Shown here piece after piece: positions 1 through 64,000 of a stretch of DNA of 64,000 bases. The stretch is taken from sequence record MZ574431.2; one strand, given 5' to 3'. The notes under the pieces are model-generated. The model made no database searches. It was not told the origin of the DNA and worked only from the letters and a program-made list of their open reading frames with translations. Numbering within the stretch: the stretch's first letter is position 1; every line of letters starts with the position of its first letter. A program made the translations under genes and the position numbers.

Positions 1-376
1 ACTGCTTGCGCACCTTGGTGCGGATCGGCTTGCGCTTGACGCCGTCATGGCTGTCGTGGTGGAAGGTGTAGAGCCACGTCACCATCCCCGGCGTCTCGCT
101 GGGGACCCGCATGTCCTTGCGACGCAGCGGGAACTTTGGCGGCTCGATCCGCGTCCAGCGATCGTCGAAAGGGATCGCCGGCTCAAAGGTCTTGGGACCA
201 CCCTCGGGAGGGCTCTCGCGGCCGATCTTGACCCCGGATGGATCGAAAAAGGCCACGTCCATCAGAACGTCGTCGCCGCACCAGTAGGATTGACGCACCT
301 TGCCGATGGTGATGTTGCCGTCGTGGACCTCGGCGACCCAGTCGCCTTGGACGATCGGCAGTACCTTCTCGGTCAT
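1..376 (-). CDS. hypothetical protein, partial (runs off left edge)
   Basis: Not in ORF track. Manual translation MTEKVLPIVQGDWVAEVHDG... is open to the window edge; AGGAG SD 10 nt upstream; follows the promoter at 410-451. Confidence 0.8.
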   Translation of the reverse strand, partial: MTEKVLPIVQGDWVAEVHDGNITIGKVRQSYWCGDDVLMDVAFFDPSGVKIGRESPPEGGPKTFEPAIPFDDRWTRIEPPKFPLRRKDMRVPSETPGMVTWLYTFHHDSHDGVKRKPIRTKVRKQ

Positions 377-409
377 GATGCGGGTGCTCCTGCGGTGGAA
401 GTTGCGGGT

Positions 410-451
410 CTTCTATGTCACGAAAAGTGACATGTCAACTCATTTCTTGCA
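410..451 (-). promoter_or_regulatory. conserved phage promoter (minus-strand copy)
   Basis: TGCAAGAAATGAG-TTGACA, 17-nt palindromic spacer (TGTCAC-TTTTC-GTGACA), TAGAAG. Confidence 0.85.
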
Positions 452-601
452 CAGTTGCCCGGCCACATAGACCGCCACGCCAACGCCCAGCAGGCCCCAG
501 ATGAGGGTCGAGCCATGCAGCACGATACGCGAGTGGGACACGTAATAGACGAGGCCAATGGCGATAATAGCGGCAATCACCAAGCCAAACCTGCTGTTCA
601 T
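440..601 (-). CDS. small membrane protein, 53 aa, two predicted TM helices
   Basis: Below ORF-track cutoff: MNSRFGLVIAAIIAIGLVYYVSHSRIVLHGSTLIWGLLGVGVAVYVAGQLCKK. AGGAG SD; stop lies inside the promoter motif. Confidence 0.8.
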   Translation of the reverse strand: MNSRFGLVIAAIIAIGLVYYVSHSRIVLHGSTLIWGLLGVGVAVYVAGQLCKK

Positions 602-695
602 GCAATCTCCTGAAACCGATGGGGCGTAAGGCCGTTGAGCCCTGCATTACCCGTTGGTGGACCAGTCCACTGAAAATTGTGTGTGACGTGGATCG

Positions 696-740
696 TGACC
701 CTTGTCAACGTCCGCGTCCTGTGTCTAGGTAAGAGGGTCA
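696..740. promoter_or_regulatory. putative divergent promoter site
   Basis: TTGTCAA at 702-708 reads TTGTCA on + (TAGGTA 18 nt later) and TTGACA on -; flanked by inverted repeat TGACCCT/AGGGTCA. Confidence 0.45.
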
Positions 741-744
741 AGGG

Positions 745-1212
745 ATGCAGGCGTCAATGAGTCGATACACGAGCCTTTTTCAAGAGGCGGCCAAGGTGGT
801 CGACGAAACAGAGCAGCACCCAGGTCAGTCGATTCCCGGCTACTGGGAAATGTCCGATGAGACCTCATGGCCCGTCCTCATCGGCGTGATCATGAGCAAC
901 GCCATCAATGAGGTCTGCCGTAGGCAGCCAGATTGCGTGTTCGAGCACGCCCTGGAGCGCCTTGTCGAGGTGACATCAGGCGTGCCGATGGTCGTCAAGG
1001 GCGATCCGGCCCAGATCGCGGCCAATCGACTGCGGCTGGCGGCCCAGGCGAATTTCGAGCGGGTTGAAACCGCCGTCGAGCGCTTGACCCGTCTGGCCTC
1101 CCTGGCGGCCGGCGAGTTGAAGAAGCTAGCCCCAAACGACGTCGAGTTGGAAAGACTCGCCAAGGACATTCGCGTGGCCATCGGCGACGCAAAGCATGTG
1201 AGGTTGCAGTGA
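745..1212 (+). CDS. hypothetical protein
   Basis: First + strand gene; GTGA overlap with next; start could be 757. Confidence 0.7.
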   Translation: MQASMSRYTSLFQEAAKVVDETEQHPGQSIPGYWEMSDETSWPVLIGVIMSNAINEVCRRQPDCVFEHALERLVEVTSGVPMVVKGDPAQIAANRLRLAAQANFERVETAVERLTRLASLAAGELKKLAPNDVELERLAKDIRVAIGDAKHVRLQ

Positions 1213-1784
1213 CGACGACGAAGGTGAAGTTCAAGGGCTCCAAGCGGTTGGAGCGCCGGCGGCAAGCTCGCCTGATCCAGGCGAGCGATCGGGCCAAGGC
1301 GGTCGTCAGCCCCTATAGCCGCGCGCAGCCGGTCAACAGGCCGTCCCTGCGGCACTTGGACAGCATACCGTCGGTGACGTCCCTGTCGGGTATTCTCGAA
1401 AAGCGCGCCAAGCCCTCACCAACGCCGTTCTACAAGGACCTGCACTGGGTGTCGCCGGCCAAGGATGGCGCCGCCGCCATGGCCATGAAGGTCACCGAGA
1501 TGCCCAAGCCCCATCTCCTGGCGGCGATCAGCCACGAGCGGGACAAGCGCATTGCCTTCACGCGGATGGCGAGCGCATCATACCCAACCGCGATGAACAA
1601 GGAGGCGCGCACCCGCGCCCAGAAAGCCGCCGCCATCCATTGTGCGTGGCTGGTCTGCCTTGAAGCCGAGGCCATGCGCCGCGACCCCTCCTACCAGCAG
1701 TTCATCACCCAGAAGGGTCTTAGCCTGACCCAACCCACGCCGGCGGAGATCGCCGCGCTGCCGTCCGTCTTCGTGGGCTCCTAA
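1209..1784 (+). CDS. hypothetical protein
   Basis: Coupled to upstream gene; GC3-rich codons. Confidence 0.75.
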   Translation: MTTTKVKFKGSKRLERRRQARLIQASDRAKAVVSPYSRAQPVNRPSLRHLDSIPSVTSLSGILEKRAKPSPTPFYKDLHWVSPAKDGAAAMAMKVTEMPKPHLLAAISHERDKRIAFTRMASASYPTAMNKEARTRAQKAAAIHCAWLVCLEAEAMRRDPSYQQFITQKGLSLTQPTPAEIAALPSVFVGS

Positions 1785-1789
1785 AGCCC

Positions 1790-2839
1790 ATGATGTTCGT
1801 CACCCGCTATCGCGTGCCCTCGGGCCGGACCAAGATCACCCAGTGCTTTGCTGATTCGCCTGAACACCTCCAGGAGGTGATCAAGGCCAGGGGCATGGAT
1901 GAGGTCGTCGACGACTCCGGGGTCAAGGTCGCCAAGCCGAAGCTGCCCAGCCAGTGGCTGGACCAGAAGCAGTACGCCAAGGCGATGCACGCCCTCAACT
2001 GGGTGGCGATGGTGGGTGTCCAGGCTGGCGTCGTCAGCGCCTGGGACCTGCTCAACAACGAAGGCGTGCTCCATGAGATGGCGCATCTCATTGAGTATGT
2101 CGGCGACCAGCCCAAGTGGCCTTACGGGTATGGTTTGGGCCGTGGCAAGAGCATCTTCGGGCTCGACGGCAGCTACGATCCCTACCTTGAAACCCATCTG
2201 GCCAAGGTCAAGCGCCTCTGCAAGGACCTCGAAGCCAAGGTCCCTGGCGTGGTGGATCACGAGGAACCGCAAGACCCCAAGCCCGCGCCGTTCGAGGGCT
2301 TGCTGTTCAGCGACTACAAGGCGCTGGAGCAACGCGCCATCGCCATGATGATGGAGCAGATCAAAACCAAGCCGCTCCAGGTCGATGAGTTGCGTGTGGT
2401 CTATGACGAATATTTCGACAGCAAGCCTAGGGCCGAGCGTCGCAAGCCCATCGACGCCAAGGTGAAGGCGCCATCCGAGAAGTCGCGCGACTTCGATCGC
2501 CAGCGTCGCGAGCAGTCGCAGGCCGCCAAGGATCGCAAGGCTGATCTGGTCGCCAAGCTCAAGGCCAAGGCGCCGCCGAAAGAGGAGGCTCCCAAGCCGC
2601 CGCAAACGCCCGAGGCCGAAGCCGCGATAAACCACATCATCAAGGCCGAAGAGACGATGAGCCAGATCATCAAGGCCTACGCCAAGGAATTCGATGATGG
2701 CTTCATGCGCAATCTGATCGTCGCGAAGCCTCCCGAGTCGCCTCTCTTCCCACCGGTCCGCCTCCCGGTCCAGGTCAAGCTCGACAAGGGCGAAACCGTC
2801 ATACCCCGTATCTCTCGCCATTCCCTGAATCTGCCCTAG
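1790..2839 (+). CDS. HExxH-motif protein, paralog of 4580-5110, with charged C-terminal extension
   Basis: LHEMAHLI motif and flanks shared with 4580-5110. Confidence 0.75.
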   Translation: MMFVTRYRVPSGRTKITQCFADSPEHLQEVIKARGMDEVVDDSGVKVAKPKLPSQWLDQKQYAKAMHALNWVAMVGVQAGVVSAWDLLNNEGVLHEMAHLIEYVGDQPKWPYGYGLGRGKSIFGLDGSYDPYLETHLAKVKRLCKDLEAKVPGVVDHEEPQDPKPAPFEGLLFSDYKALEQRAIAMMMEQIKTKPLQVDELRVVYDEYFDSKPRAERRKPIDAKVKAPSEKSRDFDRQRREQSQAAKDRKADLVAKLKAKAPPKEEAPKPPQTPEAEAAINHIIKAEETMSQIIKAYAKEFDDGFMRNLIVAKPPESPLFPPVRLPVQVKLDKGETVIPRISRHSLNLP

Positions 2840-2850
2840 GTAGCTTTCCC

Positions 2851-3360
2851 GTGCCCCTCAAGTTTGACCTGCCCAGTCCGATCCAGAACGACCGCTGCGG
2901 CTGCTATGGCCAATGGCGTGATGAAGACCAATGGGTCAGCGGCTTCGTGACCGCGTTCAACGGCTCGGTGGCGTCGATCACGACCGACCAGGGCGTTGAA
3001 CTCAAGGTTCCCGCCCGGCGGATGACCTGGAAGAAGAACCGCAGCGAATGGGCGGTCTGGTCGCCTCAGATCGACGCCATCGCCCAGGCGGCCTTCCACG
3101 CCCGGTCGGGGGATGGTCGCTCCAGGCATAACCGCCGGCTCGTCCCTGGCGAGTACGTGCGCTGCCAGATTGGAGAACGGCTGGTGGGCGGCTTTGTGTG
3201 TGGCGTGCTGATCGATGGCTTCATGGTCACCATCCCGGTCGAGAAGACCCTGGTTCCCGAGGCGGGCGTCAACACTGTCGTGATTTCGTCCGACATGCTA
3301 AGCTATGATGGTGATCGCCAGTGCTGGCAGGCCCGCCACCGCAAGGTCAAGCCGCAATGA
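2851..3360 (+). CDS. hypothetical protein
   Basis: Packed gene, ATGA overlap with next. Confidence 0.7.
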   Translation: MPLKFDLPSPIQNDRCGCYGQWRDEDQWVSGFVTAFNGSVASITTDQGVELKVPARRMTWKKNRSEWAVWSPQIDAIAQAAFHARSGDGRSRHNRRLVPGEYVRCQIGERLVGGFVCGVLIDGFMVTIPVEKTLVPEAGVNTVVISSDMLSYDGDRQCWQARHRKVKPQ

Positions 3361-3527
3361 GTCGGGAGGACGCCGTCAAGGTCGCCGAGGCGGTGAACGC
3401 CATCGGTGATGTCGGCTTCTACCGTTCAGAGACCATGGCGAGGCTACGCAAAGCCTTTCCAGAGCACGTCGATGTCCTCGTGCTCGATTATCCGACCGGA
3501 CGCCAGGAAAGGAGGGCGACGGCATGA
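3357..3527 (+). CDS. hypothetical protein
   Basis: ATGA overlaps at both ends. Confidence 0.65.
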   Translation: MSREDAVKVAEAVNAIGDVGFYRSETMARLRKAFPEHVDVLVLDYPTGRQERRATA

Positions 3528-4114
3528 GCCATCCCGACGACGCCATCCTCTGGAAGGTCCGCGCGCCGCGCCTGCTGGACCATGTGCCCAGGCCCTGGAT
3601 TGCCGACGCGGTCCAGTCGATCCGCGCCGAGTTCGGCGCCGGCCGCCGCATCCACCAGCGCCCTGAGATCACGTCCTTCCACCCGTTCGTGCGCGATCGC
3701 GGCCCCAAGGACGATGACTTCGGGGTCAATCCCGGCATGTCGCTGATCGTGACCAAGGGGCCAGCCCAGTACCATACCGACGGCAGCTTCCCGAGGTTCT
3801 TCTATCTCCTCATCCTCCATTCGCGCAGCTACTGCGTCGATGGCGGCATGTGGCCAGAGCCGTTCGAAGCTGACCAGCCGGGCGACCTCATCTGCCTGGA
3901 TAGCCACCGCCATCATGGGCTTCGCGCCTCCTGGCACGAGGGTCCCGAGGACCTTCAGCCTGAGGCGTGTCGCACCGATCGGGTCATCCCCAACTTCTGG
4001 CTGGCCCTGTCGATGGAGTCCTGGGCATCCTGGACGCCCGAGCAGACCATCACCGCCTACGACCGTGGGCTCAAGCACAACAAGGCGCTGATCTCCGCAA
4101 AGGAATACGCATGA
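3524..4114 (+). CDS. putative 2OG-Fe(II) dioxygenase/cupin-like protein
   Basis: HxD (YHTDG) plus distal His (PGDLICLDSHRHHGL), the pattern of the facial triad. Confidence 0.5.
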   Translation: MSHPDDAILWKVRAPRLLDHVPRPWIADAVQSIRAEFGAGRRIHQRPEITSFHPFVRDRGPKDDDFGVNPGMSLIVTKGPAQYHTDGSFPRFFYLLILHSRSYCVDGGMWPEPFEADQPGDLICLDSHRHHGLRASWHEGPEDLQPEACRTDRVIPNFWLALSMESWASWTPEQTITAYDRGLKHNKALISAKEYA

Positions 4115-4569
4115 AGGATCACTTCTCCCGCATCCAGCCGACGACCATCCAGGACGCCGTCGACCTGATCTACTCGTGGATGGACGAGCAGGACAAGCTG
4201 GCCGCCCAGTCCAACGCCGCCTACCTCCACCATGGCCTGATGCGCCACGTGCGCAACGAATGGCAGTTGTGGGACACCTCGACCGCGATCGTCCGCCACG
4301 CCAAGTCCGTTTACGGCATCGAGCATGGCGACGACGTCTCCGGCATGATCCAGGGCGGGCTGCTGGCTAAGATCAAGGGCGAGACCTTCGACTACGATGC
4401 GGAGGCTCGCCGCTATCGCGATCACTGGGCGCGCTACGGCGGGGAGGACGACGGTGACCCGCTCCTGCCGCCGGCCGCGCTCATTACCCCCTCCAGCGCC
4501 CGCCCCAATGTCCAGGAGGCGCCGCGCAAGCGGGGCATCCTGAGCCGCCTGGGCGATCTCTTCAGCTAA
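4111..4569 (+). CDS. DUF6794-like protein
   Basis: LHHGLMRHVRNEWQLW...HGDDVSGMI resembles DUF6794 (recalled, not searched); ATGA overlap gives the start. Confidence 0.55.
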   Translation: MKDHFSRIQPTTIQDAVDLIYSWMDEQDKLAAQSNAAYLHHGLMRHVRNEWQLWDTSTAIVRHAKSVYGIEHGDDVSGMIQGGLLAKIKGETFDYDAEARRYRDHWARYGGEDDGDPLLPPAALITPSSARPNVQEAPRKRGILSRLGDLFS

Positions 4570-4579
4570 GGACCCCACC

Positions 4580-5110
4580 ATGACCGAGACCACCGTGGCC
4601 GAGAAGGCCCCCGAGACCGAAGTCGCCCAGGCCGCCGAGCCCGCGCGCAATCCGAACCTGCCGCTGCTGTTCCACACCGAGTACATCTCGGGCGGACGCA
4701 AGTTCGGCGGCTTGATCGAGGCCGAGGACATGGGCCACGCCCAGCTTCTGGCCGCGCGTCGCAATCTCAACGAGCGCATCATCAGCCAGGGCTTCCAAGT
4801 CGCCGATCCGGGCGTGGGTCACTTCGGATACCACCTCGCCGAAGGCGATTACGTCGCCGCCCTGCACGACGCCACCTACATGACCTATCTGGGCATGGAA
4901 GCCGGCGTCATCACGCCGCGCGAAGCCCTGGGCGATCGTGGGCTGCTGCACGAGATGGCTCATCTGATCCAGGAAGGCGACGACCGTCATCCCGAGGACC
5001 CCGAGAGCCGTCTGCTGCGCCTGCGTGGCATGTGGAAGGACCTGTCGGGCCGCGTGCCGGGCTTCCCGCTGGCCACGCTCGACGCCTACTATCGCCGGGA
5101 CCTCGCGTGA
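4580..5110 (+). CDS. HExxH-motif protein, paralog of 1790-2839
   Basis: LLHEMAHLI; AAGGA SD. Confidence 0.75.
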   Translation: MTETTVAEKAPETEVAQAAEPARNPNLPLLFHTEYISGGRKFGGLIEAEDMGHAQLLAARRNLNERIISQGFQVADPGVGHFGYHLAEGDYVAALHDATYMTYLGMEAGVITPREALGDRGLLHEMAHLIQEGDDRHPEDPESRLLRLRGMWKDLSGRVPGFPLATLDAYYRRDLA

Positions 5111-5424
5111 CCGAGACCATCGTCAGCCAGGACGCGTTCGTCCACGCCTCCACTGACCAGCGCTGCATCCGCCGTGACCATGTTCACGGCGGGTGGGCCG
5201 CGCGCAGCGCCAGTGGCATCGAGAAGAACTTCCCCGACTACTTCGCCGCCTGCAAGTATGCCGGCCTGACGCCGCTCGCCGGCGCCGACAAGGATGGCCG
5301 CGTTCCCACGCCAGAGGTCGACCCACGCTCGGCGCAAGGATGCGCGCTTCGTTTTGAGAACGTCGTGCCCTTCCGAGGCGCGCCGGTCATTCCTGAAGAC
5401 CCGCTCGTGAGGACCGACGGCTGA
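5107..5424 (+). CDS. hypothetical protein
   Basis: GTGA overlap start. Confidence 0.65.
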   Translation: MTETIVSQDAFVHASTDQRCIRRDHVHGGWAARSASGIEKNFPDYFAACKYAGLTPLAGADKDGRVPTPEVDPRSAQGCALRFENVVPFRGAPVIPEDPLVRTDG

Positions 5425-5708
5425 TGCCCCGCATCTTCTTCGACCCCGTCTCGCTCGATGACGTCGCAGAGTTGGGCTATCGAGCCCAGTTCTATGGACG
5501 TGACGGTGTCAGGTCCTACGGGACGACGACGCGACCGGCGAGCGACGGCGAAGCCGGAGAGAGGTGGGACGCGAAGACCGTCACCAAGACCATCGAGAAG
5601 GCCTATAACACCCAGACCTATGTCGAGGAAGAGGTGCGCCCGCTGCGATCACGCGCCGAGGCTGACGAACTGATGGAAGCGTTCCTGACTGGACGTCTTG
5701 ATCGTTGA
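5424..5708 (+). CDS. hypothetical protein
   Basis: TGATG coupling. Confidence 0.7.
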   Translation: MPRIFFDPVSLDDVAELGYRAQFYGRDGVRSYGTTTRPASDGEAGERWDAKTVTKTIEKAYNTQTYVEEEVRPLRSRAEADELMEAFLTGRLDR

Positions 5709-6645
5709 CACGGTGACGCGAGCCGTGGCACGTAAGGCCATGGATCAGATCACCGAGATCGCGCCGCATCTGCGCGGCTATGGCTGGGCGCCGGGCGACT
5801 ATTTCTCCCGCTGCCACGTCTGCGACCAGCAATTCATCGGCGACAAGCGCGCCATCAGTTGCCACCCCTGCGCGGTGGCCCGACACGAGGATTTGACGAC
5901 CTTGTTCACGTTGACGCCGGCCCAGCAGGAAGCTCTGCTCAAGATCGCGGCCTATCTGGACCTCGACGGCGTCTTCGCCGACTTCGACGAGGGCATCCGG
6001 CGCCTCGGGTTCAAGCCCGACCCCGAGTACAACAAGTCCAGCCACGAGATGGACGACGCCGCCCGCCTCTGGAAGGAGGGCATGTATCAGGTGATCCAGG
6101 GCACCAACTTCTACGAGACCCTGCCGCTCATGGAGCGCGCCGCCGATCTCTACAGACTGTTTGCACCCACCGACCCAATCTTCGTCACGGCGTCCCCGAA
6201 GTTCGGCTCGACCGAGGACACCTATCTGACCCACCCCTACTTCCTGGGCGCGGCCTACGCAAAGCGCCGCTGGGTCGAGGAGTGCCTGCTGCCGGCCGCT
6301 GCCTTGCCCCCAGGCGCGCCGGCCGGCGGCCAGTCGTTGCGCATCCGTATCGCCGATCGGAACTTCGTCTGCACGACCTCGTCGCGCAAGCAGGAGTTCA
6401 TGCACCGCAAGCACTCGCCCTATCAAGTCCTGGTCGATGACCGCGAGGCCAATTGCCGTGTCTGGGCTGAGTCGGGCGGGATCGCCATCCTGCACACCTC
6501 GGCCATGTCGACCTACCGGCTGCTCGTCAGTCTCCTGGATCAGATCATCGCCGGCGCCGAGCTTCAGCCCTCGATCCTGCGAACCGATTTTCCGCGTAGC
6601 CGCCAACCCAAGGTCGACGTCGCCCAACTGGTCGCGGGCCTCTAG
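5698..6645 (+). CDS. HAD-family 5'(3')-deoxyribonucleotidase-like protein with N-terminal CxxC...CxxC domain
   Basis: DLDGVFADF (HAD motif I) and VLVDDREAN (motif IV); N-terminal CHVC...CHPC. Start uncertain (5698-5740). Confidence 0.75.
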   Translation: MIVDTVTRAVARKAMDQITEIAPHLRGYGWAPGDYFSRCHVCDQQFIGDKRAISCHPCAVARHEDLTTLFTLTPAQQEALLKIAAYLDLDGVFADFDEGIRRLGFKPDPEYNKSSHEMDDAARLWKEGMYQVIQGTNFYETLPLMERAADLYRLFAPTDPIFVTASPKFGSTEDTYLTHPYFLGAAYAKRRWVEECLLPAAALPPGAPAGGQSLRIRIADRNFVCTTSSRKQEFMHRKHSPYQVLVDDREANCRVWAESGGIAILHTSAMSTYRLLVSLLDQIIAGAELQPSILRTDFPRSRQPKVDVAQLVAGL

Positions 6646-6647
6646 CG

Positions 6648-6899
6648 ATGACGCTAGCCGACGTCCTGGCCCTGACCGTGGCGATGTTGTTCGCCTCTGG
6701 TTTTGTCCTGATCTGGGCGTCGCTTATCACCATGGTGTTCGACGAACCCTTCGCTCGATTACTGGCTTTCGGCGGGATCGGTTCGTGGGTTGGGTCCTTG
6801 GCCTTGCTGCTCCTGTGCTGGAGCTTTGGTCTCTGGGCGCCGACCATGAATGGCGTGGAACAATGGGAGCCCAAGAACTATTGGGCCGAATGGTTCTAA
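6648..6899 (+). CDS. membrane protein
   Basis: Two hydrophobic segments. Confidence 0.6.
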   Translation: MTLADVLALTVAMLFASGFVLIWASLITMVFDEPFARLLAFGGIGSWVGSLALLLLCWSFGLWAPTMNGVEQWEPKNYWAEWF

Positions 6900-6910
6900 G
6901 GGAGGAACCG

Positions 6911-7162
6911 ATGGGTATGCACCTGGACAGCATCTGGCTTGTGATCTGGGCCATCGTGGGCGGAACCGGCATCACGCTGGCCGTCGTGTCGAAGAATTTC
7001 GCCACCAGCGTCTGGGGCGCGTCGATCGGTTTCTGCGCCGTGGCGTTCTTCTTCTGGAAGATCACGCTGATCGCCTCGGCGGCGGCGTTCGTCCTGGGAT
7101 CGCTGCTCTACGTGGCCGGCGAGTTCCACAACTTCCTCTCGCGCAGGGGGCTTATTCGCTGA
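6911..7162 (+). CDS. membrane protein
   Basis: GGAGG SD; about three hydrophobic segments. Confidence 0.75.
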   Translation: MGMHLDSIWLVIWAIVGGTGITLAVVSKNFATSVWGASIGFCAVAFFFWKITLIASAAAFVLGSLLYVAGEFHNFLSRRGLIR

Positions 7163-7497
7163 TGTCCAAGATCGTCCACTGGTACGGCATCAAACCCTGG
7201 ACAGGCCCCGAGGCGGACTATCGGATCGCCGACAATCTGCCGGCCGGCACCAAGGTCCTGACCGCGTGCATGCGGGAGGGCCGGCCCGTGCTCTATGTCG
7301 AGAAGGTCGTTGGCAAGGGCAATCCGGCCCAGGCCATGTACCAGAACCAAGTCGACGCTTTCTTCGTCGAGACCGGCAAGGAGTTCCTGGAGGTCCTGAC
7401 GCCGGGCGACCCGTTCAAATACGTCGCCACGATCCAGATCGAGCGACCCTCGGGGCTCTATTTCTACCATGTCTACGCAAGGGTCCTGGGTCTGTGA
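7162..7497 (+). CDS. hypothetical protein
   Basis: TGATG coupling. Confidence 0.7.
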   Translation: MSKIVHWYGIKPWTGPEADYRIADNLPAGTKVLTACMREGRPVLYVEKVVGKGNPAQAMYQNQVDAFFVETGKEFLEVLTPGDPFKYVATIQIERPSGLYFYHVYARVLGL

Positions 7498-7762
7498 AGT
7501 CCTCAACCGCCGAGATTACGGCGGTAAGATGCCCAAGGGCGCCAAGTCAGTAGACCGTAACACGCCCTACGGCAATCCCTTCCACATCTCGGCGACCATG
7601 AACCGAGACCAGTGCATCGACGCCTTCGAGGCCTGGGTGATGACCCAGCCTGATCTGATCGCCAGGGCGCGCCGAGAGCTTCGCGGCTACCATCTGGCGT
7701 GCTGGTGCGCGCCGCTGCGCTGCCACGCCGAGGTCTGGAAGAAATTATTGGTTACTTCGTGA
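7469..7762 (+). CDS. DUF4326 family protein
   Basis: DRNTPYGNPF...LRGYHLACWCAPLRCHAEV signature. Confidence 0.85.
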   Translation: MSTQGSWVCEVLNRRDYGGKMPKGAKSVDRNTPYGNPFHISATMNRDQCIDAFEAWVMTQPDLIARARRELRGYHLACWCAPLRCHAEVWKKLLVTS

Positions 7763-7806
7763 CGCCGTCGTTGACAGGCTACGCGAATCTGAGGACAAAT
7801 CGACGC

Positions 7807-8334
7807 ATGCTTTTGCACACACCTGCCATCCAGGCAGCATGGGCGTTCGCTCAGCTAGCCCATGCCGGCCAGAAGTACGGCGACGACGATTACGACGTCC
7901 ACGTCCGGGAAGTGGCGCTGACGCTTCAGGATCATGGCTATAGCCAGGAAAGCTGGATCATCAAGGGCCTGCTCCACGACTGCTTCGAGGACAACAGCAA
8001 CGTCACGCTGGAGATTCTGGTTGCCGGCTTCGGTGCAGATGTCGCCGAAGGGGTTGACACCTGCTCGGGGTTTGGAGAAACGCGCCTGGAGCGCGTGACC
8101 ATGATCGCCGAGAAGATGCGCCAGCGGCCTCGGCACATTCCCGTCAAAGTCGCTGACCGGATCGTGAACCTGCGCGCGGCGGCGAAGAACAAGTCCGTGC
8201 GCCACGCGCTGCTCTATCTGGGCGAGGCGGCCGGGTTCGACGAAATCGTTCGAGATCACGTGGGTGACACCATGTGGCTCGACCTGCAAGACGCCTACGC
8301 CGCCTGCGAGCGCATGGTCGGAGAGCACCATTGA
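7807..8334 (+). CDS. RelA/SpoT-type HD hydrolase (small alarmone hydrolase/Mesh1-like)
   Basis: AHAGQKY...H...GLLHDCFED...FGADVA...VKVADRIVNLR follows the HD_4 motif order. Confidence 0.85.
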   Translation: MLLHTPAIQAAWAFAQLAHAGQKYGDDDYDVHVREVALTLQDHGYSQESWIIKGLLHDCFEDNSNVTLEILVAGFGADVAEGVDTCSGFGETRLERVTMIAEKMRQRPRHIPVKVADRIVNLRAAAKNKSVRHALLYLGEAAGFDEIVRDHVGDTMWLDLQDAYAACERMVGEHH

Positions 8335-8618
8335 GCCATTCAAGCCTTGACGCCGCGTCCCTGGAAGCTTTCCAGAGCGGCTTCGACAACGCCGCCATCG
8401 ACGCCTTCGCCAACGTCCTGAAGGCCAAGATGGCGGAGTCGCGCGCCAAGGGCCGAGGCGGCTGGCACCGACCCGACGAGGTCAGCCAGCAGGCGCTCGT
8501 CGAAGCGCTGCGCCACCACCTCGACAAGGGCGATCCCCGTGACGTCGCCCTGTTCGCCATGATGCTCCACTACCACGGCTGGTCCACCAGCCTGGACGCC
8601 CCGAAAGAAGCTGCATGA
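8331..8618 (+). CDS. conserved phage protein with KGDPxDVA motif
   Basis: RAKGRGGW...HLDKGDPRDVALFAMMLH; TTGA overlap start. Confidence 0.65.
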   Translation: MSHSSLDAASLEAFQSGFDNAAIDAFANVLKAKMAESRAKGRGGWHRPDEVSQQALVEALRHHLDKGDPRDVALFAMMLHYHGWSTSLDAPKEAA

Positions 8619-9052
8619 CCTACACCCGCAAGCAGGCCGTGATCGCGCTGGAACATCTGACCCCGCCCATGCCCGGCGTTGAACTCGATGCGGATGGCCG
8701 CAAGATCGCCAAGCCGCCGGCTGATCTTTCCTGGGGAACTAAGGCGCTTTCGAGGCGCCTGAACGTCGACGTCGCTACCGCCAAGGACATCGAAGACGAA
8801 CTGGTCGCCGACGGTCTCCTTCGCCGCACGCCAGGGTTCTACAACACGCCCAGGTTCCACCTCACCGAGTCGGGTGCGGCCTACCTGATCCTGGCCCGTC
8901 GCGGCGCCCAGACCGCCGAAGGGATCGTGGAAAGGATTCCGCGCGGTCCGATCGCGGCCGACCCCATCTCGATGCGTGGCACCCTCAACGAGATGGAGTT
9001 CCGAGGACTGGTCACCACGAGCGACGGCGCGACCTACGCCCTGGCGGCCTGA
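8615..9052 (+). CDS. putative winged-helix protein
   Basis: ALSRRLNVDVATAKDIEDELVADGLL, HTH-like. Confidence 0.55.
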   Translation: MTYTRKQAVIALEHLTPPMPGVELDADGRKIAKPPADLSWGTKALSRRLNVDVATAKDIEDELVADGLLRRTPGFYNTPRFHLTESGAAYLILARRGAQTAEGIVERIPRGPIAADPISMRGTLNEMEFRGLVTTSDGATYALAA

Positions 9053-9054
9053 TC

Positions 9055-9894
9055 ATGGCCATGCTCAACGAGATGAAGGAATTCATCGCGCGCGGGATTC
9101 GTCATCCTGCGTTCATGAACACTGAGTTAAGAGAGCGTATGACGCTGCTCTATAGGCAGCACGTGTATCAGTCCAACGCTATCGCGTTGCGTATTTTGCG
9201 AGATGAGCGTGTGTACGGCTTGAGTTTGCTTGAGGTTACGCAGGATGAGGCCAGACGCCTTATTCATGCAGAGATCGAATGGCTGCTGCCGGGTATGGTG
9301 ACGCGCATCCCGCGAGTGCTTATTGCCTACTTCGATAACGATGGCGAGCGACACGATCGCTATGTCGAGGACGCCCTGGCCGTCAAGGCGGGTCTGGAAG
9401 TCACCGCCGACTGGCATCATACCGTCCAAGCGTTCGAGGCGCAGGAACCCGACGCCCAAGTCATGGGCCGCAGCCAGGACCCCAACTGGTATCTGGTGCG
9501 CAAGCGTGATCCGTTCGGCATCCTGACGGAGATGCGCCGCAGCGGCGCGCGCAATCCGATCATGTTCAAGGATCGGCCCAGCGATCGCTATGAAGACCTG
9601 ATGGACGAGGACAGCATCGTCGGCGAGGCCTTGCTGCCGGTCGAGTACCATTTGCTGCTGGACATGCGAGCGGCGGCCTACAAGCGCCAGATGAAGACCC
9701 TGCCGCCATCACGAGGTGACATTGGCGACGGGCTCGTCAACCTTCAGCTTGCCAAGGTGAAGGCCGCGCCTGCATCGATCACCAGCCGCACGCCCTTCAT
9801 TCGTGAAGTGATCTTGCCGACCGATCTTGGCCTGCGGTTCATGGGCGTGAAGGACGCCAACCTTCGCAACGCCATCCTGACCGGATACCGCTAA
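9055..9894 (+). CDS. hypothetical protein
   Basis: Long packed ORF; AT-richer segment near 9110-9330. Confidence 0.7.
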   Translation: MAMLNEMKEFIARGIRHPAFMNTELRERMTLLYRQHVYQSNAIALRILRDERVYGLSLLEVTQDEARRLIHAEIEWLLPGMVTRIPRVLIAYFDNDGERHDRYVEDALAVKAGLEVTADWHHTVQAFEAQEPDAQVMGRSQDPNWYLVRKRDPFGILTEMRRSGARNPIMFKDRPSDRYEDLMDEDSIVGEALLPVEYHLLLDMRAAAYKRQMKTLPPSRGDIGDGLVNLQLAKVKAAPASITSRTPFIREVILPTDLGLRFMGVKDANLRNAILTGYR

Positions 9895-10139
9895 TGTTCA
9901 CGCCGTCCGATCGTCAGAAGGGTATGATCCACAATGCCCTGGGCCTGCTCTATAGCGACAAGCCCTACCGCCGGCACTTCGTAGTTGGGCGTGGTAGCCC
10001 AAACCACGACGCCTGGGCGGAACTGACCGTTCACGGGTTCGCCGAGGAAGGTGAGCACGGCGAGGATGCCCAGCAGCTTTGGTTCTTCGTGTCTGAGAAG
10101 GGCGCGGCCCTGCTCGGGCACAAGCTGCCGGTAGATTGA
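9894..10139 (+). CDS. hypothetical protein
   Basis: TAATG coupling. Confidence 0.7.
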   Translation: MFTPSDRQKGMIHNALGLLYSDKPYRRHFVVGRGSPNHDAWAELTVHGFAEEGEHGEDAQQLWFFVSEKGAALLGHKLPVD

Positions 10140-10162
10140 TTTATGAGTGTGTGAGGGGTCCT

Positions 10163-10558
10163 ATGAGCGTAAAAGACGAAAGACAGGGTTGGCCAGGACG
10201 GCGCCGGGTTTGGGTGGACTTCATGTTCGCTGGCCCGTTCAGCACCGCCTTCATCAACGAAAAGCAGAGCCATCGCGACGCGACCATCGAGTTCAAGACC
10301 ATGGTCTTGGAGAAGCTGTGTCACGCCTGCGCTGATGGTTCCAAGTGGGGCCTCTCGGATGCTGGACGAGTCCTGCGCGTTCTCTATATGCTCGGCGACA
10401 AGGAAGCCGGTCCGTGGACCCTGACCCAGATCAGGCAGTTCGCGGACATGAAGCGTCTGACCGCCGACGAGGTCGCTGCTGGCCTGGAGGTCCTGGTGGA
10501 GTTCCGCATCGTCGATCGACAACCCTCCTCTCGCACTATCAAATGGGACCTGAAATGA
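10163..10558 (+). CDS. hypothetical protein, possible C-terminal HTH
   Basis: GAGGGG SD before ATG 10163. Confidence 0.6.
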   Translation: MSVKDERQGWPGRRRVWVDFMFAGPFSTAFINEKQSHRDATIEFKTMVLEKLCHACADGSKWGLSDAGRVLRVLYMLGDKEAGPWTLTQIRQFADMKRLTADEVAAGLEVLVEFRIVDRQPSSRTIKWDLK

Positions 10559-10791
10559 CCAAGACCTACTTCGCCCGTGACGGCCAAGTCTACAAGCTGC
10601 AACTGGGCGAGGAAATCCCGATGCCGCTCGGGGGCGCCAAGCTCCGTCACGCCCAACACCTGACCGATGCCACCTTCAACGAGGCCAGCTACCCCGAGGT
10701 CGCCGAGCGCGAGCGCGCCCAAGCCGCCGAACTGGCCGCCGCCATCCGCGAGATCGAGCCGACGTTCGAAGGTGAAACGGGCGTCTGCTAG
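10555..10791 (+). CDS. hypothetical protein
   Basis: ATGA overlap; stop inside promoter motif. Confidence 0.7.
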   Translation: MTKTYFARDGQVYKLQLGEEIPMPLGGAKLRHAQHLTDATFNEASYPEVAERERAQAAELAAAIREIEPTFEGETGVC

Positions 10792-10828
10792 AAAACTGTT
10801 GACAGGCCTCCTCGTCGTCGCGTAAGCA
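10786..10828 (+). promoter_or_regulatory. conserved phage promoter with anti-SD arm
   Basis: TGCTAGAAAACTG-TTGACA-18-TAAGCA; spacer GGCCTCCTCG is complementary to CGAGGAGGCC (SD). Confidence 0.85.
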
Positions 10829-10856
10829 TGCGTGACATCAACCGAGGAGGCCCGTC

Positions 10857-11162
10857 TTGAGCGAACGCTACGAAGTCCGGTTCATCACGCCCGAAGGCGT
10901 GCCGAACCCAAAGGGTGCGAACACCTATAGCGACGCCGTGTTCGTCCGCGATTCGGCGGCCAAGATGGACCCGCCCTATGCCCTGGCCAATCCCGACATC
11001 GTGCGTTTCACCGAAACCGTGATCCCGCCGTCGGCCTATCCGCGCATGCTCGAACCGCTGACCGGCCTGGAGATCACTGAAATCCGTGCGGCCCTGCGGC
11101 GCGGCTGCGATGAGCGCACCGCCGCCCGCGCCCTGGCCCAGATGGGGATTTTCGATCGATGA
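10857..11162 (+). CDS. hypothetical protein
   Basis: GAGGAGG SD, TTG start. Confidence 0.75.
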   Translation: MSERYEVRFITPEGVPNPKGANTYSDAVFVRDSAAKMDPPYALANPDIVRFTETVIPPSAYPRMLEPLTGLEITEIRAALRRGCDERTAARALAQMGIFDR

Positions 11163-11614
11163 AGCTGAAGCGAGCCCTCAAGAGCGCCAGCGATCTGAAG
11201 CGCGGCCCCCGACTCGCCACGCCGGCCGAGCGCGCCAAGCTCGACCCGCTGGAACTGGCCAATGTCGTCGCCGCCGAGCGCCGGATGAAGGCCTACGATG
11301 ACCGGCGCGCGGCCGAACTCGGAGCCGCCAAGCGCTCGCCGTTGGACGCCTTCCGCGCCAATAAAGGCTACACCGGCGACGAGATGCCCGATAAGGGCCA
11401 GCGTGATGGATCGTGCAACCGCACCGCCTGTCAGCTTCCCCTGGCCGGCAACCGCCAGTTCTTCATGAAGGACCACTTCACCGGTGGGCGGCTGTACTAC
11501 TGCCCGGCCTGCGAGCGCAAGTTCAGTGAAGCCGATCGCCAGTTCCGCGAGGAGCGCCGCTGCCAGCCTGACGAGGACAACGAAAATCGCCCGCGCTGGG
11601 AGAGCTATCCATGA
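11159..11614 (+). CDS. Cys-rich putative Zn-binding protein
   Basis: KGQRDGSCNRTAC...YYCPAC. Confidence 0.7.
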   Translation: MKLKRALKSASDLKRGPRLATPAERAKLDPLELANVVAAERRMKAYDDRRAAELGAAKRSPLDAFRANKGYTGDEMPDKGQRDGSCNRTACQLPLAGNRQFFMKDHFTGGRLYYCPACERKFSEADRQFREERRCQPDEDNENRPRWESYP

Positions 11615-12069
11615 CCGAAGAACAACGCGTCGCCATCTTCAAAGCCTTCGCCGATCACTTGGCCCTCTATCCCACCCGGACCACGTTGGTCAGCTTCGGC
11701 GTCGTCGGTAGCGAAACCTACAGCCGAGATGAAGTGCGCCACATCCTGCGGGCGATGGAGTCCGATGGTCTGACGCGTAACGTCGAAGGCGCCTGGAAGC
11801 TGACGGCGGCCGGTGCTGTCTATCGCTACCTCTGCCAGAAGGCCGAGGGCGAGGAGTTCCGCCAGTCGGTCAGGATCAAGATTCGCAATCTGCGTTTCCT
11901 GCCGCAGTTCGACATCTATGAGGCGCGCCACATCCATGCCTCGCCGACGGAGCTACGCGCCCGCCAGTTGGTCGACGTCAACGGCCGCGAAGGCATCATG
12001 TGGCTCTCGGACGTCTACTATCCGCTCGGCGAACTGGCCGGCTGGAACCTCTCCAAGGCTCGCCCATGA
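11611..12069 (+). CDS. hypothetical protein
   Basis: ATGA overlaps. Confidence 0.7.
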   Translation: MTEEQRVAIFKAFADHLALYPTRTTLVSFGVVGSETYSRDEVRHILRAMESDGLTRNVEGAWKLTAAGAVYRYLCQKAEGEEFRQSVRIKIRNLRFLPQFDIYEARHIHASPTELRARQLVDVNGREGIMWLSDVYYPLGELAGWNLSKARP

Positions 12070-12878
12070 CCACCTTCCAGACCGTCAATCGTGAGTACAC
12101 GCCGGGGCTTCAGCAAGGCGTCGACTATGGCTCCAAGCCAATCATCATCCTGGCTCGCTCTCCCAAGGCCGCGTTGCTGTGGGTCGCCGGGAGTTCCTTC
12201 CGGTCCGGCATCGGCATGACGAGCTATTCGCCGGCCTACATGAAGGTGATCGAAGGCCGCAGCCTGAGTCCGTGGGGCCGCTATAAGACCCACGAGTTCG
12301 AGCGGCGTCAGCACGATCCTGCGGTGCGACTGTCCGGTGACCTGATCCTGGCCCGCGCCGAAAAGATCAACGAGTTCTTCGGCGCCGACGTCGCCAAGGC
12401 CCTGGCGGCCTCGGTCAAGGCCAAGAAGACCCTTCTGGTCGACGGCGGGGGCGAGCCGTTCAAGGCCGACGCCAAGACCGAACGCAAGCAGCGTGAGGCC
12501 GCCGCGCTCAAGGTCGCCCTAGCCAACAACGTCAACCGCAGGGTCGAGCCCGAGGGCGTTGCGTGCTGCCGCCAGTGCGGGATCAAGCTGCGGCCCTATC
12601 TGCAAACCCACTATCTGGAAGAGGGCCAGGAGCCGGCGACGTCCTTGGAGGAGCTTCAACGGCGTCACAACGCCGTCCAGGTCATCTCGACCAAGGCCGC
12701 CCCCTGGGCCGACCCGAGCAAGGCCCATCTGATCGGCGTCTACGAGACCTGGGATCGGGAGAGCTACCGCAATGGCGCCTACTTCTGCCATGACGACTGC
12801 GCCAAGGACTATGCCACCCGCGCCGTCGAGGCCTACGCACCCCTGCCGGTCATTCCGATGGAAGAAGACGAAGAGTGA
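12066..12878 (+). CDS. hypothetical protein with CxxC and FCxxxC
   Basis: ATGA overlap; stop inside promoter motif. Confidence 0.75.
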   Translation: MTTFQTVNREYTPGLQQGVDYGSKPIIILARSPKAALLWVAGSSFRSGIGMTSYSPAYMKVIEGRSLSPWGRYKTHEFERRQHDPAVRLSGDLILARAEKINEFFGADVAKALAASVKAKKTLLVDGGGEPFKADAKTERKQREAAALKVALANNVNRRVEPEGVACCRQCGIKLRPYLQTHYLEEGQEPATSLEELQRRHNAVQVISTKAAPWADPSKAHLIGVYETWDRESYRNGAYFCHDDCAKDYATRAVEAYAPLPVIPMEEDEE

Positions 12879-12915
12879 GAAACCGGTTGACGTGACGTTG
12901 GCCCTTGCCTAATGT
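12874..12915 (+). promoter_or_regulatory. conserved phage promoter
   Basis: AGTGAGAAACCGG-TTGACG-17-TAATGT; inverted repeat CGTGACGTT/AATGTCACG. Confidence 0.75.
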
Positions 12916-12941
12916 CACGATCGACAACACGGGAGACTTGC

Positions 12942-13313
12942 TTGACCATCAAGACCGTCATCGACGAGAACCGGAAGGCGCCTAAGCAGCTACGCCACTG
13001 GGCGCAGCGCCATGGCCTGTACCTCACCCGGTTCAAGAAGCATGGGTGGCGGGACTATCCGATCCTCAAGACGCGCAAGAGCCGCTTCACCGTCGGCTGT
13101 CGCGACCCCGAGCGCCACATTCGCGTACTGCCGCACCTGGGCCGGATGGACATCTGCGACGGTTATATGGATCGCTGGGCCAATTCCCTGGCCGCCAGCG
13201 TGCCTATGCCGCTGACCCAGGCTGAGTTCGACGGCGCCATTGGCGAACTCCTTGCCAAAGCTCGCAAGCGCGTGGCCGAGACCCATCCTGCCCCCGAGGC
13301 CGCCCATGGCTAG
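12942..13313 (+). CDS. hypothetical protein
   Basis: GGGAGA SD, TTG start. Confidence 0.7.
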   Translation: MTIKTVIDENRKAPKQLRHWAQRHGLYLTRFKKHGWRDYPILKTRKSRFTVGCRDPERHIRVLPHLGRMDICDGYMDRWANSLAASVPMPLTQAEFDGAIGELLAKARKRVAETHPAPEAAHG

Positions 13314-13677
13314 CGCAGCGGCGATCGCCGGCATCGAGGCTCACGGCCTGTCGTGGAAGTACAGGCTCCATGGCCTGCGCGCCCAGGACTTTGGCGCGCT
13401 CAAGGGCACGATCGAGTCGCCAGCCCACGCCGAGAAGGCCCAGGCTCACTGGGATCGCATCGTCGAGGCCGTTCGCCTTGCCGCCGGCCGCTACCAGGAC
13501 GATGCGACCCTGGTCGACAAGCTGATCGATTGGGCGGACGAAAACGCCACCGTCTCGATCGTCGACATCGACGTCGTCTACCAGGGCGACCCGGACGCCT
13601 GGATGGATTCGCGGTTCGAAGACCTCGAAGCCCTGTATGACATCCTCGACTATCACCGCGTGTTGGTCATCAACTGA
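13306..13677 (+). CDS. hypothetical protein
   Basis: GAGG SD; packed. Confidence 0.7.
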   Translation: MASAAAIAGIEAHGLSWKYRLHGLRAQDFGALKGTIESPAHAEKAQAHWDRIVEAVRLAAGRYQDDATLVDKLIDWADENATVSIVDIDVVYQGDPDAWMDSRFEDLEALYDILDYHRVLVIN

Positions 13678-13952
13678 TGCCCGCCCTGCTCGTCCGCGAT
13701 CAGGACTACGACGTCGTTGTCAGCCACGATACGGTGTGGGTGAACGACGCCGTGGGCATGTGCATCGGACGCTTCGGGCCGCGCGGCGTCGATGTCCACG
13801 CCAACGCCCAGGACCAGCTTGAAGGCGCCCATTGTCTGGCGTGCTGCAAGCGAACCGCCAATCCCCACGGCGACTGGGGCTTTTTCGTCAACAACATGCT
13901 GAATCACCATCGTATCCAGCTAACCGATCAGGACCGCCCGGAGCGCATCTGA
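13677..13952 (+). CDS. hypothetical protein
   Basis: TGATG coupling. Confidence 0.7.
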   Translation: MPALLVRDQDYDVVVSHDTVWVNDAVGMCIGRFGPRGVDVHANAQDQLEGAHCLACCKRTANPHGDWGFFVNNMLNHHRIQLTDQDRPERI

Positions 13953-13953
13953 C

Positions 13954-14325
13954 ATGAGCCTGCACCAGCAAATCGCCGACATCGTTGGCGCCAACGTGTC
14001 TTCCATGCAGATGCGGACGGAGTTCGAAAGCGCGGCCACCGACATCGTGGCGCTGCTCGGCCCGCACCTGGAACTCGCCCTCGTCGTCAAGGAAGTTGAG
14101 ACCGTCCTGCCCGGCTATGGCTGGCTAGTACGGGCTGATGAAAGCCAAGGCTATTTCGCCAACATCATGTCGCCAGACTATGTCTCGATCGTCGAGCAGT
14201 CCGGCGGCCGATTCGTCGACCGTTCCTTGGGCAAACGCTATCCGGCCTACGCGCCGACGCCGGCCCAGGCGCTCAAGACGGCGTTCGACGCGGTGATCGC
14301 CGCCGTCAAGGCCCAGGCCAACTGA
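13954..14325 (+). CDS. hypothetical protein
   Basis: Packed, GC3-rich. Confidence 0.7.
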   Translation: MSLHQQIADIVGANVSSMQMRTEFESAATDIVALLGPHLELALVVKEVETVLPGYGWLVRADESQGYFANIMSPDYVSIVEQSGGRFVDRSLGKRYPAYAPTPAQALKTAFDAVIAAVKAQAN

Positions 14326-14326
14326 C

Positions 14327-15520
14327 ATGCTGATCCCTGACGATCTGCGCATCCTGCGTGCGGCTTTCGAGGCCCTCAACCGCGACATCCGCTTCGTGGG
14401 CGGCTGGGTTCGCGCTTACATGCTGGGCGAGGCGCCCAAGGACATCGACCTCTGCACCGACGCCAGCATCGAGGAAATGAAGGAGATCGCCGAAGCCTGC
14501 GACGTGGTGCTTGATCTCTACCCCACGGGCGAGGAGCATGGCACCATGACCTTCCGCCTCGACAGCGGGCTCTACGAAATCACCTGCCTGCGTCAGGAAA
14601 CCGCCCACGATGGCCGGCGCGCAGACTGCGTGTTCGGGCAGGACTGGGACGCCGATTTGGCCCGGCGTGATCTGACGATCAACGCCATGGCCATGGACTT
14701 CGACGGGCGCCTCTACGATCCCCACGGCGGCGCCGTGGACCTCAAGGCCGGCCGCGTGCGCTTTGTCGGTGATCCGGTTGATCGGATGCGCGAGGACTAT
14801 CTGCGCATCTTGCGCTGGCTGCGCTTCCACGCCCGTTACTCCAAGGGACCGCTGGATTTTGACGCCCGCAACGCCGCCGAGGACCTTCGAGATGGTCTGG
14901 GGCCGATCAAGGCAGTCCGAACCAAGATCGGCTACACCGTCTCTCGCGAGCGGGTCTGGGACGAGATGAAGAAGATCATCGCCGGCCCGCGCTCGGCCTA
15001 CATCCTCTTCCAGATGGTTCGCATGCGCCTGGACGAGCCGCTGGGCTTTGATGGGATCGTCATCGGCGACCGCTACAACGCCGTCGTGCGCGAAACCGCC
15101 GATCCGATCGTGAGGCTGGTGGCGTTGTTCGAGGATACCCGCGACATCGAAGCCCTGGCGACCGATTGGAAATGGAGCCGCGAGGAGCGGAGCCGCGCGA
15201 TCTTCCTGTCCAAGTGCCTCCTGGCCGAAGATGTCGACGTTCTCAGCCTCGTCCTCATGGGCGTGTGCGACAAGGACGCCGCCGAGGACATCTGCATCCT
15301 GCGGGAGGATGCCGACCTTTTGGCCTACGTCCGCCGCTGGACGCCGCCAGAGTTTCCGGTAAAGGGTCAGGACCTCCTAGATTTAGGCATGAAGCCTGGG
15401 CCGCAGATGGGCGTTCACCTTGCCAGCCTCCGCCGCCTTTTCGCCGATCATCGCGGGGGCGTCACCAAAGAACAACTGCTCGCCACCCTGCGCCTGGAGA
15501 TAGACCTGTGCCCGTCTTGA
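14327..15520 (+). CDS. cca: class II tRNA nucleotidyltransferase (CCA-adding enzyme / poly(A) polymerase family)
   Basis: FVGGWVRAYMLG..KDIDL, EITCLR.E..DGRRA, DLARRDLTINAM, EDYLRILR motifs. Confidence 0.92.
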   Translation: MLIPDDLRILRAAFEALNRDIRFVGGWVRAYMLGEAPKDIDLCTDASIEEMKEIAEACDVVLDLYPTGEEHGTMTFRLDSGLYEITCLRQETAHDGRRADCVFGQDWDADLARRDLTINAMAMDFDGRLYDPHGGAVDLKAGRVRFVGDPVDRMREDYLRILRWLRFHARYSKGPLDFDARNAAEDLRDGLGPIKAVRTKIGYTVSRERVWDEMKKIIAGPRSAYILFQMVRMRLDEPLGFDGIVIGDRYNAVVRETADPIVRLVALFEDTRDIEALATDWKWSREERSRAIFLSKCLLAEDVDVLSLVLMGVCDKDAAEDICILREDADLLAYVRRWTPPEFPVKGQDLLDLGMKPGPQMGVHLASLRRLFADHRGGVTKEQLLATLRLEIDLCPS

Positions 15521-15834
15521 ATCCCATTCTCGAAACCGAGATCATTCGGATCATCGACAACAAATCGCCCCTTACGGACAAGCCGACCGTGATCGGAGCC
15601 GTCTCCTTCGTCGGAGGCATCCTCTCGGACCGCATCACCCATCTGATCGCCTTCCATGTCGAGGGGTGGGGTCTCAATCGCTGGGCCAACTTCACCTTCA
15701 ACATCGCCGGGCCGGACCCGCTGAACATGAGCGTGCAGAACCTCACCTACCGTGAGGACCTTCGTGTGCCGGGCACCGAGGTCTGGGACGAGGACGACCT
15801 GACCGCCCTGGCCTCCAAACTGCTCTATGTCTAG
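15508..15834 (+). CDS. hypothetical protein
   Basis: GGAG SD before GTG 15508. Confidence 0.65.
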   Translation: MPVLNPILETEIIRIIDNKSPLTDKPTVIGAVSFVGGILSDRITHLIAFHVEGWGLNRWANFTFNIAGPDPLNMSVQNLTYREDLRVPGTEVWDEDDLTALASKLLYV

Positions 15835-16060
15835 CACCGATGCGATCCACCTGCTGACCTCACCCAGTGGCGACAACATCTACCTCGCCGAGGAGGATGT
15901 CGATCCGTTCGCCACCTGGGACCCGCGCTGGAAGGTCGTTCGGTACGATCGGCTCCCCTGCGATGGTCGCATGAGGCAGTTCATTGGCTGGGCCGGTTAC
16001 CTCACCGACGCCAAGGTCCTGGCGCAGGCCAACCTGAGCAAGATGCAAGAATCCAGTTGA
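15827..16060 (+). CDS. hypothetical protein
   Basis: Stop is the TGA of TTGACA. Confidence 0.65.
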   Translation: MSSTDAIHLLTSPSGDNIYLAEEDVDPFATWDPRWKVVRYDRLPCDGRMRQFIGWAGYLTDAKVLAQANLSKMQESS

Positions 16061-16098
16061 CAAACGCCGGCGCCTTCTCCAGGGTGCCGGCGTTTTCA
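16044..16098 (+). promoter_or_regulatory. conserved promoter motif overlaid with terminator-like hairpin
   Basis: TGCAAGAATCCAG-TTGACA; 13-bp stem AAACGCCGGCGCC/GGTGCCGGCGTTT ending in a T4 run; weak -10 (CAGGGT). Confidence 0.65.
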
Positions 16099-16109
16099 AT
16101 GGAGGTTCC

Positions 16110-16370
16110 GTGAGCAATCGACGCGCCAGCTTGAACGGGGGCCAGACCAAGCCGCTGACACCCAGCGCCATCGCGGTGCTGCGTAGCCTGCGAGACTTCG
16201 GTCCGCGCCCGCGTCAGGAGATCAATCCTGGCCACAACGATCGGTTCGAGCGCGAAGACCTGACTGAGGTCTACCGGGACGTCAGCCCCTATGCGTCCCA
16301 CAAGGGCGCCTTGATCCCATTCGTGCGCATCGCCGAGGAAGGTCTGCGCACCCTGCGAGAAATCGGTTGA
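16110..16370 (+). CDS. hypothetical protein
   Basis: GGAGG SD; stop is the TGA of TTGACA. Confidence 0.7.
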   Translation: MSNRRASLNGGQTKPLTPSAIAVLRSLRDFGPRPRQEINPGHNDRFEREDLTEVYRDVSPYASHKGALIPFVRIAEEGLRTLREIG

Positions 16371-16372
16371 CA
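16354..16372 (+). promoter_or_regulatory. conserved promoter motif, -10 unclear
   Basis: TGCGAGAAATCGG-TTGACA; no TA at the 17-18 nt position. Confidence 0.5.
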
Positions 16373-16423
16373 CACCTGTCGGTATAGAGCACCTTCAGCG
16401 TCACAACTTCAACGGGGAGCCCC

Positions 16424-16855
16424 ATGCAGCCCAACGCCTCGAACGTCCGCAACGCGCTGATCCTCCTCAAGGAGGAGGACCCCAATCTGGCGCACCTGCT
16501 GGACCCGGTCATAAACGATCGCGGCTCGCTGAGCACCCTGGCCGAAATCCTCACCAAGACCTACGAGGCCGGCTACAACCGCCCGACCCTGACCAGCTAC
16601 GAAGTCACGGGCCACCGCACCGGCATCTTCCCGCTGGACATGCTGCGCCGGGGCGAGTGCTGGCCGACGACGACGGACGACGCCAACCTGATCGAAAAGC
16701 TCCTGACCCGCGAGGACGCCGTGATCGCCCGCCTGCCTAAGACGGTGACGATCCGCATCACCACCTGCGGCACCGAGTACGCCCAGATGAGCGTCATCGA
16801 CCGCTGGGCCTCGTTCGGCTGGACCGCGCGTGTTCTCCTGGAGGACGTGGCTTGA
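16424..16855 (+). CDS. hypothetical protein
   Basis: GGGGAG SD; VTG...FPLDMLR...CWP motif. Confidence 0.75.
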   Translation: MQPNASNVRNALILLKEEDPNLAHLLDPVINDRGSLSTLAEILTKTYEAGYNRPTLTSYEVTGHRTGIFPLDMLRRGECWPTTTDDANLIEKLLTREDAVIARLPKTVTIRITTCGTEYAQMSVIDRWASFGWTARVLLEDVA

Positions 16856-17124
16856 GCGCCTGGGTCAAGCAACCCATTTCCGAAGTCGGCGAGCGGCGTG
16901 AAATCCTGACCTCGATAGACCGTGAGTGGATCATTCTTCGCTGGGAAGATCGACAGGATCACGCCGGCCGGTGCGATACCGTCACGCGTCGTCCGGGTTG
17001 GACCGACGGGACCTACGATACCTCGGGGAGCATCGCCCATCATGGCTTGCTGTTGGTCTTCGAACCCACCCACTTCTACGCCCTGCCTGATGAAGGAGAA
17101 GACGATGCGCCGCAGCCTGCATAA
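16852..17124 (+). CDS. hypothetical protein
   Basis: GGAGG SD, TTGA overlap. Confidence 0.7.
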   Translation: MSAWVKQPISEVGERREILTSIDREWIILRWEDRQDHAGRCDTVTRRPGWTDGTYDTSGSIAHHGLLLVFEPTHFYALPDEGEDDAPQPA

Positions 17125-17536
17125 GACCGTCACCCTTTTTGGCCGGCAGTTCGGCCTGATCCAGGCCTACAGTAAGGCCCACGATCACTCGATCCTGCAT
17201 GGGAAGTCGACGATCGACCGTTCGGCCTGCCTCCGGGTCCTGGGCCTGGGCGTCGTCCTTCAGTCTCATCAGTCGACCAAGTCCTGGTGCGTGGCCCTGG
17301 GCCATGAATGGCTGTTCGACATCCAACTGAGCGGCACCTTCGCCGGCGCGCCCAAGCCCCCGCCCAATCCGTTCGTCAAGGACGCCCATCGCGCCTACGA
17401 GCCGCACATCGGCCTGTGCCTGATCCTTCTGGGCTCGGTCAGCAAGGCCCTGTGGGCCTGGGACGGCTTTGACGCCACCTCGGTGCTGGCGCCGGGGTCT
17501 GGTCGCGTGATGCGCTGGAGCCATCGCTTTGGCTAA
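17105..17536 (+). CDS. hypothetical protein
   Basis: AAGGAG SD before ATG 17105. Confidence 0.65.
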   Translation: MRRSLHKTVTLFGRQFGLIQAYSKAHDHSILHGKSTIDRSACLRVLGLGVVLQSHQSTKSWCVALGHEWLFDIQLSGTFAGAPKPPPNPFVKDAHRAYEPHIGLCLILLGSVSKALWAWDGFDATSVLAPGSGRVMRWSHRFG

Positions 17537-18752
17537 CCTCGACCTGCTCAACGAGTTCTGGACGCGCACCGAGCGCGAGGACGAGTTTCGCAACTATCGG
17601 GATTTCGTCCGCCAAGCGCGCGCCTTCACGCTCGACGATGATCTCGCCGGCGTGGTCAGCAAGCTGGGGGCGCGCGCCGACGACAAGACGCTCCTACGCT
17701 ACAAGCATGCCGCGCGTCTACCCTATCCCAAGATGTGGATAGAGGGCAGCTTCGAGCACCTGTTTGCCGACAACGGCTCCTCCCGGCACATGTTCGGCCG
17801 CCCCGAGCGCGTGGGCTGGATGCTCAAGCAAGGCGACGAGGTTTATGGCCCGGACGTGATCCAGGCCATCCGCGTCGCGCGCACTGACGGCGGCGGACCC
17901 CTGGCCGGCGGAGACCTGTTGGCGTCGGTCTACCCGGCCATCTTCCGCTGGTTCCCTGAAGGCCGCATCGACTACCGTCCCATCCGGCTGCGCGATGGCA
18001 ACGCCGCCGCCACGAAGTGGTTTGAGGAACTGGTGGCGGCCGAGCAGGACTTCAACAGCCATTCCGCCTCGATGCGGTTGGCCTGGACACCGAATGACCC
18101 AGGCGTCGAGCGCCAGATCGGCGTGGACGCCATGGAACTGCTGCGCCGCGCCAGTCAGGAGACCGACCGGCTCCCCCTGGCCGGGCAGGCGGTCGTGTCG
18201 ATGGAAGGGCGCGCGCTCGACGCCCTGGTCCGGCGCAACACCTACCCCACCTTGACCGAAGGCGTGAAGGAGCTACTGGGCGCGGCGCTCTATGATCAGA
18301 CCGGGGACCTTGGGCTCATCGTCTCGGCCCTGGCGCTGATCAACGAAATCCCCATCCGACGCATCGAGTACCAGCCGCGCGGCAGCGTTCGGGCTGGTGG
18401 TCGCATCCGCCCCTACATGCGCTCGACGATCGTCTCGATCGAGGTGCCCGCCAACCGCCGGCGCGTCAAGGACATCGAGAAGACCATCAAGCTTCGTGTC
18501 GAGGCCGCCAAGCGCGCCCGCCATGAGGTTCGCGGCCATTGGCTGACGTCCGACAAGCCGCCCCGCGCCGAAGAGACCCGCGAAGAAAAGCGTTGGGAGA
18601 CCTACTTCGATCGGCACGGCAAACTCCGCTGGCGGACCTGGATCGCCAACCACATGCGTGGCAGCGCCGAGATTGGCTTCGTTCAGCATGTCTACGAGGT
18701 CACGGAGAACCCGCGCAAGAAAGCTGTTGACAACTCCCTGGCAGGTCTCTAG
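17529..18752 (+). CDS. hypothetical protein with C-terminal RHEVRGHW...HMRG motif
   Basis: 407 aa; its last codons are the next promoter. Confidence 0.8.
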   Translation: MANLDLLNEFWTRTEREDEFRNYRDFVRQARAFTLDDDLAGVVSKLGARADDKTLLRYKHAARLPYPKMWIEGSFEHLFADNGSSRHMFGRPERVGWMLKQGDEVYGPDVIQAIRVARTDGGGPLAGGDLLASVYPAIFRWFPEGRIDYRPIRLRDGNAAATKWFEELVAAEQDFNSHSASMRLAWTPNDPGVERQIGVDAMELLRRASQETDRLPLAGQAVVSMEGRALDALVRRNTYPTLTEGVKELLGAALYDQTGDLGLIVSALALINEIPIRRIEYQPRGSVRAGGRIRPYMRSTIVSIEVPANRRRVKDIEKTIKLRVEAAKRARHEVRGHWLTSDKPPRAEETREEKRWETYFDRHGKLRWRTWIANHMRGSAEIGFVQHVYEVTENPRKKAVDNSLAGL

Positions 18753-18755
18753 CTA
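18714..18755 (+). promoter_or_regulatory. conserved phage promoter
   Basis: CGCAAGAAAGCTG-TTGACA-17-TAGCTA. Confidence 0.8.
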
Positions 18756-18784
18756 TGCAAGACGTTCAACAGGAAAGGCCCGCC

Positions 18785-19303
18785 ATGACCGAAGCTTCAG
18801 AAGGCAAGCCCCTCTACTACGCCGTCATCAGTGGCTCGGCGGAACATGCAGGCATGCCCGCTTCGATCGTGGCCGTCTTTGACGAGACCGCCAAGGCCGT
18901 CACCGGCCCCGCGATCGTCATCGAGCGCGACTACAACAACAACCTGACCCGCGTGACCAAGCCCGACGCTAACCCGATCTGGGGCAGGCGCACGGCCACG
19001 GGTCTGGTCCGAGCGTCCAAGAGCAACATCCTGGCGCGGTTCGACGACCGCGACAAGGCTGAAGCGGCGATGGAGGCGGCGTACAAGAACGCCAGAACCA
19101 GTATTGATGAGTTCGGCGACATCGCGGGCATCAAGACGCTGAACGAGGAGATCGGCGCCTTGGAAAAGCGCGTCAGGGAGCTTCGCGTCGAACTCCAGGA
19201 AAAGCGTCGGGTCTCGTGGGAAGACCGCTTCCAGAAGACCCTGGCCATTCTCACCGAAGGCGGTGCGACCGAGGTCTGGAAAGACCCCGAGGCGTCGACT
19301 TAA
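18785..19303 (+). CDS. hypothetical protein (coiled-coil C-terminus)
   Basis: AGGAAAGG upstream of ATG 18785. Confidence 0.75.
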   Translation: MTEASEGKPLYYAVISGSAEHAGMPASIVAVFDETAKAVTGPAIVIERDYNNNLTRVTKPDANPIWGRRTATGLVRASKSNILARFDDRDKAEAAMEAAYKNARTSIDEFGDIAGIKTLNEEIGALEKRVRELRVELQEKRRVSWEDRFQKTLAILTEGGATEVWKDPEAST

Positions 19304-19356
19304 AGCCACCTTCTTCTCCGGCCCCTGGCCGCCGCATCATTTATCGATAGGACCCC

Positions 19357-19986
19357 ATGTACCCCAAGCACCACCTCATTCTCCACGGGATCGAAGACGC
19401 CGGCATGCAAGGCATGGTCCGCGCCATTCTCGGCCCGGACTACTCCTCGATCATCGTCTCCGAGAACATGATCCACCAGGAGTGGAACAACCCCAAGGCC
19501 GTGGCTGTCCTTCTCCAGCCTGTCTATGACGACGAAAACGACCGCCTGGGCGTGATCGTTGGCAAGCGCGCCATCGCGCCGCAGATCGGCGAGTGGGCGA
19601 TCCCCGGCGGTTTCGTGCAGAACTTCGGCCGATCGATCGAAGAAGAAGCCGTCACCGAGTTCGAGCAGGAGATGGGCATCGCCGGCCTCACCGCCGACAC
19701 CGTGCGCATGTGGCACAGCTACCCCACGCCCAACGGCCGCATCCTGTTCTTCTGTGTCAACGGCCAGACCCTGAAGGCCCGCGAGATCAAGGAGGTCCTG
19801 GGCGCAGGCAAGGGCGACGGCGAGATGAGCGACTTCAAGGTCGCCTATGAGCCGTTCCAACTGGCCTTCCCGTTCCACACCATCGTCATGGAGAAGTTCT
19901 TCCGGTCCTTCCAGGCCGGCGCCAAGGAATTCCCCATGCCCGGCTATGGTCTGATCGCCTCTCGGGGCCATCTGCCGCAACGCTAG
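19357..19986 (+). CDS. Nudix hydrolase (degenerate box)
   Basis: WAIPGGFVQNFGRSIEEEAVTEFEQEMGI; C-terminal LAFPFH. Confidence 0.8.
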   Translation: MYPKHHLILHGIEDAGMQGMVRAILGPDYSSIIVSENMIHQEWNNPKAVAVLLQPVYDDENDRLGVIVGKRAIAPQIGEWAIPGGFVQNFGRSIEEEAVTEFEQEMGIAGLTADTVRMWHSYPTPNGRILFFCVNGQTLKAREIKEVLGAGKGDGEMSDFKVAYEPFQLAFPFHTIVMEKFFRSFQAGAKEFPMPGYGLIASRGHLPQR

Positions 19987-19995
19987 GAGAAGCCT

Positions 19996-20184
19996 ATGCC
20001 CACCACCCGCCTTCGTAGCCCGGAGATGGTCGACAAGATCATCGCCGACTTCAAGAAGACCCAGAACCTGGACGCTACCGCCAAGAAGTTCAACGCGTCC
20101 GTTTCGGGCATCCGAGCGGTCCTGCGCTGCCATGCGCCGGACCTGCTTTCCGAGCGCCGGCAAGCCCAGGCTGACAAGAGCTAA
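19996..20184 (+). CDS. small HTH protein
   Basis: LDATAKKFNASVSGIRAVLR; AGGAG SD. Confidence 0.65.
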   Translation: MPTTRLRSPEMVDKIIADFKKTQNLDATAKKFNASVSGIRAVLRCHAPDLLSERRQAQADKS

Positions 20185-20189
20185 AATTC

Positions 20190-20232
20190 TACAAGAAAAC
20201 GGTTGACACTCCTCGGCGCGCTCGCCTAAGGT
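20190..20232 (+). promoter_or_regulatory. conserved phage promoter with anti-SD arm
   Basis: TACAAGAAAACGG-TTGACA-18-TAAGGT; CTCCTCGGCG pairs with CGCCGAGGAG. Confidence 0.85.
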
Positions 20233-20259
20233 GCGCCCATAGCCGCCGAGGAGAGACAG

Positions 20260-21093
20260 ATGTCGATCACCATGCCCGCCCAACAAGACGCCGAAGGCAA
20301 CTGGCCCGAGGGCGCGTGGCTCAATGTCGAGCCGGTCTACGAAGGTGGTTACAGCACCTCGTACGGTTACGACCACAAACTCAAGCGCGACACCTACAAG
20401 TTCAGTGACTTCGACCCGGCGCTCGGTCGCTTCGTCGAAGTCCAGCCGATGTTCGGCCCCTATCGCCGCGACCGGATCGTCGGCTATCGCCCTTCCGCTT
20501 TCGCCGACCGCGTGATGGCCCAGACCTACAAGGGCTGCGTCCTGAGCCTGGGCGAGGTCAACGGCTACCACGACAGCGACTTCTACGCGATCGTCTGGGA
20601 CGAGGCCGACCAAGCAACGCGTCGCATCGAGTACGCCTCGACGCGTGGCTGGACCTACGACTGCGGCGCCTCGATCGACGCGACTGATGAGGTCAAGGCC
20701 GCCTACGCCGCCTATGAAGAGGCCCAGTATCGGCGCCGGGTCGAGGAGCGTGAACGCGCCACCCAGGCCAAGCGCGAGGAAGTCGCCAAGGCCCTGGCGG
20801 TCGACATCGCCGCCATCGCGCGCCTCGAAAGCGCCTACGGTCGTATCGACCCGCGCCCGATCGCCACGAGCGGTCGCTACAACAACCACTATTCGTCGCT
20901 CTCGAAGTCGTTCGGCTTCACGCGAGAGTCCAACACCCTGGACAGCATCATCGCCTTGGCGATCAGCGGCAAGAGCGGCCGGCTGCGCAACGCCTTCCGC
21001 AAGAAGATGGCCGAGCAGGTCCTGGCCTGGATGGTCGACCCCACCCCGCAGTACCCCACGCCCCTGTCCCGCAAACAACTCCAATACATCTGA
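20260..21093 (+). CDS. hypothetical protein
   Basis: GAGGAG SD; strong codon bias. Confidence 0.85.
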   Translation: MSITMPAQQDAEGNWPEGAWLNVEPVYEGGYSTSYGYDHKLKRDTYKFSDFDPALGRFVEVQPMFGPYRRDRIVGYRPSAFADRVMAQTYKGCVLSLGEVNGYHDSDFYAIVWDEADQATRRIEYASTRGWTYDCGASIDATDEVKAAYAAYEEAQYRRRVEERERATQAKREEVAKALAVDIAAIARLESAYGRIDPRPIATSGRYNNHYSSLSKSFGFTRESNTLDSIIALAISGKSGRLRNAFRKKMAEQVLAWMVDPTPQYPTPLSRKQLQYI

Positions 21094-21104
21094 AGGAGGT
21101 CAGC

Positions 21105-22052
21105 TTGATCGACATCAATCACCCCGAGCCCGTCACCCACGGCAACTTCGCCCTGATGTGGTCGGGCGGCGCCTTCGAGGTCTTCGAACTGCGCAGCCGC
21201 TTCCAGGACGGCGAGGTTCAAGACCCGATCCTGCGCTTCCACGCCATGGAGGTCACCGACCCCTATCCGATCATCCTGAACCATCGCGAAATCCTCGCCC
21301 GCTACGACGACAAGGACGAGGCGCTGTACTGCGCCGAGGCCGCTCGCGCCGCCTGGGCGAGCGGCGAGGATGCCCTGAAAGAGCTTCAAGACGAGTTCGA
21401 CCGCAAGAAGAAGTTCCTCACCGAGCGTCGCGATCGCTATGCTCGTGATCTGGCCATCGCCGGCCGCGAGAAGATCGACGCCGGCGAGATCAAGCCGATG
21501 ACCATCCCGCTCACGGATCGCGAGACCGATCAGGCCATGGAGGCCTCCTATCGCACCGACGCGGCCGTCGAAAGCGCCCTGCGCAACATCACCGAGGTCC
21601 TGCCGCCGGTCAGCGAGTTCCCTGGCATCCCGGACTCCTGGTACGAGAAGCCCGTCTGCAAGGTCGAGTGGGCCAGCGAGGACGGCGATCCCTCCGTCGG
21701 CATCCCCGGCTGGCACGGGCTCGTCCTCAAGCCCGACCAGTCCGGTACGATCCTGGGCGAAATCCTCGCCGATCTGGCGCAGGACCTCGGCGACGCCCGC
21801 GTCATCCCCGGCGCCGACCACTCGCGCCTGGAGAACTGGGAGCGCCTGGAAGCGGCCGAAGCCGTCCTCAAGCTGCTGACCGACGTCCTGGAAGACCAGA
21901 CCTCGACGCACATGCGCTTCGAGACCAGCCGCGCCGCCCTCGACGAGCGCGTTCGTGCCCTGCTGGGCTACATGAAGGTCAACGCCGAAAAGCTCCTGGA
22001 CGCCCTGGCCGTCTGGGAAGACATCGTCGCCACCCAGAAGGCCACCGCATGA
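21105..22052 (+). CDS. hypothetical protein
   Basis: AAGGAGG SD, TTG start. Confidence 0.8.
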   Translation: MIDINHPEPVTHGNFALMWSGGAFEVFELRSRFQDGEVQDPILRFHAMEVTDPYPIILNHREILARYDDKDEALYCAEAARAAWASGEDALKELQDEFDRKKKFLTERRDRYARDLAIAGREKIDAGEIKPMTIPLTDRETDQAMEASYRTDAAVESALRNITEVLPPVSEFPGIPDSWYEKPVCKVEWASEDGDPSVGIPGWHGLVLKPDQSGTILGEILADLAQDLGDARVIPGADHSRLENWERLEAAEAVLKLLTDVLEDQTSTHMRFETSRAALDERVRALLGYMKVNAEKLLDALAVWEDIVATQKATA

Positions 22053-22567
22053 CCGCGATCCCTAAACCTACCAACAGCCTCCCGCGCGTCCTGGAGAAGG
22101 TGCGCCACGCCAAGGCCATGCTGGATGCCATGCCGGCATCGGGCGTGGCCAACCTCCCAGACACCCGCCACGCCATTGGCGCCGAGGTGCTCGTCAGTCT
22201 GGTGATCGCCTACAATCTGCTCGGCGAGACGGCGGGCCTTGAGGCGATGTCCCTGGCCATCTCCTCGGACACCTCGCGCAAGCAGCCGCCGGTCCTGCTG
22301 AACGGCGTCGACAAGCGCATTGCGGCCGGCAACCTGACGCCCGACTGCATGGCGATGGCCAACCAGGACAGGTCCATCAAGGAATATTTCGAGGCGATCA
22401 CCGGCCTGCTGCTCGACCCCTACTTCTACCAGCGCACCCGCGACGGCGAAAAGCCGCTGCATGACGCCGCGCTCTGGGGCCAACGCAAGGCCGCGTTCCT
22501 GATCCTGGACCTGATCGAGCACTTCATGCACATCCCCGATCGGATCAAAGGCTCCTTGAGCTACTAA
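22049..22567 (+). CDS. hypothetical protein
   Basis: ATGA overlap start. Confidence 0.75.
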   Translation: MTAIPKPTNSLPRVLEKVRHAKAMLDAMPASGVANLPDTRHAIGAEVLVSLVIAYNLLGETAGLEAMSLAISSDTSRKQPPVLLNGVDKRIAAGNLTPDCMAMANQDRSIKEYFEAITGLLLDPYFYQRTRDGEKPLHDAALWGQRKAAFLILDLIEHFMHIPDRIKGSLSY

Positions 22568-22568
22568 G

Positions 22569-22610
22569 TGCAAGAAAGCTGTTGACACACGTGTTGGGAG
22601 GCCCTAAAGG
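22569..22610 (+). promoter_or_regulatory. conserved phage promoter with anti-SD arm
   Basis: TGCAAGAAAGCTG-TTGACA-17-TAAAGG; GTCTCCTC pairs with GAGGAGAC. Confidence 0.85.
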
Positions 22611-22640
22611 TCTCCTCACCCGCAACGAGAGGAGACTCCG

Positions 22641-23009
22641 GTGACCACCGAAGCTGACATCAAGGCCAAGCCGTTCATCCTGACCAACGACGGCGCCGGC
22701 CTCATCCGCATCTGGGAAGTCACCGGCCTCAAGCAGCGCCTGCCGGGTGAGCCGGGTGTGTTCGAGATCGCTATGAAGGACACCGACGAGAACAACTCGA
22801 CGACGATCCGCAGCGACGACTTCGACACCATCTACGCGACCGCCGCGACCCTGGCCCAGGCGCAGATCGCCCGTCGGGCCTCGCGCCTCGCCTGGGACAG
22901 CCATCAGCAGACGATCGCCTCGATCGAGATGACCCTGGCCAACGCCAAGAACAACCAGTGGCTGGACTGCAAGACCGTCACGCGTCTCATCGCCGAGGCC
23001 GCGATCTAA
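22641..23009 (+). CDS. hypothetical protein
   Basis: GAGGAG SD. Confidence 0.8.
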   Translation: MTTEADIKAKPFILTNDGAGLIRIWEVTGLKQRLPGEPGVFEIAMKDTDENNSTTIRSDDFDTIYATAATLAQAQIARRASRLAWDSHQQTIASIEMTLANAKNNQWLDCKTVTRLIAEAAI

Positions 23010-23010
23010 C

Positions 23011-23406
23011 ATGGCCCAGCAAGTCCAATTCACCGCCGTCGACATCGACGATCGCCGTCAGCAGATTCTGCGCGCCGTCCGCGACGCCGTGCTGCGCCAC
23101 CGCAGCGACAAGAAGCCCTGGACGCACCCGACCTTCGAGGCCCTTCGCGACGCGGCCGACGCCGGCGCCAAGGACCGCATCTGGCGCATGGAAGCGGCGG
23201 GCTACGTCGACGGCACGCGCAACACGCTTCTGCGCCTGCGCGGCAACTACGTGCTGCCGCAAGGCCTGGAGATGCAGCCGATGCTGGATGCGCTGATCCA
23301 GGTCTATCAGGTCCTGTCGTGCGACGATCTGGTGGAACTCCACCGCGAAGAAACGTCGGTTCACAACCTGCTCGACATTCTGGAAAGGACCCGCCCGCGT
23401 GACTAA
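23011..23406 (+). CDS. hypothetical protein
   Basis: Packed. Confidence 0.75.
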   Translation: MAQQVQFTAVDIDDRRQQILRAVRDAVLRHRSDKKPWTHPTFEALRDAADAGAKDRIWRMEAAGYVDGTRNTLLRLRGNYVLPQGLEMQPMLDALIQVYQVLSCDDLVELHREETSVHNLLDILERTRPRD

Positions 23407-23860
23407 CCTCGCCCTGAAGGCCACGGACTCGTTCGTTCGCGACGGCGCCTATTACCTCTACGACTGCAACCTCAATCGGCGACTGACCGACGAGGACTTC
23501 GCCCACGCCGGCGTCACGCTCGAAGAGGTCTGCATCGCCCTGTCGGAATCGTACCTGTCGTTCCATGCGTTCGGCGAGCCGGGCGCGTGGGACCTGCGTG
23601 ACCGTCTGCGCTGCGGCACCTTGGACTTCCCGGTGCGCGGCGCCACGGTTCTGCTGACCGAGGTCCGCAAGTTCATCGACGACAAATACAAGCCCCGCAA
23701 GGAAGCTGAAGCGAAGGCGCAAGCCGAAGCGGAAGCTTTCGATGCGGCCATGGAGGACATCCGCATCCTCCTCACCCAGGGCCTGGACAACGACGGCGTT
23801 TCGATCAGCCGCGCCCAGTGCGCTAAAATTCTGCGAGGTCTCCGTGTACCAGCGTTCTAA
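23399..23860 (+). CDS. hypothetical protein
   Basis: AAGGA SD; packed. Confidence 0.7.
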   Translation: MTNLALKATDSFVRDGAYYLYDCNLNRRLTDEDFAHAGVTLEEVCIALSESYLSFHAFGEPGAWDLRDRLRCGTLDFPVRGATVLLTEVRKFIDDKYKPRKEAEAKAQAEAEAFDAAMEDIRILLTQGLDNDGVSISRAQCAKILRGLRVPAF

Positions 23861-24245
23861 ACCAAACCACCACGACGCTGCTAGCTTCAACGACGTCATC
23901 TACGGCGTTTCGGGCAGCATGCGCGACAGCGCCTGCAATCTCCAGAGCCTCGCGGCCTCGTTCCAGGACGTCGGCAACAGCGTCGTGGCCGATCGCCTGT
24001 GGGCCATCGCCAAGGACCTGGAGGTCGATCGTCAAATCCTGATGGATGCCTGGGGCAACAAGGTCCACGACGACCTGCGCGCCTCCGAGCGAGCGACCGC
24101 CAACATGCTGCTGGGCGTCTTCGCGGGCGTCACCATCGGCGCCGACGGCGGCGTCGATCAGGATACCGCCAAGACCTTCGTCGGCCTCGCTGAAATGGTC
24201 TCGCCGGGCAGCAGCGCGGGCATCAAGCCGATCGAGGACGCCTAG
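23844..24245 (+). CDS. hypothetical protein
   Basis: GAGGT SD before GTG 23844. Confidence 0.7.
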   Translation: MYQRSKPNHHDAASFNDVIYGVSGSMRDSACNLQSLAASFQDVGNSVVADRLWAIAKDLEVDRQILMDAWGNKVHDDLRASERATANMLLGVFAGVTIGADGGVDQDTAKTFVGLAEMVSPGSSAGIKPIEDA

Positions 24246-24662
24246 TTGAACGACACGTCCAATCCGGCCAACATCAGGGCCAGCCAGATCAAGGCGCTGT
24301 CCGCGAGCCTAGACAAGTTCGTCGATCGCTTCGATACGCCCACCAAGCGGCGGGTCATGCCCTTCTACCTCCAGCCGGCCGCCGACATGGTCCGCGAGAC
24401 CCTTTCGGCGGCGCGCGCGGACAGCCTCCTGGGGCGCAAGGAGTGGGGCCTGCGCCTGACCGGCGCGCGTACGCTGCTCTACGCCCACCCCAAGGACGCC
24501 GTGGCGCCGCTGATCGCCCAGGCCCTGGACCACGCCGCCTATGTCATGCTGGCCGAGAGCGCCAACCGCATGCGCGAGCGCTGGGACCCCATCAACGCTC
24601 TGGTCGCCAAGGTGGCGACGATCAAGATCGACCCGCCCGCCGCCACGCCCGTCAAGGCCTAG
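24246..24662 (+). CDS. hypothetical protein
   Basis: Abuts upstream stop, TTG start. Confidence 0.7.
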   Translation: MNDTSNPANIRASQIKALSASLDKFVDRFDTPTKRRVMPFYLQPAADMVRETLSAARADSLLGRKEWGLRLTGARTLLYAHPKDAVAPLIAQALDHAAYVMLAESANRMRERWDPINALVAKVATIKIDPPAATPVKA

Positions 24663-24677
24663 TTCAAGGAGACCGAC

Positions 24678-24902
24678 ATGCCCGACCTCTACCGCCTGAA
24701 GGTCACCGTTCGCGACTATCTCGACTTCGAGGTCATCGGCTCCTCGCCCGGCGATGTGATGGACAGGTTCGAGGCCGCGATCCACAAGAAGGCCAAGAGG
24801 GGCGGCTGGTCGGAGCACGCTCAGGCCGAGATCGACCGCATCAAGCCCGAGTGGATCGAGCGCCTGGACGTCGGCGTCTGGATCGATTACGAGCCGGCCT
24901 GA
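24678..24902 (+). CDS. hypothetical protein
   Basis: AAGGAG SD. Confidence 0.75.
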   Translation: MPDLYRLKVTVRDYLDFEVIGSSPGDVMDRFEAAIHKKAKRGGWSEHAQAEIDRIKPEWIERLDVGVWIDYEPA

Positions 24903-24905
24903 TCA

Positions 24906-24948
24906 CGCGAGAAAACTGTTGACAGGCTCCTGTCCTCTGTCCTAAGAC
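24906..24948 (+). promoter_or_regulatory. conserved phage promoter
   Basis: CGCGAGAAAACTG-TTGACA-18-TAAGAC; partial anti-SD (CTCCT/AGGAG). Confidence 0.8.
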
Positions 24949-24971
24949 TGCGGACAACGAAAGGAGACCCG

Positions 24972-25217
24972 ATGTCGCGAGTTCACGTCATCTGCCGCCG
25001 AGGCGAACGCCAGACTGATCACACCGAGTTCGCGACCCTGGCCGAGGCCAAGTCGCGGGCGCTGCGCTATGCCGAGCGCGAGGCGATGATCGCGGGTATC
25101 TACCACGATGCGAGCTTCGGCGACATCAAGCGCCAGATCGAAGGCTTCCGGCGTGGTTGCTTCAAGGGCGTCTCCGTCGGTCCCAACGCGGTCGTGCGGA
25201 TCGAGGACCGGACGTGA
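24972..25217 (+). CDS. hypothetical protein
   Basis: AAGGAG SD. Confidence 0.75.
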   Translation: MSRVHVICRRGERQTDHTEFATLAEAKSRALRYAEREAMIAGIYHDASFGDIKRQIEGFRRGCFKGVSVGPNAVVRIEDRT

Positions 25218-25507
25218 AGGTTTTCGTCTGGCAAGGCGGCGACGTCCTGCGCGACTATGCCAGCGGCCTTGTGGTCGTGCTCGCCGCCGATGAGGCGACG
25301 GCCTGGGACAAGCTGCGCCAACAGCATCTGCGCGCCTTCGTGCAACTTCTCACCGGGCACAGCTTCGGGATCGAGAGCGTCGACGACCTCTACTTCTACT
25401 GGAACGACCTGTGGGAGGATGAGAAGCTCAAGCCGGGCTTTCCGATCATACCGGTGGCCTATGACATCAACGACGCGCCCGTGGCCGTCTGCTGGGGAGG
25501 TCAGTGA
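25214..25507 (+). CDS. hypothetical protein
   Basis: GTGA overlap. Confidence 0.7.
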   Translation: MKVFVWQGGDVLRDYASGLVVVLAADEATAWDKLRQQHLRAFVQLLTGHSFGIESVDDLYFYWNDLWEDEKLKPGFPIIPVAYDINDAPVAVCWGGQ

Positions 25508-25980
25508 TGACCATCGAAAGGATCGCCGACTTCGCCTACTATGCGGACGGCTACGGTGGCGACTCGCCGGTGCAGTTCAACGTCCAGGTGACGCACGAAT
25601 ACTACTACCGCAACGACTCAAACTACTTGGTGTCGCGCACCGAACTGTGCGAGGTCATCACCGCCGATACCCTGGAAGACCTCTACCAGAAGATGGCCGA
25701 GATCAGGGTGTCCAAGGCGGAGCGCAACCGTCCCGGCAGCGAAGAAAAGGAGGTCGCCTACTTCGGGACGATCTTCCTGGCCATCGCGGAAGCCGAGGTC
25801 AACGATGCCCTGCTGGAAGCCACGCCCGCCTGGACGGCCTACACGGAAAAACTGGCTCAAGCCAGGGCCGCGCAGGAGCGCCACGAGCAAATGCTGAAGC
25901 AGCAGGACGCCCAGAAGGCCGAAGCTGCTGAGCGCGCTCAACTGGCCTACCTGTCCAAGAAATACGGTCCGCCGCAGTAG
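25504..25980 (+). CDS. hypothetical protein
   Basis: GGAGG SD. Confidence 0.75.
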   Translation: MMTIERIADFAYYADGYGGDSPVQFNVQVTHEYYYRNDSNYLVSRTELCEVITADTLEDLYQKMAEIRVSKAERNRPGSEEKEVAYFGTIFLAIAEAEVNDALLEATPAWTAYTEKLAQARAAQERHEQMLKQQDAQKAEAAERAQLAYLSKKYGPPQ

Positions 25981-26012
25981 CGGCGCCGATCAACCCGAAC
26001 TGGAGAAGCTCG

Positions 26013-26276
26013 ATGCGCCAAGACCGTGTTCCCGACCATATGCTCGACCCGGTGACCGGGATCGGCCCGACCGTCAAGCAGCGCATGGCCGAGCGCGCGC
26101 GCATCCGCAAGGACCTTGAACTGGCTCATCCGGGCTGGAGGGTCCAGCGCACCGAGGAAACCGCCTGGGGCTCGATCGAGGCCGTCATGTTCAAGGACGG
26201 CGAGACCTTCCCCAAGCGGGTCTACTGGAACCCGGTGGCCGAACTGGGCCGCCAGTACGAACTCCCTTTGCATTAA
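26013..26276 (+). CDS. hypothetical protein
   Basis: GGAG SD. Confidence 0.7.
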   Translation: MRQDRVPDHMLDPVTGIGPTVKQRMAERARIRKDLELAHPGWRVQRTEETAWGSIEAVMFKDGETFPKRVYWNPVAELGRQYELPLH

Positions 26277-26286
26277 GGAGACACCC

Positions 26287-26508
26287 ATGGGCGTCAAAAC
26301 CACCATCCGCCTCTCGCGCCAGGAAGCCGAAGAACGCTATGTGCGTTTCAAGCTTGCGGACAAGACCCTGGCGCGCTCTTACCGCGCCCAGGCGGCGTTG
26401 ATGAGCGACAAGGACCTCGAAGATGTGCTGGAACGGCTGAACGATGAGAGCTACCGAGACGACTATGGCACCTACGGCGGCTACGACAACTACCTCATCC
26501 AAGGCTAA
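26287..26508 (+). CDS. hypothetical protein
   Basis: AAGGAG SD. Confidence 0.75.
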   Translation: MGVKTTIRLSRQEAEERYVRFKLADKTLARSYRAQAALMSDKDLEDVLERLNDESYRDDYGTYGGYDNYLIQG

Positions 26509-26556
26509 GTTCGTCCTCTCGCTCGGTCAGCCGCATCAGGCCCTGTGGCGACGTGC

Positions 26557-26608
26557 TGCAAGAAAGCTGTTGACACGCCTGCTCTAGGACCCTAGAACGG
26601 GCGTGTCA
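26557..26608 (+). promoter_or_regulatory. conserved phage promoter spanned by a palindrome
   Basis: TGCAAGAAAGCTG-TTGACA-17-TAGAAC; TGACACGCC/GGCGTGTCA plus inner TCTAGG/CCTAGA. Confidence 0.85.
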
Positions 26609-26627
26609 CAGCAAAGGGAGACACCCC

Positions 26628-27074
26628 GTGGCCCAGTCCGAAAACGTGAGCGTCGTGCTCGTCGTCTACGCGCTCTATGAGACCGACCGCGCGATCGCGG
26701 TCAACGCCGGCCAGCTTCAGATGCAGCGGGACAATCCCGCCGCCCTGGCCTATCTCCCCAAGAGTCAGATCAAGCTGGGCGCGCCGCTGAAGGTGCATGA
26801 GGACAAGGTCCGCTCGCGCGGTATCCCGACCAGCGTCGCCGAACGCCTGGGCATTTCCAAGGTCGGCTACTACGCCGTCGACGCCGACCGCAACGCGGTC
26901 ATGTCGCGTGTCGAATGGCGCCCCGTCACCATGCCCAAGTGGCTGGCCGACAAGCACGGCTGGGAAGACCAGGACATCGAGACCATGATCGGCGTCTGCA
27001 AGACGTGGGCCTATGCCGATGTGTCCGCCGCCGACGTTCGCGCCGCCTTGGCCAAGGACGTCGCGCATGCGTGA
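26628..27074 (+). CDS. hypothetical protein (ETDRA...LPKSQI...MPKWLA motif)
   Basis: GGGAGA SD. Confidence 0.75.
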   Translation: MAQSENVSVVLVVYALYETDRAIAVNAGQLQMQRDNPAALAYLPKSQIKLGAPLKVHEDKVRSRGIPTSVAERLGISKVGYYAVDADRNAVMSRVEWRPVTMPKWLADKHGWEDQDIETMIGVCKTWAYADVSAADVRAALAKDVAHA

Positions 27075-27351
27075 GATGAAGCAGCGCAAGCCCTCGATCC
27101 TGCGCTGGGAGTATCAGCGCGGCGTGGCCTTCGGCTACCTCGGCGAACACCGCGTCGCCTCGGTCTACGCCTGGGAAGGCGGGATCATGATGAAGGGCCG
27201 CTGGCGTTGGCGCATCGAACTGCCGCCGGCGCCAGGACGCAATGCGTCCGGTAAGGGGCTCTCGGAGAGCTATTGCCGCCAGCAAGCCGCCAACGCGATC
27301 CAGCATTTCATCGACACTGCCGGCCTTGCCATCAAAGCGCCGTCAGCGTAA
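27067..27351 (+). CDS. hypothetical protein
   Basis: AAGGA SD; packed. Confidence 0.65.
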   Translation: MREMKQRKPSILRWEYQRGVAFGYLGEHRVASVYAWEGGIMMKGRWRWRIELPPAPGRNASGKGLSESYCRQQAANAIQHFIDTAGLAIKAPSA

Positions 27352-27382
27352 GCATAGACGTCACGAAGTCAGTGAGGATGAC

Positions 27383-27619
27383 ATGCCTGCGGTCTTGACC
27401 GTCGAAGACGCCCTTCGCCTCCTGGGCGACATGCCCAAGTCGGCGATCCTGGTGATCGGTGGCGAGACCGTGTCGAGCATCACCACTCAGCAAGGCCGCC
27501 GGCGCGAGGGCTATTTCAACGATAGCTTCAAGCCGCATGCCGACGGCCGCGTGACGGCGGTGCGCTTCTGCCAGACCGACGAGTTGTCGACCGGCGAAGT
27601 CTATGAGCGAATCGTCTGA
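27383..27619 (+). CDS. hypothetical protein
   Basis: GAGGA SD. Confidence 0.7.
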   Translation: MPAVLTVEDALRLLGDMPKSAILVIGGETVSSITTQQGRRREGYFNDSFKPHADGRVTAVRFCQTDELSTGEVYERIV

Positions 27620-27834
27620 TGGCCGAGGTCCTGAACGTCGAGTTCCACGTCCTCGACGACGTCGATGACGCCGTGGACTACCTGACCACCCAGGCCGCCG
27701 CCGAAGCCAGGGCTCAAGAACTTTACGAGGCGACCGGCGAGCGACATGTCGTCGAGCAGGTCACCTACTACGCCACCGACCGCGTCGTGCTCGCGGCCTT
27801 TCCGCCCTATCCCGAAGAGGATGAAGACCTGTGA
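27619..27834 (+). CDS. acidic hypothetical protein
   Basis: TGATG coupling. Confidence 0.7.
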   Translation: MAEVLNVEFHVLDDVDDAVDYLTTQAAAEARAQELYEATGERHVVEQVTYYATDRVVLAAFPPYPEEDEDL

Positions 27835-28469
27835 TCAAGGCCCTGGCCTTCCTCTGCGCCCACGGCGAGTTTGTCCGCCTTGAGGTCAACGACCATCGCA
27901 CCTGCTATGAGTCGCCCGAGCGGAACCTTCGCATGCACTCGCTCCTCCCCGAGGAGTGGTGCAACCAGATCGAGCGCGTCCTGATCCAGGCGGCCGTCGA
28001 GAACGAATCGCCCTTGACCACGGTCAAGGTCTGGACCAACCAGCAGCGCAACGTTGACCGCCAACTGACGGTCGGCGCGTCCTTGCCCATGACCTTGGCC
28101 ATGGCGCTCGATCGCCTGCGGGTCTCCGAGGCGAATGTCATGCCCCTGCCGGAGTTGGAGGAGGACGCCTCCGCGCTCTTGGAGCGCTGCATGGCCTATC
28201 TCTTCTCCAACGCCCTCTCCTGGTATCTGGACGTCCAGCCCTTCTGCCCCGAGGACGCCATGCCTCTCGACGCCCTGATCGAGTGCAACATGGCCGCGCC
28301 AGAGGACTGGATCGGCGAGGAGCCGTGGACGCGTGACTACACCGGTCCGTTCCACGCCCTGATCATCTATCCCGACAACCCTGTGGGAAGCTGGTGCTTC
28401 TACGGCCCGTCCGTGCCGGACCTGCTGATCAAGGGCTATCAGACGCTGAAGGAGTATCGCGCCCAATGA
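27831..28469 (+). CDS. hypothetical protein
   Basis: GTGA/ATGA overlaps. Confidence 0.75.
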   Translation: MIKALAFLCAHGEFVRLEVNDHRTCYESPERNLRMHSLLPEEWCNQIERVLIQAAVENESPLTTVKVWTNQQRNVDRQLTVGASLPMTLAMALDRLRVSEANVMPLPELEEDASALLERCMAYLFSNALSWYLDVQPFCPEDAMPLDALIECNMAAPEDWIGEEPWTRDYTGPFHALIIYPDNPVGSWCFYGPSVPDLLIKGYQTLKEYRAQ

Positions 28470-29308
28470 CCGAGACCAAGGACGCCCTGGGCGACCGGAT
28501 GAAGGCCTACGAGAAGGTCGAGACGGGGCGGCGCTTCATGCCCGGTCTGCCGGTGATCGTGCGCCTGGATGGTCACGGCTTCTCGCGCTTCACCAAGGGC
28601 CTTCAAAAACCCTTCGACATGCGCATGGTCGCCGCCATGGCCGAGACCACCAAGGCCTTGGTCGAGAAGACCCATGCACGCCTGGGCTACACCCAGTCCG
28701 ACGAGATCACCCTGGTCTTCATGCCCAAGGATGACATCGAGCAGTATTTCTTCGCCGGCAAGGTCTTCAAGATGAAGTCCGTGCTGGCCGGCCTGTGCTC
28801 GACCCTCTTCTATCGCAACTTCGAGCGCGAGTGGCTCGCCAGAACCGGGGACGCCGCCCACGACCTTACGGCCCTGACCCGCTACCTGGAGCGCAATCCC
28901 CACTTCGATGCGCGCGCCTTCCAGGTGCCCGTCGACTACGAGGCCGCCAACGCCGTCCTCTGGCGCGTCAAAGACGCCGAGCGCAACGCCGTGCAGATGG
29001 CGGCCCAGTCGCTCTACTCGCAAAAGCAGCTTCACAAGCTGTCGACCGAGACCCTGCGCCGCAAGATCGCCGAGGGTGGCCTGGACTTCGACGCCTATCC
29101 TCGCGCCATCCGCAGCGGCAGCTTCTTCCAGTCGGTCACAGAGCTTCGGCCGATCCCGCCCGAGGCGCTGGAGCGGATGAAGGAGAAAGACCGGCCGGCG
29201 GACGGTATGATGCGACGCGCCTCGGTCCAGGAAGTGGCCGCCGAAGGTCCGGTCGCCTACCGAACGGTCGCCGATCTCCTGGGCATCGTGCCGGTGATGG
29301 ACGTCTGA
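28466..29308 (+). CDS. thg1: tRNA(His) guanylyltransferase Thg1-like protein (3'-5' polymerase)
   Basis: RMKAYE...IVRLDGHGFSRFT...KPFD...GYTQSDEITL...FDARAFQVP...WRVKDAERN signature. Confidence 0.92.
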   Translation: MTETKDALGDRMKAYEKVETGRRFMPGLPVIVRLDGHGFSRFTKGLQKPFDMRMVAAMAETTKALVEKTHARLGYTQSDEITLVFMPKDDIEQYFFAGKVFKMKSVLAGLCSTLFYRNFEREWLARTGDAAHDLTALTRYLERNPHFDARAFQVPVDYEAANAVLWRVKDAERNAVQMAAQSLYSQKQLHKLSTETLRRKIAEGGLDFDAYPRAIRSGSFFQSVTELRPIPPEALERMKEKDRPADGMMRRASVQEVAAEGPVAYRTVADLLGIVPVMDV

Positions 29309-29649
29309 TGTACCTGCTCAATGACGTCAAGGACCAGAAGGGCAGCACGACTGTCCTTCTCGTCAAGGAGAAGACCTTCGATCACGTCGTGGGTTACCAT
29401 GTCTCGGCGGACGGGACGGTGTCGGAGCAGACCTACGGCGCGCGCCGCGTCAATTGGATCGCCTTCTTTGACACCTTCGAGGAGGTCAAGGCTGCTCGCA
29501 AGGCGGCGATGGAGGCCTTCAAAGCCCACGACAAGGCCATGGAGAAGGCCCGCAAGGTTCTCCGTGACGCCACCAATGATCGCAAGTCCGCCTGGACGAA
29601 CGCCATCCTGGCCTCGCCCGGCGCCCAGCCCGTGAAGGCCGGCCTATGA
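29308..29649 (+). CDS. hypothetical protein
   Basis: TGATG coupling. Confidence 0.7.
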   Translation: MYLLNDVKDQKGSTTVLLVKEKTFDHVVGYHVSADGTVSEQTYGARRVNWIAFFDTFEEVKAARKAAMEAFKAHDKAMEKARKVLRDATNDRKSAWTNAILASPGAQPVKAGL

Positions 29650-30215
29650 GTAAGACCCTCGTCCAGGTGATGGAGCGCAAGGACGGCGTCATCCGCTATT
29701 TCGTCTGCGTCGACGGCAAGAGCGCGCCGCGTGTGCCGCACGACGACGTCGAAAAAGCCCTGCGCGAAGCCAAGCGTCTGGCCCGTAAGAGCCGCAAGAC
29801 CGCGCGCATCTTCATGCAGATCGGCGCGGTCTTTCCGACCCAGCGCGGTATCCTGGTCGCCAACTTCGGTCAGGGCCAGTGGTACACCGAGCAGAACGAC
29901 GAGGATCGCCGTGTCTGCGCCCAGGCCATCCTGGAGAAGCTGGCCCCTAAGATCAGGGCCAAGCTGGGGTCGGCGCCCTGGGACGTGTTCGACGAAGAAG
30001 GCTATCCGCTCCAACGTCCGCCCAAGACCGATCTGCCGCCCAAGGGCTCGCTTCACTACTGGGCGCCCGCCGACAAGATCAACGAGGTCTATGCGGCGCT
30101 GTGGGGCAACCAGAAGGCCGTTCTCCGCGTCGTGGCCATGCACTTTGGCTGGACGATTGGCGAGGCCTATGTCGCCACCGAAGACTGGTTTCGCTCGACG
30201 AGAAACTATAACTGA
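29646..30215 (+). CDS. hypothetical protein
   Basis: ATGA overlap. Confidence 0.75.
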   Translation: MSKTLVQVMERKDGVIRYFVCVDGKSAPRVPHDDVEKALREAKRLARKSRKTARIFMQIGAVFPTQRGILVANFGQGQWYTEQNDEDRRVCAQAILEKLAPKIRAKLGSAPWDVFDEEGYPLQRPPKTDLPPKGSLHYWAPADKINEVYAALWGNQKAVLRVVAMHFGWTIGEAYVATEDWFRSTRNYN

Positions 30216-30221
30216 TCATTC

Positions 30222-30263
30222 TGCAAGATAACGGTTGACAGCATAGCGTGGGCCGCCTACCCA
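30222..30263 (+). promoter_or_regulatory. conserved phage promoter heading the NAD salvage operon
   Basis: TGCAAGATAACGG-TTGACA-17-TACCCA; TGACA...TGTCA flanking repeat. Confidence 0.75.
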
Positions 30264-30294
30264 TGTCACGACCACTTTCACCAAGGGAGTTCCC

Positions 30295-30888
30295 GTGACC
30301 GACAAGACCCTGCCCCCGCCGCCCCACGTCGCCGAAGATGACCAGTTCGAGGAACTGGCGCGGGTGTGGGTGCGCCGCGATGCGGCTCCCACCGACGGCG
30401 AGAGCCAGATCAGCCTGGGCGTCACGCTCAGCGATCGCGCCAGCTTCCACGAAGTCATGGGCCTGCTGAGCGCGGTCGCCACCGGCTACATCATCCAGCA
30501 GCCCGAAGTCGCCGCCGCCTCGGGCGAGATCAAGGACTACCTGATCGCCCAGGGCACCCAGCAACTGCTGGAGCAGACCGTCGAGGCCGCCAGCCCGCTG
30601 CGGCCCCAGCATCTCCCCGCGCCGGACGAACTGCTCTACGAGCCCGGTTCGGTCAACATCGCCAGCCTCTGGATCGATCCTTCGCAGGAAGGCACCCACA
30701 CCATCTTCGCCGGCGAGCCCCAGAAGCTTGGGGCCAAGACGCTCGGCGGCCTCCTGGCGACGATGCTGCTCGAAGCCGGGCGCAACGCCGACGGCACCTT
30801 CAACGTCGACTTCATCGAGGGCCTGCAAACCTCGATCGCCACGACGACCAAGGCGTATCTGGCCCAAGAGGGTCAACCCACGCAATGA
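30295..30888 (+). CDS. hypothetical protein with two related halves (DUF5076-like)
   Basis: LPPPPHVAED...ELARVWV versus LPAPDELLYE...NIASLWI; GGGAG SD. Family name recalled, not searched. Confidence 0.6.
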   Translation: MTDKTLPPPPHVAEDDQFEELARVWVRRDAAPTDGESQISLGVTLSDRASFHEVMGLLSAVATGYIIQQPEVAAASGEIKDYLIAQGTQQLLEQTVEAASPLRPQHLPAPDELLYEPGSVNIASLWIDPSQEGTHTIFAGEPQKLGAKTLGGLLATMLLEAGRNADGTFNVDFIEGLQTSIATTTKAYLAQEGQPTQ

Positions 30889-31571
30889 TGCGCAAGGCTC
30901 TACTGTTCTCGTCCGCCCTGGCCGCCATCCTGGCCTTGGCCACCAGCACCGAAGCCGGCGAGATCGCCGGCTCGGTCACCCTGACCTCCGCCTACATCTC
31001 ACGGGGCACCGACCAGAACGTCCTCAACGGCGCGGCCGTCCAGGGCTTCGTGACCTACGCCAAGGGTCCATTCTACGTCAGCGCCTTCGCCTCGACCATG
31101 AACTATGGCGAGGGCACGACCAAGGAACTCGACTTCTTCGGCGGCGTCCGCAAGAGCTACGGTCCTTGGACGGTCGACGTCGGTTTCGCCAACATCAACT
31201 ATCCCGACAACCACACGCCGCTGAACTTCGTCGAGTACGATCTGAAGATCGATCGCGCGGTCGGCAAGGGCAACGTCGGCGTCTGGCTCGGCTACACCGA
31301 CGCCTACTTCAACACCTATGGCCAGGGCGTCTGGACCGAGGCCCATGTCAGCTACCCGATCACCAGCACGGTGTCGATCAGCGGCGCGGTCGCCAACCAG
31401 GACCTGCCCAACAACTTCGACTACCGGACCTGGAACGTCGGCGTCACCAAGGCCTTCGCCCATGGCGTCTCGGCCGATCTGCGCTATAGCGACACCGATC
31501 GCCACGACCTGGACCCGCGCTGGAACACCTACGGCGCGCGGACCTCGCTGACCCTGTCCAAGAGCTTCTGA
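30885..31571 (+). CDS. TorF/TIGR02001-family outer-membrane beta-barrel (putative porin)
   Basis: Sec signal (MMRKALLFSSALAAILALATSTEA), GSVTLTSAYISRG.DQ, ELDFFGG, YSDTD, C-terminal Phe. Confidence 0.85.
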   Translation: MMRKALLFSSALAAILALATSTEAGEIAGSVTLTSAYISRGTDQNVLNGAAVQGFVTYAKGPFYVSAFASTMNYGEGTTKELDFFGGVRKSYGPWTVDVGFANINYPDNHTPLNFVEYDLKIDRAVGKGNVGVWLGYTDAYFNTYGQGVWTEAHVSYPITSTVSISGAVANQDLPNNFDYRTWNVGVTKAFAHGVSADLRYSDTDRHDLDPRWNTYGARTSLTLSKSF

Positions 31572-31582
31572 AGGGGGAGCCG

Positions 31583-32218
31583 ATGAGCCTGCTTGAAATC
31601 CTCGCCACCGCCGTGACGGTCGCCTGCGTCCTACTGGCCGTCAAGCGTTCGACGTGGCAGTACCCGGTCGGGATCGTCGGTACGATCCTGTTCTTCTTCG
31701 TCTTCCAAGGCGCCAAGCTCTACGCCAGCGCCATGCTCCAGGTGTTCTTCACCCTCGTCCAGGTCTACGGCTGGTGGTACTGGACGCGCGGCGATCGAGG
31801 CAAGTCGCCGCCGATCACCTCCTGGAGCCCGGCCTTCACCGGGGCGATCGTGGTTGCCGGCCTCGTGGTGGGCGTGGTGCTGAGCATGATTCTCAACGCC
31901 TTCACCGACGCCAAGGTGGCGCTCTGGGACTCGGCGATCTTTGGCCTGTCCATGGCCGCTCAGTTCCTGCTCGACCGCAAGAAGCTGGAGAACTGGACCG
32001 TCTGGGGTCTGGTCAACATCATCTCGGTCTTCGTCTACTGGCAGCAAGGCCTGACCGTCGCGGCGATCCTCTATGCCGGCCTGTTCGTCAACGCCTTCTG
32101 GGGCCACTATGAGTGGGCCAAGGCCAAGCGCGCCCAGAAGATCGTCTGGGACGCCGAGGCCCAGAAGTACCCGGCCGCGCCCATCCATGAACCGAAGCCT
32201 GGGGACCTGCTGACTTGA
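31583..32218 (+). CDS. pnuC: nicotinamide riboside transporter PnuC
   Basis: YGWWYW, WDS...S..AQFLL.RKKLENW..W motifs; multi-TM. Confidence 0.92.
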   Translation: MSLLEILATAVTVACVLLAVKRSTWQYPVGIVGTILFFFVFQGAKLYASAMLQVFFTLVQVYGWWYWTRGDRGKSPPITSWSPAFTGAIVVAGLVVGVVLSMILNAFTDAKVALWDSAIFGLSMAAQFLLDRKKLENWTVWGLVNIISVFVYWQQGLTVAAILYAGLFVNAFWGHYEWAKAKRAQKIVWDAEAQKYPAAPIHEPKPGDLLT

Positions 32219-33258
32219 ACCACGCCGTCGAAGTCCCCGCCCATCCCTTCGAAGCCAAGCCCGAGCGCGGCTTTGTCCTGGGCAAGTTCATGCCGCCGAC
32301 CGAGGGCCATCGGTTCCTCTGCGAGTTCGCCAGAGAGTACGTGCAGAAGCTGACCATCCTGGTCTGCTCGATGCCCGATGAGCCCATCGACGGCTTCCTG
32401 CGCTTCCAGTGGATGCGCGAGATGTTCCCGGACTGCAATGTCCAGTGGTGTCAGGAAATCCTGCCCCAGGAACCCGTCGGCGAGGACCCGGAGTTCTGGT
32501 CGACCTGGGCCGGCGTCATCCAGAAGTACGGCAGCCGCTACGGCGAGCCTTATCGCCCCGATGTCGTCTTCGCCTCGGAGACCTATGGTCACAAGCTGGC
32601 CGCCAGCGTCGGCGCGCGGTTCGTGCCCTGCGACATCAGTCGCACCGCGCGCGACATCTCCGCGACCCGCATCCGCGCCCAGCCCCTGGCCAACTGGTCC
32701 TACATCCCCAACGTCGTGCGCCCGCACTTCGTCAAGCGGGTGACCATGTTCGGCCCCGAAAGCAGCGGCAAGTCGACCCTGGCGACCGCGCTCGGCAAGG
32801 TCTTCGACACCATCGTCGTGCCCGAGTATGGTCGCACCTATACCGAGCAGTTCGGAGCCGACGTCGGCGCCGAGGACCTGATCCGCATCGTCCAGGGTCA
32901 CCGCGCCAGCGTGGCGGCGGCCAAGCGCCAAGCCAACCGCATCATGTTCGAGGACACCGACCCGATCATGAGCGCGGTCTGGGCCGACATGCTGGGCGTC
33001 GCGCGCGACCCCTGGTTCGACAGCTTTGACGACAAGGCCGACCTTTATCTGCTGTGCGGCGTCGACATCCCCTGGGAAGACGACGGGACGCGCTACTTCC
33101 CCAGGCAGTCCGACCGCGAGCGCTTCTATGATCTCTGCAAGGCGGAACTCGAACGGCGCGGCTGCCGCTACATCGAGATCAGCGGGTCCATGCTGGAGCG
33201 CCGGGTCCAGGCGATCGCGGCAGTGACCAAAACCTTTGGCATCGAGGTGGCGATTTGA
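32215..33258 (+). CDS. nadR: NadR-type NMN adenylyltransferase / ribosylnicotinamide kinase
   Basis: GKFMPPTEGH (T/HxGH), ISATRIR, Walker A GPESSGKS, PEYGR, DIPWEDDGTR. Confidence 0.92.
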   Translation: MNHAVEVPAHPFEAKPERGFVLGKFMPPTEGHRFLCEFAREYVQKLTILVCSMPDEPIDGFLRFQWMREMFPDCNVQWCQEILPQEPVGEDPEFWSTWAGVIQKYGSRYGEPYRPDVVFASETYGHKLAASVGARFVPCDISRTARDISATRIRAQPLANWSYIPNVVRPHFVKRVTMFGPESSGKSTLATALGKVFDTIVVPEYGRTYTEQFGADVGAEDLIRIVQGHRASVAAAKRQANRIMFEDTDPIMSAVWADMLGVARDPWFDSFDDKADLYLLCGVDIPWEDDGTRYFPRQSDRERFYDLCKAELERRGCRYIEISGSMLERRVQAIAAVTKTFGIEVAI

Positions 33259-33641
33259 GTACCTTCACCTATCTGGGCATCCCCTACACCTCCAAGAACC
33301 CCGACCCGGTCGCGGCCGAAGCCGAACGCGCCGCGCGCATGGTCGAGTTCTGGAAGGGCTGCGCGTTCCTGATCGAGCGGGGCGACAATGTCGTCTCGCC
33401 CATGACCCTGGAGCCGGCCCTGACGGTCGTGCCCGACATCCCCTACGATTGGCCGTTCTGGCAGCACTATTCTCGCCGGATGCTGGCCACCTGCACACGT
33501 CTGGTGGTGATGACGCTGCCGGGCTGGGAAGTCTCCTCGGGCATTGCCGGTGAGATCGAGGAAGCCGAACGCCTGGGCCTGGAGATCGAGTATCTGGCGC
33601 CCGAAGCTGTGGACGCCTGGGTCGCCGGGCGGCAGGCTTAG
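33255..33641 (+). CDS. DUF1937-like protein (nucleoside deoxyribosyltransferase-like fold)
   Basis: YLGIPYT...VVSP...LVVMTLPGWEVSSGIAGEIEEA. Confidence 0.8.
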   Translation: MSTFTYLGIPYTSKNPDPVAAEAERAARMVEFWKGCAFLIERGDNVVSPMTLEPALTVVPDIPYDWPFWQHYSRRMLATCTRLVVMTLPGWEVSSGIAGEIEEAERLGLEIEYLAPEAVDAWVAGRQA

Positions 33642-33648
33642 TTTCCCC

Positions 33649-33696
33649 TTGCGCCGTGTCGCCGATGGTGTACTGATGACGCCAACAGTGACACGG
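33649..33696 (+). promoter_or_regulatory. putative promoter with anti-SD arm
   Basis: TTGCGC-16-TACTGA; CCGTGTC/GACACGG covers the GGGG SD region; lacks the upstream motif. Confidence 0.45.
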
Positions 33697-33704
33697 GGTC
33701 GTAG

Positions 33705-33950
33705 ATGCAAGATTCGGTCAAGGACGATCCGTTCGGCGACGACCACGGCTTCCTCATGTATGTGGACGCCCACTGCCGCACGCCGCGCTGCCTCTTCCAC
33801 ATCGACCATATCGAGCGCTTCGCCAAGCTGGCCGGCGGGGAGATCAATCGCGCGGACTGGCGCGGGGAATGGTTTTCGATGGACCAGGAGTTCTGCGAGC
33901 CGTTCCTGAAGCGCGCCTTCGCGCGCCTGTCGGTAGCGGAGCCGGCCTGA
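33705..33950 (+). CDS. hypothetical protein
   Basis: Packed. Confidence 0.7.
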   Translation: MQDSVKDDPFGDDHGFLMYVDAHCRTPRCLFHIDHIERFAKLAGGEINRADWRGEWFSMDQEFCEPFLKRAFARLSVAEPA

Positions 33951-34381
33951 TGGCGTTCGGGACCCTTGAGGGCGAGCGCTGTTGGCGGAACGGATGCGAC
34001 GGCGTGATCGAGGCGCCGGCGGCCGAAAACTGCACCTGCTTCCAACGCCCGCCCTGCAACGCCTGCGTCACCCCGCGAGAGGTCTGTCTGACCTGCGGGT
34101 GGATCGCCGCCGAGGAGGGCGAGCCGCTCAATGGCTTCCTGGTCCACTACAACGAGGACCGCACGGTCCTCACCGACTGCAAGCCCAGGCCGCTGGACCC
34201 GCGCAAGATCGATTGGCGCTCGCGGTCTCACTCCAATGCCTCCATGATCAAGGAGGGTGTCTTCCCGCCCGGCCTCTCGCGAGAGGACGTCGAAAAAGCC
34301 GTCGCGGGAACCTTCGGCGGCCGGTTTGTCCATTTCGATCCCGTGGCCGGCGCCTTCAAGTACATCGCCTACACCGATTAA
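33950..34381 (+). CDS. Cys-rich hypothetical protein
   Basis: C..GC...CTCF.RPPCNAC...C..CGW. Confidence 0.75.
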   Translation: MAFGTLEGERCWRNGCDGVIEAPAAENCTCFQRPPCNACVTPREVCLTCGWIAAEEGEPLNGFLVHYNEDRTVLTDCKPRPLDPRKIDWRSRSHSNASMIKEGVFPPGLSREDVEKAVAGTFGGRFVHFDPVAGAFKYIAYTD

Positions 34382-34388
34382 GAGACCC

Positions 34389-34589
34389 ATGACCCACCGT
34401 GACGCCACGCCCGCCGACTTCGAGGGCAAGAAGATCATCCTGGCCGAAGTCGACGCCATCAACGTCTGGCGGCTGCACTTCGACGACGGGACTAACGTCA
34501 CCGTCGAACTCACCTATTTTGGTCCGCTGCTAGGTTACGGCATGGCGGTATGCGAGTGCGATCAACCCGTCCCGGAGCTAGTGCCTTGA
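34389..34589 (+). CDS. hypothetical protein
   Basis: AGAG SD; packed. Confidence 0.65.
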   Translation: MTHRDATPADFEGKKIILAEVDAINVWRLHFDDGTNVTVELTYFGPLLGYGMAVCECDQPVPELVP

Positions 34590-34948
34590 CCCCGGAAAGC
34601 ATCGATCATCCCACGCGAGGCCCGCTGACCCGGATCGGCTTCTACGTCTATGGTGGGGAGGTGGACGATCCCAGCCTGCCTCTGCCCGACGATGGCTCGC
34701 AGGTGACGCCGGCGCTCTTTCGCGCCCAGACCTTCGTGGTGATCGGCGGCTATACCTCCTACAAGGGGGCCTACGACGCCTGGAAGGCCAAGGCCTGGGC
34801 GACGGTCGACAATGCCCACGCCCGTTACCGGATCGCCGAAGTCTACGCCGAGGACCTTCCGCCGCTGCGGTCCGATCAAGGGCTTCTGCCGGGCACGATC
34901 AGCAACAAGATCGTCAGTCTCGCCTACCAGATGGGAGGCCGGTCCTGA
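34586..34948 (+). CDS. DUF4170 family protein
   Basis: YVYGGE...AYDAWKAKAWATVDNAHARY signature. Confidence 0.8.
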   Translation: MTPESIDHPTRGPLTRIGFYVYGGEVDDPSLPLPDDGSQVTPALFRAQTFVVIGGYTSYKGAYDAWKAKAWATVDNAHARYRIAEVYAEDLPPLRSDQGLLPGTISNKIVSLAYQMGGRS

Positions 34949-35142
34949 TGGACGTCAATCTCATCGAAATCTCGCTCGACATGACCGTGCGCGAGCTTCT
35001 GCTACAAGCCCGCCGCGCGCTGGACGAGTCGGGCGCGTCCGACGACATCATCGGTGACGTCGATGCGGCCCTGAAGGCCGGCACTGTCCGCCTAACGGCG
35101 GCCGAAGTCGACGCCCTCGCCACCCTGCAAATTCTCATCTGA
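34948..35142 (+). CDS. hypothetical protein
   Basis: GGAGG SD, TGATG coupling. Confidence 0.7.
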   Translation: MDVNLIEISLDMTVRELLLQARRALDESGASDDIIGDVDAALKAGTVRLTAAEVDALATLQILI

Positions 35143-35154
35143 GAGAGCTAGACC

Positions 35155-35952
35155 ATGATCCAGTCCATCCAACTCGCTGATGTCGATCGCCTCGAAAAGC
35201 TTGTCGAGATGATGCGCAACGGCAACAAGATTCCGTTCGTCACCGAATCGGCCATCGCCCTGGCGCGCAAGATCGCACCGACCGAGATCGTCAACACCAT
35301 CTTCACCGATCCCGACCGCGCCCTCGCCGCCGGCTACAACCTGCTGCCGGGCGCGACGATCGTCATCGACGGCAAGAAGGGCTTCTTGGGCATCGGCGCC
35401 GAGACCAATGTCGAACTAGTCCATGAAGGACATACCTACCGGACGACCCTGAAGTCGCGTGACCACGCCGTGGCCATCTGGTCGGCGGTCCTGCGCGCGC
35501 TGCGCGTCGCCGTCATCCGCTCGATGGAGCAGGAAGAACCCCAGGCGCCAGTCAAGCCGCCGGCGGTCAAAAAGCCGCGTGCGGCGAAGGCCCCCAAGGC
35601 CGAGGCCCCGGCGGCGGAAACCGCCGAACCCGCGCCGGCCCTGGAAGCCGATAAGCCCGCCAAGCGCACCCGCAAGGACGCCCAGAGAAAAAAGCCCTCG
35701 CCCGCCGCCGAAAGCGGCGGAGATACGGCGACCTCTTCTAACGAAGGTCTCGTGGGCGCGGTCGACGATCAAAAGCCGAACACCAAGCGCGTCGTCGGCG
35801 AAGGCAAGACGGCCAAGGCGCCCAAGGAACGCTCCTCGTCTGGCTCGCTGCGTCCGGTCGGCTTCAAGCCCCAGGCGGTCGGTCGAGACGCCTCCACGAC
35901 CTCGGGACCGAAGGCGCCGCGCCTGTCGGCCAAGGACCTCTCGCGTCGCTGA
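35155..35952 (+). CDS. hypothetical protein with K/A/P-rich disordered C-terminal half
   Basis: KPPAVKKPRAAKAPKAEAPAA... low complexity. Confidence 0.75.
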   Translation: MIQSIQLADVDRLEKLVEMMRNGNKIPFVTESAIALARKIAPTEIVNTIFTDPDRALAAGYNLLPGATIVIDGKKGFLGIGAETNVELVHEGHTYRTTLKSRDHAVAIWSAVLRALRVAVIRSMEQEEPQAPVKPPAVKKPRAAKAPKAEAPAAETAEPAPALEADKPAKRTRKDAQRKKPSPAAESGGDTATSSNEGLVGAVDDQKPNTKRVVGEGKTAKAPKERSSSGSLRPVGFKPQAVGRDASTTSGPKAPRLSAKDLSRR

Positions 35953-35958
35953 TCGCCC

Positions 35959-36426
35959 ATGACCTGCATCGTCTACCGCGACGGCGTCTTGGCTTGCGAT
36001 AGCTGGGTGCTCGACATCTGGACCAAGATTGGCCAGTTCCCCAAGATCGCAAAGCGCGAGACCAGGGACGGCGCGATCCTGTTCGCCGCGTCGGGCAACT
36101 CTGGCCACTGCAAGACCTTCCTCGACTGGGGCCGTGGCGATGGTTTCGCCGACTGGGTCAGCGGGCAGTACGAGCCCCCGAGCCTGGGCGAAGGCGATAA
36201 CACCGCCACGGGGATGGTTTTCATGCCTGATGGGAGTTGCGTGCGCTTCGATGCGGGTTTGCCTCCCTACGCGCTCCAGGGGCCGTTCTTTGCCATTGGC
36301 TCGGGGTCGTGGGTGGCGCTTGGCGCGCTTGAAGCGGGCGCGACCGCTGAGCAGGCCGTCGAGGCGGCGATCAAATGGGACGTTGGCACCAACGGCCCGG
36401 TAAGGAGCCTGAGACACCGTGATTAG
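35959..36426 (+). CDS. HslV/proteasome-like Ntn peptidase
   Basis: N-terminal Thr after Met (MTCIVYRDGVLACDS), FAIGSG...ALGA...AVEAA..WD. Confidence 0.8.
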   Translation: MTCIVYRDGVLACDSWVLDIWTKIGQFPKIAKRETRDGAILFAASGNSGHCKTFLDWGRGDGFADWVSGQYEPPSLGEGDNTATGMVFMPDGSCVRFDAGLPPYALQGPFFAIGSGSWVALGALEAGATAEQAVEAAIKWDVGTNGPVRSLRHRD

Positions 36427-36718
36427 CCTGACTATCACCGAGACCATCACCCGCCAGTACGTGCTCGAAGACATCCCGGAGAACTGGGCCATCATCGAGA
36501 AACTGCGCGAGGACATGCTGGGCGCCGGAAAGCCCCAGCTTCAAATCCTGGGCCTGACCCCGGCGCCGAAGGTCTCGTTGCCGCCGGTGCTGAAAGGCCA
36601 GGAAAAGGCTTCTCTCAAGGAGGTCACCGAATACTCGCTGACCACGCGCCGCCGCTACAACGGCGCAGCCTTCCGCGAGCACGGAACCCACGGCCACGTC
36701 AATCGAGACACCCTGTGA
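36419..36718 (+). CDS. hypothetical protein
   Basis: Packed. Confidence 0.6.
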   Translation: MISLTITETITRQYVLEDIPENWAIIEKLREDMLGAGKPQLQILGLTPAPKVSLPPVLKGQEKASLKEVTEYSLTTRRRYNGAAFREHGTHGHVNRDTL

Positions 36719-37224
36719 CCGACGAAGAAATCCAGAACCTGCCGCGTCTGGAGCCCAACTACGGCGGGACCTTCCTGCTGCTCAACCACGAGCGGTTCAT
36801 CCTGGCGCGTGGCGTCCCCGACTTCCAGTTGGGCGACTACATGAAGAAGAACGCCAGCGAGCAGCAACAGGTGAGGGTCTACAAGGAGGTCTATGTCGAC
36901 TGCGCCCATTGCCGGCGCGCGCGCGACATGGTCGCCAAGGCCTACCCCAACCTCGTGCGCAAGACGATCATCGAGCGGCTGCGCGAGCGCAAGGATCGCG
37001 AGACCTACTGGTGCAACACCTGCCAAGCCACGGGCTGGGTTCTGGAGCCGACGGCCGACGTGGTGGCGCGCCACGACATCATGACCTGGGAACGCAAGGT
37101 CGCCCTGCTCACCGACGCTGAACTGAAGGAAGCGATCCTGACGTCGAGCGATCTGAACTTCCGGCTGTATGGGCGCGGCTATCCGCCCAATGTCCTGGCC
37201 GCCGAGGCCGCCAAGCGCCTCTAG
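36715..37224 (+). CDS. hypothetical protein with two CxxC
   Basis: CAHC...CNTC; GTGA overlap. Confidence 0.7.
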   Translation: MTDEEIQNLPRLEPNYGGTFLLLNHERFILARGVPDFQLGDYMKKNASEQQQVRVYKEVYVDCAHCRRARDMVAKAYPNLVRKTIIERLRERKDRETYWCNTCQATGWVLEPTADVVARHDIMTWERKVALLTDAELKEAILTSSDLNFRLYGRGYPPNVLAAEAAKRL

Positions 37225-37233
37225 GAGATCATC

Positions 37234-37422
37234 ATGCTGCCGCAGTTCTGCACGATCTACTATCACCTCGACGGCGCCGTCACCCGCGTGCCCAACCAGG
37301 ACACCGGCATTGCCGCGTCCGCCGAGCAAAGCGGGGAGGCCGAGTTCGACGGCGGCATCTACCGCGCCGACGTCTACTGGGACACCCACGGCCGCGTCGA
37401 CATCTACCTGACGGAGCGCTGA
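37234..37422 (+). CDS. hypothetical protein
   Basis: AGGAG SD. Confidence 0.7.
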   Translation: MLPQFCTIYYHLDGAVTRVPNQDTGIAASAEQSGEAEFDGGIYRADVYWDTHGRVDIYLTER

Positions 37423-37424
37423 AG

Positions 37425-37823
37425 TTGACCAACGTCCTCTGGCTGATGCTGCTTCTCCAGATCAAGCACTTCGTGTTCGACTGGGTCTACCAGCCGCCCT
37501 ACATGTGGAAGAACAAGGGCACCTTCGGGCATTGGGGCGGTATCGTCCACTCGGGCCTGCACGCCGCCTGGACTGCCCTGATCCTGGCCCTGTTTGGCGG
37601 GGTGGTCCTGCCTCCTGACGCGGCCATGAAGGTGATCCCGTGGATCGCCTTGGGGGAGTTCATCGCCCACTATCTGATCGACTGGGCCAAGATGAACATC
37701 AACAGGAAGATGGGCTGGACGGCCACGACCCATCATGCCTTCTGGGTTCTGACGGGCTTCGACCAGCTTCTCCATCAACTCACCTATCTGGCGATCATCG
37801 CCTACTGGGTCACGTACTGGTAA
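37425..37823 (+). CDS. DUF3307 family membrane protein
   Basis: KHFVFDW..Q...K, HSGLH, HYLIDWAK, DQLLH. Confidence 0.85.
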   Translation: MTNVLWLMLLLQIKHFVFDWVYQPPYMWKNKGTFGHWGGIVHSGLHAAWTALILALFGGVVLPPDAAMKVIPWIALGEFIAHYLIDWAKMNINRKMGWTATTHHAFWVLTGFDQLLHQLTYLAIIAYWVTYW

Positions 37824-37827
37824 TCCG

Positions 37828-38556
37828 ATGGCCGATCACTTCTCGCCGATCTTGTTTTGGAAGGCCGATTACGACGGCTGGATGACCCCCAAGTCCGAGG
37901 GCGGCTTTGGTCCTGAAAACGCCCGCGAGGTGCTTGGGATCGAGGTCTATCACCACTATGGGGTGACGACGCACGAGGTGGTCGCCGGGACGGCGGCCGG
38001 CGAAGTGGTCTACAACCTGACCCGCACCCTGTGGCATGCCCCGCGCCCCGATGGCGGCGGCTTGCATGACGATGACCACACCTGGGAGGCCGACGAAACC
38101 CGATCGCCGGGCGGGCGTTCCAGGATGCAAATTTACAAGAACGAGAACTCCTCGCTCTGGGCCTTCAACCCCTACCGAATACAGGATGGCCCAGGCGCGC
38201 GCTGGTTTCACGAGGAGTATCGCGTCACCACGATCGGCGAACTTCTGGCCGAGGCCGCCGACTGCGAGCGCCATATCCTGGAGCACGGCGCCGAACTGGT
38301 CCAATGCCGCGACACCGTGCGCGGGCGCAAGCGGGTCAAGGACCTCAAGAGCCTGATCGAGAACCGCGAGTGGCTGCGCAAGATGATCCTCAAGCGCTGG
38401 CCCCAGACCGCCGTCTATCTCGACACGCCCCTGATCGCGCCGATGCACCTGCCGGCCGATCGCCTGGACGTCACCAAGTTCTCCGCCCAGCGGCTGGAGA
38501 GCTATCCCATCGTCAAAGCCCTCCTGGGAGATCACCCGTGCTCGTCTGGGTCCTGA
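37828..38556 (+). CDS. hypothetical protein
   Basis: Packed. Confidence 0.75.
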   Translation: MADHFSPILFWKADYDGWMTPKSEGGFGPENAREVLGIEVYHHYGVTTHEVVAGTAAGEVVYNLTRTLWHAPRPDGGGLHDDDHTWEADETRSPGGRSRMQIYKNENSSLWAFNPYRIQDGPGARWFHEEYRVTTIGELLAEAADCERHILEHGAELVQCRDTVRGRKRVKDLKSLIENREWLRKMILKRWPQTAVYLDTPLIAPMHLPADRLDVTKFSAQRLESYPIVKALLGDHPCSSGS

Positions 38557-38738
38557 CCATCACCATCTTCTACGGCAATAACGCGGGCGTCAGCGTCCAC
38601 CAGTCCGTCGTCGACAACATCGCCTCGGCCGAAAGCTGCAAGCAGCTTGCCAAGGTCCACACCTGGAACAACTCCAACCAGTACCGGACGCTGAACTCGA
38701 TCGCCGTCTGCGCGCCGGTCCGAAAGGCCAAGGTCTGA
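38538..38738 (+). CDS. small secreted or membrane-anchored protein
   Basis: GGGAG SD; hydrophobic N-terminus; two Cys. Confidence 0.65.
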   Translation: MLVWVLTITIFYGNNAGVSVHQSVVDNIASAESCKQLAKVHTWNNSNQYRTLNSIAVCAPVRKAKV

Positions 38739-39190
38739 TGCGCTACTATCTCGATTGCGAATTCGATGGGCACGGCGGTACGCTGCTGTCCATGGCGCTC
38801 TATCGCAAGGACTTCCGCTCCCTCTACATGGTCCGCGACGACGCCGAGCAGATCGCCAACAACGCCTGGGTCTGCGAGCACGTCCTGCCGGTCCTGCGCA
38901 AGTCGCCCTCGAACATCGCCATCCACACCATTCCGATCGCCGAGTTCGGTCCGACGCTGGCGGAATTCTTCAAGGGCGAGCAGCCCTACATCGTCGCCGA
39001 CTGGCCCGCCGACATCATCCACTTCTGCCAGCAGTTGATGATCCAGCCCGACAAGATGGCGGCGGTCCCCAACTTCGTCACCCAGGTCATCCGCATCCCC
39101 GACGCCTACGCCGACACGCCCTTCAAGAGCGCCGTGCGGCACAATGCCATGTGGGACGCGATCGTCCTCTGCGACGCCATCGAGCCTTGA
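38738..39190 (+). CDS. DEDD 3'-5' exoribonuclease (Rv2179c/RNase AS-like)
   Basis: YYLDCEF...SMAL...RHNAMWDA. Confidence 0.8.
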   Translation: MRYYLDCEFDGHGGTLLSMALYRKDFRSLYMVRDDAEQIANNAWVCEHVLPVLRKSPSNIAIHTIPIAEFGPTLAEFFKGEQPYIVADWPADIIHFCQQLMIQPDKMAAVPNFVTQVIRIPDAYADTPFKSAVRHNAMWDAIVLCDAIEP

Positions 39191-39266
39191 GTCACGAAGC
39201 CGACATAAGGTCAATACCCAGAAAGCTTGAGATCATTGTTAACGGCGCCTTGACGCGATCCACGTC

Positions 39267-39632
39267 ATGAGGAACAAAGGCGTACCCTGTTATTTGAGGT
39301 GTCCTGTGACTGCCCGCCCGCCGTGGATTGAATACCCGACGCATGATGGCGTGCAGGAGCGCTTGCGCTACTATGCCGACCCTCATGGCATCTGCCTGCA
39401 TTTCGAGCTTCACGACGTCCAGTTCGGCTATCCGCTGATCGACGGCGAGGCCCGCATCCGGGGGCACGTCAAATGGGACGGCACCCTCAACTGGGAAACC
39501 CACAAGAACCTTATGTGCCAGTTCATCGGTCCGGGAGACTCGATGCGGCTGCACCAATGGTTCCTGACCCTCTGGCGCCTGGGAAGGGATAACCTATCGC
39601 AATGGGACGCCGACATGGATGACCTGCTGTGA
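39267..39632 (+). CDS. hypothetical protein
   Basis: GTGA overlap with next; start uncertain. Confidence 0.6.
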   Translation: MRNKGVPCYLRCPVTARPPWIEYPTHDGVQERLRYYADPHGICLHFELHDVQFGYPLIDGEARIRGHVKWDGTLNWETHKNLMCQFIGPGDSMRLHQWFLTLWRLGRDNLSQWDADMDDLL

Positions 39633-40186
39633 GCCCCGAGGACATCGAATTCACCCAGCGCTGGTGGCGGCGCAAGGTTGCTGACGAGGCCGCCTTGCTG
39701 GCCTTCCTGATCAAGCTCCACCGCACCGAGTGGGAGGGCATGGTTGACAACAACGAGGCGGCCGTTCGCTGGGCCAAGGGCGACAACGTCGCCAGCAATA
39801 TCTTCCTGCAAACCGGCTACGACGAGGCGCGCCATGCCGATCTACTGGTTCCGCTGATCGAGGCCCGAGGCGGCTCTGTCGGCATTGGTCAGAACCCGCC
39901 GCCCTCCCTCTACTGGGAGGAGATGGACAAGGTCATCACCAGCCTGGAGACCTGCGCGGCCGTTCTGCACGTCGGTGAGCAACTGGCGGCCGATCGCTTT
40001 TCGGTCATGCTCGACATGCCCGAAACGCCGCAGGACATCCGGGGCTTCCTGGAGGAGGCCCTGCCCGACGAACGCCACCATGCTCGCGTCTTTGGCAAGC
40101 TGGCCGGCGAGGAGGCGATCGCCCTGGTCAGAGACCACCACGCCGCGACCGTGCGCCGGCTGATGGGCCTGCAAGGGGTCGAATGA
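39629..40186 (+). CDS. ferritin-like di-iron protein
   Basis: E...DEARH...E...DERHH, two ExxH pairs. Confidence 0.8.
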   Translation: MSPEDIEFTQRWWRRKVADEAALLAFLIKLHRTEWEGMVDNNEAAVRWAKGDNVASNIFLQTGYDEARHADLLVPLIEARGGSVGIGQNPPPSLYWEEMDKVITSLETCAAVLHVGEQLAADRFSVMLDMPETPQDIRGFLEEALPDERHHARVFGKLAGEEAIALVRDHHAATVRRLMGLQGVE

Positions 40187-40211
40187 TGCAGTGGTGGACG
40201 GAGAGGCGCCC

Positions 40212-40622
40212 ATGAACCAACTCTACCTGTGGAAGATGGGGGAAGCTCCCGAGCCGCCACCGGGGTTCGTCCTGCTCGACCTCCACCCCGCTTTCGACCC
40301 GTGGGTGCTTCTGGAGCGCACCAAAGGCGCGCCGGTGCCTGAAGACCTGATCCCCCTGGCTCAGGTCCATCATGCCCTGAACGCGGTGCTCCACAGCGTC
40401 AACAAGGGCTCGTGGATGCGCTGGTTCGGTGGCCCCATGCCCGTGGCGCCGGGCGTGCTGGTCGACGTCGAACACCGCGATGGGCGAACCTACTTCCGGC
40501 AGTTTGCTGGCTCCGAGGAAGGCGCCGCCTGCGAGTGGGAGCATGGTGATGGCGGGGACGCTCCCACCGATCCCGCTGACATCATCGCCTACCGTCGGAG
40601 CCCGCCGCGTGGACAAATATAG
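40212..40622 (+). CDS. hypothetical protein (GGPMPV...VDV..RDG...DIIAYR motif)
   Basis: GAGAGG SD. Confidence 0.7.
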   Translation: MNQLYLWKMGEAPEPPPGFVLLDLHPAFDPWVLLERTKGAPVPEDLIPLAQVHHALNAVLHSVNKGSWMRWFGGPMPVAPGVLVDVEHRDGRTYFRQFAGSEEGAACEWEHGDGGDAPTDPADIIAYRRSPPRGQI

Positions 40623-40884
40623 GACGCCTGCGGACTTCAAGGACCTCGTCCTCAAGACCGCCCATCTCCTGGCCCAACAGCGCCTCGACGACTGGGCCAA
40701 GATCGCGCCACGGATCACGGCCAAGGTGCATCGGCACAAGATCGTTTTCGAGGTTGGCGCCGCCCAGGTCACCATCGATTGCGACGCCCAGGTCATGACG
40801 CCACCCACGGCCCTGGCCGTCGCGGTGCTCAAGGACATTGATCTGCACTGGAGACACGCCATCCGCAGCCGGCCCGCCGCATGA
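40609..40884 (+). CDS. hypothetical protein
   Basis: GGAG SD before GTG. Confidence 0.65.
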   Translation: MDKYRTPADFKDLVLKTAHLLAQQRLDDWAKIAPRITAKVHRHKIVFEVGAAQVTIDCDAQVMTPPTALAVAVLKDIDLHWRHAIRSRPAA

Positions 40885-41117
40885 GCAAGCGAACCTGCGT
40901 CAACCCCGCCTGTCGCACCCGTTTCAATCCCGACCACCGGGGACACTTCTGGTGTCAGCAGATGTGCCGCCAATCGCACTTCAAGGCCGAGACTGGCAAG
41001 CACCTCTCGGGCGCTTTTGGGTTCGGGACTGATCCCAACCTCGTTCGAGGCTTCGACGAGAAGTGGATCAGGAACTTCGGCCGGGTCAAGCCCATGAAAA
41101 AGAAAGTAAAAGCGTGA
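40881..41117 (+). CDS. small Zn-binding protein
   Basis: CVNPAC...WCQQMC. Confidence 0.7.
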   Translation: MSKRTCVNPACRTRFNPDHRGHFWCQQMCRQSHFKAETGKHLSGAFGFGTDPNLVRGFDEKWIRNFGRVKPMKKKVKA

Positions 41118-41317
41118 GTATCACCGTCACCACCACGACGATTTCCTACCGCTATTTCGCCCGCAAGACCCGCGACTGGCTGGCCAACCACATCCAGACC
41201 CTGCACGACATGCTGGATCAGCCCAGGCCGGACCACAACGCGCTCATGGCCAAGGACAAGGCGACCCTGGTCCGCGAGGCCATGAACCTTCACGCCAAGC
41301 TCCCGGACGACGAATGA
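41114..41317 (+). CDS. hypothetical protein
   Basis: GTGA/ATGA overlaps. Confidence 0.7.
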   Translation: MSITVTTTTISYRYFARKTRDWLANHIQTLHDMLDQPRPDHNALMAKDKATLVREAMNLHAKLPDDE

Positions 41318-42264
41318 AAGACCTCTGCGACGAGTTCTGCCAGCGTTATGGGGTACAGCTTCTCGACGAGATCGTCGCGGCGGCGACCGACGGCGTTCAC
41401 TATCCCCACATCTGGGTCGAGAAGGTCGAAAAGCACAACAGTCTCAACTACACCTACACCGGACGGGCGATCATCGCTTACGCCACCTGGGTGACGTTCG
41501 TCATTGAGAACGGCGATAGCAACGGCACTTGGATGTCCGATTACGATGAGCGGACCATGGCGCGCGTCTTCGATATGATGCTGGCGCCGGCGTCCACGCC
41601 TGTCGAGCAGTTGTCGATCGACCTCAATCACTACCTGTCCTTGACCCTGCGCGACAAGGGCGACCTGCGCGGCGTCTTCCGTCAGACCGAGAAGGCGTTT
41701 GGAGCCAAGCTCCTACATAGCCGCGAGGAGATGAAGGCCTTCGAGGACTTCGCTGCGGCTCGCCGGCTGATCTGTGCCATCAATACCTCCTCGACCATCG
41801 CCAAGAAGGTCTCCGAGGAAGACCTGACGACGGCGCGCATCGCCTATCTGCAAGCGGCCGACAAGTGGTTCCAGGCTCTGCGCCGCAAGCTGCCCCCGCG
41901 CCGGGCCAAGGATGAACTGCGCCTGAAGGCCAGCGCTTTCTTCTTGCTGCTCGGCGAGCACTTCTTCGGCGAAGGTCGCTGCAACGCCGCTGCCTTGGCC
42001 AAGCGGGCTGGACGCCTGTGGGCCGAGAAGCAGTACGTCCTGGTCTCCGACACGATCCCGTCGAAAAACGACTTCCAGACCCATCGCATCCCCGCCCGCG
42101 ATCTGGCGCGCCTCTATCAAGTTCCGCTTGCGCTGTGTCACATCTGGCGTCATGATGAGGCTGAAAGTGTCAAGGCCCGCCTGCGAAAGCAGTGGGAGAA
42201 CTTGATCTGGCTTTATCCAGACTACTCGGGGACCTACGAGATTGAACCGACCCAACCCGGATAG
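41314..42264 (+). CDS. hypothetical, probably multidomain protein
   Basis: 316 aa; ATGA overlap. Confidence 0.75.
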   Translation: MKDLCDEFCQRYGVQLLDEIVAAATDGVHYPHIWVEKVEKHNSLNYTYTGRAIIAYATWVTFVIENGDSNGTWMSDYDERTMARVFDMMLAPASTPVEQLSIDLNHYLSLTLRDKGDLRGVFRQTEKAFGAKLLHSREEMKAFEDFAAARRLICAINTSSTIAKKVSEEDLTTARIAYLQAADKWFQALRRKLPPRRAKDELRLKASAFFLLLGEHFFGEGRCNAAALAKRAGRLWAEKQYVLVSDTIPSKNDFQTHRIPARDLARLYQVPLALCHIWRHDEAESVKARLRKQWENLIWLYPDYSGTYEIEPTQPG

Positions 42265-42517
42265 GCGCTCCTTCCTGGCCCTGCTGGGCATCGCCGGCGG
42301 GGCGTTTGGCGTAGGCCTGGGCGGCGGCGCTGTCGCCCTGGCTCCGAAAGCCGCGCCGGCTGCGCTGCCCGCCGTGACAGGCGTCGCCGACTGCGTGCTG
42401 ATGTCCGACGGCGAGGCCATGCGGTGGGAAAAGCTCTACAAGGCGGGCTACATCAGCCACGCTGAAATCTGCCGTCAACTCGGCTACCCGCCGCTCGATA
42501 TGTTGGAGCACCTGTGA
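42242..42517 (+). CDS. small protein with twin-arginine (Tat)-like signal
   Basis: DRRSFLALLG, a hydrophobic stretch, then AxA. Confidence 0.65.
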   Translation: MNRPNPDRRSFLALLGIAGGAFGVGLGGGAVALAPKAAPAALPAVTGVADCVLMSDGEAMRWEKLYKAGYISHAEICRQLGYPPLDMLEHL

Positions 42518-42909
42518 TCAAAGACCCTCACCTGCTGCGCGACGGGGACATCATCACGCTCAAGGGCGTCTATGAGGCCAATGGCGGTGTCCCTCGCGTC
42601 AACCTGGGTTGCCAGCAGATCGATCTGGACAATTCTGTCAAAGAGATCGCCGTGGATGTCACCCATATTTTCCATCCCGGCGACGAGGTTCGAACGCCCG
42701 AGGGCAAGGGCATTGTCGCCCAGGGTCTGAACCGCAGAGGCCATCTTCTCCCCGAAAATGAGCCGGCCTTCGCCTATCTCGTCGACATCCAGAGAGACCC
42801 CTATCGGGAACTGGGCAGCACGCCCGCCTTTGAGGGCCTCACCATCCTTTCGCCCGGCAAGTTGACGCTGCTCAACCGCGCCTTGAAACTCGACCTGGAC
42901 ATCGACTGA
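42514..42909 (+). CDS. hypothetical protein
   Basis: GGAG SD, GTGA overlap. Confidence 0.7.
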   Translation: MIKDPHLLRDGDIITLKGVYEANGGVPRVNLGCQQIDLDNSVKEIAVDVTHIFHPGDEVRTPEGKGIVAQGLNRRGHLLPENEPAFAYLVDIQRDPYRELGSTPAFEGLTILSPGKLTLLNRALKLDLDID

Positions 42910-43148
42910 TGAAACGCCTTCTCGCCCTGGCCGCCGCCAGCCTTCTGCTCGCCGGCTGCACTCTGAGAGAAGACCGCGCCGAGGCGCAGTCCAAAGCCCT
43001 GAATCAGTCGAGCTATGGTCGCGACGGCCGCACGGGCCTGTGCTTCAACACCACCTTCATCATCGTCAACGGTAACTACCAGTTCTCGCATACGAATGTG
43101 CCCTGCACGCCCGAGGTGCAGGCTCAGATCAGAAAGCCCGAGCAGTGA
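42909..43148 (+). CDS. putative lipoprotein
   Basis: MKRLLALAAASLLLAGC lipobox. Confidence 0.8.
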   Translation: MKRLLALAAASLLLAGCTLREDRAEAQSKALNQSSYGRDGRTGLCFNTTFIIVNGNYQFSHTNVPCTPEVQAQIRKPEQ

Positions 43149-43561
43149 ACAACGACCACTATCTTGACAAGCCGATCATGCGCTCGTTCAGCGTGCGCGC
43201 CGGCCCGCTCTATGTGGTGGTCTACGAGATCGAGGCCCATGAAGGCCCCGAGGTTCAGCTTCACTACTATGTCGACGACGTCCTGATGGCGCTGCTGCCC
43301 GAGCGGGCCATCAAGCTGCTCAGGTTGAACCGCGACGGCATCAGCCAGTACCTGAAGGCCGAGGACGACTCCTTCAGCGTCCTCTACGACGAGGACGCAG
43401 GTACGGTGATGCGCCTGCGTCGTCGGCCCGACGGCGCCGGCCCCGTGCTGCGCCTGGAGCACTACGGCATGACGATCGCCAATCTGACCGCCGGCCTCGC
43501 CGAGGTCGATGTGATCCTTCAGGCCTATGGCCGGTATCTCGCGAACAAGGAAAAACCGTGA
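43145..43561 (+). CDS. hypothetical protein
   Basis: GTGA overlaps. Confidence 0.7.
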   Translation: MNNDHYLDKPIMRSFSVRAGPLYVVVYEIEAHEGPEVQLHYYVDDVLMALLPERAIKLLRLNRDGISQYLKAEDDSFSVLYDEDAGTVMRLRRRPDGAGPVLRLEHYGMTIANLTAGLAEVDVILQAYGRYLANKEKP

Positions 43562-44001
43562 CCGATCCCGAAAACCGCGACTACACCGTCTGCTACCTGC
43601 TGATGCGCACCGACCTGAAGTCGCTGTGCGCCGGCAAGGCGATGGCCCAGGCCCACCACGCCGCCCTCCAGATGGAACAGGACGCCAAGTCCTGGACCCC
43701 GGAGCAGCAGGAGGTCTTCGCCCGCTATCGCACCGAGGCCAAGGGCTTTGGCACCACGATCGTCCTGGGCGTCACCGCCCAGGAGATGCGCGCGGCCCTG
43801 ATCCGCGCCCGTGACCTGGGCTACAATCACGCCGTGGTCAACGATCCCGAGTACCCTCTGATGGACGGCGGGTTCCTGCATCACATCCCGCTCGACACCT
43901 GCGCCTACGTCTTCGGCGAGAAGCGCTTTGTCGAGAACGCGGTGATCAAGCTGGACCTGCTGCGCCGCGCCAGTCTATGGCAGCCGGCGGTCAAGGCGTG
44001 A
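43558..44001 (+). CDS. PTH2-family peptidyl-tRNA hydrolase-like protein
   Basis: YLLMRTDL...GKAMAQAHHAA...TIVL...VNDP. Confidence 0.75.
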   Translation: MTDPENRDYTVCYLLMRTDLKSLCAGKAMAQAHHAALQMEQDAKSWTPEQQEVFARYRTEAKGFGTTIVLGVTAQEMRAALIRARDLGYNHAVVNDPEYPLMDGGFLHHIPLDTCAYVFGEKRFVENAVIKLDLLRRASLWQPAVKA

Positions 44002-44438
44002 GCGACCGCAAGTTCAACCCTCACCAGCTTCGCATCTCCCTGGCCAACAAGGGCTATGGCTTTCAGGACATCGCCAAGCTGATCCGAGGCCAGAAGCTGC
44101 GGGACGCCCTGGACGCGGCCGAGGACCTGGACGCGGTCAAGGCCGTGGTCCACACCCTGATCACCGGGCTCTACGGCGATCACGAGTACCTGCGCAATCC
44201 GCCGCACAACTTCACAGGCCCGCTGAAGAAGAACGTCAAGGTCATTCTGGAGCAGTACCCAGGGCCGAACCGCTATGGCCGCATCGTGGCGGTCCGAGAG
44301 CCAGAGACGGCCGGCGGCGAGCGCGACGTTGACGTGCGCATCTATGAGGGTCCTGGCAAGGGCGAGGTCATCTTCATGACCGAGAACGAGTTCCGATCCC
44401 TGGCCCAGCCGCTCGAAGACCACATCCCGTTCGAATAG
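43998..44438 (+). CDS. hypothetical protein
   Basis: GTGA overlap. Confidence 0.7.
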   Translation: MSDRKFNPHQLRISLANKGYGFQDIAKLIRGQKLRDALDAAEDLDAVKAVVHTLITGLYGDHEYLRNPPHNFTGPLKKNVKVILEQYPGPNRYGRIVAVREPETAGGERDVDVRIYEGPGKGEVIFMTENEFRSLAQPLEDHIPFE

Positions 44439-44446
44439 GAGCCGTC

Positions 44447-44734
44447 ATGGCCACGAAGTTCAAGGTCGCGCTCAGCGACGTCATGCAGGCGCTCGACCTC
44501 AACAAGCTCAACATCGTCGGCGCCGGCTATTCGACCTCCGACCTGAACGTCATGCCGGCCGATCTGGAGCGCGATAACGGCTTGGCCGACGAGATCGTTT
44601 TCCTGGTCGAGGACGATCGCCTGCCCGACGGCGAGACCGTCGAACTGGATTTGAAGTTCCACTCGGACGGCAGCGTCACCCTGCTGCGGATCGGCGATCT
44701 CGACGTCCAGGACGAAGAAGGCGGCTGGGACTGA
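44447..44734 (+). CDS. acidic hypothetical protein
   Basis: AGGAG SD. Confidence 0.75.
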   Translation: MATKFKVALSDVMQALDLNKLNIVGAGYSTSDLNVMPADLERDNGLADEIVFLVEDDRLPDGETVELDLKFHSDGSVTLLRIGDLDVQDEEGGWD

Positions 44735-44745
44735 CGTCAAGCCCC

Positions 44746-44775
44746 TTGACATGGTGACACGGTTCGCGTCATGTG
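44746..44775 (+). promoter_or_regulatory. putative promoter
   Basis: Intergenic TTGACA with ACATG/CATGT flanking repeat; weak -10; lacks the upstream motif. Confidence 0.4.
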
Positions 44776-44796
44776 CGCCTGAACCTGGAGTTAACC

Positions 44797-45477
44797 ATGT
44801 TGCCGACGCCCGATCCCCGCCAGCAGGACGATCTCTTCACCCATCGCCTCGCTTGGCGCGCCGCCCTGGTCGACTGCCTGGAGCGAGGGAAGAACGACGA
44901 GGCCAGCCGCACCTACTGGCAGCACGAATTGAAGGTGTTCGACCGCGTCTTCCATAACCTGGAAGTCAATCGCAGTCCTCACCTCCAGATCGGCCAGCAG
45001 GCGCGCATCCGTCTTGACGAGGATGCGCCGTGGACGGCCGACTGGCAGAACCAGACCTACTGGATCGTCGGCGTCCGCTACTGGGCCGAGCCGTACGGGC
45101 CGCCCAAGCTTTCCTACGACCTTTCCGAGGTCTGGCCGCCCAAGCAGGGCTCCATCACCACCGAATTCGACGATCAATACGTGAGGGAAGCATGTGACCT
45201 ACGTCCGCCAAATCGAGGTCAAGACCATCGTTCGCGTCGAGGTCGACGAGACCAAGTTCACGCCGGAGTTCATGGAGGAATACTCCAAATACTTCAACTT
45301 CCGCGATACGGTCGAGGAGCATCAGGAGTATCTGGGGCGCATCTTCGCCGCCGGCATCATCGACGGCTTCCAGGAGGAGTTCGTCGAAGGCTACGGCAAG
45401 CTCAAGGACATGGGCATCCGGCTCAGCCTGTTGCAGGAAACCGCCGAGGTTCTCCACGAGCAAGACGAGGTCTATGA
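44797..45477 (+). CDS. hypothetical protein; C-terminal ~95 codons overlap the next gene
   Basis: GGAG SD; coding-like only to about 45197. Confidence 0.6.
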   Translation: MLPTPDPRQQDDLFTHRLAWRAALVDCLERGKNDEASRTYWQHELKVFDRVFHNLEVNRSPHLQIGQQARIRLDEDAPWTADWQNQTYWIVGVRYWAEPYGPPKLSYDLSEVWPPKQGSITTEFDDQYVREACDLRPPNRGQDHRSRRGRRDQVHAGVHGGILQILQLPRYGRGASGVSGAHLRRRHHRRLPGGVRRRLRQAQGHGHPAQPVAGNRRGSPRARRGL

Positions 45478-45493
45478 TGACCGCCGCGACTGA
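45194..45493 (+). CDS. hypothetical protein
   Basis: GAGGG SD; strong GC3 bias. Confidence 0.75.
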   Translation: MTYVRQIEVKTIVRVEVDETKFTPEFMEEYSKYFNFRDTVEEHQEYLGRIFAAGIIDGFQEEFVEGYGKLKDMGIRLSLLQETAEVLHEQDEVYDDRRD

Positions 45494-45956
45494 TTTGGAT
45501 AACCTCTGCCTGGAGGTGCCGGTCGCCCCTGGCGTCACCGACGAGCAGCTACGGGCCGCGATCGCCGAGGCCAAGAAGGCGTGGTATCCCAAGTCCAACG
45601 AGCGCGCCATGCACGACTTCAGCCTGCCGGCGATCGTGCGCGGCTTCATCGCCCTTCACCAGGGGCCGGCAACCGAGGTCCTGGCGATCGAGGAAGCCGG
45701 CTTCATGCCCAAGCTCTACGCCAAGCATGAGGGCCGCGCCTGCGAGATCACCCTGGTCTCGTCCATGGGCGACATCGGCGTTGACTACCTCAAGCCCGTC
45801 GCGGGCGCGGCATCGTATGCGCGGGGGATTTCGGTCTACGACCTGACGGACTTCTCCCTCGAAGAACCGGGCCGCGAGGCGCGCCAAGCGCCGATGCGCA
45901 AGTTGACCCGGCGCGAGAAGGTCAAGATGTTCGGCAAGGGGCGCGCGCGGCCATGA
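45474..45956 (+). CDS. hypothetical protein
   Basis: GAGGT SD. Confidence 0.7.
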   Translation: MMTAATDLDNLCLEVPVAPGVTDEQLRAAIAEAKKAWYPKSNERAMHDFSLPAIVRGFIALHQGPATEVLAIEEAGFMPKLYAKHEGRACEITLVSSMGDIGVDYLKPVAGAASYARGISVYDLTDFSLEEPGREARQAPMRKLTRREKVKMFGKGRARP

Positions 45957-46483
45957 GCTTCGTCCACTTGGTCTTCTTCGATCAGGAGGGGACGATCTTC
46001 GACGGCAAGATGAGCCACTTCGAGGACGCCTTCGGAGGCGTTGGCGGAGACTTCTATGCGGCGTGGCAGTTTGCTGCCGGCGAAGGCTGGGGCACGCTGG
46101 CCTATCACACCGCCACGGCCGAGGAGGTGATGTCCGAGGCCAAGACCGAGGACATGGTCCGCCTGTGCCGCGCCATGTGGTCGAACGCGCCGTCGCGCTG
46201 CTGGCGCGCGATGTTCACCTCCTGGGCGTTCATGCCACCCGTGCCGTTCTATCCGGTCCCCAAGCAGTCGCGCCATCCCCGCGCCAACTGGTTGATCGAA
46301 ATCCTGCGGGCGACGGAACCTGACCTGCTGATCGACCGCAACGATCCGCTCGATCCCGCCTCCTATGACCGGAAGATCGTCCTGCATGGACAGTTCGACC
46401 CCGAGCGGCTGCTGGCCGCACTCGACGCCTTCGAGTACGGAGACCGCGACTACTTCCTTCAGTCCATGAGGCCCCTGCCGTGA
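45953..46483 (+). CDS. hypothetical protein
   Basis: ATGA/GTGA overlaps. Confidence 0.7.
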   Translation: MSFVHLVFFDQEGTIFDGKMSHFEDAFGGVGGDFYAAWQFAAGEGWGTLAYHTATAEEVMSEAKTEDMVRLCRAMWSNAPSRCWRAMFTSWAFMPPVPFYPVPKQSRHPRANWLIEILRATEPDLLIDRNDPLDPASYDRKIVLHGQFDPERLLAALDAFEYGDRDYFLQSMRPLP

Positions 46484-47298
46484 CCGGCAAGCTTTCCATC
46501 ACCAAGGCGCCGACTAATCCGCCGCCGGATCAGAAGGCCCGTGAGGCCAAGCTTCATGTCCATGTCTTCAACGATGATGGTCTGGTCTTCAGTGGCACGC
46601 TGAATGACTATGTCGAGAAGCGCTGCGCCGACTATTACTACCCGCTCTTTCCCAAGCTGGGGCTGGTGGTCGGCGACGCTATCGAGCGCTTTTCCGATAT
46701 TCTGGTGACCGCAGGACCGCTGACGAGAAGCCAGCTTAACAGCGCCAAAAAACAGGTCGAAGGCTCCCCGTCTGATGAATGTTGGCGCGTGGCGTGCCTG
46801 AGCCCCTTCCTCATCGAGGAGGTCGACATCGACGAAGACGACTGGGATCGCAAGCTGGCCCGACACAAGCCGGCCCAGACGCGCGCGGACCTGGACGAAG
46901 AAGAAGACGAGGACGACGTGGATTTCGACGATGATGATGAGGAGACCAAGCCCTTCTGGCTCTCGGCCCTGATCCTGGTCGGCGAAGCCCTGCTGGCCGC
47001 CCTAACGCTATGGCTCCTCACCCACTGGGGCGCGGTGGCGGCTGTCGTGTGGCCCTGGGCTGTGGGTCTTTGGCACGTCCTCGGTTGGGGTCTCTGGGGC
47101 GTGGGCGTCCTGACCGGCATCGCCCTCCTGATGTGGCTTTTCACGACCGAGGATGGTCATTCCGTTCTTGGTGCGATCATGCTCCTGGCCTTCATCGGCT
47201 GGGTGCTTTGGGCCGCGTCCATGGGTCTATACACCTACGGCAAGGACATCCTGGCCAAGGAACACAAGGCAGCCGCCCATGCTTCTGCGCCACGTTAA
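46480..47298 (+). CDS. membrane protein with acidic tract and about four C-terminal TM helices
   Basis: DLDEEEDEDDVDFDDDDEE followed by hydrophobic segments. Confidence 0.75.
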   Translation: MTGKLSITKAPTNPPPDQKAREAKLHVHVFNDDGLVFSGTLNDYVEKRCADYYYPLFPKLGLVVGDAIERFSDILVTAGPLTRSQLNSAKKQVEGSPSDECWRVACLSPFLIEEVDIDEDDWDRKLARHKPAQTRADLDEEEDEDDVDFDDDDEETKPFWLSALILVGEALLAALTLWLLTHWGAVAAVVWPWAVGLWHVLGWGLWGVGVLTGIALLMWLFTTEDGHSVLGAIMLLAFIGWVLWAASMGLYTYGKDILAKEHKAAAHASAPR

Positions 47299-47509
47299 CC
47301 CAGGCCTCAAACCCGGCGACCTCGTCATCCAGTTGAACTGGACAGACGAACCGGGCGCGTGGAAGGATTTCGTGCCGCTCAACCCCGCCCTCTCCTCGGC
47401 CTTCCAACTGGCCGTGTTGATGCAGGAGTGGCGCGAGACCAAGCTGCGCTATCCCAGTCTGAACCATGATGTGGCCTTCCGCATCGCAACCTACGAGCCG
47501 AGGCGATGA
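47279..47509 (+). CDS. hypothetical protein
   Basis: Packed. Confidence 0.6.
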   Translation: MLLRHVNPGLKPGDLVIQLNWTDEPGAWKDFVPLNPALSSAFQLAVLMQEWRETKLRYPSLNHDVAFRIATYEPRR

Positions 47510-47730
47510 TCAACGATACGCCAACCCAGCAGCGACGCGTCCGGGAAGCCTTCATGGCCGCCCGCGCCGCCGAGGCGCAGATCAACAACCTGGACTTCTC
47601 CAACATGGCGCCCGACGCCCAGGAGAAGCTCGTGGTCAGCCTGGAAACGGCTGTCTCCAAACACCGTGACGCCATTGAGCGGGACAAGCGCGAGGCCCAG
47701 GTCTCCGCCGCGAACGAAGGACGAGTCTGA
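47506..47730 (+). CDS. hypothetical protein
   Basis: GAGG SD, ATGA overlap. Confidence 0.7.
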   Translation: MINDTPTQQRRVREAFMAARAAEAQINNLDFSNMAPDAQEKLVVSLETAVSKHRDAIERDKREAQVSAANEGRV

Positions 47731-48473
47731 TGGGCTGGGCGGACTGCGGCACCGATAGCCAGGATCGTCCGATCGGATACGCCCACGCGGCGACCTGCGA
47801 TCACCCCGGCTGCGAAGCGCAAATCCACCGAGGACTGGCCTATGCCTGTGGCGGCATGCACGGCTCCTCGTCCGGCTGCGAAGGCTACTTCTGCGCCGAT
47901 CACCTTGTCTATGTCTGGGACCCCGGAGAAGGGGTCGGCGTCCAGGTCTGCGAGACCTGTGAGTCGGTCCTGAAGGACGCGATGATGCAGGAGTTCATGG
48001 ACCTGATGGTCTCGGCGGTGCGCGAGCCCTCGGTGGCGCCGCAATTCCATCCGATCAACGAGCAGCGGATCGACGTCTATCTCCAGGGCCATCGCGCCGG
48101 TACGCTCCAGGGCGCCAACGGCCGCTGGGAGTTCGTGGACGAGGGCTTCCGCATGCCCGCCGGACACAGCGCCGGCGAGGCCCTGGCGATCTGCACCAAG
48201 CATTTCGTCCAGCCTCCTCTCGGACGCACGGAGCTTCGCCAGGAGATCATGCGCCTGATGATCCGCTGGGACCACGAGGACCTGCATCACCTGCCGCTGA
48301 ACACCGGCTTGCTGAGCCCGGCCGACGAGCAGGCCATCGTCAAGGCCAAGCAGCGGCACGCGGCCTATTCGATCAAGATCGAGCCCAATGTCGAGGTCAT
48401 CGAGCGGCTTCAAGCCATGACCCGCGAACGCAACAGCAAGGTGGTTTTCGGTGAAGCTCTCTCTCGCCCCTGA
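47730..48473 (+). CDS. protein with N-terminal Cys/His-rich domain
   Basis: IGY...ATCDHPGC...RGLAYACG..H...CEGYFCADH. Confidence 0.75.
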   Translation: MGWADCGTDSQDRPIGYAHAATCDHPGCEAQIHRGLAYACGGMHGSSSGCEGYFCADHLVYVWDPGEGVGVQVCETCESVLKDAMMQEFMDLMVSAVREPSVAPQFHPINEQRIDVYLQGHRAGTLQGANGRWEFVDEGFRMPAGHSAGEALAICTKHFVQPPLGRTELRQEIMRLMIRWDHEDLHHLPLNTGLLSPADEQAIVKAKQRHAAYSIKIEPNVEVIERLQAMTRERNSKVVFGEALSRP

Positions 48474-48708
48474 GGAACTGGCGCGTCTCTCGCCGGCCGC
48501 CCGTAAAATCTACACGGCCCTGCACGCCGGCGCCAAGCTCACGATCACGATCGACAACGATTCGTGGTGGCTGAACGAGGACCTGGGCCAGAAGGACGAG
48601 GACGGCTATCCGATCGAGGAACTGCTGCTCAAGGGCGGCGGTCCGTACGGCGCGGACGTGCTCGACTATCTGGCCGAAATCCTTGGCATCGAGACCGAGA
48701 GCGTCTGA
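48451..48708 (+). CDS. hypothetical protein
   Basis: Packed. Confidence 0.7.
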   Translation: MKLSLAPEELARLSPAARKIYTALHAGAKLTITIDNDSWWLNEDLGQKDEDGYPIEELLLKGGGPYGADVLDYLAEILGIETESV

Positions 48709-48866
48709 TGCAGGTGGAACTTACCCAGGAGGAAATGGCGTCCTGGCCGCCGCAGGCGTTCGAGACCCTGTCCCAGTTGAGGCACGGCTGCAAGATCGAG
48801 TTCGGTCCGGGCTGGATCACCTTCAGGACCATTGAGAGCGGGCAGACCGATGATGAACGTCGCTGA
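48708..48866 (+). CDS. hypothetical protein
   Basis: TGATG coupling. Confidence 0.55.
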   Translation: MQVELTQEEMASWPPQAFETLSQLRHGCKIEFGPGWITFRTIESGQTDDERR

Positions 48867-49164
48867 TTTCAAGGACCCTCACGATCCCGAGGGGCGCAAC
48901 TATCGTCAGGTGCAGGCCGCCAAGGTGCATAGCTTCCCGCTTGGGGCTTTGGTCGAAGTCAACGACACCGGCGCGCGCCTCTTCGTGGGGCAGCACACGC
49001 GTGACTGCGATCAGACGCCGCTCTATTCGCTCGCGCCCGAGCCGGCGCCGATCGAGTTCTACAGTGAATCTTTTGCCTGGGACATGTGGCGCATGAAATT
49101 CGTCCACGGCTGGTGCGAAGATAGCCTGACGTTGATCAATCCCGATCCGGTCATCAAGGACTGA
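48850..49164 (+). CDS. hypothetical protein
   Basis: H..PLGALVEV...RLFV..HTRDCD.TPLY motif. Confidence 0.7.
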   Translation: MMNVADFKDPHDPEGRNYRQVQAAKVHSFPLGALVEVNDTGARLFVGQHTRDCDQTPLYSLAPEPAPIEFYSESFAWDMWRMKFVHGWCEDSLTLINPDPVIKD

Positions 49165-49166
49165 TC

Positions 49167-49610
49167 ATGGCCACCGAATACTCTCCGATCGCCGGTATCG
49201 GCATCCTGCTGGACCTGGGCAAGCTGAAAACCGCCCAGGGCCTGGAGCACTCCTGCGAGCATCCCGAGCGACATGGCCAGCGCTACTGCCCCCGGTGTGG
49301 CGCGAAGGTCTGGAGCCGGCCGCTCATCCTGAGCGACAAGGTCTTCGAGGTCACCGTAGAGCTTGAGGCCATGAAGCTGCCCAAGCACATGGTCCTGGGC
49401 TTTTGGGACTATGACAATGACGTCTGGTTCCTGGGCTACGGCGTCTCTTTCGACCGCAACGAGGCGTATGGGCCGCTGCCCCTGCCGGACCTCAAGGGCC
49501 TGGATGAGACCATCCACGAGATCATCTCCAGCCTGAAGTCGCTCGACGATCCAAGCGTGATCGTCATGCCGAACTCGTTTGGCTTCCACGCCGCCATGCC
49601 GGGCTGGTGA
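49167..49610 (+). CDS. Zn-ribbon protein
   Basis: CEH...YCPRCG. Confidence 0.7.
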   Translation: MATEYSPIAGIGILLDLGKLKTAQGLEHSCEHPERHGQRYCPRCGAKVWSRPLILSDKVFEVTVELEAMKLPKHMVLGFWDYDNDVWFLGYGVSFDRNEAYGPLPLPDLKGLDETIHEIISSLKSLDDPSVIVMPNSFGFHAAMPGW

Positions 49611-49894
49611 TCATGTGCGGCTGTGCCAATGTCGAGATGGGGTCCTACGCCAACCAGGAAGCGCGTATCGCGCCGGGTGGCGGACTGGTCGGTATCGACC
49701 GCTGCCTACTCGATGAAGTCGAGATGCTTTGGCGTCTGGGGATCGTCACGGTCGAAAGCTGCTGCGGTCACAATGTCGCCGCGCCTTACATTGCCGTCGC
49801 CCACGGCCATGAGCCGCTAATGCACGCTCTGGGCTATCAGCTTGATCCCCGCCTGGAGGATCGCCCCGAAATCTTCGTGCCCAAGTCCCTATGA
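49607..49894 (+). CDS. hypothetical protein with IDxC...TxxSCCGH motif
   Basis: IDRCLLDEVEMLWRLGIVTVESCCGH. Confidence 0.7.
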   Translation: MIMCGCANVEMGSYANQEARIAPGGGLVGIDRCLLDEVEMLWRLGIVTVESCCGHNVAAPYIAVAHGHEPLMHALGYQLDPRLEDRPEIFVPKSL

Positions 49895-50175
49895 CCGAAC
49901 CTCGCCTCCAGACTCGTAACCTTCTCCTGGCGTTGAAGGAGCAGCTTCCGCTCGCCCGGCTGTGGCAGGTCTTCTTCGTGACGCGCAACGGCTGGGGCCT
50001 CTTCCACGTCAACAGCCACATCAATCAAGGATCAGGCAAGCCGAAGGTGACCTACAACACCAAGGCCACCGCCGAGAAGTCCGCCCAGGCGATGGCCAAG
50101 AAGCACGGTGGGGTGTTTCGGCCCTACAAGTGCGCCTTCTGCGACGGGTATCACATTGGCAAGAACCGCGCCTGA
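49891..50175 (+). CDS. small YxCxxCxxxH Zn-finger protein
   Basis: KVTYNTKATA...PYKCAFCDGYHIG. Confidence 0.75.
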   Translation: MTEPRLQTRNLLLALKEQLPLARLWQVFFVTRNGWGLFHVNSHINQGSGKPKVTYNTKATAEKSAQAMAKKHGGVFRPYKCAFCDGYHIGKNRA

Positions 50176-50176
50176 C

Positions 50177-50200
50177 AAGATCGGCGAAAAGATCGGCGAA
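50177..50200. repeat. 12-bp perfect tandem duplication
   Basis: AAGATCGGCGAA twice, intergenic. Confidence 0.9.
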
Positions 50201-50280
50201 GACTGGGCTGTAAAACCCGACAACCTCCTGATCTGGTAAAACATTCCGACGCCGCAGGATCGGCAATCCTTGGATCGACG

Positions 50281-50784
50281 ATGACCCCTTCTGATCAGCA
50301 CCGCAATCGAGCCCTCGTGATCGCCCTAGGCGGCGTGGAGCCCTGGGAACGGACCGCCACGCCGACCTATGCCGTGATGCACAAGGAAGACACCGGTCGG
50401 GTGGTGGTGACCGAGACCACCAAGGCGCCGCGCCAGCAAACCAACGAGTTCGATTTCATCGCCAGTCTGGACCGACGCTATGCGCCTCGGTTCTTCCTGG
50501 TCGACGCCAGTCTGCCCAAGCATTTCCTGGACGCCGTCCGATCCGAACTGGGCTATCGCGGCATCCCGCTGCGCCTCATCGCCCAGAGCCATCCGGGGCG
50601 TGATCGTCTTGACCTGATCCACCACCTCTTCCGCTTGGAGCGCCTGGATGTCACCAGGGCGGTTGATCTGGCCCACCCCCATGCGGTCGACGCCGTGACC
50701 TTGGGCTTCACCCACCTCAACGCCCCGCCCCCGGTCGTCTACCACTTCGCGCCGGACCGATCGGGCCGTCTCGGCCGATGGTGA
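50281..50784 (+). CDS. hypothetical protein
   Basis: Stop inside promoter motif. Confidence 0.65.
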   Translation: MTPSDQHRNRALVIALGGVEPWERTATPTYAVMHKEDTGRVVVTETTKAPRQQTNEFDFIASLDRRYAPRFFLVDASLPKHFLDAVRSELGYRGIPLRLIAQSHPGRDRLDLIHHLFRLERLDVTRAVDLAHPHAVDAVTLGFTHLNAPPPVVYHFAPDRSGRLGRW

Positions 50785-50821
50785 GAATCCTGTTGACAAC
50801 CTAGGGTCATGCGCCTATATG
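50780..50821 (+). promoter_or_regulatory. conserved phage promoter
   Basis: GGTGAGAATCCTG-TTGACA-17-TATATG. Confidence 0.75.
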
Positions 50822-50860
50822 CCGCACCAAGTCATCAATCTTGGCACGGAGGCATGGATC

Positions 50861-50986
50861 ATGGTACGTCATCTTTGGTGCTCGATGTTTCACTGGCTCC
50901 GCTGGGAATTGCTCGACGCTCAGGACAAAACCAATCGCCGCTGGCGATGCACGGAGTGCGGTGAGCACCACCATGTCGAGGACTAG
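50861..50986 (+). CDS. 41-aa micro-protein with CxxC
   Basis: Not in ORF track: MVRHLWCSMFHWLRWELLDAQDKTNRRWRCTECGEHHHVED; GGAGG SD 8 nt upstream; directly after a promoter. Confidence 0.7.
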   Translation: MVRHLWCSMFHWLRWELLDAQDKTNRRWRCTECGEHHHVED

Positions 50987-51025
50987 ACCCCACTCGAAGC
51001 TGGCCGATGTCCTGGCGGCCTCCTG

Positions 51026-51238
51026 ATGCCTTGGGACATGCGCGCCCAGCACCGTAGGCGTAGCTGCGAGGGCAAGGTTCGCTACGCGACTGAAACCCTG
51101 GCCCGCGCCGGCGCCCAGGAGATGCTCAAGCGGACGGGACGTCGCCGAGGCGGCGTGTATCCGTGCGAGTTCTGTGGCCTATGGCACGTGTCCAGCGAGG
51201 GCAAGGGCCGCTACGTCGTTATGCAAGAAAACTGTTGA
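51026..51238 (+). CDS. small YxCxxCxxWH Zn-finger protein (paralog of 49891-50175)
   Basis: CEGKVRYAT...VYPCEFCGLWHV; stop is the TGA of TTGACA. Confidence 0.75.
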   Translation: MPWDMRAQHRRRSCEGKVRYATETLARAGAQEMLKRTGRRRGGVYPCEFCGLWHVSSEGKGRYVVMQENC

Positions 51239-51265
51239 CAAGATCGTCTGACCGGCTGATATAGG
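51222..51265 (+). promoter_or_regulatory. conserved phage promoter
   Basis: TGCAAGAAAACTG-TTGACA; TGATATAG in the -10 region. Confidence 0.8.
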
Positions 51266-51299
51266 GCCATCAACGACGACAACGAAAGGCCCGCCGTCC

Positions 51300-53437
51300 A
51301 TGCTGGAGACCAGTCCTCTTTGGGAAGCCATCGCGCTCTGGGAAGAGATCACCGGCGTGGCCGTGCCCGGCGAGGACAATCGCTTCAAGGGCTCGTGGGG
51401 CAACTACGAGGTCCACAAGACCTACGAGGAACTGCGCGACACCCTGGAGCTTGATCCCTCCGAGGTCACGACGAACCTGATGTTCAACATCTTCGTCAAG
51501 GAGTGGCTGGGCAAGCAGAAGTTCGACCTGCTGTCGCTGACCAATGATCCTCAGTCCTTCCTCGACAAGACCATCAAGCCGCGCAAGCTACTCGACATCC
51601 TCAATCGCGAGGAGATCATCGAGGCGCGTGATGAGTTCCTGGAAACGCTGCAAGCCACGGCCGTCAAGTACGGCGCCGACCAGCGCGAAGACCTCCAGAA
51701 GACCCTGGGCCAGCACGATCTGGTCGCGATCCTGCGCCGCGATGCGCTGAAGGCGGTCAACCGCCTGCGCGTCCACCAGTTCACCGCCGGCGACTCCGAA
51801 GCCGCCGACTACAAGCCCGTCTATGTCAAGACCGTCCACCAGTGGTGGAACATCAACTCGTTGCTCGACGCGGCGCTGAAGATGCCGTCGGGCGTGTCGC
51901 TGAACCTGATCAAGGACCCGGACGTCTACCAGTCCTTCTACTGCTTCTGCATCCGCAACGGCGGCAATCTCTTCATCCTGACCGACGCGCCCGAGCACGC
52001 TCACCCGCTGCACGGCCTCTTCACCCGCAAGCCCGAGCGCGCCTACGAGCAGCGTGTCTATCAGGCGTGGTTCCCCTACGACCTCCTGGGCCTGGAATGG
52101 GACGAGGAGGCCGAGCAATACTACCAGAAGGCCTCTGAAGTCACGGCCCTGACCGCCTATCAGAACCAGCAACTGCCCCTGAAGCCGTTCAATGAACTGC
52201 CGCCGGCCGAGTTCCTGTGGTGCTCGATGATGCTCGACCTGATCGTCGAGAAGTTCTGGCGCCAGAACTATCAGGCCAAGGCTCTGTCCTACACCGGCGA
52301 GATGCTGGTCATCGAAAACCGCCTGGAAGCTGCCGCAAGCTCGGCCAACCTGCCCGTCGTCAACTACGAGCGCCTGAACCTGCCGGCCCTGTCCCTGGCG
52401 GACATGCGCTCGGACGTCCTGGGCGCCGAGGCGATCGGCAAGGGCTACCACCAGCCCAACAAGTGGCTGGAGGACCGCTTCATCGACAAGGTCCCCGAGA
52501 CGGTCCTGAACCTTGTGGCCAACGCCGATCGCATGCTGCTGCTCGATCGCAAGACTGGCCAAATCGAGACCCAGTCGCGTGAGTTCGTCAAGAAGTACAA
52601 GGCCATTCCGAAGATTTTCGATCGTGACCGCGATCAGATGCTGGCCGGCCGGGCGCAGATGGAGGTGCTCAACCCCACGCGCTTTGGCACCCGCGAGGAA
52701 CTGGACAACGATCGCAAGTTCATCGCCCGCTACAACTTCGCCAGCGAAATCCAGCGGCTGGCCAAGGAAGAGTTCGAGGACCGCAAGGACGACATCAAGT
52801 CCTGGTGGAAGACGAGCCTGCGCAAGAACCTGCCCAACCTCCTGGCCTACGCCGGCTGCAAGGTCCTCTGGGCCGAGGCCGACATGCAGGGCTCCAACGA
52901 CAGCTTCGACATGCTCCGCAGCGGCGGGGGCGCGGCATCCACCTGGACACCCACGCAGCGGCGTCCCTGGGCGCTGACAAAACCGGCCGCATCCGCAAGG
53001 TGCTGCACACCTTTGCTGATCGCCACGACATCCAGGCCTTCAGCTACGAGACCGCCGGCTTCTCGTCGACCAATCTCGGTGGCTACGACCAGCGCCGGGG
53101 CTACCTCTGCGCGGTCAACGACACCAAGGCCAGCTACATGCAGACCTTCCACCCGGCCAATGCCGAGGAACTAGCGCTGCTGGCCGGCATCGACATCAAG
53201 GACCTGCCGGACGTGCTCCAGCACTGGACCCTGGCCGATCCCTATGACGGCAACCACATCCTCTCGCGCATCGACCCGCTGAACTGGAGGGTGAGCAATC
53301 CCTGGCTGAAGCTGAACTTCCAGGTGGTCCTGCCGCTCTCGATGCGCGCCGAGGCCAAGCTGGTCGCTCGCAAGCCGCCCCTGACCTACCTGTGGCCCGA
53401 CGACAAGATCAGCGATACGGGCCGCCCCTTCCTCTAA
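51300..53437 (+). pseudogene. large hypothetical gene (~710 aa if joined) split by a -1 frameshift near 52926-52930
   Basis: ORF 51300-53174 loses codon bias after the G5 run; the -1 frame (ORF 52805-53437) gains it from that point. Confidence 0.7.
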
Positions 53438-53446
53438 GGATTCTCG

Positions 53447-53890
53447 ATGCAAGACGAACTTCGCCTCTACGCCATCACCAGCCTCGAAGCCATCCAAGCC
53501 ATGGGCGGCAATCGCGGCAAGCTCGGCGCCCAGGCCGCCCATGCCTGTCTCCATGCGTGGTTTGACGCCTATGAGCGCTTCCCCAAAGTCGCCAAAGCCT
53601 ACGCCAAGTCCATGGCGGCCGTGAAGATCGCGCTTGTCGTCCCGACCAACGATGAGCTTGTCGACCTTGCTCGCGTCTTCGAAGGCGAGTGCGGCGATGT
53701 CCTGGTCGTGCCGACCACCGACGACCTGCGGACCATGCAGCCGGTCTTCGAAGGCGAGTGCGGCGTCACCCTGGTCACCGACGCCGGCCGCACGGTTCTC
53801 CAGCCCGGCACTGTCACCTTCCTGGGCGTGGGGCCGATCACCAAGGCGCGCTTCGCCGAACTGGCGCCCGGCCTCGTGCCGCTCTGCTGA
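53447..53890 (+). CDS. PTH2-family peptidyl-tRNA hydrolase
   Basis: GKLGAQAAHA, KIALV, VTDAGRT..QPGTVTFLGVGP. Confidence 0.88.
   Translation: MQDELRLYAITSLEAIQAMGGNRGKLGAQAAHACLHAWFDAYERFPKVAKAYAKSMAAVKIALVVPTNDELVDLARVFEGECGDVLVVPTTDDLRTMQPVFEGECGVTLVTDAGRTVLQPGTVTFLGVGPITKARFAELAPGLVPLC
53675..53765 (+). repeat. intragenic 69-bp-period duplication
   Basis: GTCTTCGAAGGCGAGTGCGGCG at 53675-53696 and 53744-53765. Confidence 0.9.
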
Positions 53891-53893
53891 TCG

Positions 53894-53941
53894 TGCAAGA
53901 AAACTGTTGACACCCCTTCTGGACCTCGGCTAGAAGGGGTG
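53894..53941 (+). promoter_or_regulatory. conserved phage promoter spanned by a palindrome
   Basis: TGCAAGAAAACTG-TTGACA-18-TAGAAG; CACCCCTTCT/AGAAGGGGTG. Confidence 0.85.
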
Positions 53942-53965
53942 CATCAACAGTCAATGGAGACACCC

Positions 53966-54370
53966 GTGCAGCGCACCATCACCGCCCGTATCATCGAATT
54001 GACGAGCACCATCGCCAATCCGAGCTACGATCGTCGCTGCCGCTACGGCATCGGCGCGATCGAGAAATACTCGGCCGGCGAGCGTCTGGTCTTCAAGACG
54101 CTCCAAGTTGGCGACGAGCCAACGGAGTACACGATCTGCACGCCGGGCGACGGCTTCAACTGGACGTCCGATCGCAAGATCGTCGACGCCGTCCGGGCCG
54201 CCTCGATCGACGTCGATCCGAAGTCCTGGGTCGAATGGTGCGCCACCACCGACGAGTGCGGTCGCGGTATCGACATGCGGGTCCTGGAAATCCTCTTCCA
54301 CTCCCACCCCGAGATCGTGAAGGCCGCGCACGCCGAGGCCGTCGCCCGCTACGACGAGTTTGACGACTGA
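53966..54370 (+). CDS. hypothetical protein
   Basis: GGAGA SD before GTG. Confidence 0.75.
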   Translation: MQRTITARIIELTSTIANPSYDRRCRYGIGAIEKYSAGERLVFKTLQVGDEPTEYTICTPGDGFNWTSDRKIVDAVRAASIDVDPKSWVEWCATTDECGRGIDMRVLEILFHSHPEIVKAAHAEAVARYDEFDD

Positions 54371-54558
54371 TGCGGCTGATCATCAACGCTCCGCCAGCCC
54401 TGGTCGACGACGCGGTCGAAATCCTGCTGACCGAGGTCAAGCGGATCGAAGAGTACAACCGCGTCGGCTGGGGCTGGGCGTTTGGCAGTCCGCCCAGCAA
54501 GTTTTTCGTGCGCCGCCTCAAGGATGGTCTGTCGATCACCCACGTGAACAAGGACTGA
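54370..54558 (+). CDS. hypothetical protein
   Basis: TGATG coupling. Confidence 0.7.
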   Translation: MRLIINAPPALVDDAVEILLTEVKRIEEYNRVGWGWAFGSPPSKFFVRRLKDGLSITHVNKD

Positions 54559-54560
54559 CC

Positions 54561-54932
54561 ATGGCCAAGCAACGTTGGATCAAGGACCGCTTCGGCGACA
54601 GCCGCCGCGCCCCGATGACTATCCATGACGCCATCGTCTTGATCCTGGAGCACATGCAAAGCTCGGTGGCGCTGATCGCGCGCACGGACTATCGCAGCGT
54701 CCATAACCCCCAAGGCCTGCCCGAGATGTCGATGGCTTCGACAAAGGTCTATGGGACGCGCTACTGGCAAGCGGCCGAGCGCCTGATCAAGGAAGGCGCC
54801 GTGGTCGCGGCCAACGGCAGCCCCGACTGCCGCGACGACTTCCGTAACCCCTTATACATGGTTGCGGGGCCTAACTACGCCAAGGCGGTGAAAACCTACC
54901 TCGGTGATGTCGGTGTGCAAGAAAACAGTTGA
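54561..54932 (+). CDS. hypothetical protein
   Basis: AAGGA SD; stop is the TGA of TTGACA. Confidence 0.7.
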   Translation: MAKQRWIKDRFGDSRRAPMTIHDAIVLILEHMQSSVALIARTDYRSVHNPQGLPEMSMASTKVYGTRYWQAAERLIKEGAVVAANGSPDCRDDFRNPLYMVAGPNYAKAVKTYLGDVGVQENS

Positions 54933-54958
54933 CACACTCTCCTCGTCCGGGCTAGGTT
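54916..54958 (+). promoter_or_regulatory. conserved phage promoter with anti-SD arm
   Basis: TGCAAGAAAACAG-TTGACA-18-TAGGTT; TCTCCTCGT pairs with ACGAGGAGA. Confidence 0.85.
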
Positions 54959-54986
54959 CGAAGCCTGACGGAACGAGGAGACACCG

Positions 54987-56015
54987 ATGGCCAATACCCG
55001 CTTTGAAGTTCTCGACGCGCTACGCGGTGTCGCCGCCATCGCCGTCGTGCTCTACCACCTGGGTCTGGCCGTCAAGATGCCGCTGGCCCACCACGGCTGG
55101 GTCGCGGTCGACTTCTTCTTCATGCTGAGCGGTTTCATCATCGCCCACGCCTACGACAAGAAGCTGGCCGGCGGGCTCTCCACCAAGGCCTTCATGGTCG
55201 CGCGTCTCAAGCGTCTGTGGCCCCTGCACTTGGCCGGCATGATCCTGGGCCTGGGCGTCTACGTCTTCATGGCCCTGAGCCAAGGCAAGACCGAGACCAT
55301 CCCGGCCTTGACTCTGCTCGCGGTCGCCGGCGCCTTCTTCGTGCCGATCGTCGCCCAGGCCAAGATGACCGCCTTCATCCTCAACGTGCCGGCGTGGTCG
55401 CTGTTCTATGAGATGGTCGCCAATCTGGCCTATGCCGCTGGCTTCAAGCTGACCGGCAAGCGCGTCCTGGCGGCGCTCTCGTTCCTGGGGCTGGCGGGCC
55501 TGGGCGCCGACGCAGCCGTCTTCGGCATGCTCGATGTGGGCTGGTCCTCGACCAATCTCCTGGGCGGCTTGGCGCGCATCCTCTTTGCTTTCCCGCTGGG
55601 CGCGCTGATCTATCGCCTCCACGTCGAAGGTCGGTTTGACGCCCTGCGCAAGGTCTCGCCGACGGTCCTGCTGCTGGCCTTTGTGGCGATCGTCTGGATG
55701 CCTTTTCACCACAGCCTTCCGATCGATCTGCTGATCATCGTCCTGGTGTTCCCGCCCTTCCTGATCCTGGCCGCGCGGGCGCGCTTTACCGCGCCGTCGC
55801 CGGTGCTGATCAAGCTGGGCGATCTTTCCTATGCCGTCTACGCCACACACATGGCGTCGCTGACGGTCGCCTCAATGATCGCCGCCGCCTTGGGCCTGCC
55901 CGCCCTGACGATCCTGATCTCGATGCCGCTGGTTCTGACCGTCGCCTGGGCGGCGCAGAAGCTGACCACGGTATCCTACAAGAAAACTGTTGACACTCGT
56001 TTGGCGCGCGCCTAA
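54987..56015 (+). CDS. acyltransferase-3 (OafA-like) membrane O-acyltransferase
   Basis: LDALRGVAAIAVVLYH, AVDFFFMLSGF, RLKRLWP, WSLFYE, LGDLSYAVYATH; about ten TM helices. Confidence 0.9.
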   Translation: MANTRFEVLDALRGVAAIAVVLYHLGLAVKMPLAHHGWVAVDFFFMLSGFIIAHAYDKKLAGGLSTKAFMVARLKRLWPLHLAGMILGLGVYVFMALSQGKTETIPALTLLAVAGAFFVPIVAQAKMTAFILNVPAWSLFYEMVANLAYAAGFKLTGKRVLAALSFLGLAGLGADAAVFGMLDVGWSSTNLLGGLARILFAFPLGALIYRLHVEGRFDALRKVSPTVLLLAFVAIVWMPFHHSLPIDLLIIVLVFPPFLILAARARFTAPSPVLIKLGDLSYAVYATHMASLTVASMIAAALGLPALTILISMPLVLTVAWAAQKLTTVSYKKTVDTRLARA

Positions 56016-56018
56016 GAA
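55977..56018 (+). promoter_or_regulatory. conserved phage promoter
   Basis: TACAAGAAAACTG-TTGACA-17-TAAGAA, inside the 3' end of the acyltransferase gene. Confidence 0.85.
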
Positions 56019-56048
56019 GGGTTCAACAGCAACCGAGGAGCCCAGCGC

Positions 56049-56570
56049 ATGCCCAAGACGATCCACACCGTGACCTTCGCCGACGGTACGACCGCCACGC
56101 GCGAATCGGCCAACCGCAAGTACAGCCACGTGGTCGTCGGCAAGCACAGCAAGGCCCTGCACCTGAGCCAACTCGACGGCTATGCGCGCAGCGATCGCAG
56201 CAACTACCACTACGGCATGTCCAAGACCCGCGCGACGCCGGGCGTCCCCACGCCCTACCAGTCGCTGTCGGAGCGCGATCGCCCCTACGTCTTCACCTGG
56301 ACCGAGAAGGAAATCGAGGACGCCAAGATCGAGATGGCGCCCTATGCCGACATGGACGCCTATGTGGCCGGCAAGCGCGCCGAGCGCCTGGAGGTGATCG
56401 CCAAGCGCGAAGCCGAGGGCTACTACGATCAGTGGTGCGCCCTGACCTGGGCCTCGCGCCACGATCTGGCCGCCAAGCAGGTCGGCAACTGGTCCAAGAC
56501 CTTCGTCGAGGTCACCATCCTGCCCACCGAGCAACGCGAGGTCACCCCGCGCAAGAAGAAGGAGGCGTAA
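56049..56570 (+). CDS. hypothetical protein
   Basis: GAGGAG SD. Confidence 0.8.
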   Translation: MPKTIHTVTFADGTTATRESANRKYSHVVVGKHSKALHLSQLDGYARSDRSNYHYGMSKTRATPGVPTPYQSLSERDRPYVFTWTEKEIEDAKIEMAPYADMDAYVAGKRAERLEVIAKREAEGYYDQWCALTWASRHDLAAKQVGNWSKTFVEVTILPTEQREVTPRKKKEA

Positions 56571-56575
56571 GCGCG

Positions 56576-56770
56576 ATGAACGTCGAGACCGTCCTTCGCT
56601 TCCTGGCCGCGTGCTGGGCGCTGCAACTGGTCCTGTCGGGCTGGAGCATCAACTTCGACCGCACCGAGACCGGCTACCGTGGCTCGCTCGACTACAGCTA
56701 CGGCAACCTGATCGGCGGCGCGTTCTTGACCGCCTTCGCGGTCCTCGGCTTCGGCCTCTTCGGGAAATAA
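56576..56770 (+). CDS. small membrane protein
   Basis: GGAGG SD; two hydrophobic segments. Confidence 0.7.
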   Translation: MNVETVLRFLAACWALQLVLSGWSINFDRTETGYRGSLDYSYGNLIGGAFLTAFAVLGFGLFGK

Positions 56771-56773
56771 TCC

Positions 56774-57121
56774 ATGCCCATGAACACCAAGGACTTCCCG
56801 AGCGGCGATCAGGTCGCCAGCCTCAAGGCCACCTTCCTGGGCGGCCCTGGCCGGCCCTTCATGTCGACCGACGCCATGACCGAGGCCATGCGCAAACTGA
56901 TCGCCTTCTACGAGGCGACGGCGCCAGCCTCCGTACCGGGCATCGAAGGCTATCAGATCATCGTCGATGGTAAGATCGTGCCGATCACCGAAGCGTCCTG
57001 GCACGATCTGGCGCGAGCGGCCAAGACCAGCATCGAGCACCTGGAGCTTCTCGACGAGATGGCCCAAGAGCTTCGCGTCAACGTCGAGCGCCATCGCAAC
57101 GGCCTGGAGCCGGAGGAATGA
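56774..57121 (+). CDS. hypothetical protein
   Basis: Packed. Confidence 0.7.
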   Translation: MPMNTKDFPSGDQVASLKATFLGGPGRPFMSTDAMTEAMRKLIAFYEATAPASVPGIEGYQIIVDGKIVPITEASWHDLARAAKTSIEHLELLDEMAQELRVNVERHRNGLEPEE

Positions 57122-57387
57122 AGGACGCCATCTACACGCTCGACCGCGAGCCGATCAAGCGCCATCCGCAGTTCTATCTGATCGAGATGGGCCATGAGCC
57201 GGGCGAGTTCTGGATCAGCGGCTATGTCCGCGCCCGGACGCCTCAGAAGGCGATCAAGAAGGCCCGGCGCATCCAGAAGAACACCGGCTGGCCGTTCCTG
57301 CGTGTCGACGATCAACCGACCCGCCGCGAGGCCTGGGCCGACGTCAAGGCCGCGATCGATCGCGAGTCGCTGGAGAATGGCCTGTGA
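57118..57387 (+). CDS. hypothetical protein
   Basis: GGAGG SD, ATGA overlap. Confidence 0.75.
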   Translation: MKDAIYTLDREPIKRHPQFYLIEMGHEPGEFWISGYVRARTPQKAIKKARRIQKNTGWPFLRVDDQPTRREAWADVKAAIDRESLENGL

Positions 57388-57647
57388 GTCTCAGGCTTCG
57401 CAAGACCAAGCCGACCCTCTGGAACGGCAACGGGTTTGGCACCAGCGCCGCCGAATGGTCGCTGGCCGACCACCCCGGCTGGAAGATCACCAAGGCCTAT
57501 GACTGGGAGGCTCACCACGCCGACGGCCGGCGGGTTTCGGCCTACACCCGCAAGGAGCTTCTGGAGAAGCTGGAACCGATCGTCCTAGGACCTCCGTCGG
57601 CTCAAACCGACCCGGCCCCGCTTTTGGTCGACTCAAATCGACCGTAA
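57384..57647 (+). CDS. hypothetical protein
   Basis: GTGA overlap. Confidence 0.7.
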   Translation: MSLRLRKTKPTLWNGNGFGTSAAEWSLADHPGWKITKAYDWEAHHADGRRVSAYTRKELLEKLEPIVLGPPSAQTDPAPLLVDSNRP

Positions 57648-57673
57648 CAGCCCAAATGTCGACTGAAGGCGAT

Positions 57674-57703
57674 AAAGGCCCGGAGGCATCCTCCGGGCCT
57701 TTT
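57674..57703. terminator. bidirectional rho-independent terminator
   Basis: AAAGGCCCGGAGG-CAT-CCTCCGGGCCTTT(T) between convergent units. Confidence 0.9.
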
Positions 57704-57751
57704 GCATGATGTATCAGTCATAATCGGGCATTGTGACTGATATATCAGTCA
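57703..57751. repeat. three TATCAGTCA half-sites including an 18-bp perfect palindrome
   Basis: TGACTGATATATCAGTCA at 57734-57751; a 15/18 copy at 57703-57720. Confidence 0.9.
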
Positions 57752-57754
57752 AAC

Positions 57755-57833
57755 TGGCGGCCCCGGTGGGGATCGAACCCACGACCTCTGCTTTCGGAAA
57801 ACAGCGCTCTCAATTCCGCTGAGCTACGGGGCC
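57755..57833 (-). tRNA. tRNA-Arg (anticodon CCG), CCA encoded
   Basis: Manual cloverleaf: GGCCCCG/CGGGGCC acceptor, GCTC/GAGC D-stem, loop TTCCGAA, GTGGG-TTCGATC-CCCAC, discriminator G, CCA. Confidence 0.92.
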
Positions 57834-57835
57834 AT

Positions 57836-57910
57836 TGGCATGCCCGGCCGGAATCAAACCGGCATCCGGCGCTTAGAAGGCGCTTGCTCTCTTCGTTGAG
57901 CTACGGGCAC
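57836..57910 (-). tRNA. tRNA-Arg (anticodon UCU), CCA encoded
   Basis: Manual cloverleaf: GTGCCCG/CGGGCAT, GCTC/GAGC, loop CTTCTAA, GCCGG-TTTGATT-CCGGC, discriminator G, CCA. Confidence 0.88.
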
Positions 57911-57927
57911 GCAGAAAGGTGGGGCGC

Positions 57928-57975
57928 TTAGCGCCGCCGCCTGATCGTCTTTCTGGTCGTGCCCGAGAAGGTCAT
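57928..57975 (-). CDS. 15-aa Arg-rich leader peptide MTFSGTTRKTIRRRR
   Basis: Codons AGA, AGG, CGG, CGG, CGC; stop 17 nt before tRNA-Arg(UCU); ATG 7 nt after a putative -10. Confidence 0.6.
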   Translation of the reverse strand: MTFSGTTRKTIRRRR

Positions 57976-57981
57976 GATCCT

Positions 57982-58010
57982 CTCGTAACCTATCTGGTCG
58001 GCGCCGTCAA
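57982..58010 (-). promoter_or_regulatory. putative promoter of the leader-tRNA operon
   Basis: TTGACG-17-TACGAG on the minus strand. Confidence 0.5.
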
Positions 58011-58063
58011 CAAATGCGCCATGACGCCTTGCGTGACACGAAGTCTTAGGGCAGATTGCCGCC

Positions 58064-58390
58064 ATGACGATCCTCACCGAAGCTGAATTTCTGGCCGGCC
58101 ACCTGCCTCCCGCCCCGGCGGTCGAGCGCGACTTGGCAGGCCTGATCAAGGTCCTGGCTCAGTCCCTCTATTACGAGGCAGACGATCCTGCGCCGAGCGA
58201 CAACTATTTCAACTATCACGGCGGACGCGGATTTGAGTCGCACCTGCGCAAGGACTACAAGGTCAGCGTGAAGGGCAACATCCTGTCGGCCGGCGCCCGA
58301 GGCGGCGACGACTTCTACAACGTCAACTTCATGGCGCCGGCGCTGTACGATCGCCTGGAGGCCTTCTTCGCCGGAAAGGTCGCACGATGA
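58064..58390 (+). CDS. hypothetical protein
   Basis: First gene after the tRNA unit. Confidence 0.7.
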   Translation: MTILTEAEFLAGHLPPAPAVERDLAGLIKVLAQSLYYEADDPAPSDNYFNYHGGRGFESHLRKDYKVSVKGNILSAGARGGDDFYNVNFMAPALYDRLEAFFAGKVAR

Positions 58391-58701
58391 GCAAGGACCG
58401 TGACCTTCAGGGTCTGACCAACATCATCGAAGGCGCCATGGTCCAGCACGACCTGGATTGCTGGAACCTGCACATCAGCCTCATTCCCGAGGCCTTCTAC
58501 AACTCCGCCGCCGAGCACATCCAGCTTGGCTCGGGCGGGCGGGACTACGATGTCCATCTCTTCGCCGAGGACCTCTATGACGGCCTGGAGAAGTTCTTCA
58601 ACGCGCGACTGAAGGCGCGTATCGAAGCCATGATGGACAAGATGGTCGAGCACGAGAAGCGCTATGTCGAGCACCTCTTCGGGGCGGGCGGCGCGCTGTG
58701 A
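58387..58701 (+). CDS. hypothetical protein
   Basis: ATGA overlap. Confidence 0.75.
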   Translation: MSKDRDLQGLTNIIEGAMVQHDLDCWNLHISLIPEAFYNSAAEHIQLGSGGRDYDVHLFAEDLYDGLEKFFNARLKARIEAMMDKMVEHEKRYVEHLFGAGGAL

Positions 58702-59009
58702 TCCACTTCGCCACCGCCAGCACCGAAGACCAAGTCAAGGTCGTCGACATCCTGACGCAGTTCGATCATGCGCGGCAGGCGGCCTATGACAAGGCCAAGA
58801 CCACGCCCGAGTTTCAGCCCTGGTTCGAGCGCGCCGAGGCGATGTACCAGGACTTCTGCGCCTCCTATGGGCTCAACCCCCAGCCGGTCTTCGACAGCGT
58901 GCAGCACATCCGCCGCCGCATCGAGGAGGGCCATCCCGATTTCATGCACTACCACGACCGGCCCGAGTTCGCCGATGTCGTGCCCTTCTCCAGGGAACGG
59001 ACCTACTGA
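58698..59009 (+). CDS. hypothetical protein
   Basis: GTGA overlap. Confidence 0.75.
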   Translation: MIHFATASTEDQVKVVDILTQFDHARQAAYDKAKTTPEFQPWFERAEAMYQDFCASYGLNPQPVFDSVQHIRRRIEEGHPDFMHYHDRPEFADVVPFSRERTY

Positions 59010-59203
59010 TGTCCGCCAAGCTGTCGGTCTATGAGCGCATCATGAAGGCCGCCGAGAAGGGCGTTGGCATCCGCCTGTCCGCGCAGGACTGCGAAGAGAT
59101 GTCGATGGATGACGCCATCGCCACGGCGGCTTTCAATTTTGAGCTTCTCCGCAAGGGCCAAAAGCTGGACGACTACGGCGACATCATCGACGAGGCCATC
59201 TGA
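59009..59203 (+). CDS. hypothetical protein
   Basis: TGATG coupling. Confidence 0.7.
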   Translation: MSAKLSVYERIMKAAEKGVGIRLSAQDCEEMSMDDAIATAAFNFELLRKGQKLDDYGDIIDEAI

Positions 59204-59205
59204 CC

Positions 59206-59385
59206 ATGGACATCAGCACCACCGTTCACGTCCGCCGCAGCTATCCGATCCCGGCCTCGACCGACACCTTCAATGTCGACGTCCATGTCAGGCCTGAGGA
59301 CTACGACATCGATGAGATCACCAAGGCCTGCGACGCCCGGTACGAGGCGTTCTTAGCGTCGATGAAGGTGCGTTATCCGGGATGA
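59206..59385 (+). CDS. hypothetical protein, 59 aa
   Basis: Not in ORF track: MDISTTVHVRRSYPIP...VRYPG; fills the gap and ends in an ATGA overlap. Confidence 0.7.
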   Translation: MDISTTVHVRRSYPIPASTDTFNVDVHVRPEDYDIDEITKACDARYEAFLASMKVRYPG

Positions 59386-59978
59386 CCCAGCCGCTTAAGC
59401 CCCTGGCGCGCGACAAATACTGGATCAAGTTGATCGCCACCCTGGCCGAGTTCAACAAGCGCTTCGACCACCTGGAGCCCGACATCTTTGGCGAGCCCGC
59501 GTGGATGGCGCGGCCTGTCGGACCCAAGGCCAGTCAGTACGAGGTCTGGGCGCGCGAAATCTACCTGAAAGCCTATCGCCTCAATCGCTGCGCCTGGGCG
59601 CCGCGCTGTGATCCGCTGTTCCCCTCGCCGGTCATGAAGGGCGCGATCACCGATCCGCCCGTGATCGGCAATCTCGTCTACATGTCGTCGATCCGCCCCG
59701 GCAACGTCATGCGCGCCGTGGGACAGTTGATCATGGTCGACGAGGAGCGCGGACCTGGGGCGCTCAAGCTTTACGATCACCGCGACGGCGGCCCGGCAAC
59801 GCGCGGCGAGCGCTACACGATCAAGCTGCTTGACGGCTCGATCCAGCGCTGGGTCAACGCCAAGCCCGAGCGCATCTTCGATCTCAACCGCTATGTCGGC
59901 ACGATCCCCGAATGGGGCGTGCCGATGAGCCAGGAGGAGGCGGCGCGCCTCGTGCCGGCCAACTGGAGGCAATGGTAG
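59382..59978 (+). CDS. hypothetical protein
   Basis: Packed. Confidence 0.75.
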   Translation: MTQPLKPLARDKYWIKLIATLAEFNKRFDHLEPDIFGEPAWMARPVGPKASQYEVWAREIYLKAYRLNRCAWAPRCDPLFPSPVMKGAITDPPVIGNLVYMSSIRPGNVMRAVGQLIMVDEERGPGALKLYDHRDGGPATRGERYTIKLLDGSIQRWVNAKPERIFDLNRYVGTIPEWGVPMSQEEAARLVPANWRQW

Positions 59979-59980
59979 CC

Positions 59981-60559
59981 ATGACCGACAAGCTGCTTGA
60001 TTTCGACTACCTGCGCGCCAGCGGCGCACAGCCGCACAACTTCGGCCTTGGCTTCATCCAGTTGAAGCTGAACGAGCACAGCCGCCTCCACTTCTGGACT
60101 GGCGAGCCCAACGTCCCCGAGGACGAAATCCACGATCACCGCTACAGCTTCCGCTCGGAGGTCCTCAAGGGCTGCGTGGAGCACGAGACCTTCGTGTTCC
60201 GCCCACTGATGGACTCGCTCCTGCGCGGCGGCGTGGCGGCCGAGGGCGCGATCTGGACCATGACCATGGTTTCCTGCGATCCCGACAAGCTGGTGCGCGA
60301 TCCGCACCACACCTTCGGCACGGTCGAAAAGACCGGCGAGTACCATCTGGCGGAGAACTCCTCCTACTGGTTTCCCTACGGCGCCTTCCACCGCTCCAGG
60401 GGCAGCAAGGGCGCGATCACCCACCTCGTTCGCGATCCCACGGTCAACGAATACGCTCGCGTGATCCGCCGTCAGGGCGCGGTGGAAATCTGCCCGTTCT
60501 CCGATCCACGACCGCCCGAGGCGTTGTGGGAGACGATCAAGGAGTTTTTGGCCGCATGA
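59981..60559 (+). CDS. cupin-like protein
   Basis: RLHFW...IHDHRYSFRSEVLKG...FHR. Confidence 0.6.
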   Translation: MTDKLLDFDYLRASGAQPHNFGLGFIQLKLNEHSRLHFWTGEPNVPEDEIHDHRYSFRSEVLKGCVEHETFVFRPLMDSLLRGGVAAEGAIWTMTMVSCDPDKLVRDPHHTFGTVEKTGEYHLAENSSYWFPYGAFHRSRGSKGAITHLVRDPTVNEYARVIRRQGAVEICPFSDPRPPEALWETIKEFLAA

Positions 60560-61293
60560 GGTACGATCGCATCGTCGAGCATCACGTCAAGATGCTCTAT
60601 AAGCGCCGCTACGGCCCTCAAGCGACCGAGATGGACATCCCGACCTTCGATGCCGAGATCGCCCGTCTGAGGGGCCTCCAGGAGCGTTGCAGGGCACGTG
60701 ACGAGCGCAAGGCCGCCAAGGTTCGCTGGGCCGAGCACGTGGCGCGCATGCTGGGCGAGATGGCGTTCGCCCATCGGGTGATCCACAACCCCGATAAGCG
60801 CGAGCCCTTGACGCTGATGGCCTTCGACATCGAGCAGACGATGGATGGCGTGCTCGAAGAGGTGGGTGTCGCCATCCTCCGTCGCGGCGTGATGCTCAAC
60901 TATAACTACCGGCTCGCTGGCGCCGGCCGCACGCACGACTTCCACTTCGGCTCGACCACCTACCTCCACAGCCTCGCCGCCTTCCAGGCCGTCCTGGAGG
61001 TCCATGCCGCCGGCGTCGACTACTATGCCGGCCAGAGCCTCAACTACGACTTCGACCGCTTGAAGGCGCAAGGCATCGTCCTGCCGCGCCGCGCGGTCTT
61101 CGATGTCGGTCACTGGTCGACGATCGAGAGCGACAACAAGGAGATGACCTCGCTGGAGGCCTCCTGCGCCCGCCATGGCATTGACACCTCAGGCATGCAC
61201 TGTGGCGGCAACGACGCGGCCTACACGCTTCAGCTTATGCTGGCCATGATCGATGAGCACATCATCATTCCCCAGGCCCTGGCCGCCGCGTGA
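60556..61293 (+). CDS. DEDDh 3'-5' exonuclease-like protein
   Basis: AFDIE...GQSLNYDF...SL...MHCGGNDAAYT. Confidence 0.75.
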   Translation: MRYDRIVEHHVKMLYKRRYGPQATEMDIPTFDAEIARLRGLQERCRARDERKAAKVRWAEHVARMLGEMAFAHRVIHNPDKREPLTLMAFDIEQTMDGVLEEVGVAILRRGVMLNYNYRLAGAGRTHDFHFGSTTYLHSLAAFQAVLEVHAAGVDYYAGQSLNYDFDRLKAQGIVLPRRAVFDVGHWSTIESDNKEMTSLEASCARHGIDTSGMHCGGNDAAYTLQLMLAMIDEHIIIPQALAAA

Positions 61294-61604
61294 CCCAGTA
61301 CATCTATCTCCTGATCGCCAACGATCGCTACAACGACATGGGTGAGTGGCACCCGCTCGTCGCCTTCGAGCGCTCCGAAGACGCCATGCTGCTGTGGGCC
61401 GAGTTCTGCGCCCTGGCTTGCGATCCTGTCTTTGAGGACTGGGCGGGGCGCGCGGTCAATATCCCCTTCGCCATTCCGTCCTGGGAGGAGCGCAAGCCCG
61501 TTCTCCTCAAACGGCTGGGCTCCTTCCTGACCCAGGACGAGATCGACTGGATTCGCCCCTCCGATCTGTTCTTCGAAATCCTTAAGGTCCGCAAATACCC
61601 ATGA
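61290..61604 (+). CDS. hypothetical protein
   Basis: GTGA overlap. Confidence 0.7.
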   Translation: MTQYIYLLIANDRYNDMGEWHPLVAFERSEDAMLLWAEFCALACDPVFEDWAGRAVNIPFAIPSWEERKPVLLKRLGSFLTQDEIDWIRPSDLFFEILKVRKYP

Positions 61605-62020
61605 GCCGCAACTACGCCGAGATGTCGGCCCAGAGCCTGATCAAGTTCATCGCTCACGACTTTGTCGAACTGAGCCATGACAAGGTCCAGAACCAGTATC
61701 ACGCCTACAAGCGCATGTGTCGCGAGTGGCTGTCGGCTCGCCACAAGGGCGGCAAGGTCAACCCGCTCAAGGTCCGCCAGGAGGCGATCGTGCGCGGCCT
61801 CACCGAACGCGGCGACGGCGCCATCTTCCTGGGCAGCCAGATCGACGTGATCAGCCAGATGGCGGGCCGCATCGCGCTCCTGGAGGACAAGCTGGGCCTG
61901 CTGGACGACGAGGGTTGCTTGGTCGCTCTGGCGTCCACCAAGCCGAAGAAGAAACGAGATGCCGACCGCTCCAACGTCGGCTATGTCGAGAACGGTTATC
62001 GAGAGCAGGACGACTTCTGA
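61601..62020 (+). CDS. hypothetical protein
   Basis: ATGA overlap. Confidence 0.7.
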   Translation: MSRNYAEMSAQSLIKFIAHDFVELSHDKVQNQYHAYKRMCREWLSARHKGGKVNPLKVRQEAIVRGLTERGDGAIFLGSQIDVISQMAGRIALLEDKLGLLDDEGCLVALASTKPKKKRDADRSNVGYVENGYREQDDF

Positions 62021-62364
62021 TGCAAGTTCAGCACATCTCCCTCAAGGGCGGCCTGGGCGACGCCCGCAACGAGCAGTTCCAGCGGCTGAGCCCGATGGTC
62101 CCCGCCGGCGTCCCCAGTCCCAACCTCCAGGCGATCATCACCAACCTGGAGTCGGGTAAACTCGGCACGCTGCGCGTCCTGGCCGACAAGATCGAGAACG
62201 GCGCCGCCACCGAGGACGAAGCCGAACTCGACGCCCTCTACGATGGTCTGCCGCTGCTGGTGGCCTATGTCGAGGACCTGATCGGCATGTGCCTGCGCCG
62301 CGAGGAAGCCCTGGCCGAGTGCGACGTGCGCGTCGGTCGCCCGATCACCGATGACGAGGTCTAG
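62020..62364 (+). CDS. hypothetical protein
   Basis: TGATG coupling. Confidence 0.7.
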   Translation: MQVQHISLKGGLGDARNEQFQRLSPMVPAGVPSPNLQAIITNLESGKLGTLRVLADKIENGAATEDEAELDALYDGLPLLVAYVEDLIGMCLRREEALAECDVRVGRPITDDEV

Positions 62365-62367
62365 TCT

Positions 62368-62691
62368 GTGAACGAGGACGTTGCCGAGCAGCGCCTGAGC
62401 GAGTGGGGCGCTTACGATGCGCGGCGAGGGCGTAGCCCCTCGCAGGATCATCCCGCGTATCGCGAGGCTTATGAGCGCGCCGCGCATCAAGCCTTCGCCA
62501 ATCTCGACCCGTGCCCTTTCTGCCGTAAGCCGCTGCACATCATCGGCACGGAAAGCCAGGACCTCACGGTCATTCAGTGCATGACCAAGACCTGTCCCGG
62601 TGACGTTCGGATCGCCCTGACTGACCCTGACAAGCACAAGCGCTGGGTGCTTCTGGCCCACGGCTGGAACAACCAGGACACGGTGGCATGA
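62368..62691 (+). CDS. Lar-like (restriction alleviation-type) Zn-ribbon protein
   Basis: LDPCPFC...IQC..KTC...WN pattern. Confidence 0.5.
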   Translation: MNEDVAEQRLSEWGAYDARRGRSPSQDHPAYREAYERAAHQAFANLDPCPFCRKPLHIIGTESQDLTVIQCMTKTCPGDVRIALTDPDKHKRWVLLAHGWNNQDTVA

Positions 62692-62987
62692 TCGACGAGA
62701 CCGACATCGTCTACCGCCTGCGCAAGCGGGCCGAAATCCGCCGCCAGATACCGGGACGCAAGTCGGTCCAGGAGGGCAAGCCCGATCGCATGGCCGACCT
62801 CCTCGACGAGGCGGCCGACGAGATCATGCGCTTCCGGCGTCTGGACTTTGAGGAACGGTGTCGCCAGTGGCTCGCCAATGGGGGCGCAGAAGAGTTGGCC
62901 AAGGCGCTGGCCCGCGCCAAGCAGACGAGCGACGAGTTCGCCCGTTCGACCGCTGTGAGGCCCGAGACGCTGCACGAACGCTACTAG
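62688..62987 (+). CDS. conserved phage hypothetical protein
   Basis: VYRLRKRAEIRRQIPGRKSVQEGKPDRMADLLDEAADEI. Confidence 0.8.
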   Translation: MIDETDIVYRLRKRAEIRRQIPGRKSVQEGKPDRMADLLDEAADEIMRFRRLDFEERCRQWLANGGAEELAKALARAKQTSDEFARSTAVRPETLHERY

Positions 62988-62999
62988 GGGAGGCACGAC

Positions 63000-63329
63000 A
63001 TGAGCACTGAGGACCTGGGTGGCCCGGCCGTCTACATCGACCAGATGGACCCCAACAATCGCTGGTACGATCCCAAGCTGGCGAAGGACGTCTCGGCTGT
63101 GGACCTGGGGCGATGGCCTGTCGACCTGACGCAGTGGCGGGAATGGAACCGCAACAGCGCCTTTGAGCCGGGGCGCTATGGCTATCAGCGCAAGGCGGCC
63201 GACGAGCGCAGCGAGACGGGGCGGCGCCGCGTCGATGAAACGCTGTTCAACAAGGCCTGCTACTATGCCGCCATGGCCACCTATATCGTGGCGATCACCG
63301 CCGTCCTGATGCTGGTGTTCCGCGCGTAA
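63000..63329 (+). CDS. hypothetical protein with C-terminal TM anchor
   Basis: GGAGG SD; hydrophobic C-terminus. Confidence 0.75.
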   Translation: MSTEDLGGPAVYIDQMDPNNRWYDPKLAKDVSAVDLGRWPVDLTQWREWNRNSAFEPGRYGYQRKAADERSETGRRRVDETLFNKACYYAAMATYIVAITAVLMLVFRA

Positions 63330-63366
63330 GAAAGCTGTTGACAGGCCATGTAGGCTCCTCTATCAC
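63325..63366 (+). promoter_or_regulatory. conserved phage promoter with anti-SD arm
   Basis: CGTAAGAAAGCTG-TTGACA-17-TATCAC; GGCTCCTC pairs with GAGGAGCC. Confidence 0.85.
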
Positions 63367-63398
63367 CGTGACAACGCAAGCGACACGAGGAGCCCGAG

Positions 63399-64000
63399 GT
63401 GAAGCAAGGACCGCAGGAACGAGACTATCACGAGGCGATCGTCGAACTGAGCGACGTCAGTATCGTGGAAGGTCTGGAGACCCTGCTGGAGCGGCTGCGC
63501 GCCAAAGGCCAGTTCGAGGTCGCCGCCTGGGTCAACGCCGCTGCTTGGCGCATGCGCTGCCTGCGCACCACCGACCCCACGCCCGAGGACGACGACGACC
63601 AGCCTGATCTGGCGGCCCTGGAGCACATCAAGGGTCGCGGCGGCCTGCTGGATGACAGCGAGCCCCTGCCGATCCTGGACAGCTATGTCCACACCCGTCG
63701 CAAGACGATGCCCGACACCTTGCGCCCCTGGTACATCGTCATGGTCTACACGACCGACGGCCGCGTGATCGGCCCGATCGAGGCCAAGGATGTCGACTGG
63801 GCCGATAATGTCGGAGGCTACCGCCTGGGCTGGGCGCGCAAGGCCATCCAGTTCGACGCGGCCGATCAGGCCCACATCGCCGCCGCCGCCATTGGCCGTG
63901 TCGAGGTCGACGTCGACTACTATCTCGACCAGATGATCGACGCGCCGCTCTGGCTGTGGAAGGCCCACGCCCTCGACTACGGCATGGACCCCTGGCAGTT
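63399..64000 (+). CDS. hypothetical protein, partial (runs off right edge)
   Basis: Not in ORF track; GTG after GAGGAG; MKQGPQERDYHEAIVEL... open to the window end. Confidence 0.8.
   Translation, partial: MKQGPQERDYHEAIVELSDVSIVEGLETLLERLRAKGQFEVAAWVNAAAWRMRCLRTTDPTPEDDDDQPDLAALEHIKGRGGLLDDSEPLPILDSYVHTRRKTMPDTLRPWYIVMVYTTDGRVIGPIEAKDVDWADNVGGYRLGWARKAIQFDAADQAHIAAAAIGRVEVDVDYYLDQMIDAPLWLWKAHALDYGMDPWQ

Follow-up and report, generated by a model that had tools for sequence, protein, structure and literature searches.

Leader peptides and related control systems

Leader-peptide attenuation is textbook regulation for amino acid operons. The trp, his, leu, thr, and ilv leader peptides belong to ribosome-mediated transcription attenuators of such operons (PMC1183508). 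The leader that we analyzed upstream of two phage tRNA-Arg genes resembles these systems in placing at the 5′ end a short open reading frame (ORF) with codons cognate to the product, such that ribosome position would select between RNA pairings. The ilv leaders are multivalent, as is the leader of a Val/Ile/Gln/Asn/Arg/Phe tRNA unit with the full 1:2, 2:3, and 3:4 architecture (see below). Whereas amino acid attenuators sense an amino acid, the genes regulated here would be tRNA genes, so the product itself would be sensed, and the ORF is predicted to be leaderless; the tRNA-Arg unit also differs in having no canonical terminator, and the acceptor stem would serve as the “3:4” helix.

In mycobacteria, leaderless polycysteine short ORFs are cysteine-responsive attenuators (bioRxiv 10.1101/834739). 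Similar to the tRNA-Arg leader as proposed here, they are leaderless, carry a run of one codon type, and control downstream expression; however, what they sense is the supply of cysteine, and their targets are protein-coding operons, whereas here the cognate phage tRNAs lie downstream. The pheM attenuator of pheST and the T-box riboswitches provide feedback from tRNA charging or supply to translation components, and the T-box binds uncharged tRNA directly. Both control aminoacyl-tRNA synthetase genes, whereas the Arg leader precedes tRNA genes. Regulatory stalling at the end of a short ORF beside a C-rich spacer would also be reminiscent of tnaC and Rho-dependent attenuation; unlike tnaC, the Arg leader has no conserved inducer-sensing peptide, and its spacer is merely 17–18 nt long.

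Flanking sequences also pair with or beside the mature ends, and govern processing, in rRNA operons (leader-trailer stalks) and in pre-tRNAs (5′ leaders); to our knowledge, none of these helices overlaps a translated ORF or is gated by codon-specific ribosome pausing. A literature search returned no report of tRNA genes under a leader peptide that reads those tRNAs’ own codons, and it gave no prior description at odds with the statement, in a preliminary description of this locus, that no tRNA operon is known to be controlled in this way.

Anatomy of the tRNA-Arg unit

The window (64,000 nt of sequence record MZ574431.2) derives from a Caulobacter jumbo phage (Bertelyvirus, C1 type). The promoter, ORF, two tRNA genes, and pairings named in the preliminary description were all found in place on the minus strand, and the unit comprises the following features:

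58005–58010, minus strand: promoter of the tRNA-Arg unit, -35 hexamer (TTGACG)
57982–57987, minus strand: -10-like hexamer TACGAG, 17 nt 3′ of the -35 hexamer and 6 nt 5′ of the ATG
57928–57975, minus strand: leader ORF of 15 codons plus TAA (peptide MTFSGTTRKTIRRRR), predicted to be leaderless
57952–57954, minus strand: AGA (codon 8), decoded by tRNA-Arg(UCU) and located within the 5′ arm of the leader helix
57931–57942, minus strand: AGG CGG CGG CGC (codons 12–15), on the 5′ side of the stop-codon hairpin
57949–57965, minus strand: anti-acceptor 5′ arm, CGGGCACG-AC-CAGAAAG
57904–57918, minus strand: 3′ arm, CTTTCTG-C-GTGCCCG, formed by the last 8 leader nt and tRNA nt 1–7 and including the RNase P site
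57923–57935, minus strand: inner hairpin GGCGC-TAA-GCGCC, with the stop codon as its loop
57836–57910, minus strand: tRNA-Arg(UCU), identified by ARAGORN (Rfam tRNA model RF00005, 56.1 bits)
57755–57833, minus strand: tRNA-Arg(CCG), identified by ARAGORN (RF00005, 60.1 bits), 2 nt after tRNA-Arg(UCU)
57701–57753, strand not assigned: structured 3′ trailer (inverted repeat I1) with an 18-nt perfect palindrome, TGACTGATATATCAGTCA, and a related copy
57672–57699, strand not assigned: hairpin GGCCCGGAGG-ATGC-CTCCGGGCC, which has T-runs on each strand and closes the unit as a bidirectional terminator

The leader ORF reads ATG ACC TTC TCG GGC ACG ACC AGA AAG ACG ATC AGG CGG CGG CGC TAA, and a 17-nt spacer separates its stop codon from tRNA-Arg(UCU). 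This tRNA has a G1-U72 pair and an encoded CCA; position 72 is C in the related phages CcrSC and CcrBL9. We compared the locus among four phages (C1, BL47, CcrSC, and CcrBL9), which represent just two well-diverged lineages. The closing terminator hairpin is kept in all four, and the arms of the trailer palindrome covary between C1 and CcrSC. A plus-strand gene begins at 58064, and its divergent promoter must also fit into the intergenic region upstream of the tRNA-Arg unit.

Beyond the two tRNAs, Rfam models gave nothing credible at 57640–58070 (E ≤ 1), with no match to the T-box or another leader family; the rest of the window and the further tRNA units likewise gave no match to an Rfam leader family.

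Predicted promoter and leaderless start

The -35 element is retained as TTGAC or TTTAC in all four phages, and the distance from it to the ATG is 29 nt in each of them. Across 16 leader ORFs of three tRNA units, this distance is 29–33 nt (mode, 30 nt). The window has a single exact instance of the arrangement TTGAC-N15-GGTTAC, which is found again at the promoter of the phage tmRNA; a scan based on the Escherichia coli-type consensus called no promoter at the Arg leader. In predicted folds of the nascent leader, the first 10 nt are unpaired.

Leaderless mRNAs account for 9.6% of Caulobacter coding sequences and are translated normally (PMC4117421). The phage host is the laboratory strain C. 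crescentus. The predicted promoter-to-ATG spacing is compatible with a leaderless mRNA, and transcription may start at the ATG itself. We infer that the leader ORF is translated and that ribosomes can stall on it.

Conservation of the leader ORF and its Arg codons

Only the start codon, AGA, the run AGG-CGG-CGG-CGC, and the stop codon are fully invariant in the four phages; the leaders are otherwise only ~60% identical. AGA is the sole invariant codon within codons 2–11, and the terminal Arg codons lie in a 17-nt invariant block, CAGGCGGCGGCGCTAAG (P ~0.001 by column shuffling). Variable sites number 3/7/4 at codon positions 1, 2, and 3, respectively, and the peptide is not conserved, since the remaining codons vary mostly at positions 1 and 2. 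The reading frame contains no indels in the four phages; a 1-nt indel occurs just 3′ of the stop codon, and 10-nt indels occur upstream. In one phage, the same 12 nt (ATGACCTTCTCG) open both the Arg leader and the leader of a Glu/Asp tRNA unit.

These alignments support the earlier proposal that a short ORF containing cognate Arg codons lies where the tRNA-Arg transcript is predicted to begin, with start, five Arg codons, and stop invariant. The best explanation of the ORF includes that its start, frame, Arg codons, and stop matter, rather than its peptide. A comparison of homologous loci had been suggested for codons and leader-tRNA complementarity together; the codons were kept in all four phages, but the complementarity is weak in CcrSC and CcrBL9. 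The GenBank coding sequence gp395c (45 aa, 57928–58065) was rejected, as it runs across the promoter and an in-frame TAG breaks it in CcrSC and CcrBL9. Relatives of the unit were sought in IMG/VR with the 5′ half of the tRNA, which recovered CcrBL9 and CcrSC only, and in metagenomes with the unusual D-arm, for which the matches were unrelated tRNA arrays and contigs lacking tRNAs and included no new relative.

Within phage genes, CGC makes up 60% of Arg codons, CGG 15%, AGG 4.9%, and AGA 1.5%. Four of the five leader Arg codons are AGA, AGG, or CGG, a proportion that is unusual relative to real genes (P = 0.009) but not relative to random short ORFs of the window (P = 0.26). The claim that the leader favors codons read by its own tRNAs is correct insofar as CGC dominates the genes and the cognate codons are present, whereas the bias fails against the noncoding null, and codon choice as stand-alone evidence was rejected on that basis. 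Arg richness itself is unremarkable (P ~0.03 relative to random short ORFs). Host tRNA-Arg species decode the leader Arg codons too.

Pairing between the leader and tRNA-Arg(UCU)

The leader segment CGGGCACG (57965–57958) is the exact complement of C-1 plus tRNA-Arg(UCU) nt 1–7, and CAGAAAG (57955–57949) pairs with CTTTCTG (57918–57912). As described previously, the pairing amounts to 15 bp with a 2-nt bulge, enclosing the GGCGC-TAA-GCGCC hairpin. The duplex has a predicted energy of -23.9 kcal/mol, within the top 0.23% among 127,850 equivalent positions of the window. When tRNA nt 1–7 were added, the leader fold gained -12.8 kcal/mol, as compared with -3.8 ± 2.3 kcal/mol for shuffled sequences (P ~0.003 in C1 and BL47), and the leader fold in these two phages has a z-score of about -3.9.

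In C1 and BL47, tRNA nt 1–7 could pair either with ORF nt 11–27 or with the 3′ strand of the tRNA. The assertion that the leader is the better partner was overstated, as the global folds with the helix and with the cloverleaf are isoenergetic (-57.6 and -57.3 kcal/mol, with a barrier of ~13 kcal/mol) in nearest-neighbor energies that leave out tRNA tertiary structure and modifications. In the two segments of the helix, BL47 retains 7 + 7 pairs, and CcrSC and CcrBL9 both retain 7/8 plus 1/7. The helix in the latter two phages is not distinguishable from chance (P ~0.11; z-scores of -1.1 and -1.4); in both of them, the fold of lowest energy is the cloverleaf. The C1 type differs from the CcrSC type in three features: leader nt 14 is G, tRNA position 72 is U, and CTTTCTG is available as a partner of CAGAAAG. 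All three strengthen the helix relative to the acceptor stem, in a comparison made without an outgroup. The helix shows no compensatory change, since its tRNA side is invariant.

The anti-acceptor helix is therefore lineage-specific, and the idea that the precursor misfolds by default fits the strong helix of C1 and BL47 but not the chance-level pairing of CcrSC and CcrBL9. The helix can gate tRNA-Arg(UCU) only, not the folding of tRNA-Arg(CCG), even though two leader codons are CGG. At the first tRNAs of other units (Glu, Pro, Met, Cys, Val, and others), shuffle tests for anti-acceptor pairing gave P values of 0.03–1.0; as only the Arg unit of C1 and BL47 stands out, such pairing is not supported as a general trait of the tRNA units in these phages. 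We also rejected an origin of the CGGGCACG arm as a third-tRNA relic or att-site copy, because a tRNA-like signal is absent (no tRNA-model matches in 57911–58070 at E ≤ 1); the resemblance ends at CGGGCAC-G.

Between the leader ORF and the tRNAs, an E. coli-type scan of 57400–58400 called no intrinsic terminator, and a canonical terminator is absent from the Arg leader in all four phages. In C1, an imperfect hairpin of 5–10 bp is followed by UUCUGCGU, and the extended stem and UUCUGCGU occur in both C1 and BL47; CcrSC and CcrBL9 have a hairpin in another register without a U-tract (ACCCCUC). E. coli-type scans are a weak negative here, because they also missed clearly conserved elements elsewhere.

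Leaders of the other tRNA units

Leader ORFs built from the codons of a unit’s own tRNAs likewise precede further promoter-led tRNA units in these phages, and the leaders span 15–45 codons. The leader of the Val/Ile/Gln/Asn/Arg/Phe unit (MSKSYRQFVRQIQFVRVNR...) contains a run of 14 cognate residues (P ~2e-6). Its 1:2, 2:3, and 3:4 helices are 93–99% paired in seven phages, all three show covariation, including three-way compensatory changes, and the attenuator is conserved in five phage lineages; CcrSC naturally carries the triple G58A/C139T/G155A in this unit. The scan called the terminator of this unit in Rogue, and the GenBank entry for Colossus lists it as well; in Karma and Swift, an annotated “terminator” feature lies beneath the match homologous to this leader. 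By sequence and covariation, this leader is a predicted classical ribosome-mediated terminator/antiterminator attenuator.

In the Pro...Ser unit, 33/38 to 42/44 leader residues match the unit’s own tRNA set (P from 6e-8 to 4e-13). The Glu/Asp unit has a leader of 20–21 codons, in which GAG/GAA and GAT codons are conserved in six phages from five lineages; enrichment of cognate residues was not significant in single sequences, and the cross-lineage conservation of Glu and Asp codons is what suggests a cognate-codon leader in this unit. The Glu/Asp leaders place the stop codon in a hairpin loop, which is followed by UUUUGU in phiCbK or UUUCGUGU in Colossus. An IMG/VR scan with the unit C leader core yielded mostly GC-rich contigs without tRNAs, which we judged to be chance matches.

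The Arg leader thus appears to belong to a family of cognate-codon leaders that precede four of the promoter-led tRNA units in the Dolichocephalovirinae. Of the two properties that a survey of phage tRNA genes had been expected to reveal, cognate-codon leaders are present at the sibling units, but anti-acceptor pairing stands out only at the Arg unit of C1 and BL47. The idea that these tRNA genes have a leader that senses translation is well supported by analogy with the sibling units, which have cognate-codon leaders, one of them a classical attenuator.

Proposed regulation of the tRNA-Arg unit

We propose that the leader ORF is a leaderless regulatory leader-peptide gene of the two-gene tRNA-Arg unit, and we give this reading, working as set out here, an even chance of being correct. 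During a shortage of charged tRNA-Arg(UCU) or tRNA-Arg(CCG), a ribosome would dwell on the leader Arg codons and occupy the 5′ arm of the leader hairpin. If free, the C1-type 5′ arm would instead pair with the last 8 leader nt and tRNA-Arg(UCU) nt 1–7; the resulting 15-bp helix would bury the RNase P site, compete with the acceptor stem, and adjoin a weak terminator-like hairpin. Ribosome occupancy of the leader arm would thereby make mature tRNA output track the shortage of these tRNAs, rising when they are short and falling when they are plentiful. The effect could be exerted on folding, processing, or termination. The negative-feedback logic advanced earlier is coherent, in that AGA lies inside the competing arm of the Arg unit; the classical Val/Ile/Gln/Asn/Arg/Phe sibling has its regulatory codons 5′ of the antiterminator arm.

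For C1-type phages, an anti-acceptor misfolding switch is plausible, albeit not conserved. In its most specific form, the leader would hold the tRNA-Arg(UCU) precursor in an RNase P-resistant state until a ribosome pauses on AGA or the Arg run, and the acceptor stem of the tRNA would take the part played by the terminator in classical attenuation. We regard this translation-gated folding switch, which would be a specialized member of a wider, undescribed leader-peptide autoregulation of phage tRNA operons, as tentative and on balance doubtful. That the unit furnishes a backup supply upon tRNA cleavage is speculation.

Alternative explanations

Classical or near-classical transcription attenuation, in which a stalled ribosome blocks the stop-codon hairpin and polymerase enters both tRNA genes, would bring both tRNAs under control, matching the presence of AGA and AGG as well as CGG codons. 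The sibling units have real terminators, the Glu/Asp leaders likewise place the stop codon in a hairpin loop, and in C1 the tail UUCUGCGU is similar to that of the unit C terminator in this phage, CUGCGUUUUC. However, no terminator was called by the scan, the hairpin has just 5 to 10 imperfect pairs, and the U-tract is poor in C1 and missing in CcrSC and CcrBL9; we consider this form of control rather unlikely at the Arg unit. A Rho-dependent variant similar to tna, in which a ribosome stalled at the terminal Arg codons or stop codon masks a C-rich, G-poor spacer from Rho, would act on both tRNAs and require neither terminator nor helix. In each of the four phages, the Arg run adjoins the stop codon; the spacer has a C:G ratio of ~3:1 in both lineages despite differing in sequence (GCGCCCCACCUUUCUGC in C1 and GCCGACCCUUGACCCCUC in CcrSC). 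Typical Rho loading sites are far longer than 17–18 nt, and here the spacer is followed by a compact tRNA; we consider Rho-dependent control very improbable.

By coincidence and mutational artifact, the ORF might be untranslated, the GC-rich block might be kept for some other role, for instance as a protein-binding site or RNA processing signal, and the helix might be neutral, for example through perfecting of a palindrome by template switching. Noncoding GC-rich sequence commonly contains Arg-rich short ORFs and AGA/AGG/CGG codons, the helix is lineage-specific, there are only two effective lineages, and the intergenic region also houses the divergent promoter of the plus-strand gene at 58064. 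Nonetheless, coincidence seems unlikely to us: invariance is restricted exactly to the start, five Arg codons, and stop; the frame is kept despite flanking indels; the promoter-ATG geometry is common to three other leader ORFs; the Glu/Asp leader in that phage opens with the identical 12 nt (ATGACCTTCTCG); and sibling units demonstrably use cognate-codon leaders. The same invariant Arg codons, start, stop, and leaderless geometry are left unexplained if the leader hairpin is a processing or stability element (an RNase III or RNase E site, or a protective 5′ stem-loop) and the ORF is incidental or serves to unfold the hairpin. That possibility draws on the 15-bp helix, inner hairpins, and z-scores of about -3.9 in C1 and BL47 and on the 3′ trailer, which is also highly structured, with covarying palindromes; as the hairpin is nonsignificant in CcrSC and CcrBL9, we find it quite improbable. 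If the ORF encodes an Arg-rich micropeptide (MTFSGTTRKTIRRRR) that is functional and made together with the tRNAs, the Tpr ORF in the E. coli tyrT operon, which is small and protamine-like, would be a parallel, and the C-terminal RRRR and R8 are conserved. The other residues vary freely without third-position bias, and no nucleotide differs within the five Arg codons among the four phages, a constraint that a peptide would not need; this explanation is extremely improbable.

Implications and annotation

If the leader ORF acts as a translation-sensing regulator, phage tRNA supply would not be constitutive and would instead be set by a codon-by-codon measurement of decoding capacity. Such simple homeostasis would match phage tRNA levels to infection demand, offer a route by which the phage could answer host tRNA depletion or cleavage, and provide a rationale for different leaders on units with different tRNA sets. 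Among annotated coding sequences, C1 gp135, gp395c, phiCbK_235, Rogue gp083, and the Papperlapapp 44-aa coding sequence are probably regulatory leaders and are due for re-annotation.

The tRNA-Arg unit and its leader

Over positions 57400-58500, the window shares 100% identity with Caulobacter phages C1, C2 and J4 and with two further Bertelyvirus records, and 99.9% with RB23; BL47 (92%), CcrBL9 (85%) and CcrSC (81%) are more distantly related. The C1-type phages are jumbo siphophages of ~311 kb in the Dolichocephalovirinae, with C. vibrioides CB15 as host. Almost all genes around the tRNA-Arg unit lie on the plus strand, whereas both tRNA-Arg genes lie on the minus strand, in a self-contained unit bounded by a divergent plus-strand gene (start at 58064) and a bidirectional terminator at ~57672-57699. 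A preliminary description had proposed that an Arg-codon leader gates tRNA folding or termination by ribosome stalling, and the promoter, ORF, tRNAs, and pairing that it listed were all found on the minus strand of the window.

Features of the tRNA-Arg unit (window coordinates, minus strand)
58010-58005: -35 element TTGACG, followed by a 17-nt spacer
57987-57982: -10-like TACGAG, 6 nt before the ATG
57975-57928: leader ORF of 15 codons, MTFSGTTRKTIRRRR; ATG at 57975, TAA at 57930-57928
57965-57958 and 57955-57949: helix 5' arm, CGGGCACG and CAGAAAG
57918-57904: helix 3' arm, CTTTCTG-C-GTGCCCG, partner of CGGGCACG and CAGAAAG
57910-57836: tRNA-Arg(UCU), with G1-U72, 17 nt past the leader ORF
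57833-57755: tRNA-Arg(CCG), 2 nt past tRNA-Arg(UCU)

The Arg codons of the C1 leader ORF are AGA, AGG, CGG, CGG, and CGC. The anti-acceptor helix between leader and tRNA-Arg(UCU) has 15 bp and a 2-nt bulge, and it encloses a GGCGC-TAA-GCGCC hairpin.

A consensus scan found no E. coli-type promoter at the Arg leader. Within the window, TTGAC-N15-GGTTAC has a single exact match, at the Arg unit promoter, and the phage tmRNA gene has a promoter of the same layout (TTGACA-17-TACAGG, with TAGGTTAC). The distance from the -35 hexamer to the ATG is 29 nt in 4/4 Arg leaders and 29-33 nt (mode 30) across 16 leader ORFs of three tRNA units, the spacing that would be expected if transcription starts at or beside the A of the ATG. 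In Caulobacter, 375 leaderless mRNAs (9.6% of CDSs) are known, and they are translated as efficiently as leadered mRNAs (PMC4117421).

GenBank annotates a 45-aa CDS in the leader frame (gp395c, 57928-58065, minus strand), which overlaps the tRNA promoter and, by 2 nt, the start codon of the divergent gene. It is not conserved: in CcrSC and CcrBL9 a TAG in the frame, 12 nt before the leader ATG, interrupts it, and gp395c is therefore probably a mis-annotation of the 15-codon leader.

Several further features were noted in these phages. The D-loop of tRNA-Arg(UCU) (57836-57910) lacks the usual GG (AACGAAGA) and its T-loop is TTTGATT, which may represent a compensated tertiary pair. A perfect palindrome of 18 nt (TGACTGATATATCAGTCA), accompanied by a related copy, lies immediately 3' of tRNA-Arg(CCG) at 57701-57753. 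Its arms show covariation between C1 (ACTGATATATCAGT) and CcrSC (CATGACATATCATG), and the element could be a hairpin of the trailer or a site for protein binding. The tmRNA is a permuted two-piece form at 8459-8891 of L013 (MZ574429.2 ~144458-144890), without GenBank annotation, with the tag VNASNDNDVVVSTMTSVKLAA according to ARAGORN and an Rfam RF04321 score of 73.9 bits. (L numbers denote other phage sequence pieces: L013 and L017 belong to the C1 record MZ574429.2, L018 and L023 to Rogue, L019 and L022 to phiCbK, and L036 to Magneto.) The phage also carries a tRNA maturation and repair kit, comprising a CCA-adding enzyme, tRNA-His guanylyltransferase, polynucleotide kinase/3'-phosphatase, and RNA ligase (window ~14327-15520 and 28466-29308; outside it, L014 35159-36217 and L013 20993-22156), which bears on the idea of a phage coping with tRNA damage.

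Helix strength and codon use

The anti-acceptor helix in C1 is a non-chance feature. Its duplex energy of -23.9 kcal/mol is matched or exceeded at only 0.23% of 127,850 equivalent window positions; when the leader is extended by tRNA nt 1-7, its fold energy drops by 12.8 kcal/mol, compared with 3.8 +/- 2.3 in dinucleotide shuffles (P ~0.003), and the nascent C1 leader folds with z = -3.9. The leader had been held to be a better partner than the tRNA's own 3' strand. This is not clear, as the leader-trapped fold (-57.6 kcal/mol) and the cloverleaf (-57.3 kcal/mol) are isoenergetic in C1; the ensemble is 86% leader-paired, with an estimated interconversion barrier of ~13 kcal/mol.

The preference for cognate Arg codons in a phage with CGC-rich genes depends on the comparison. 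Among 108 phage CDSs, Arg codon shares are CGC 60%, CGG 15%, AGG 4.9%, and AGA 1.5%, and against these real genes the leader's choice is unusual (P = 0.009); however, AGA, AGG, and CGG already make up 55% of Arg codons in random short ORFs of the same DNA, and P is then 0.26. Of these random ORFs, 3.4% have an Arg content of at least one third and 0.5% end in RRRR.

Conservation among relatives

In an alignment of four distinct relatives (C1, BL47, CcrSC, and CcrBL9), the 15-codon ORF is kept without indels in 4/4, encoding MTFSGTTRKTIRRRR in C1, MTFSGTIRKTIRRRR in BL47, MISTVTIRTVSRRRR in CcrSC, and MTFTATIRTVSRRRR in CcrBL9. Full invariance is limited to the codons ATG, AGA (codon 8), AGG, CGG, CGG, CGC, and TAA, and the invariant 17-nt block CAGGCGGCGGCGCTAAG has P ~0.001 by column shuffling. 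Variation in the other codons falls 3:7:4 on codon positions 1, 2, and 3, which indicates that the peptide as such is not under selection. A regulatory leader would be expected to show this pattern if nothing but its frame and its regulatory codons mattered.

The codons are thus kept at homologous loci in 4/4 phages, but the complementarity, beyond chance in C1, is not. BL47 keeps 7+7 pairs of the helix, whereas CcrSC and CcrBL9 keep 7/8 pairs with the tRNA strand (the central mismatch being T in one and C in the other) and 1/7 pairs of the CAGAAAG/CTTTCTG extension. In the latter two phages the leader-tRNA pairing (ddG ~ -6, P ~0.11) and the leader folds (z = -1.1 and -1.4) are in the chance range, and the minimum-energy fold is the cloverleaf. 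C1 and BL47 have U at position 72 of tRNA-Arg(UCU), and CcrSC and CcrBL9 have C there. In a comparison without outgroup, C1-type phages differ from the CcrSC type by G at leader nt 14, U72 rather than C72, and the CTTTCTG partner, and all three differences favour the helix in the C1 type. By this alignment, the anti-acceptor helix is lineage-specific.

Leaders of other phage tRNA units

Outside the window, three further promoter-led tRNA units (A, B, and C) have leader ORFs. Unit C contains a tRNA-Tyr-like gene and tRNAs Val, Ile, Val, Gln, Asn, Arg(ACG), and Phe.

Features of unit C
MZ574429.2 84230-84720 (L017 48255-48475): leader and terminator; homologues in L018, L019, L020, L021, L035, and L036
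L017 48496-48510; L018 1832-1849; L020 1770-1787; L021 678-695: GGAG and mini-ORF

In C1, the promoter TTGACA-17-TATAAG-7-ATG drives a 32-codon ORF, MSKSYRQFVRQIQFVRVNRAGRSRMDDGGTRV; among homologues the ORF is predicted to be leaderless, has 30-32 codons (MSKSYRQFVRQIQFVRVNR...), and is followed by a terminator. Codons 5-18 specify solely amino acids of the downstream tRNAs (a run of 14, P ~2e-6), using the rare A/T-ending codons TAT, CGT, CAA, TTT, ATT, GTT, AAT, and CGA; CGA stands in Bertelyvirus where other phages have CGG. ORF and following hairpin are ~75% identical across Bertelyvirus, Shapirovirus (phiCbK, Magneto), Poindextervirus (Rogue), Colossusvirus, and Brevundimonas phages, with leader indels only in multiples of three. 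In an alignment of the leaders of 7 phages, the terminator (3:4) is 98.9% paired with double changes at 4 pairs, the antiterminator (2:3), formed by ORF codons CGG-GCG-GGC-C and the terminator 5' arm, is 98.6% paired, and helix 1:2 is 92.9% paired; two three-way compensations occur (CcrSC G58A/C139T/G155A; Colossus columns 56, 141, and 153). A scan tool called the Rogue terminator, the Colossus GenBank record annotates the hairpin as a predicted rho-independent terminator, and a 'terminator' feature underlies the homologous match in Karma and Swift. Only in Papperlapapp is the leader annotated as a gene, a 44-aa CDS from an upstream ATG. Every feature of a classical attenuator that can be checked in sequence is present, and the cognate run, conserved ORF, three supported helices, and terminator identify unit C as a classical multivalent leader-peptide attenuator, but one ahead of a tRNA operon.

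Downstream of the terminator come a Shine-Dalgarno-like GGAG and then a mini-ORF of 4-5 codons (MTGN, MNNGG, or MTGGD), immediately ahead of the tRNA-Tyr-like gene. This type-II tRNA-Tyr(GUA)-like gene is itself unannotated; it follows the attenuator and precedes the first tRNA in the annotation, and its score is only 29.6 bits, obtained with the tRNA-Sec model.

Unit B contains Pro, Thr, Lys, Leu x3, His, Ala, and Ser x3, plus Trp in C1. Its putative leaders, upstream of the tRNA genes, are annotated as 'hypothetical proteins' of 39-45 aa.

Putative unit B leaders
L017 40452-40571: gp135 (C1)
L022 237-374: phiCbK_235
L023 2146-2283: gp083 (Rogue)

Residues from the unit's own tRNA set make up 33/38 in gp135 (P = 6e-8), 41/44 in phiCbK_235 (P = 7e-12), and 42/44 in gp083 (P = 4e-13), or 87-95%. 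Terminator-like hairpins follow these ORFs, and tRNA-Trp and a leader Trp codon are both present in C1 and both absent from phiCbK and Rogue. The three products are probably leader peptides rather than proteins.

Upstream of unit A (Glu, Asp), a 20-21 codon ORF has a leaderless geometry like the other leaders.

Unit A leaders
L017 39772-39837 (C1); L037 303-368; L038 311-376; L039 219-284; also in L022 and L023

The elements CGA-GAG (or GAA-CGA-GAG) and (CGA-)GAT-AC are kept in C1, CcrSC, Colossus, Kikimora, phiCbK, and Rogue. The rare Arg codon CGA precedes each regulatory codon in most of these phages, but phiCbK and Rogue have CGC instead and no Arg codon ahead of GAT. The loop of a hairpin holds the stop codon; in phiCbK, UUUUGU follows. 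Cognate-residue enrichment of the unit A leader was not significant in single sequences. The C1 unit A and Arg leaders share identical first 12 nt, ATGACCTTCTCG.

Read-out of the Arg leader

Conservation, geometry, and these sibling leaders considerably strengthen the idea of a translation-sensing leader, but the anti-acceptor helix proposed with it is at chance level in CcrSC and CcrBL9. On the conservation pattern, geometry, and family context, we consider it fairly likely that the Arg leader is a translated regulatory leader sensing AGA/AGG/CGG decoding; any specific read-out is less certain. The Arg leader would work like leader-peptide attenuation (PMC1183508) and resembles the mycobacterial leaderless Cys-codon attenuator ORFs (bioRxiv 10.1101/834739). 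However, the intrinsic terminator of a classical attenuator is absent from the Arg unit, no canonical one being found in the Arg leaders of any of the four phages, and for this reason we do not class the unit as a classical attenuator.

The regulatory codons of unit C precede the antiterminator arm, so that a stall would free the arm and transcription would continue. In the Arg unit, AGA is part of an arm that would vie with the tRNA 3' strand for pairing to the 5' acceptor strand, and ribosome stalling at the Arg codons would mask this arm and allow tRNA-Arg(UCU) to fold. Both designs would give negative feedback. The helix could pair once tRNA nt 7 is transcribed, ~65 nt ahead of the rival strand, and would bury the RNase P site; by our estimate, the barrier between the isoenergetic folds would make a trap on roughly the scale of minutes. 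A folding switch is thus physically plausible for C1 and BL47, and plausible as a lineage-specific mechanism. The helix would be unable to gate tRNA-Arg(CCG), yet the leader has two conserved CGG codons, which hints at an additional transcription-level or stability-level output. Given this and the lack of helix conservation in CcrSC and CcrBL9, three rival read-outs are to be weighed against the folding switch: termination at the stop-codon hairpin, in which the Arg run forms the 5' side; loading of Rho onto the C-rich spacer; and a role in processing or stability.

Rfam matched no known leader family. The phiCbK genome paper does not mention attenuators or leader peptides and reports no RNA elements besides tRNAs (PMC3556154), and full-text literature searches of incomplete coverage turned up no account of tRNA genes being controlled by a leader peptide. 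Attenuation itself is known; what appears new here is its application, through leader peptides, to tRNA genes, with sensing of their own product. The folding switch, if true, would be a categorically new component.

tRNA inventory

The C1 record has 25 annotated tRNA genes in several units, and ARAGORN identified 27 tRNAs and the permuted tmRNA. Glu and Asp tRNAs are unannotated in C1 (unannotated tRNAs at L017 39866-39942, 39967-40042, and 48519-48616; further sites in L018 and L019). ARAGORN also identified unannotated Lys(UUU) and Ala tRNAs in phiCbK and Rogue, and Thr and His tRNAs in Rogue; phiCbK has unassigned gaps at the Thr and His positions. The 2012 genome paper described Thr and Tyr tRNAs as absent from these phages.

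Unit C of Rogue and Magneto carries Arg(UCU) at its 3' end, after Arg(ACG)-like and Arg(CCG)-like elements that were read by eye, with no ARAGORN call. The Arg(UCU) and Arg(CCG) genes of Bertelyvirus make up a unit apart from unit C, in the opposite orientation, with its own promoter and Arg-codon leader. The positional homologue of tRNA-Arg(UCU) (Magneto L036 2374-2451; Rogue L018 2831-2908) in phiCbK is tRNA-Gly(UCC) (L019 2773-2850). Within the anticodon loop the two tRNAs differ at a single base, the third of the anticodon (CTTCTAC to CTTCCAC), and a few other changes lie outside the loop. The pattern looks like an anticodon switch.
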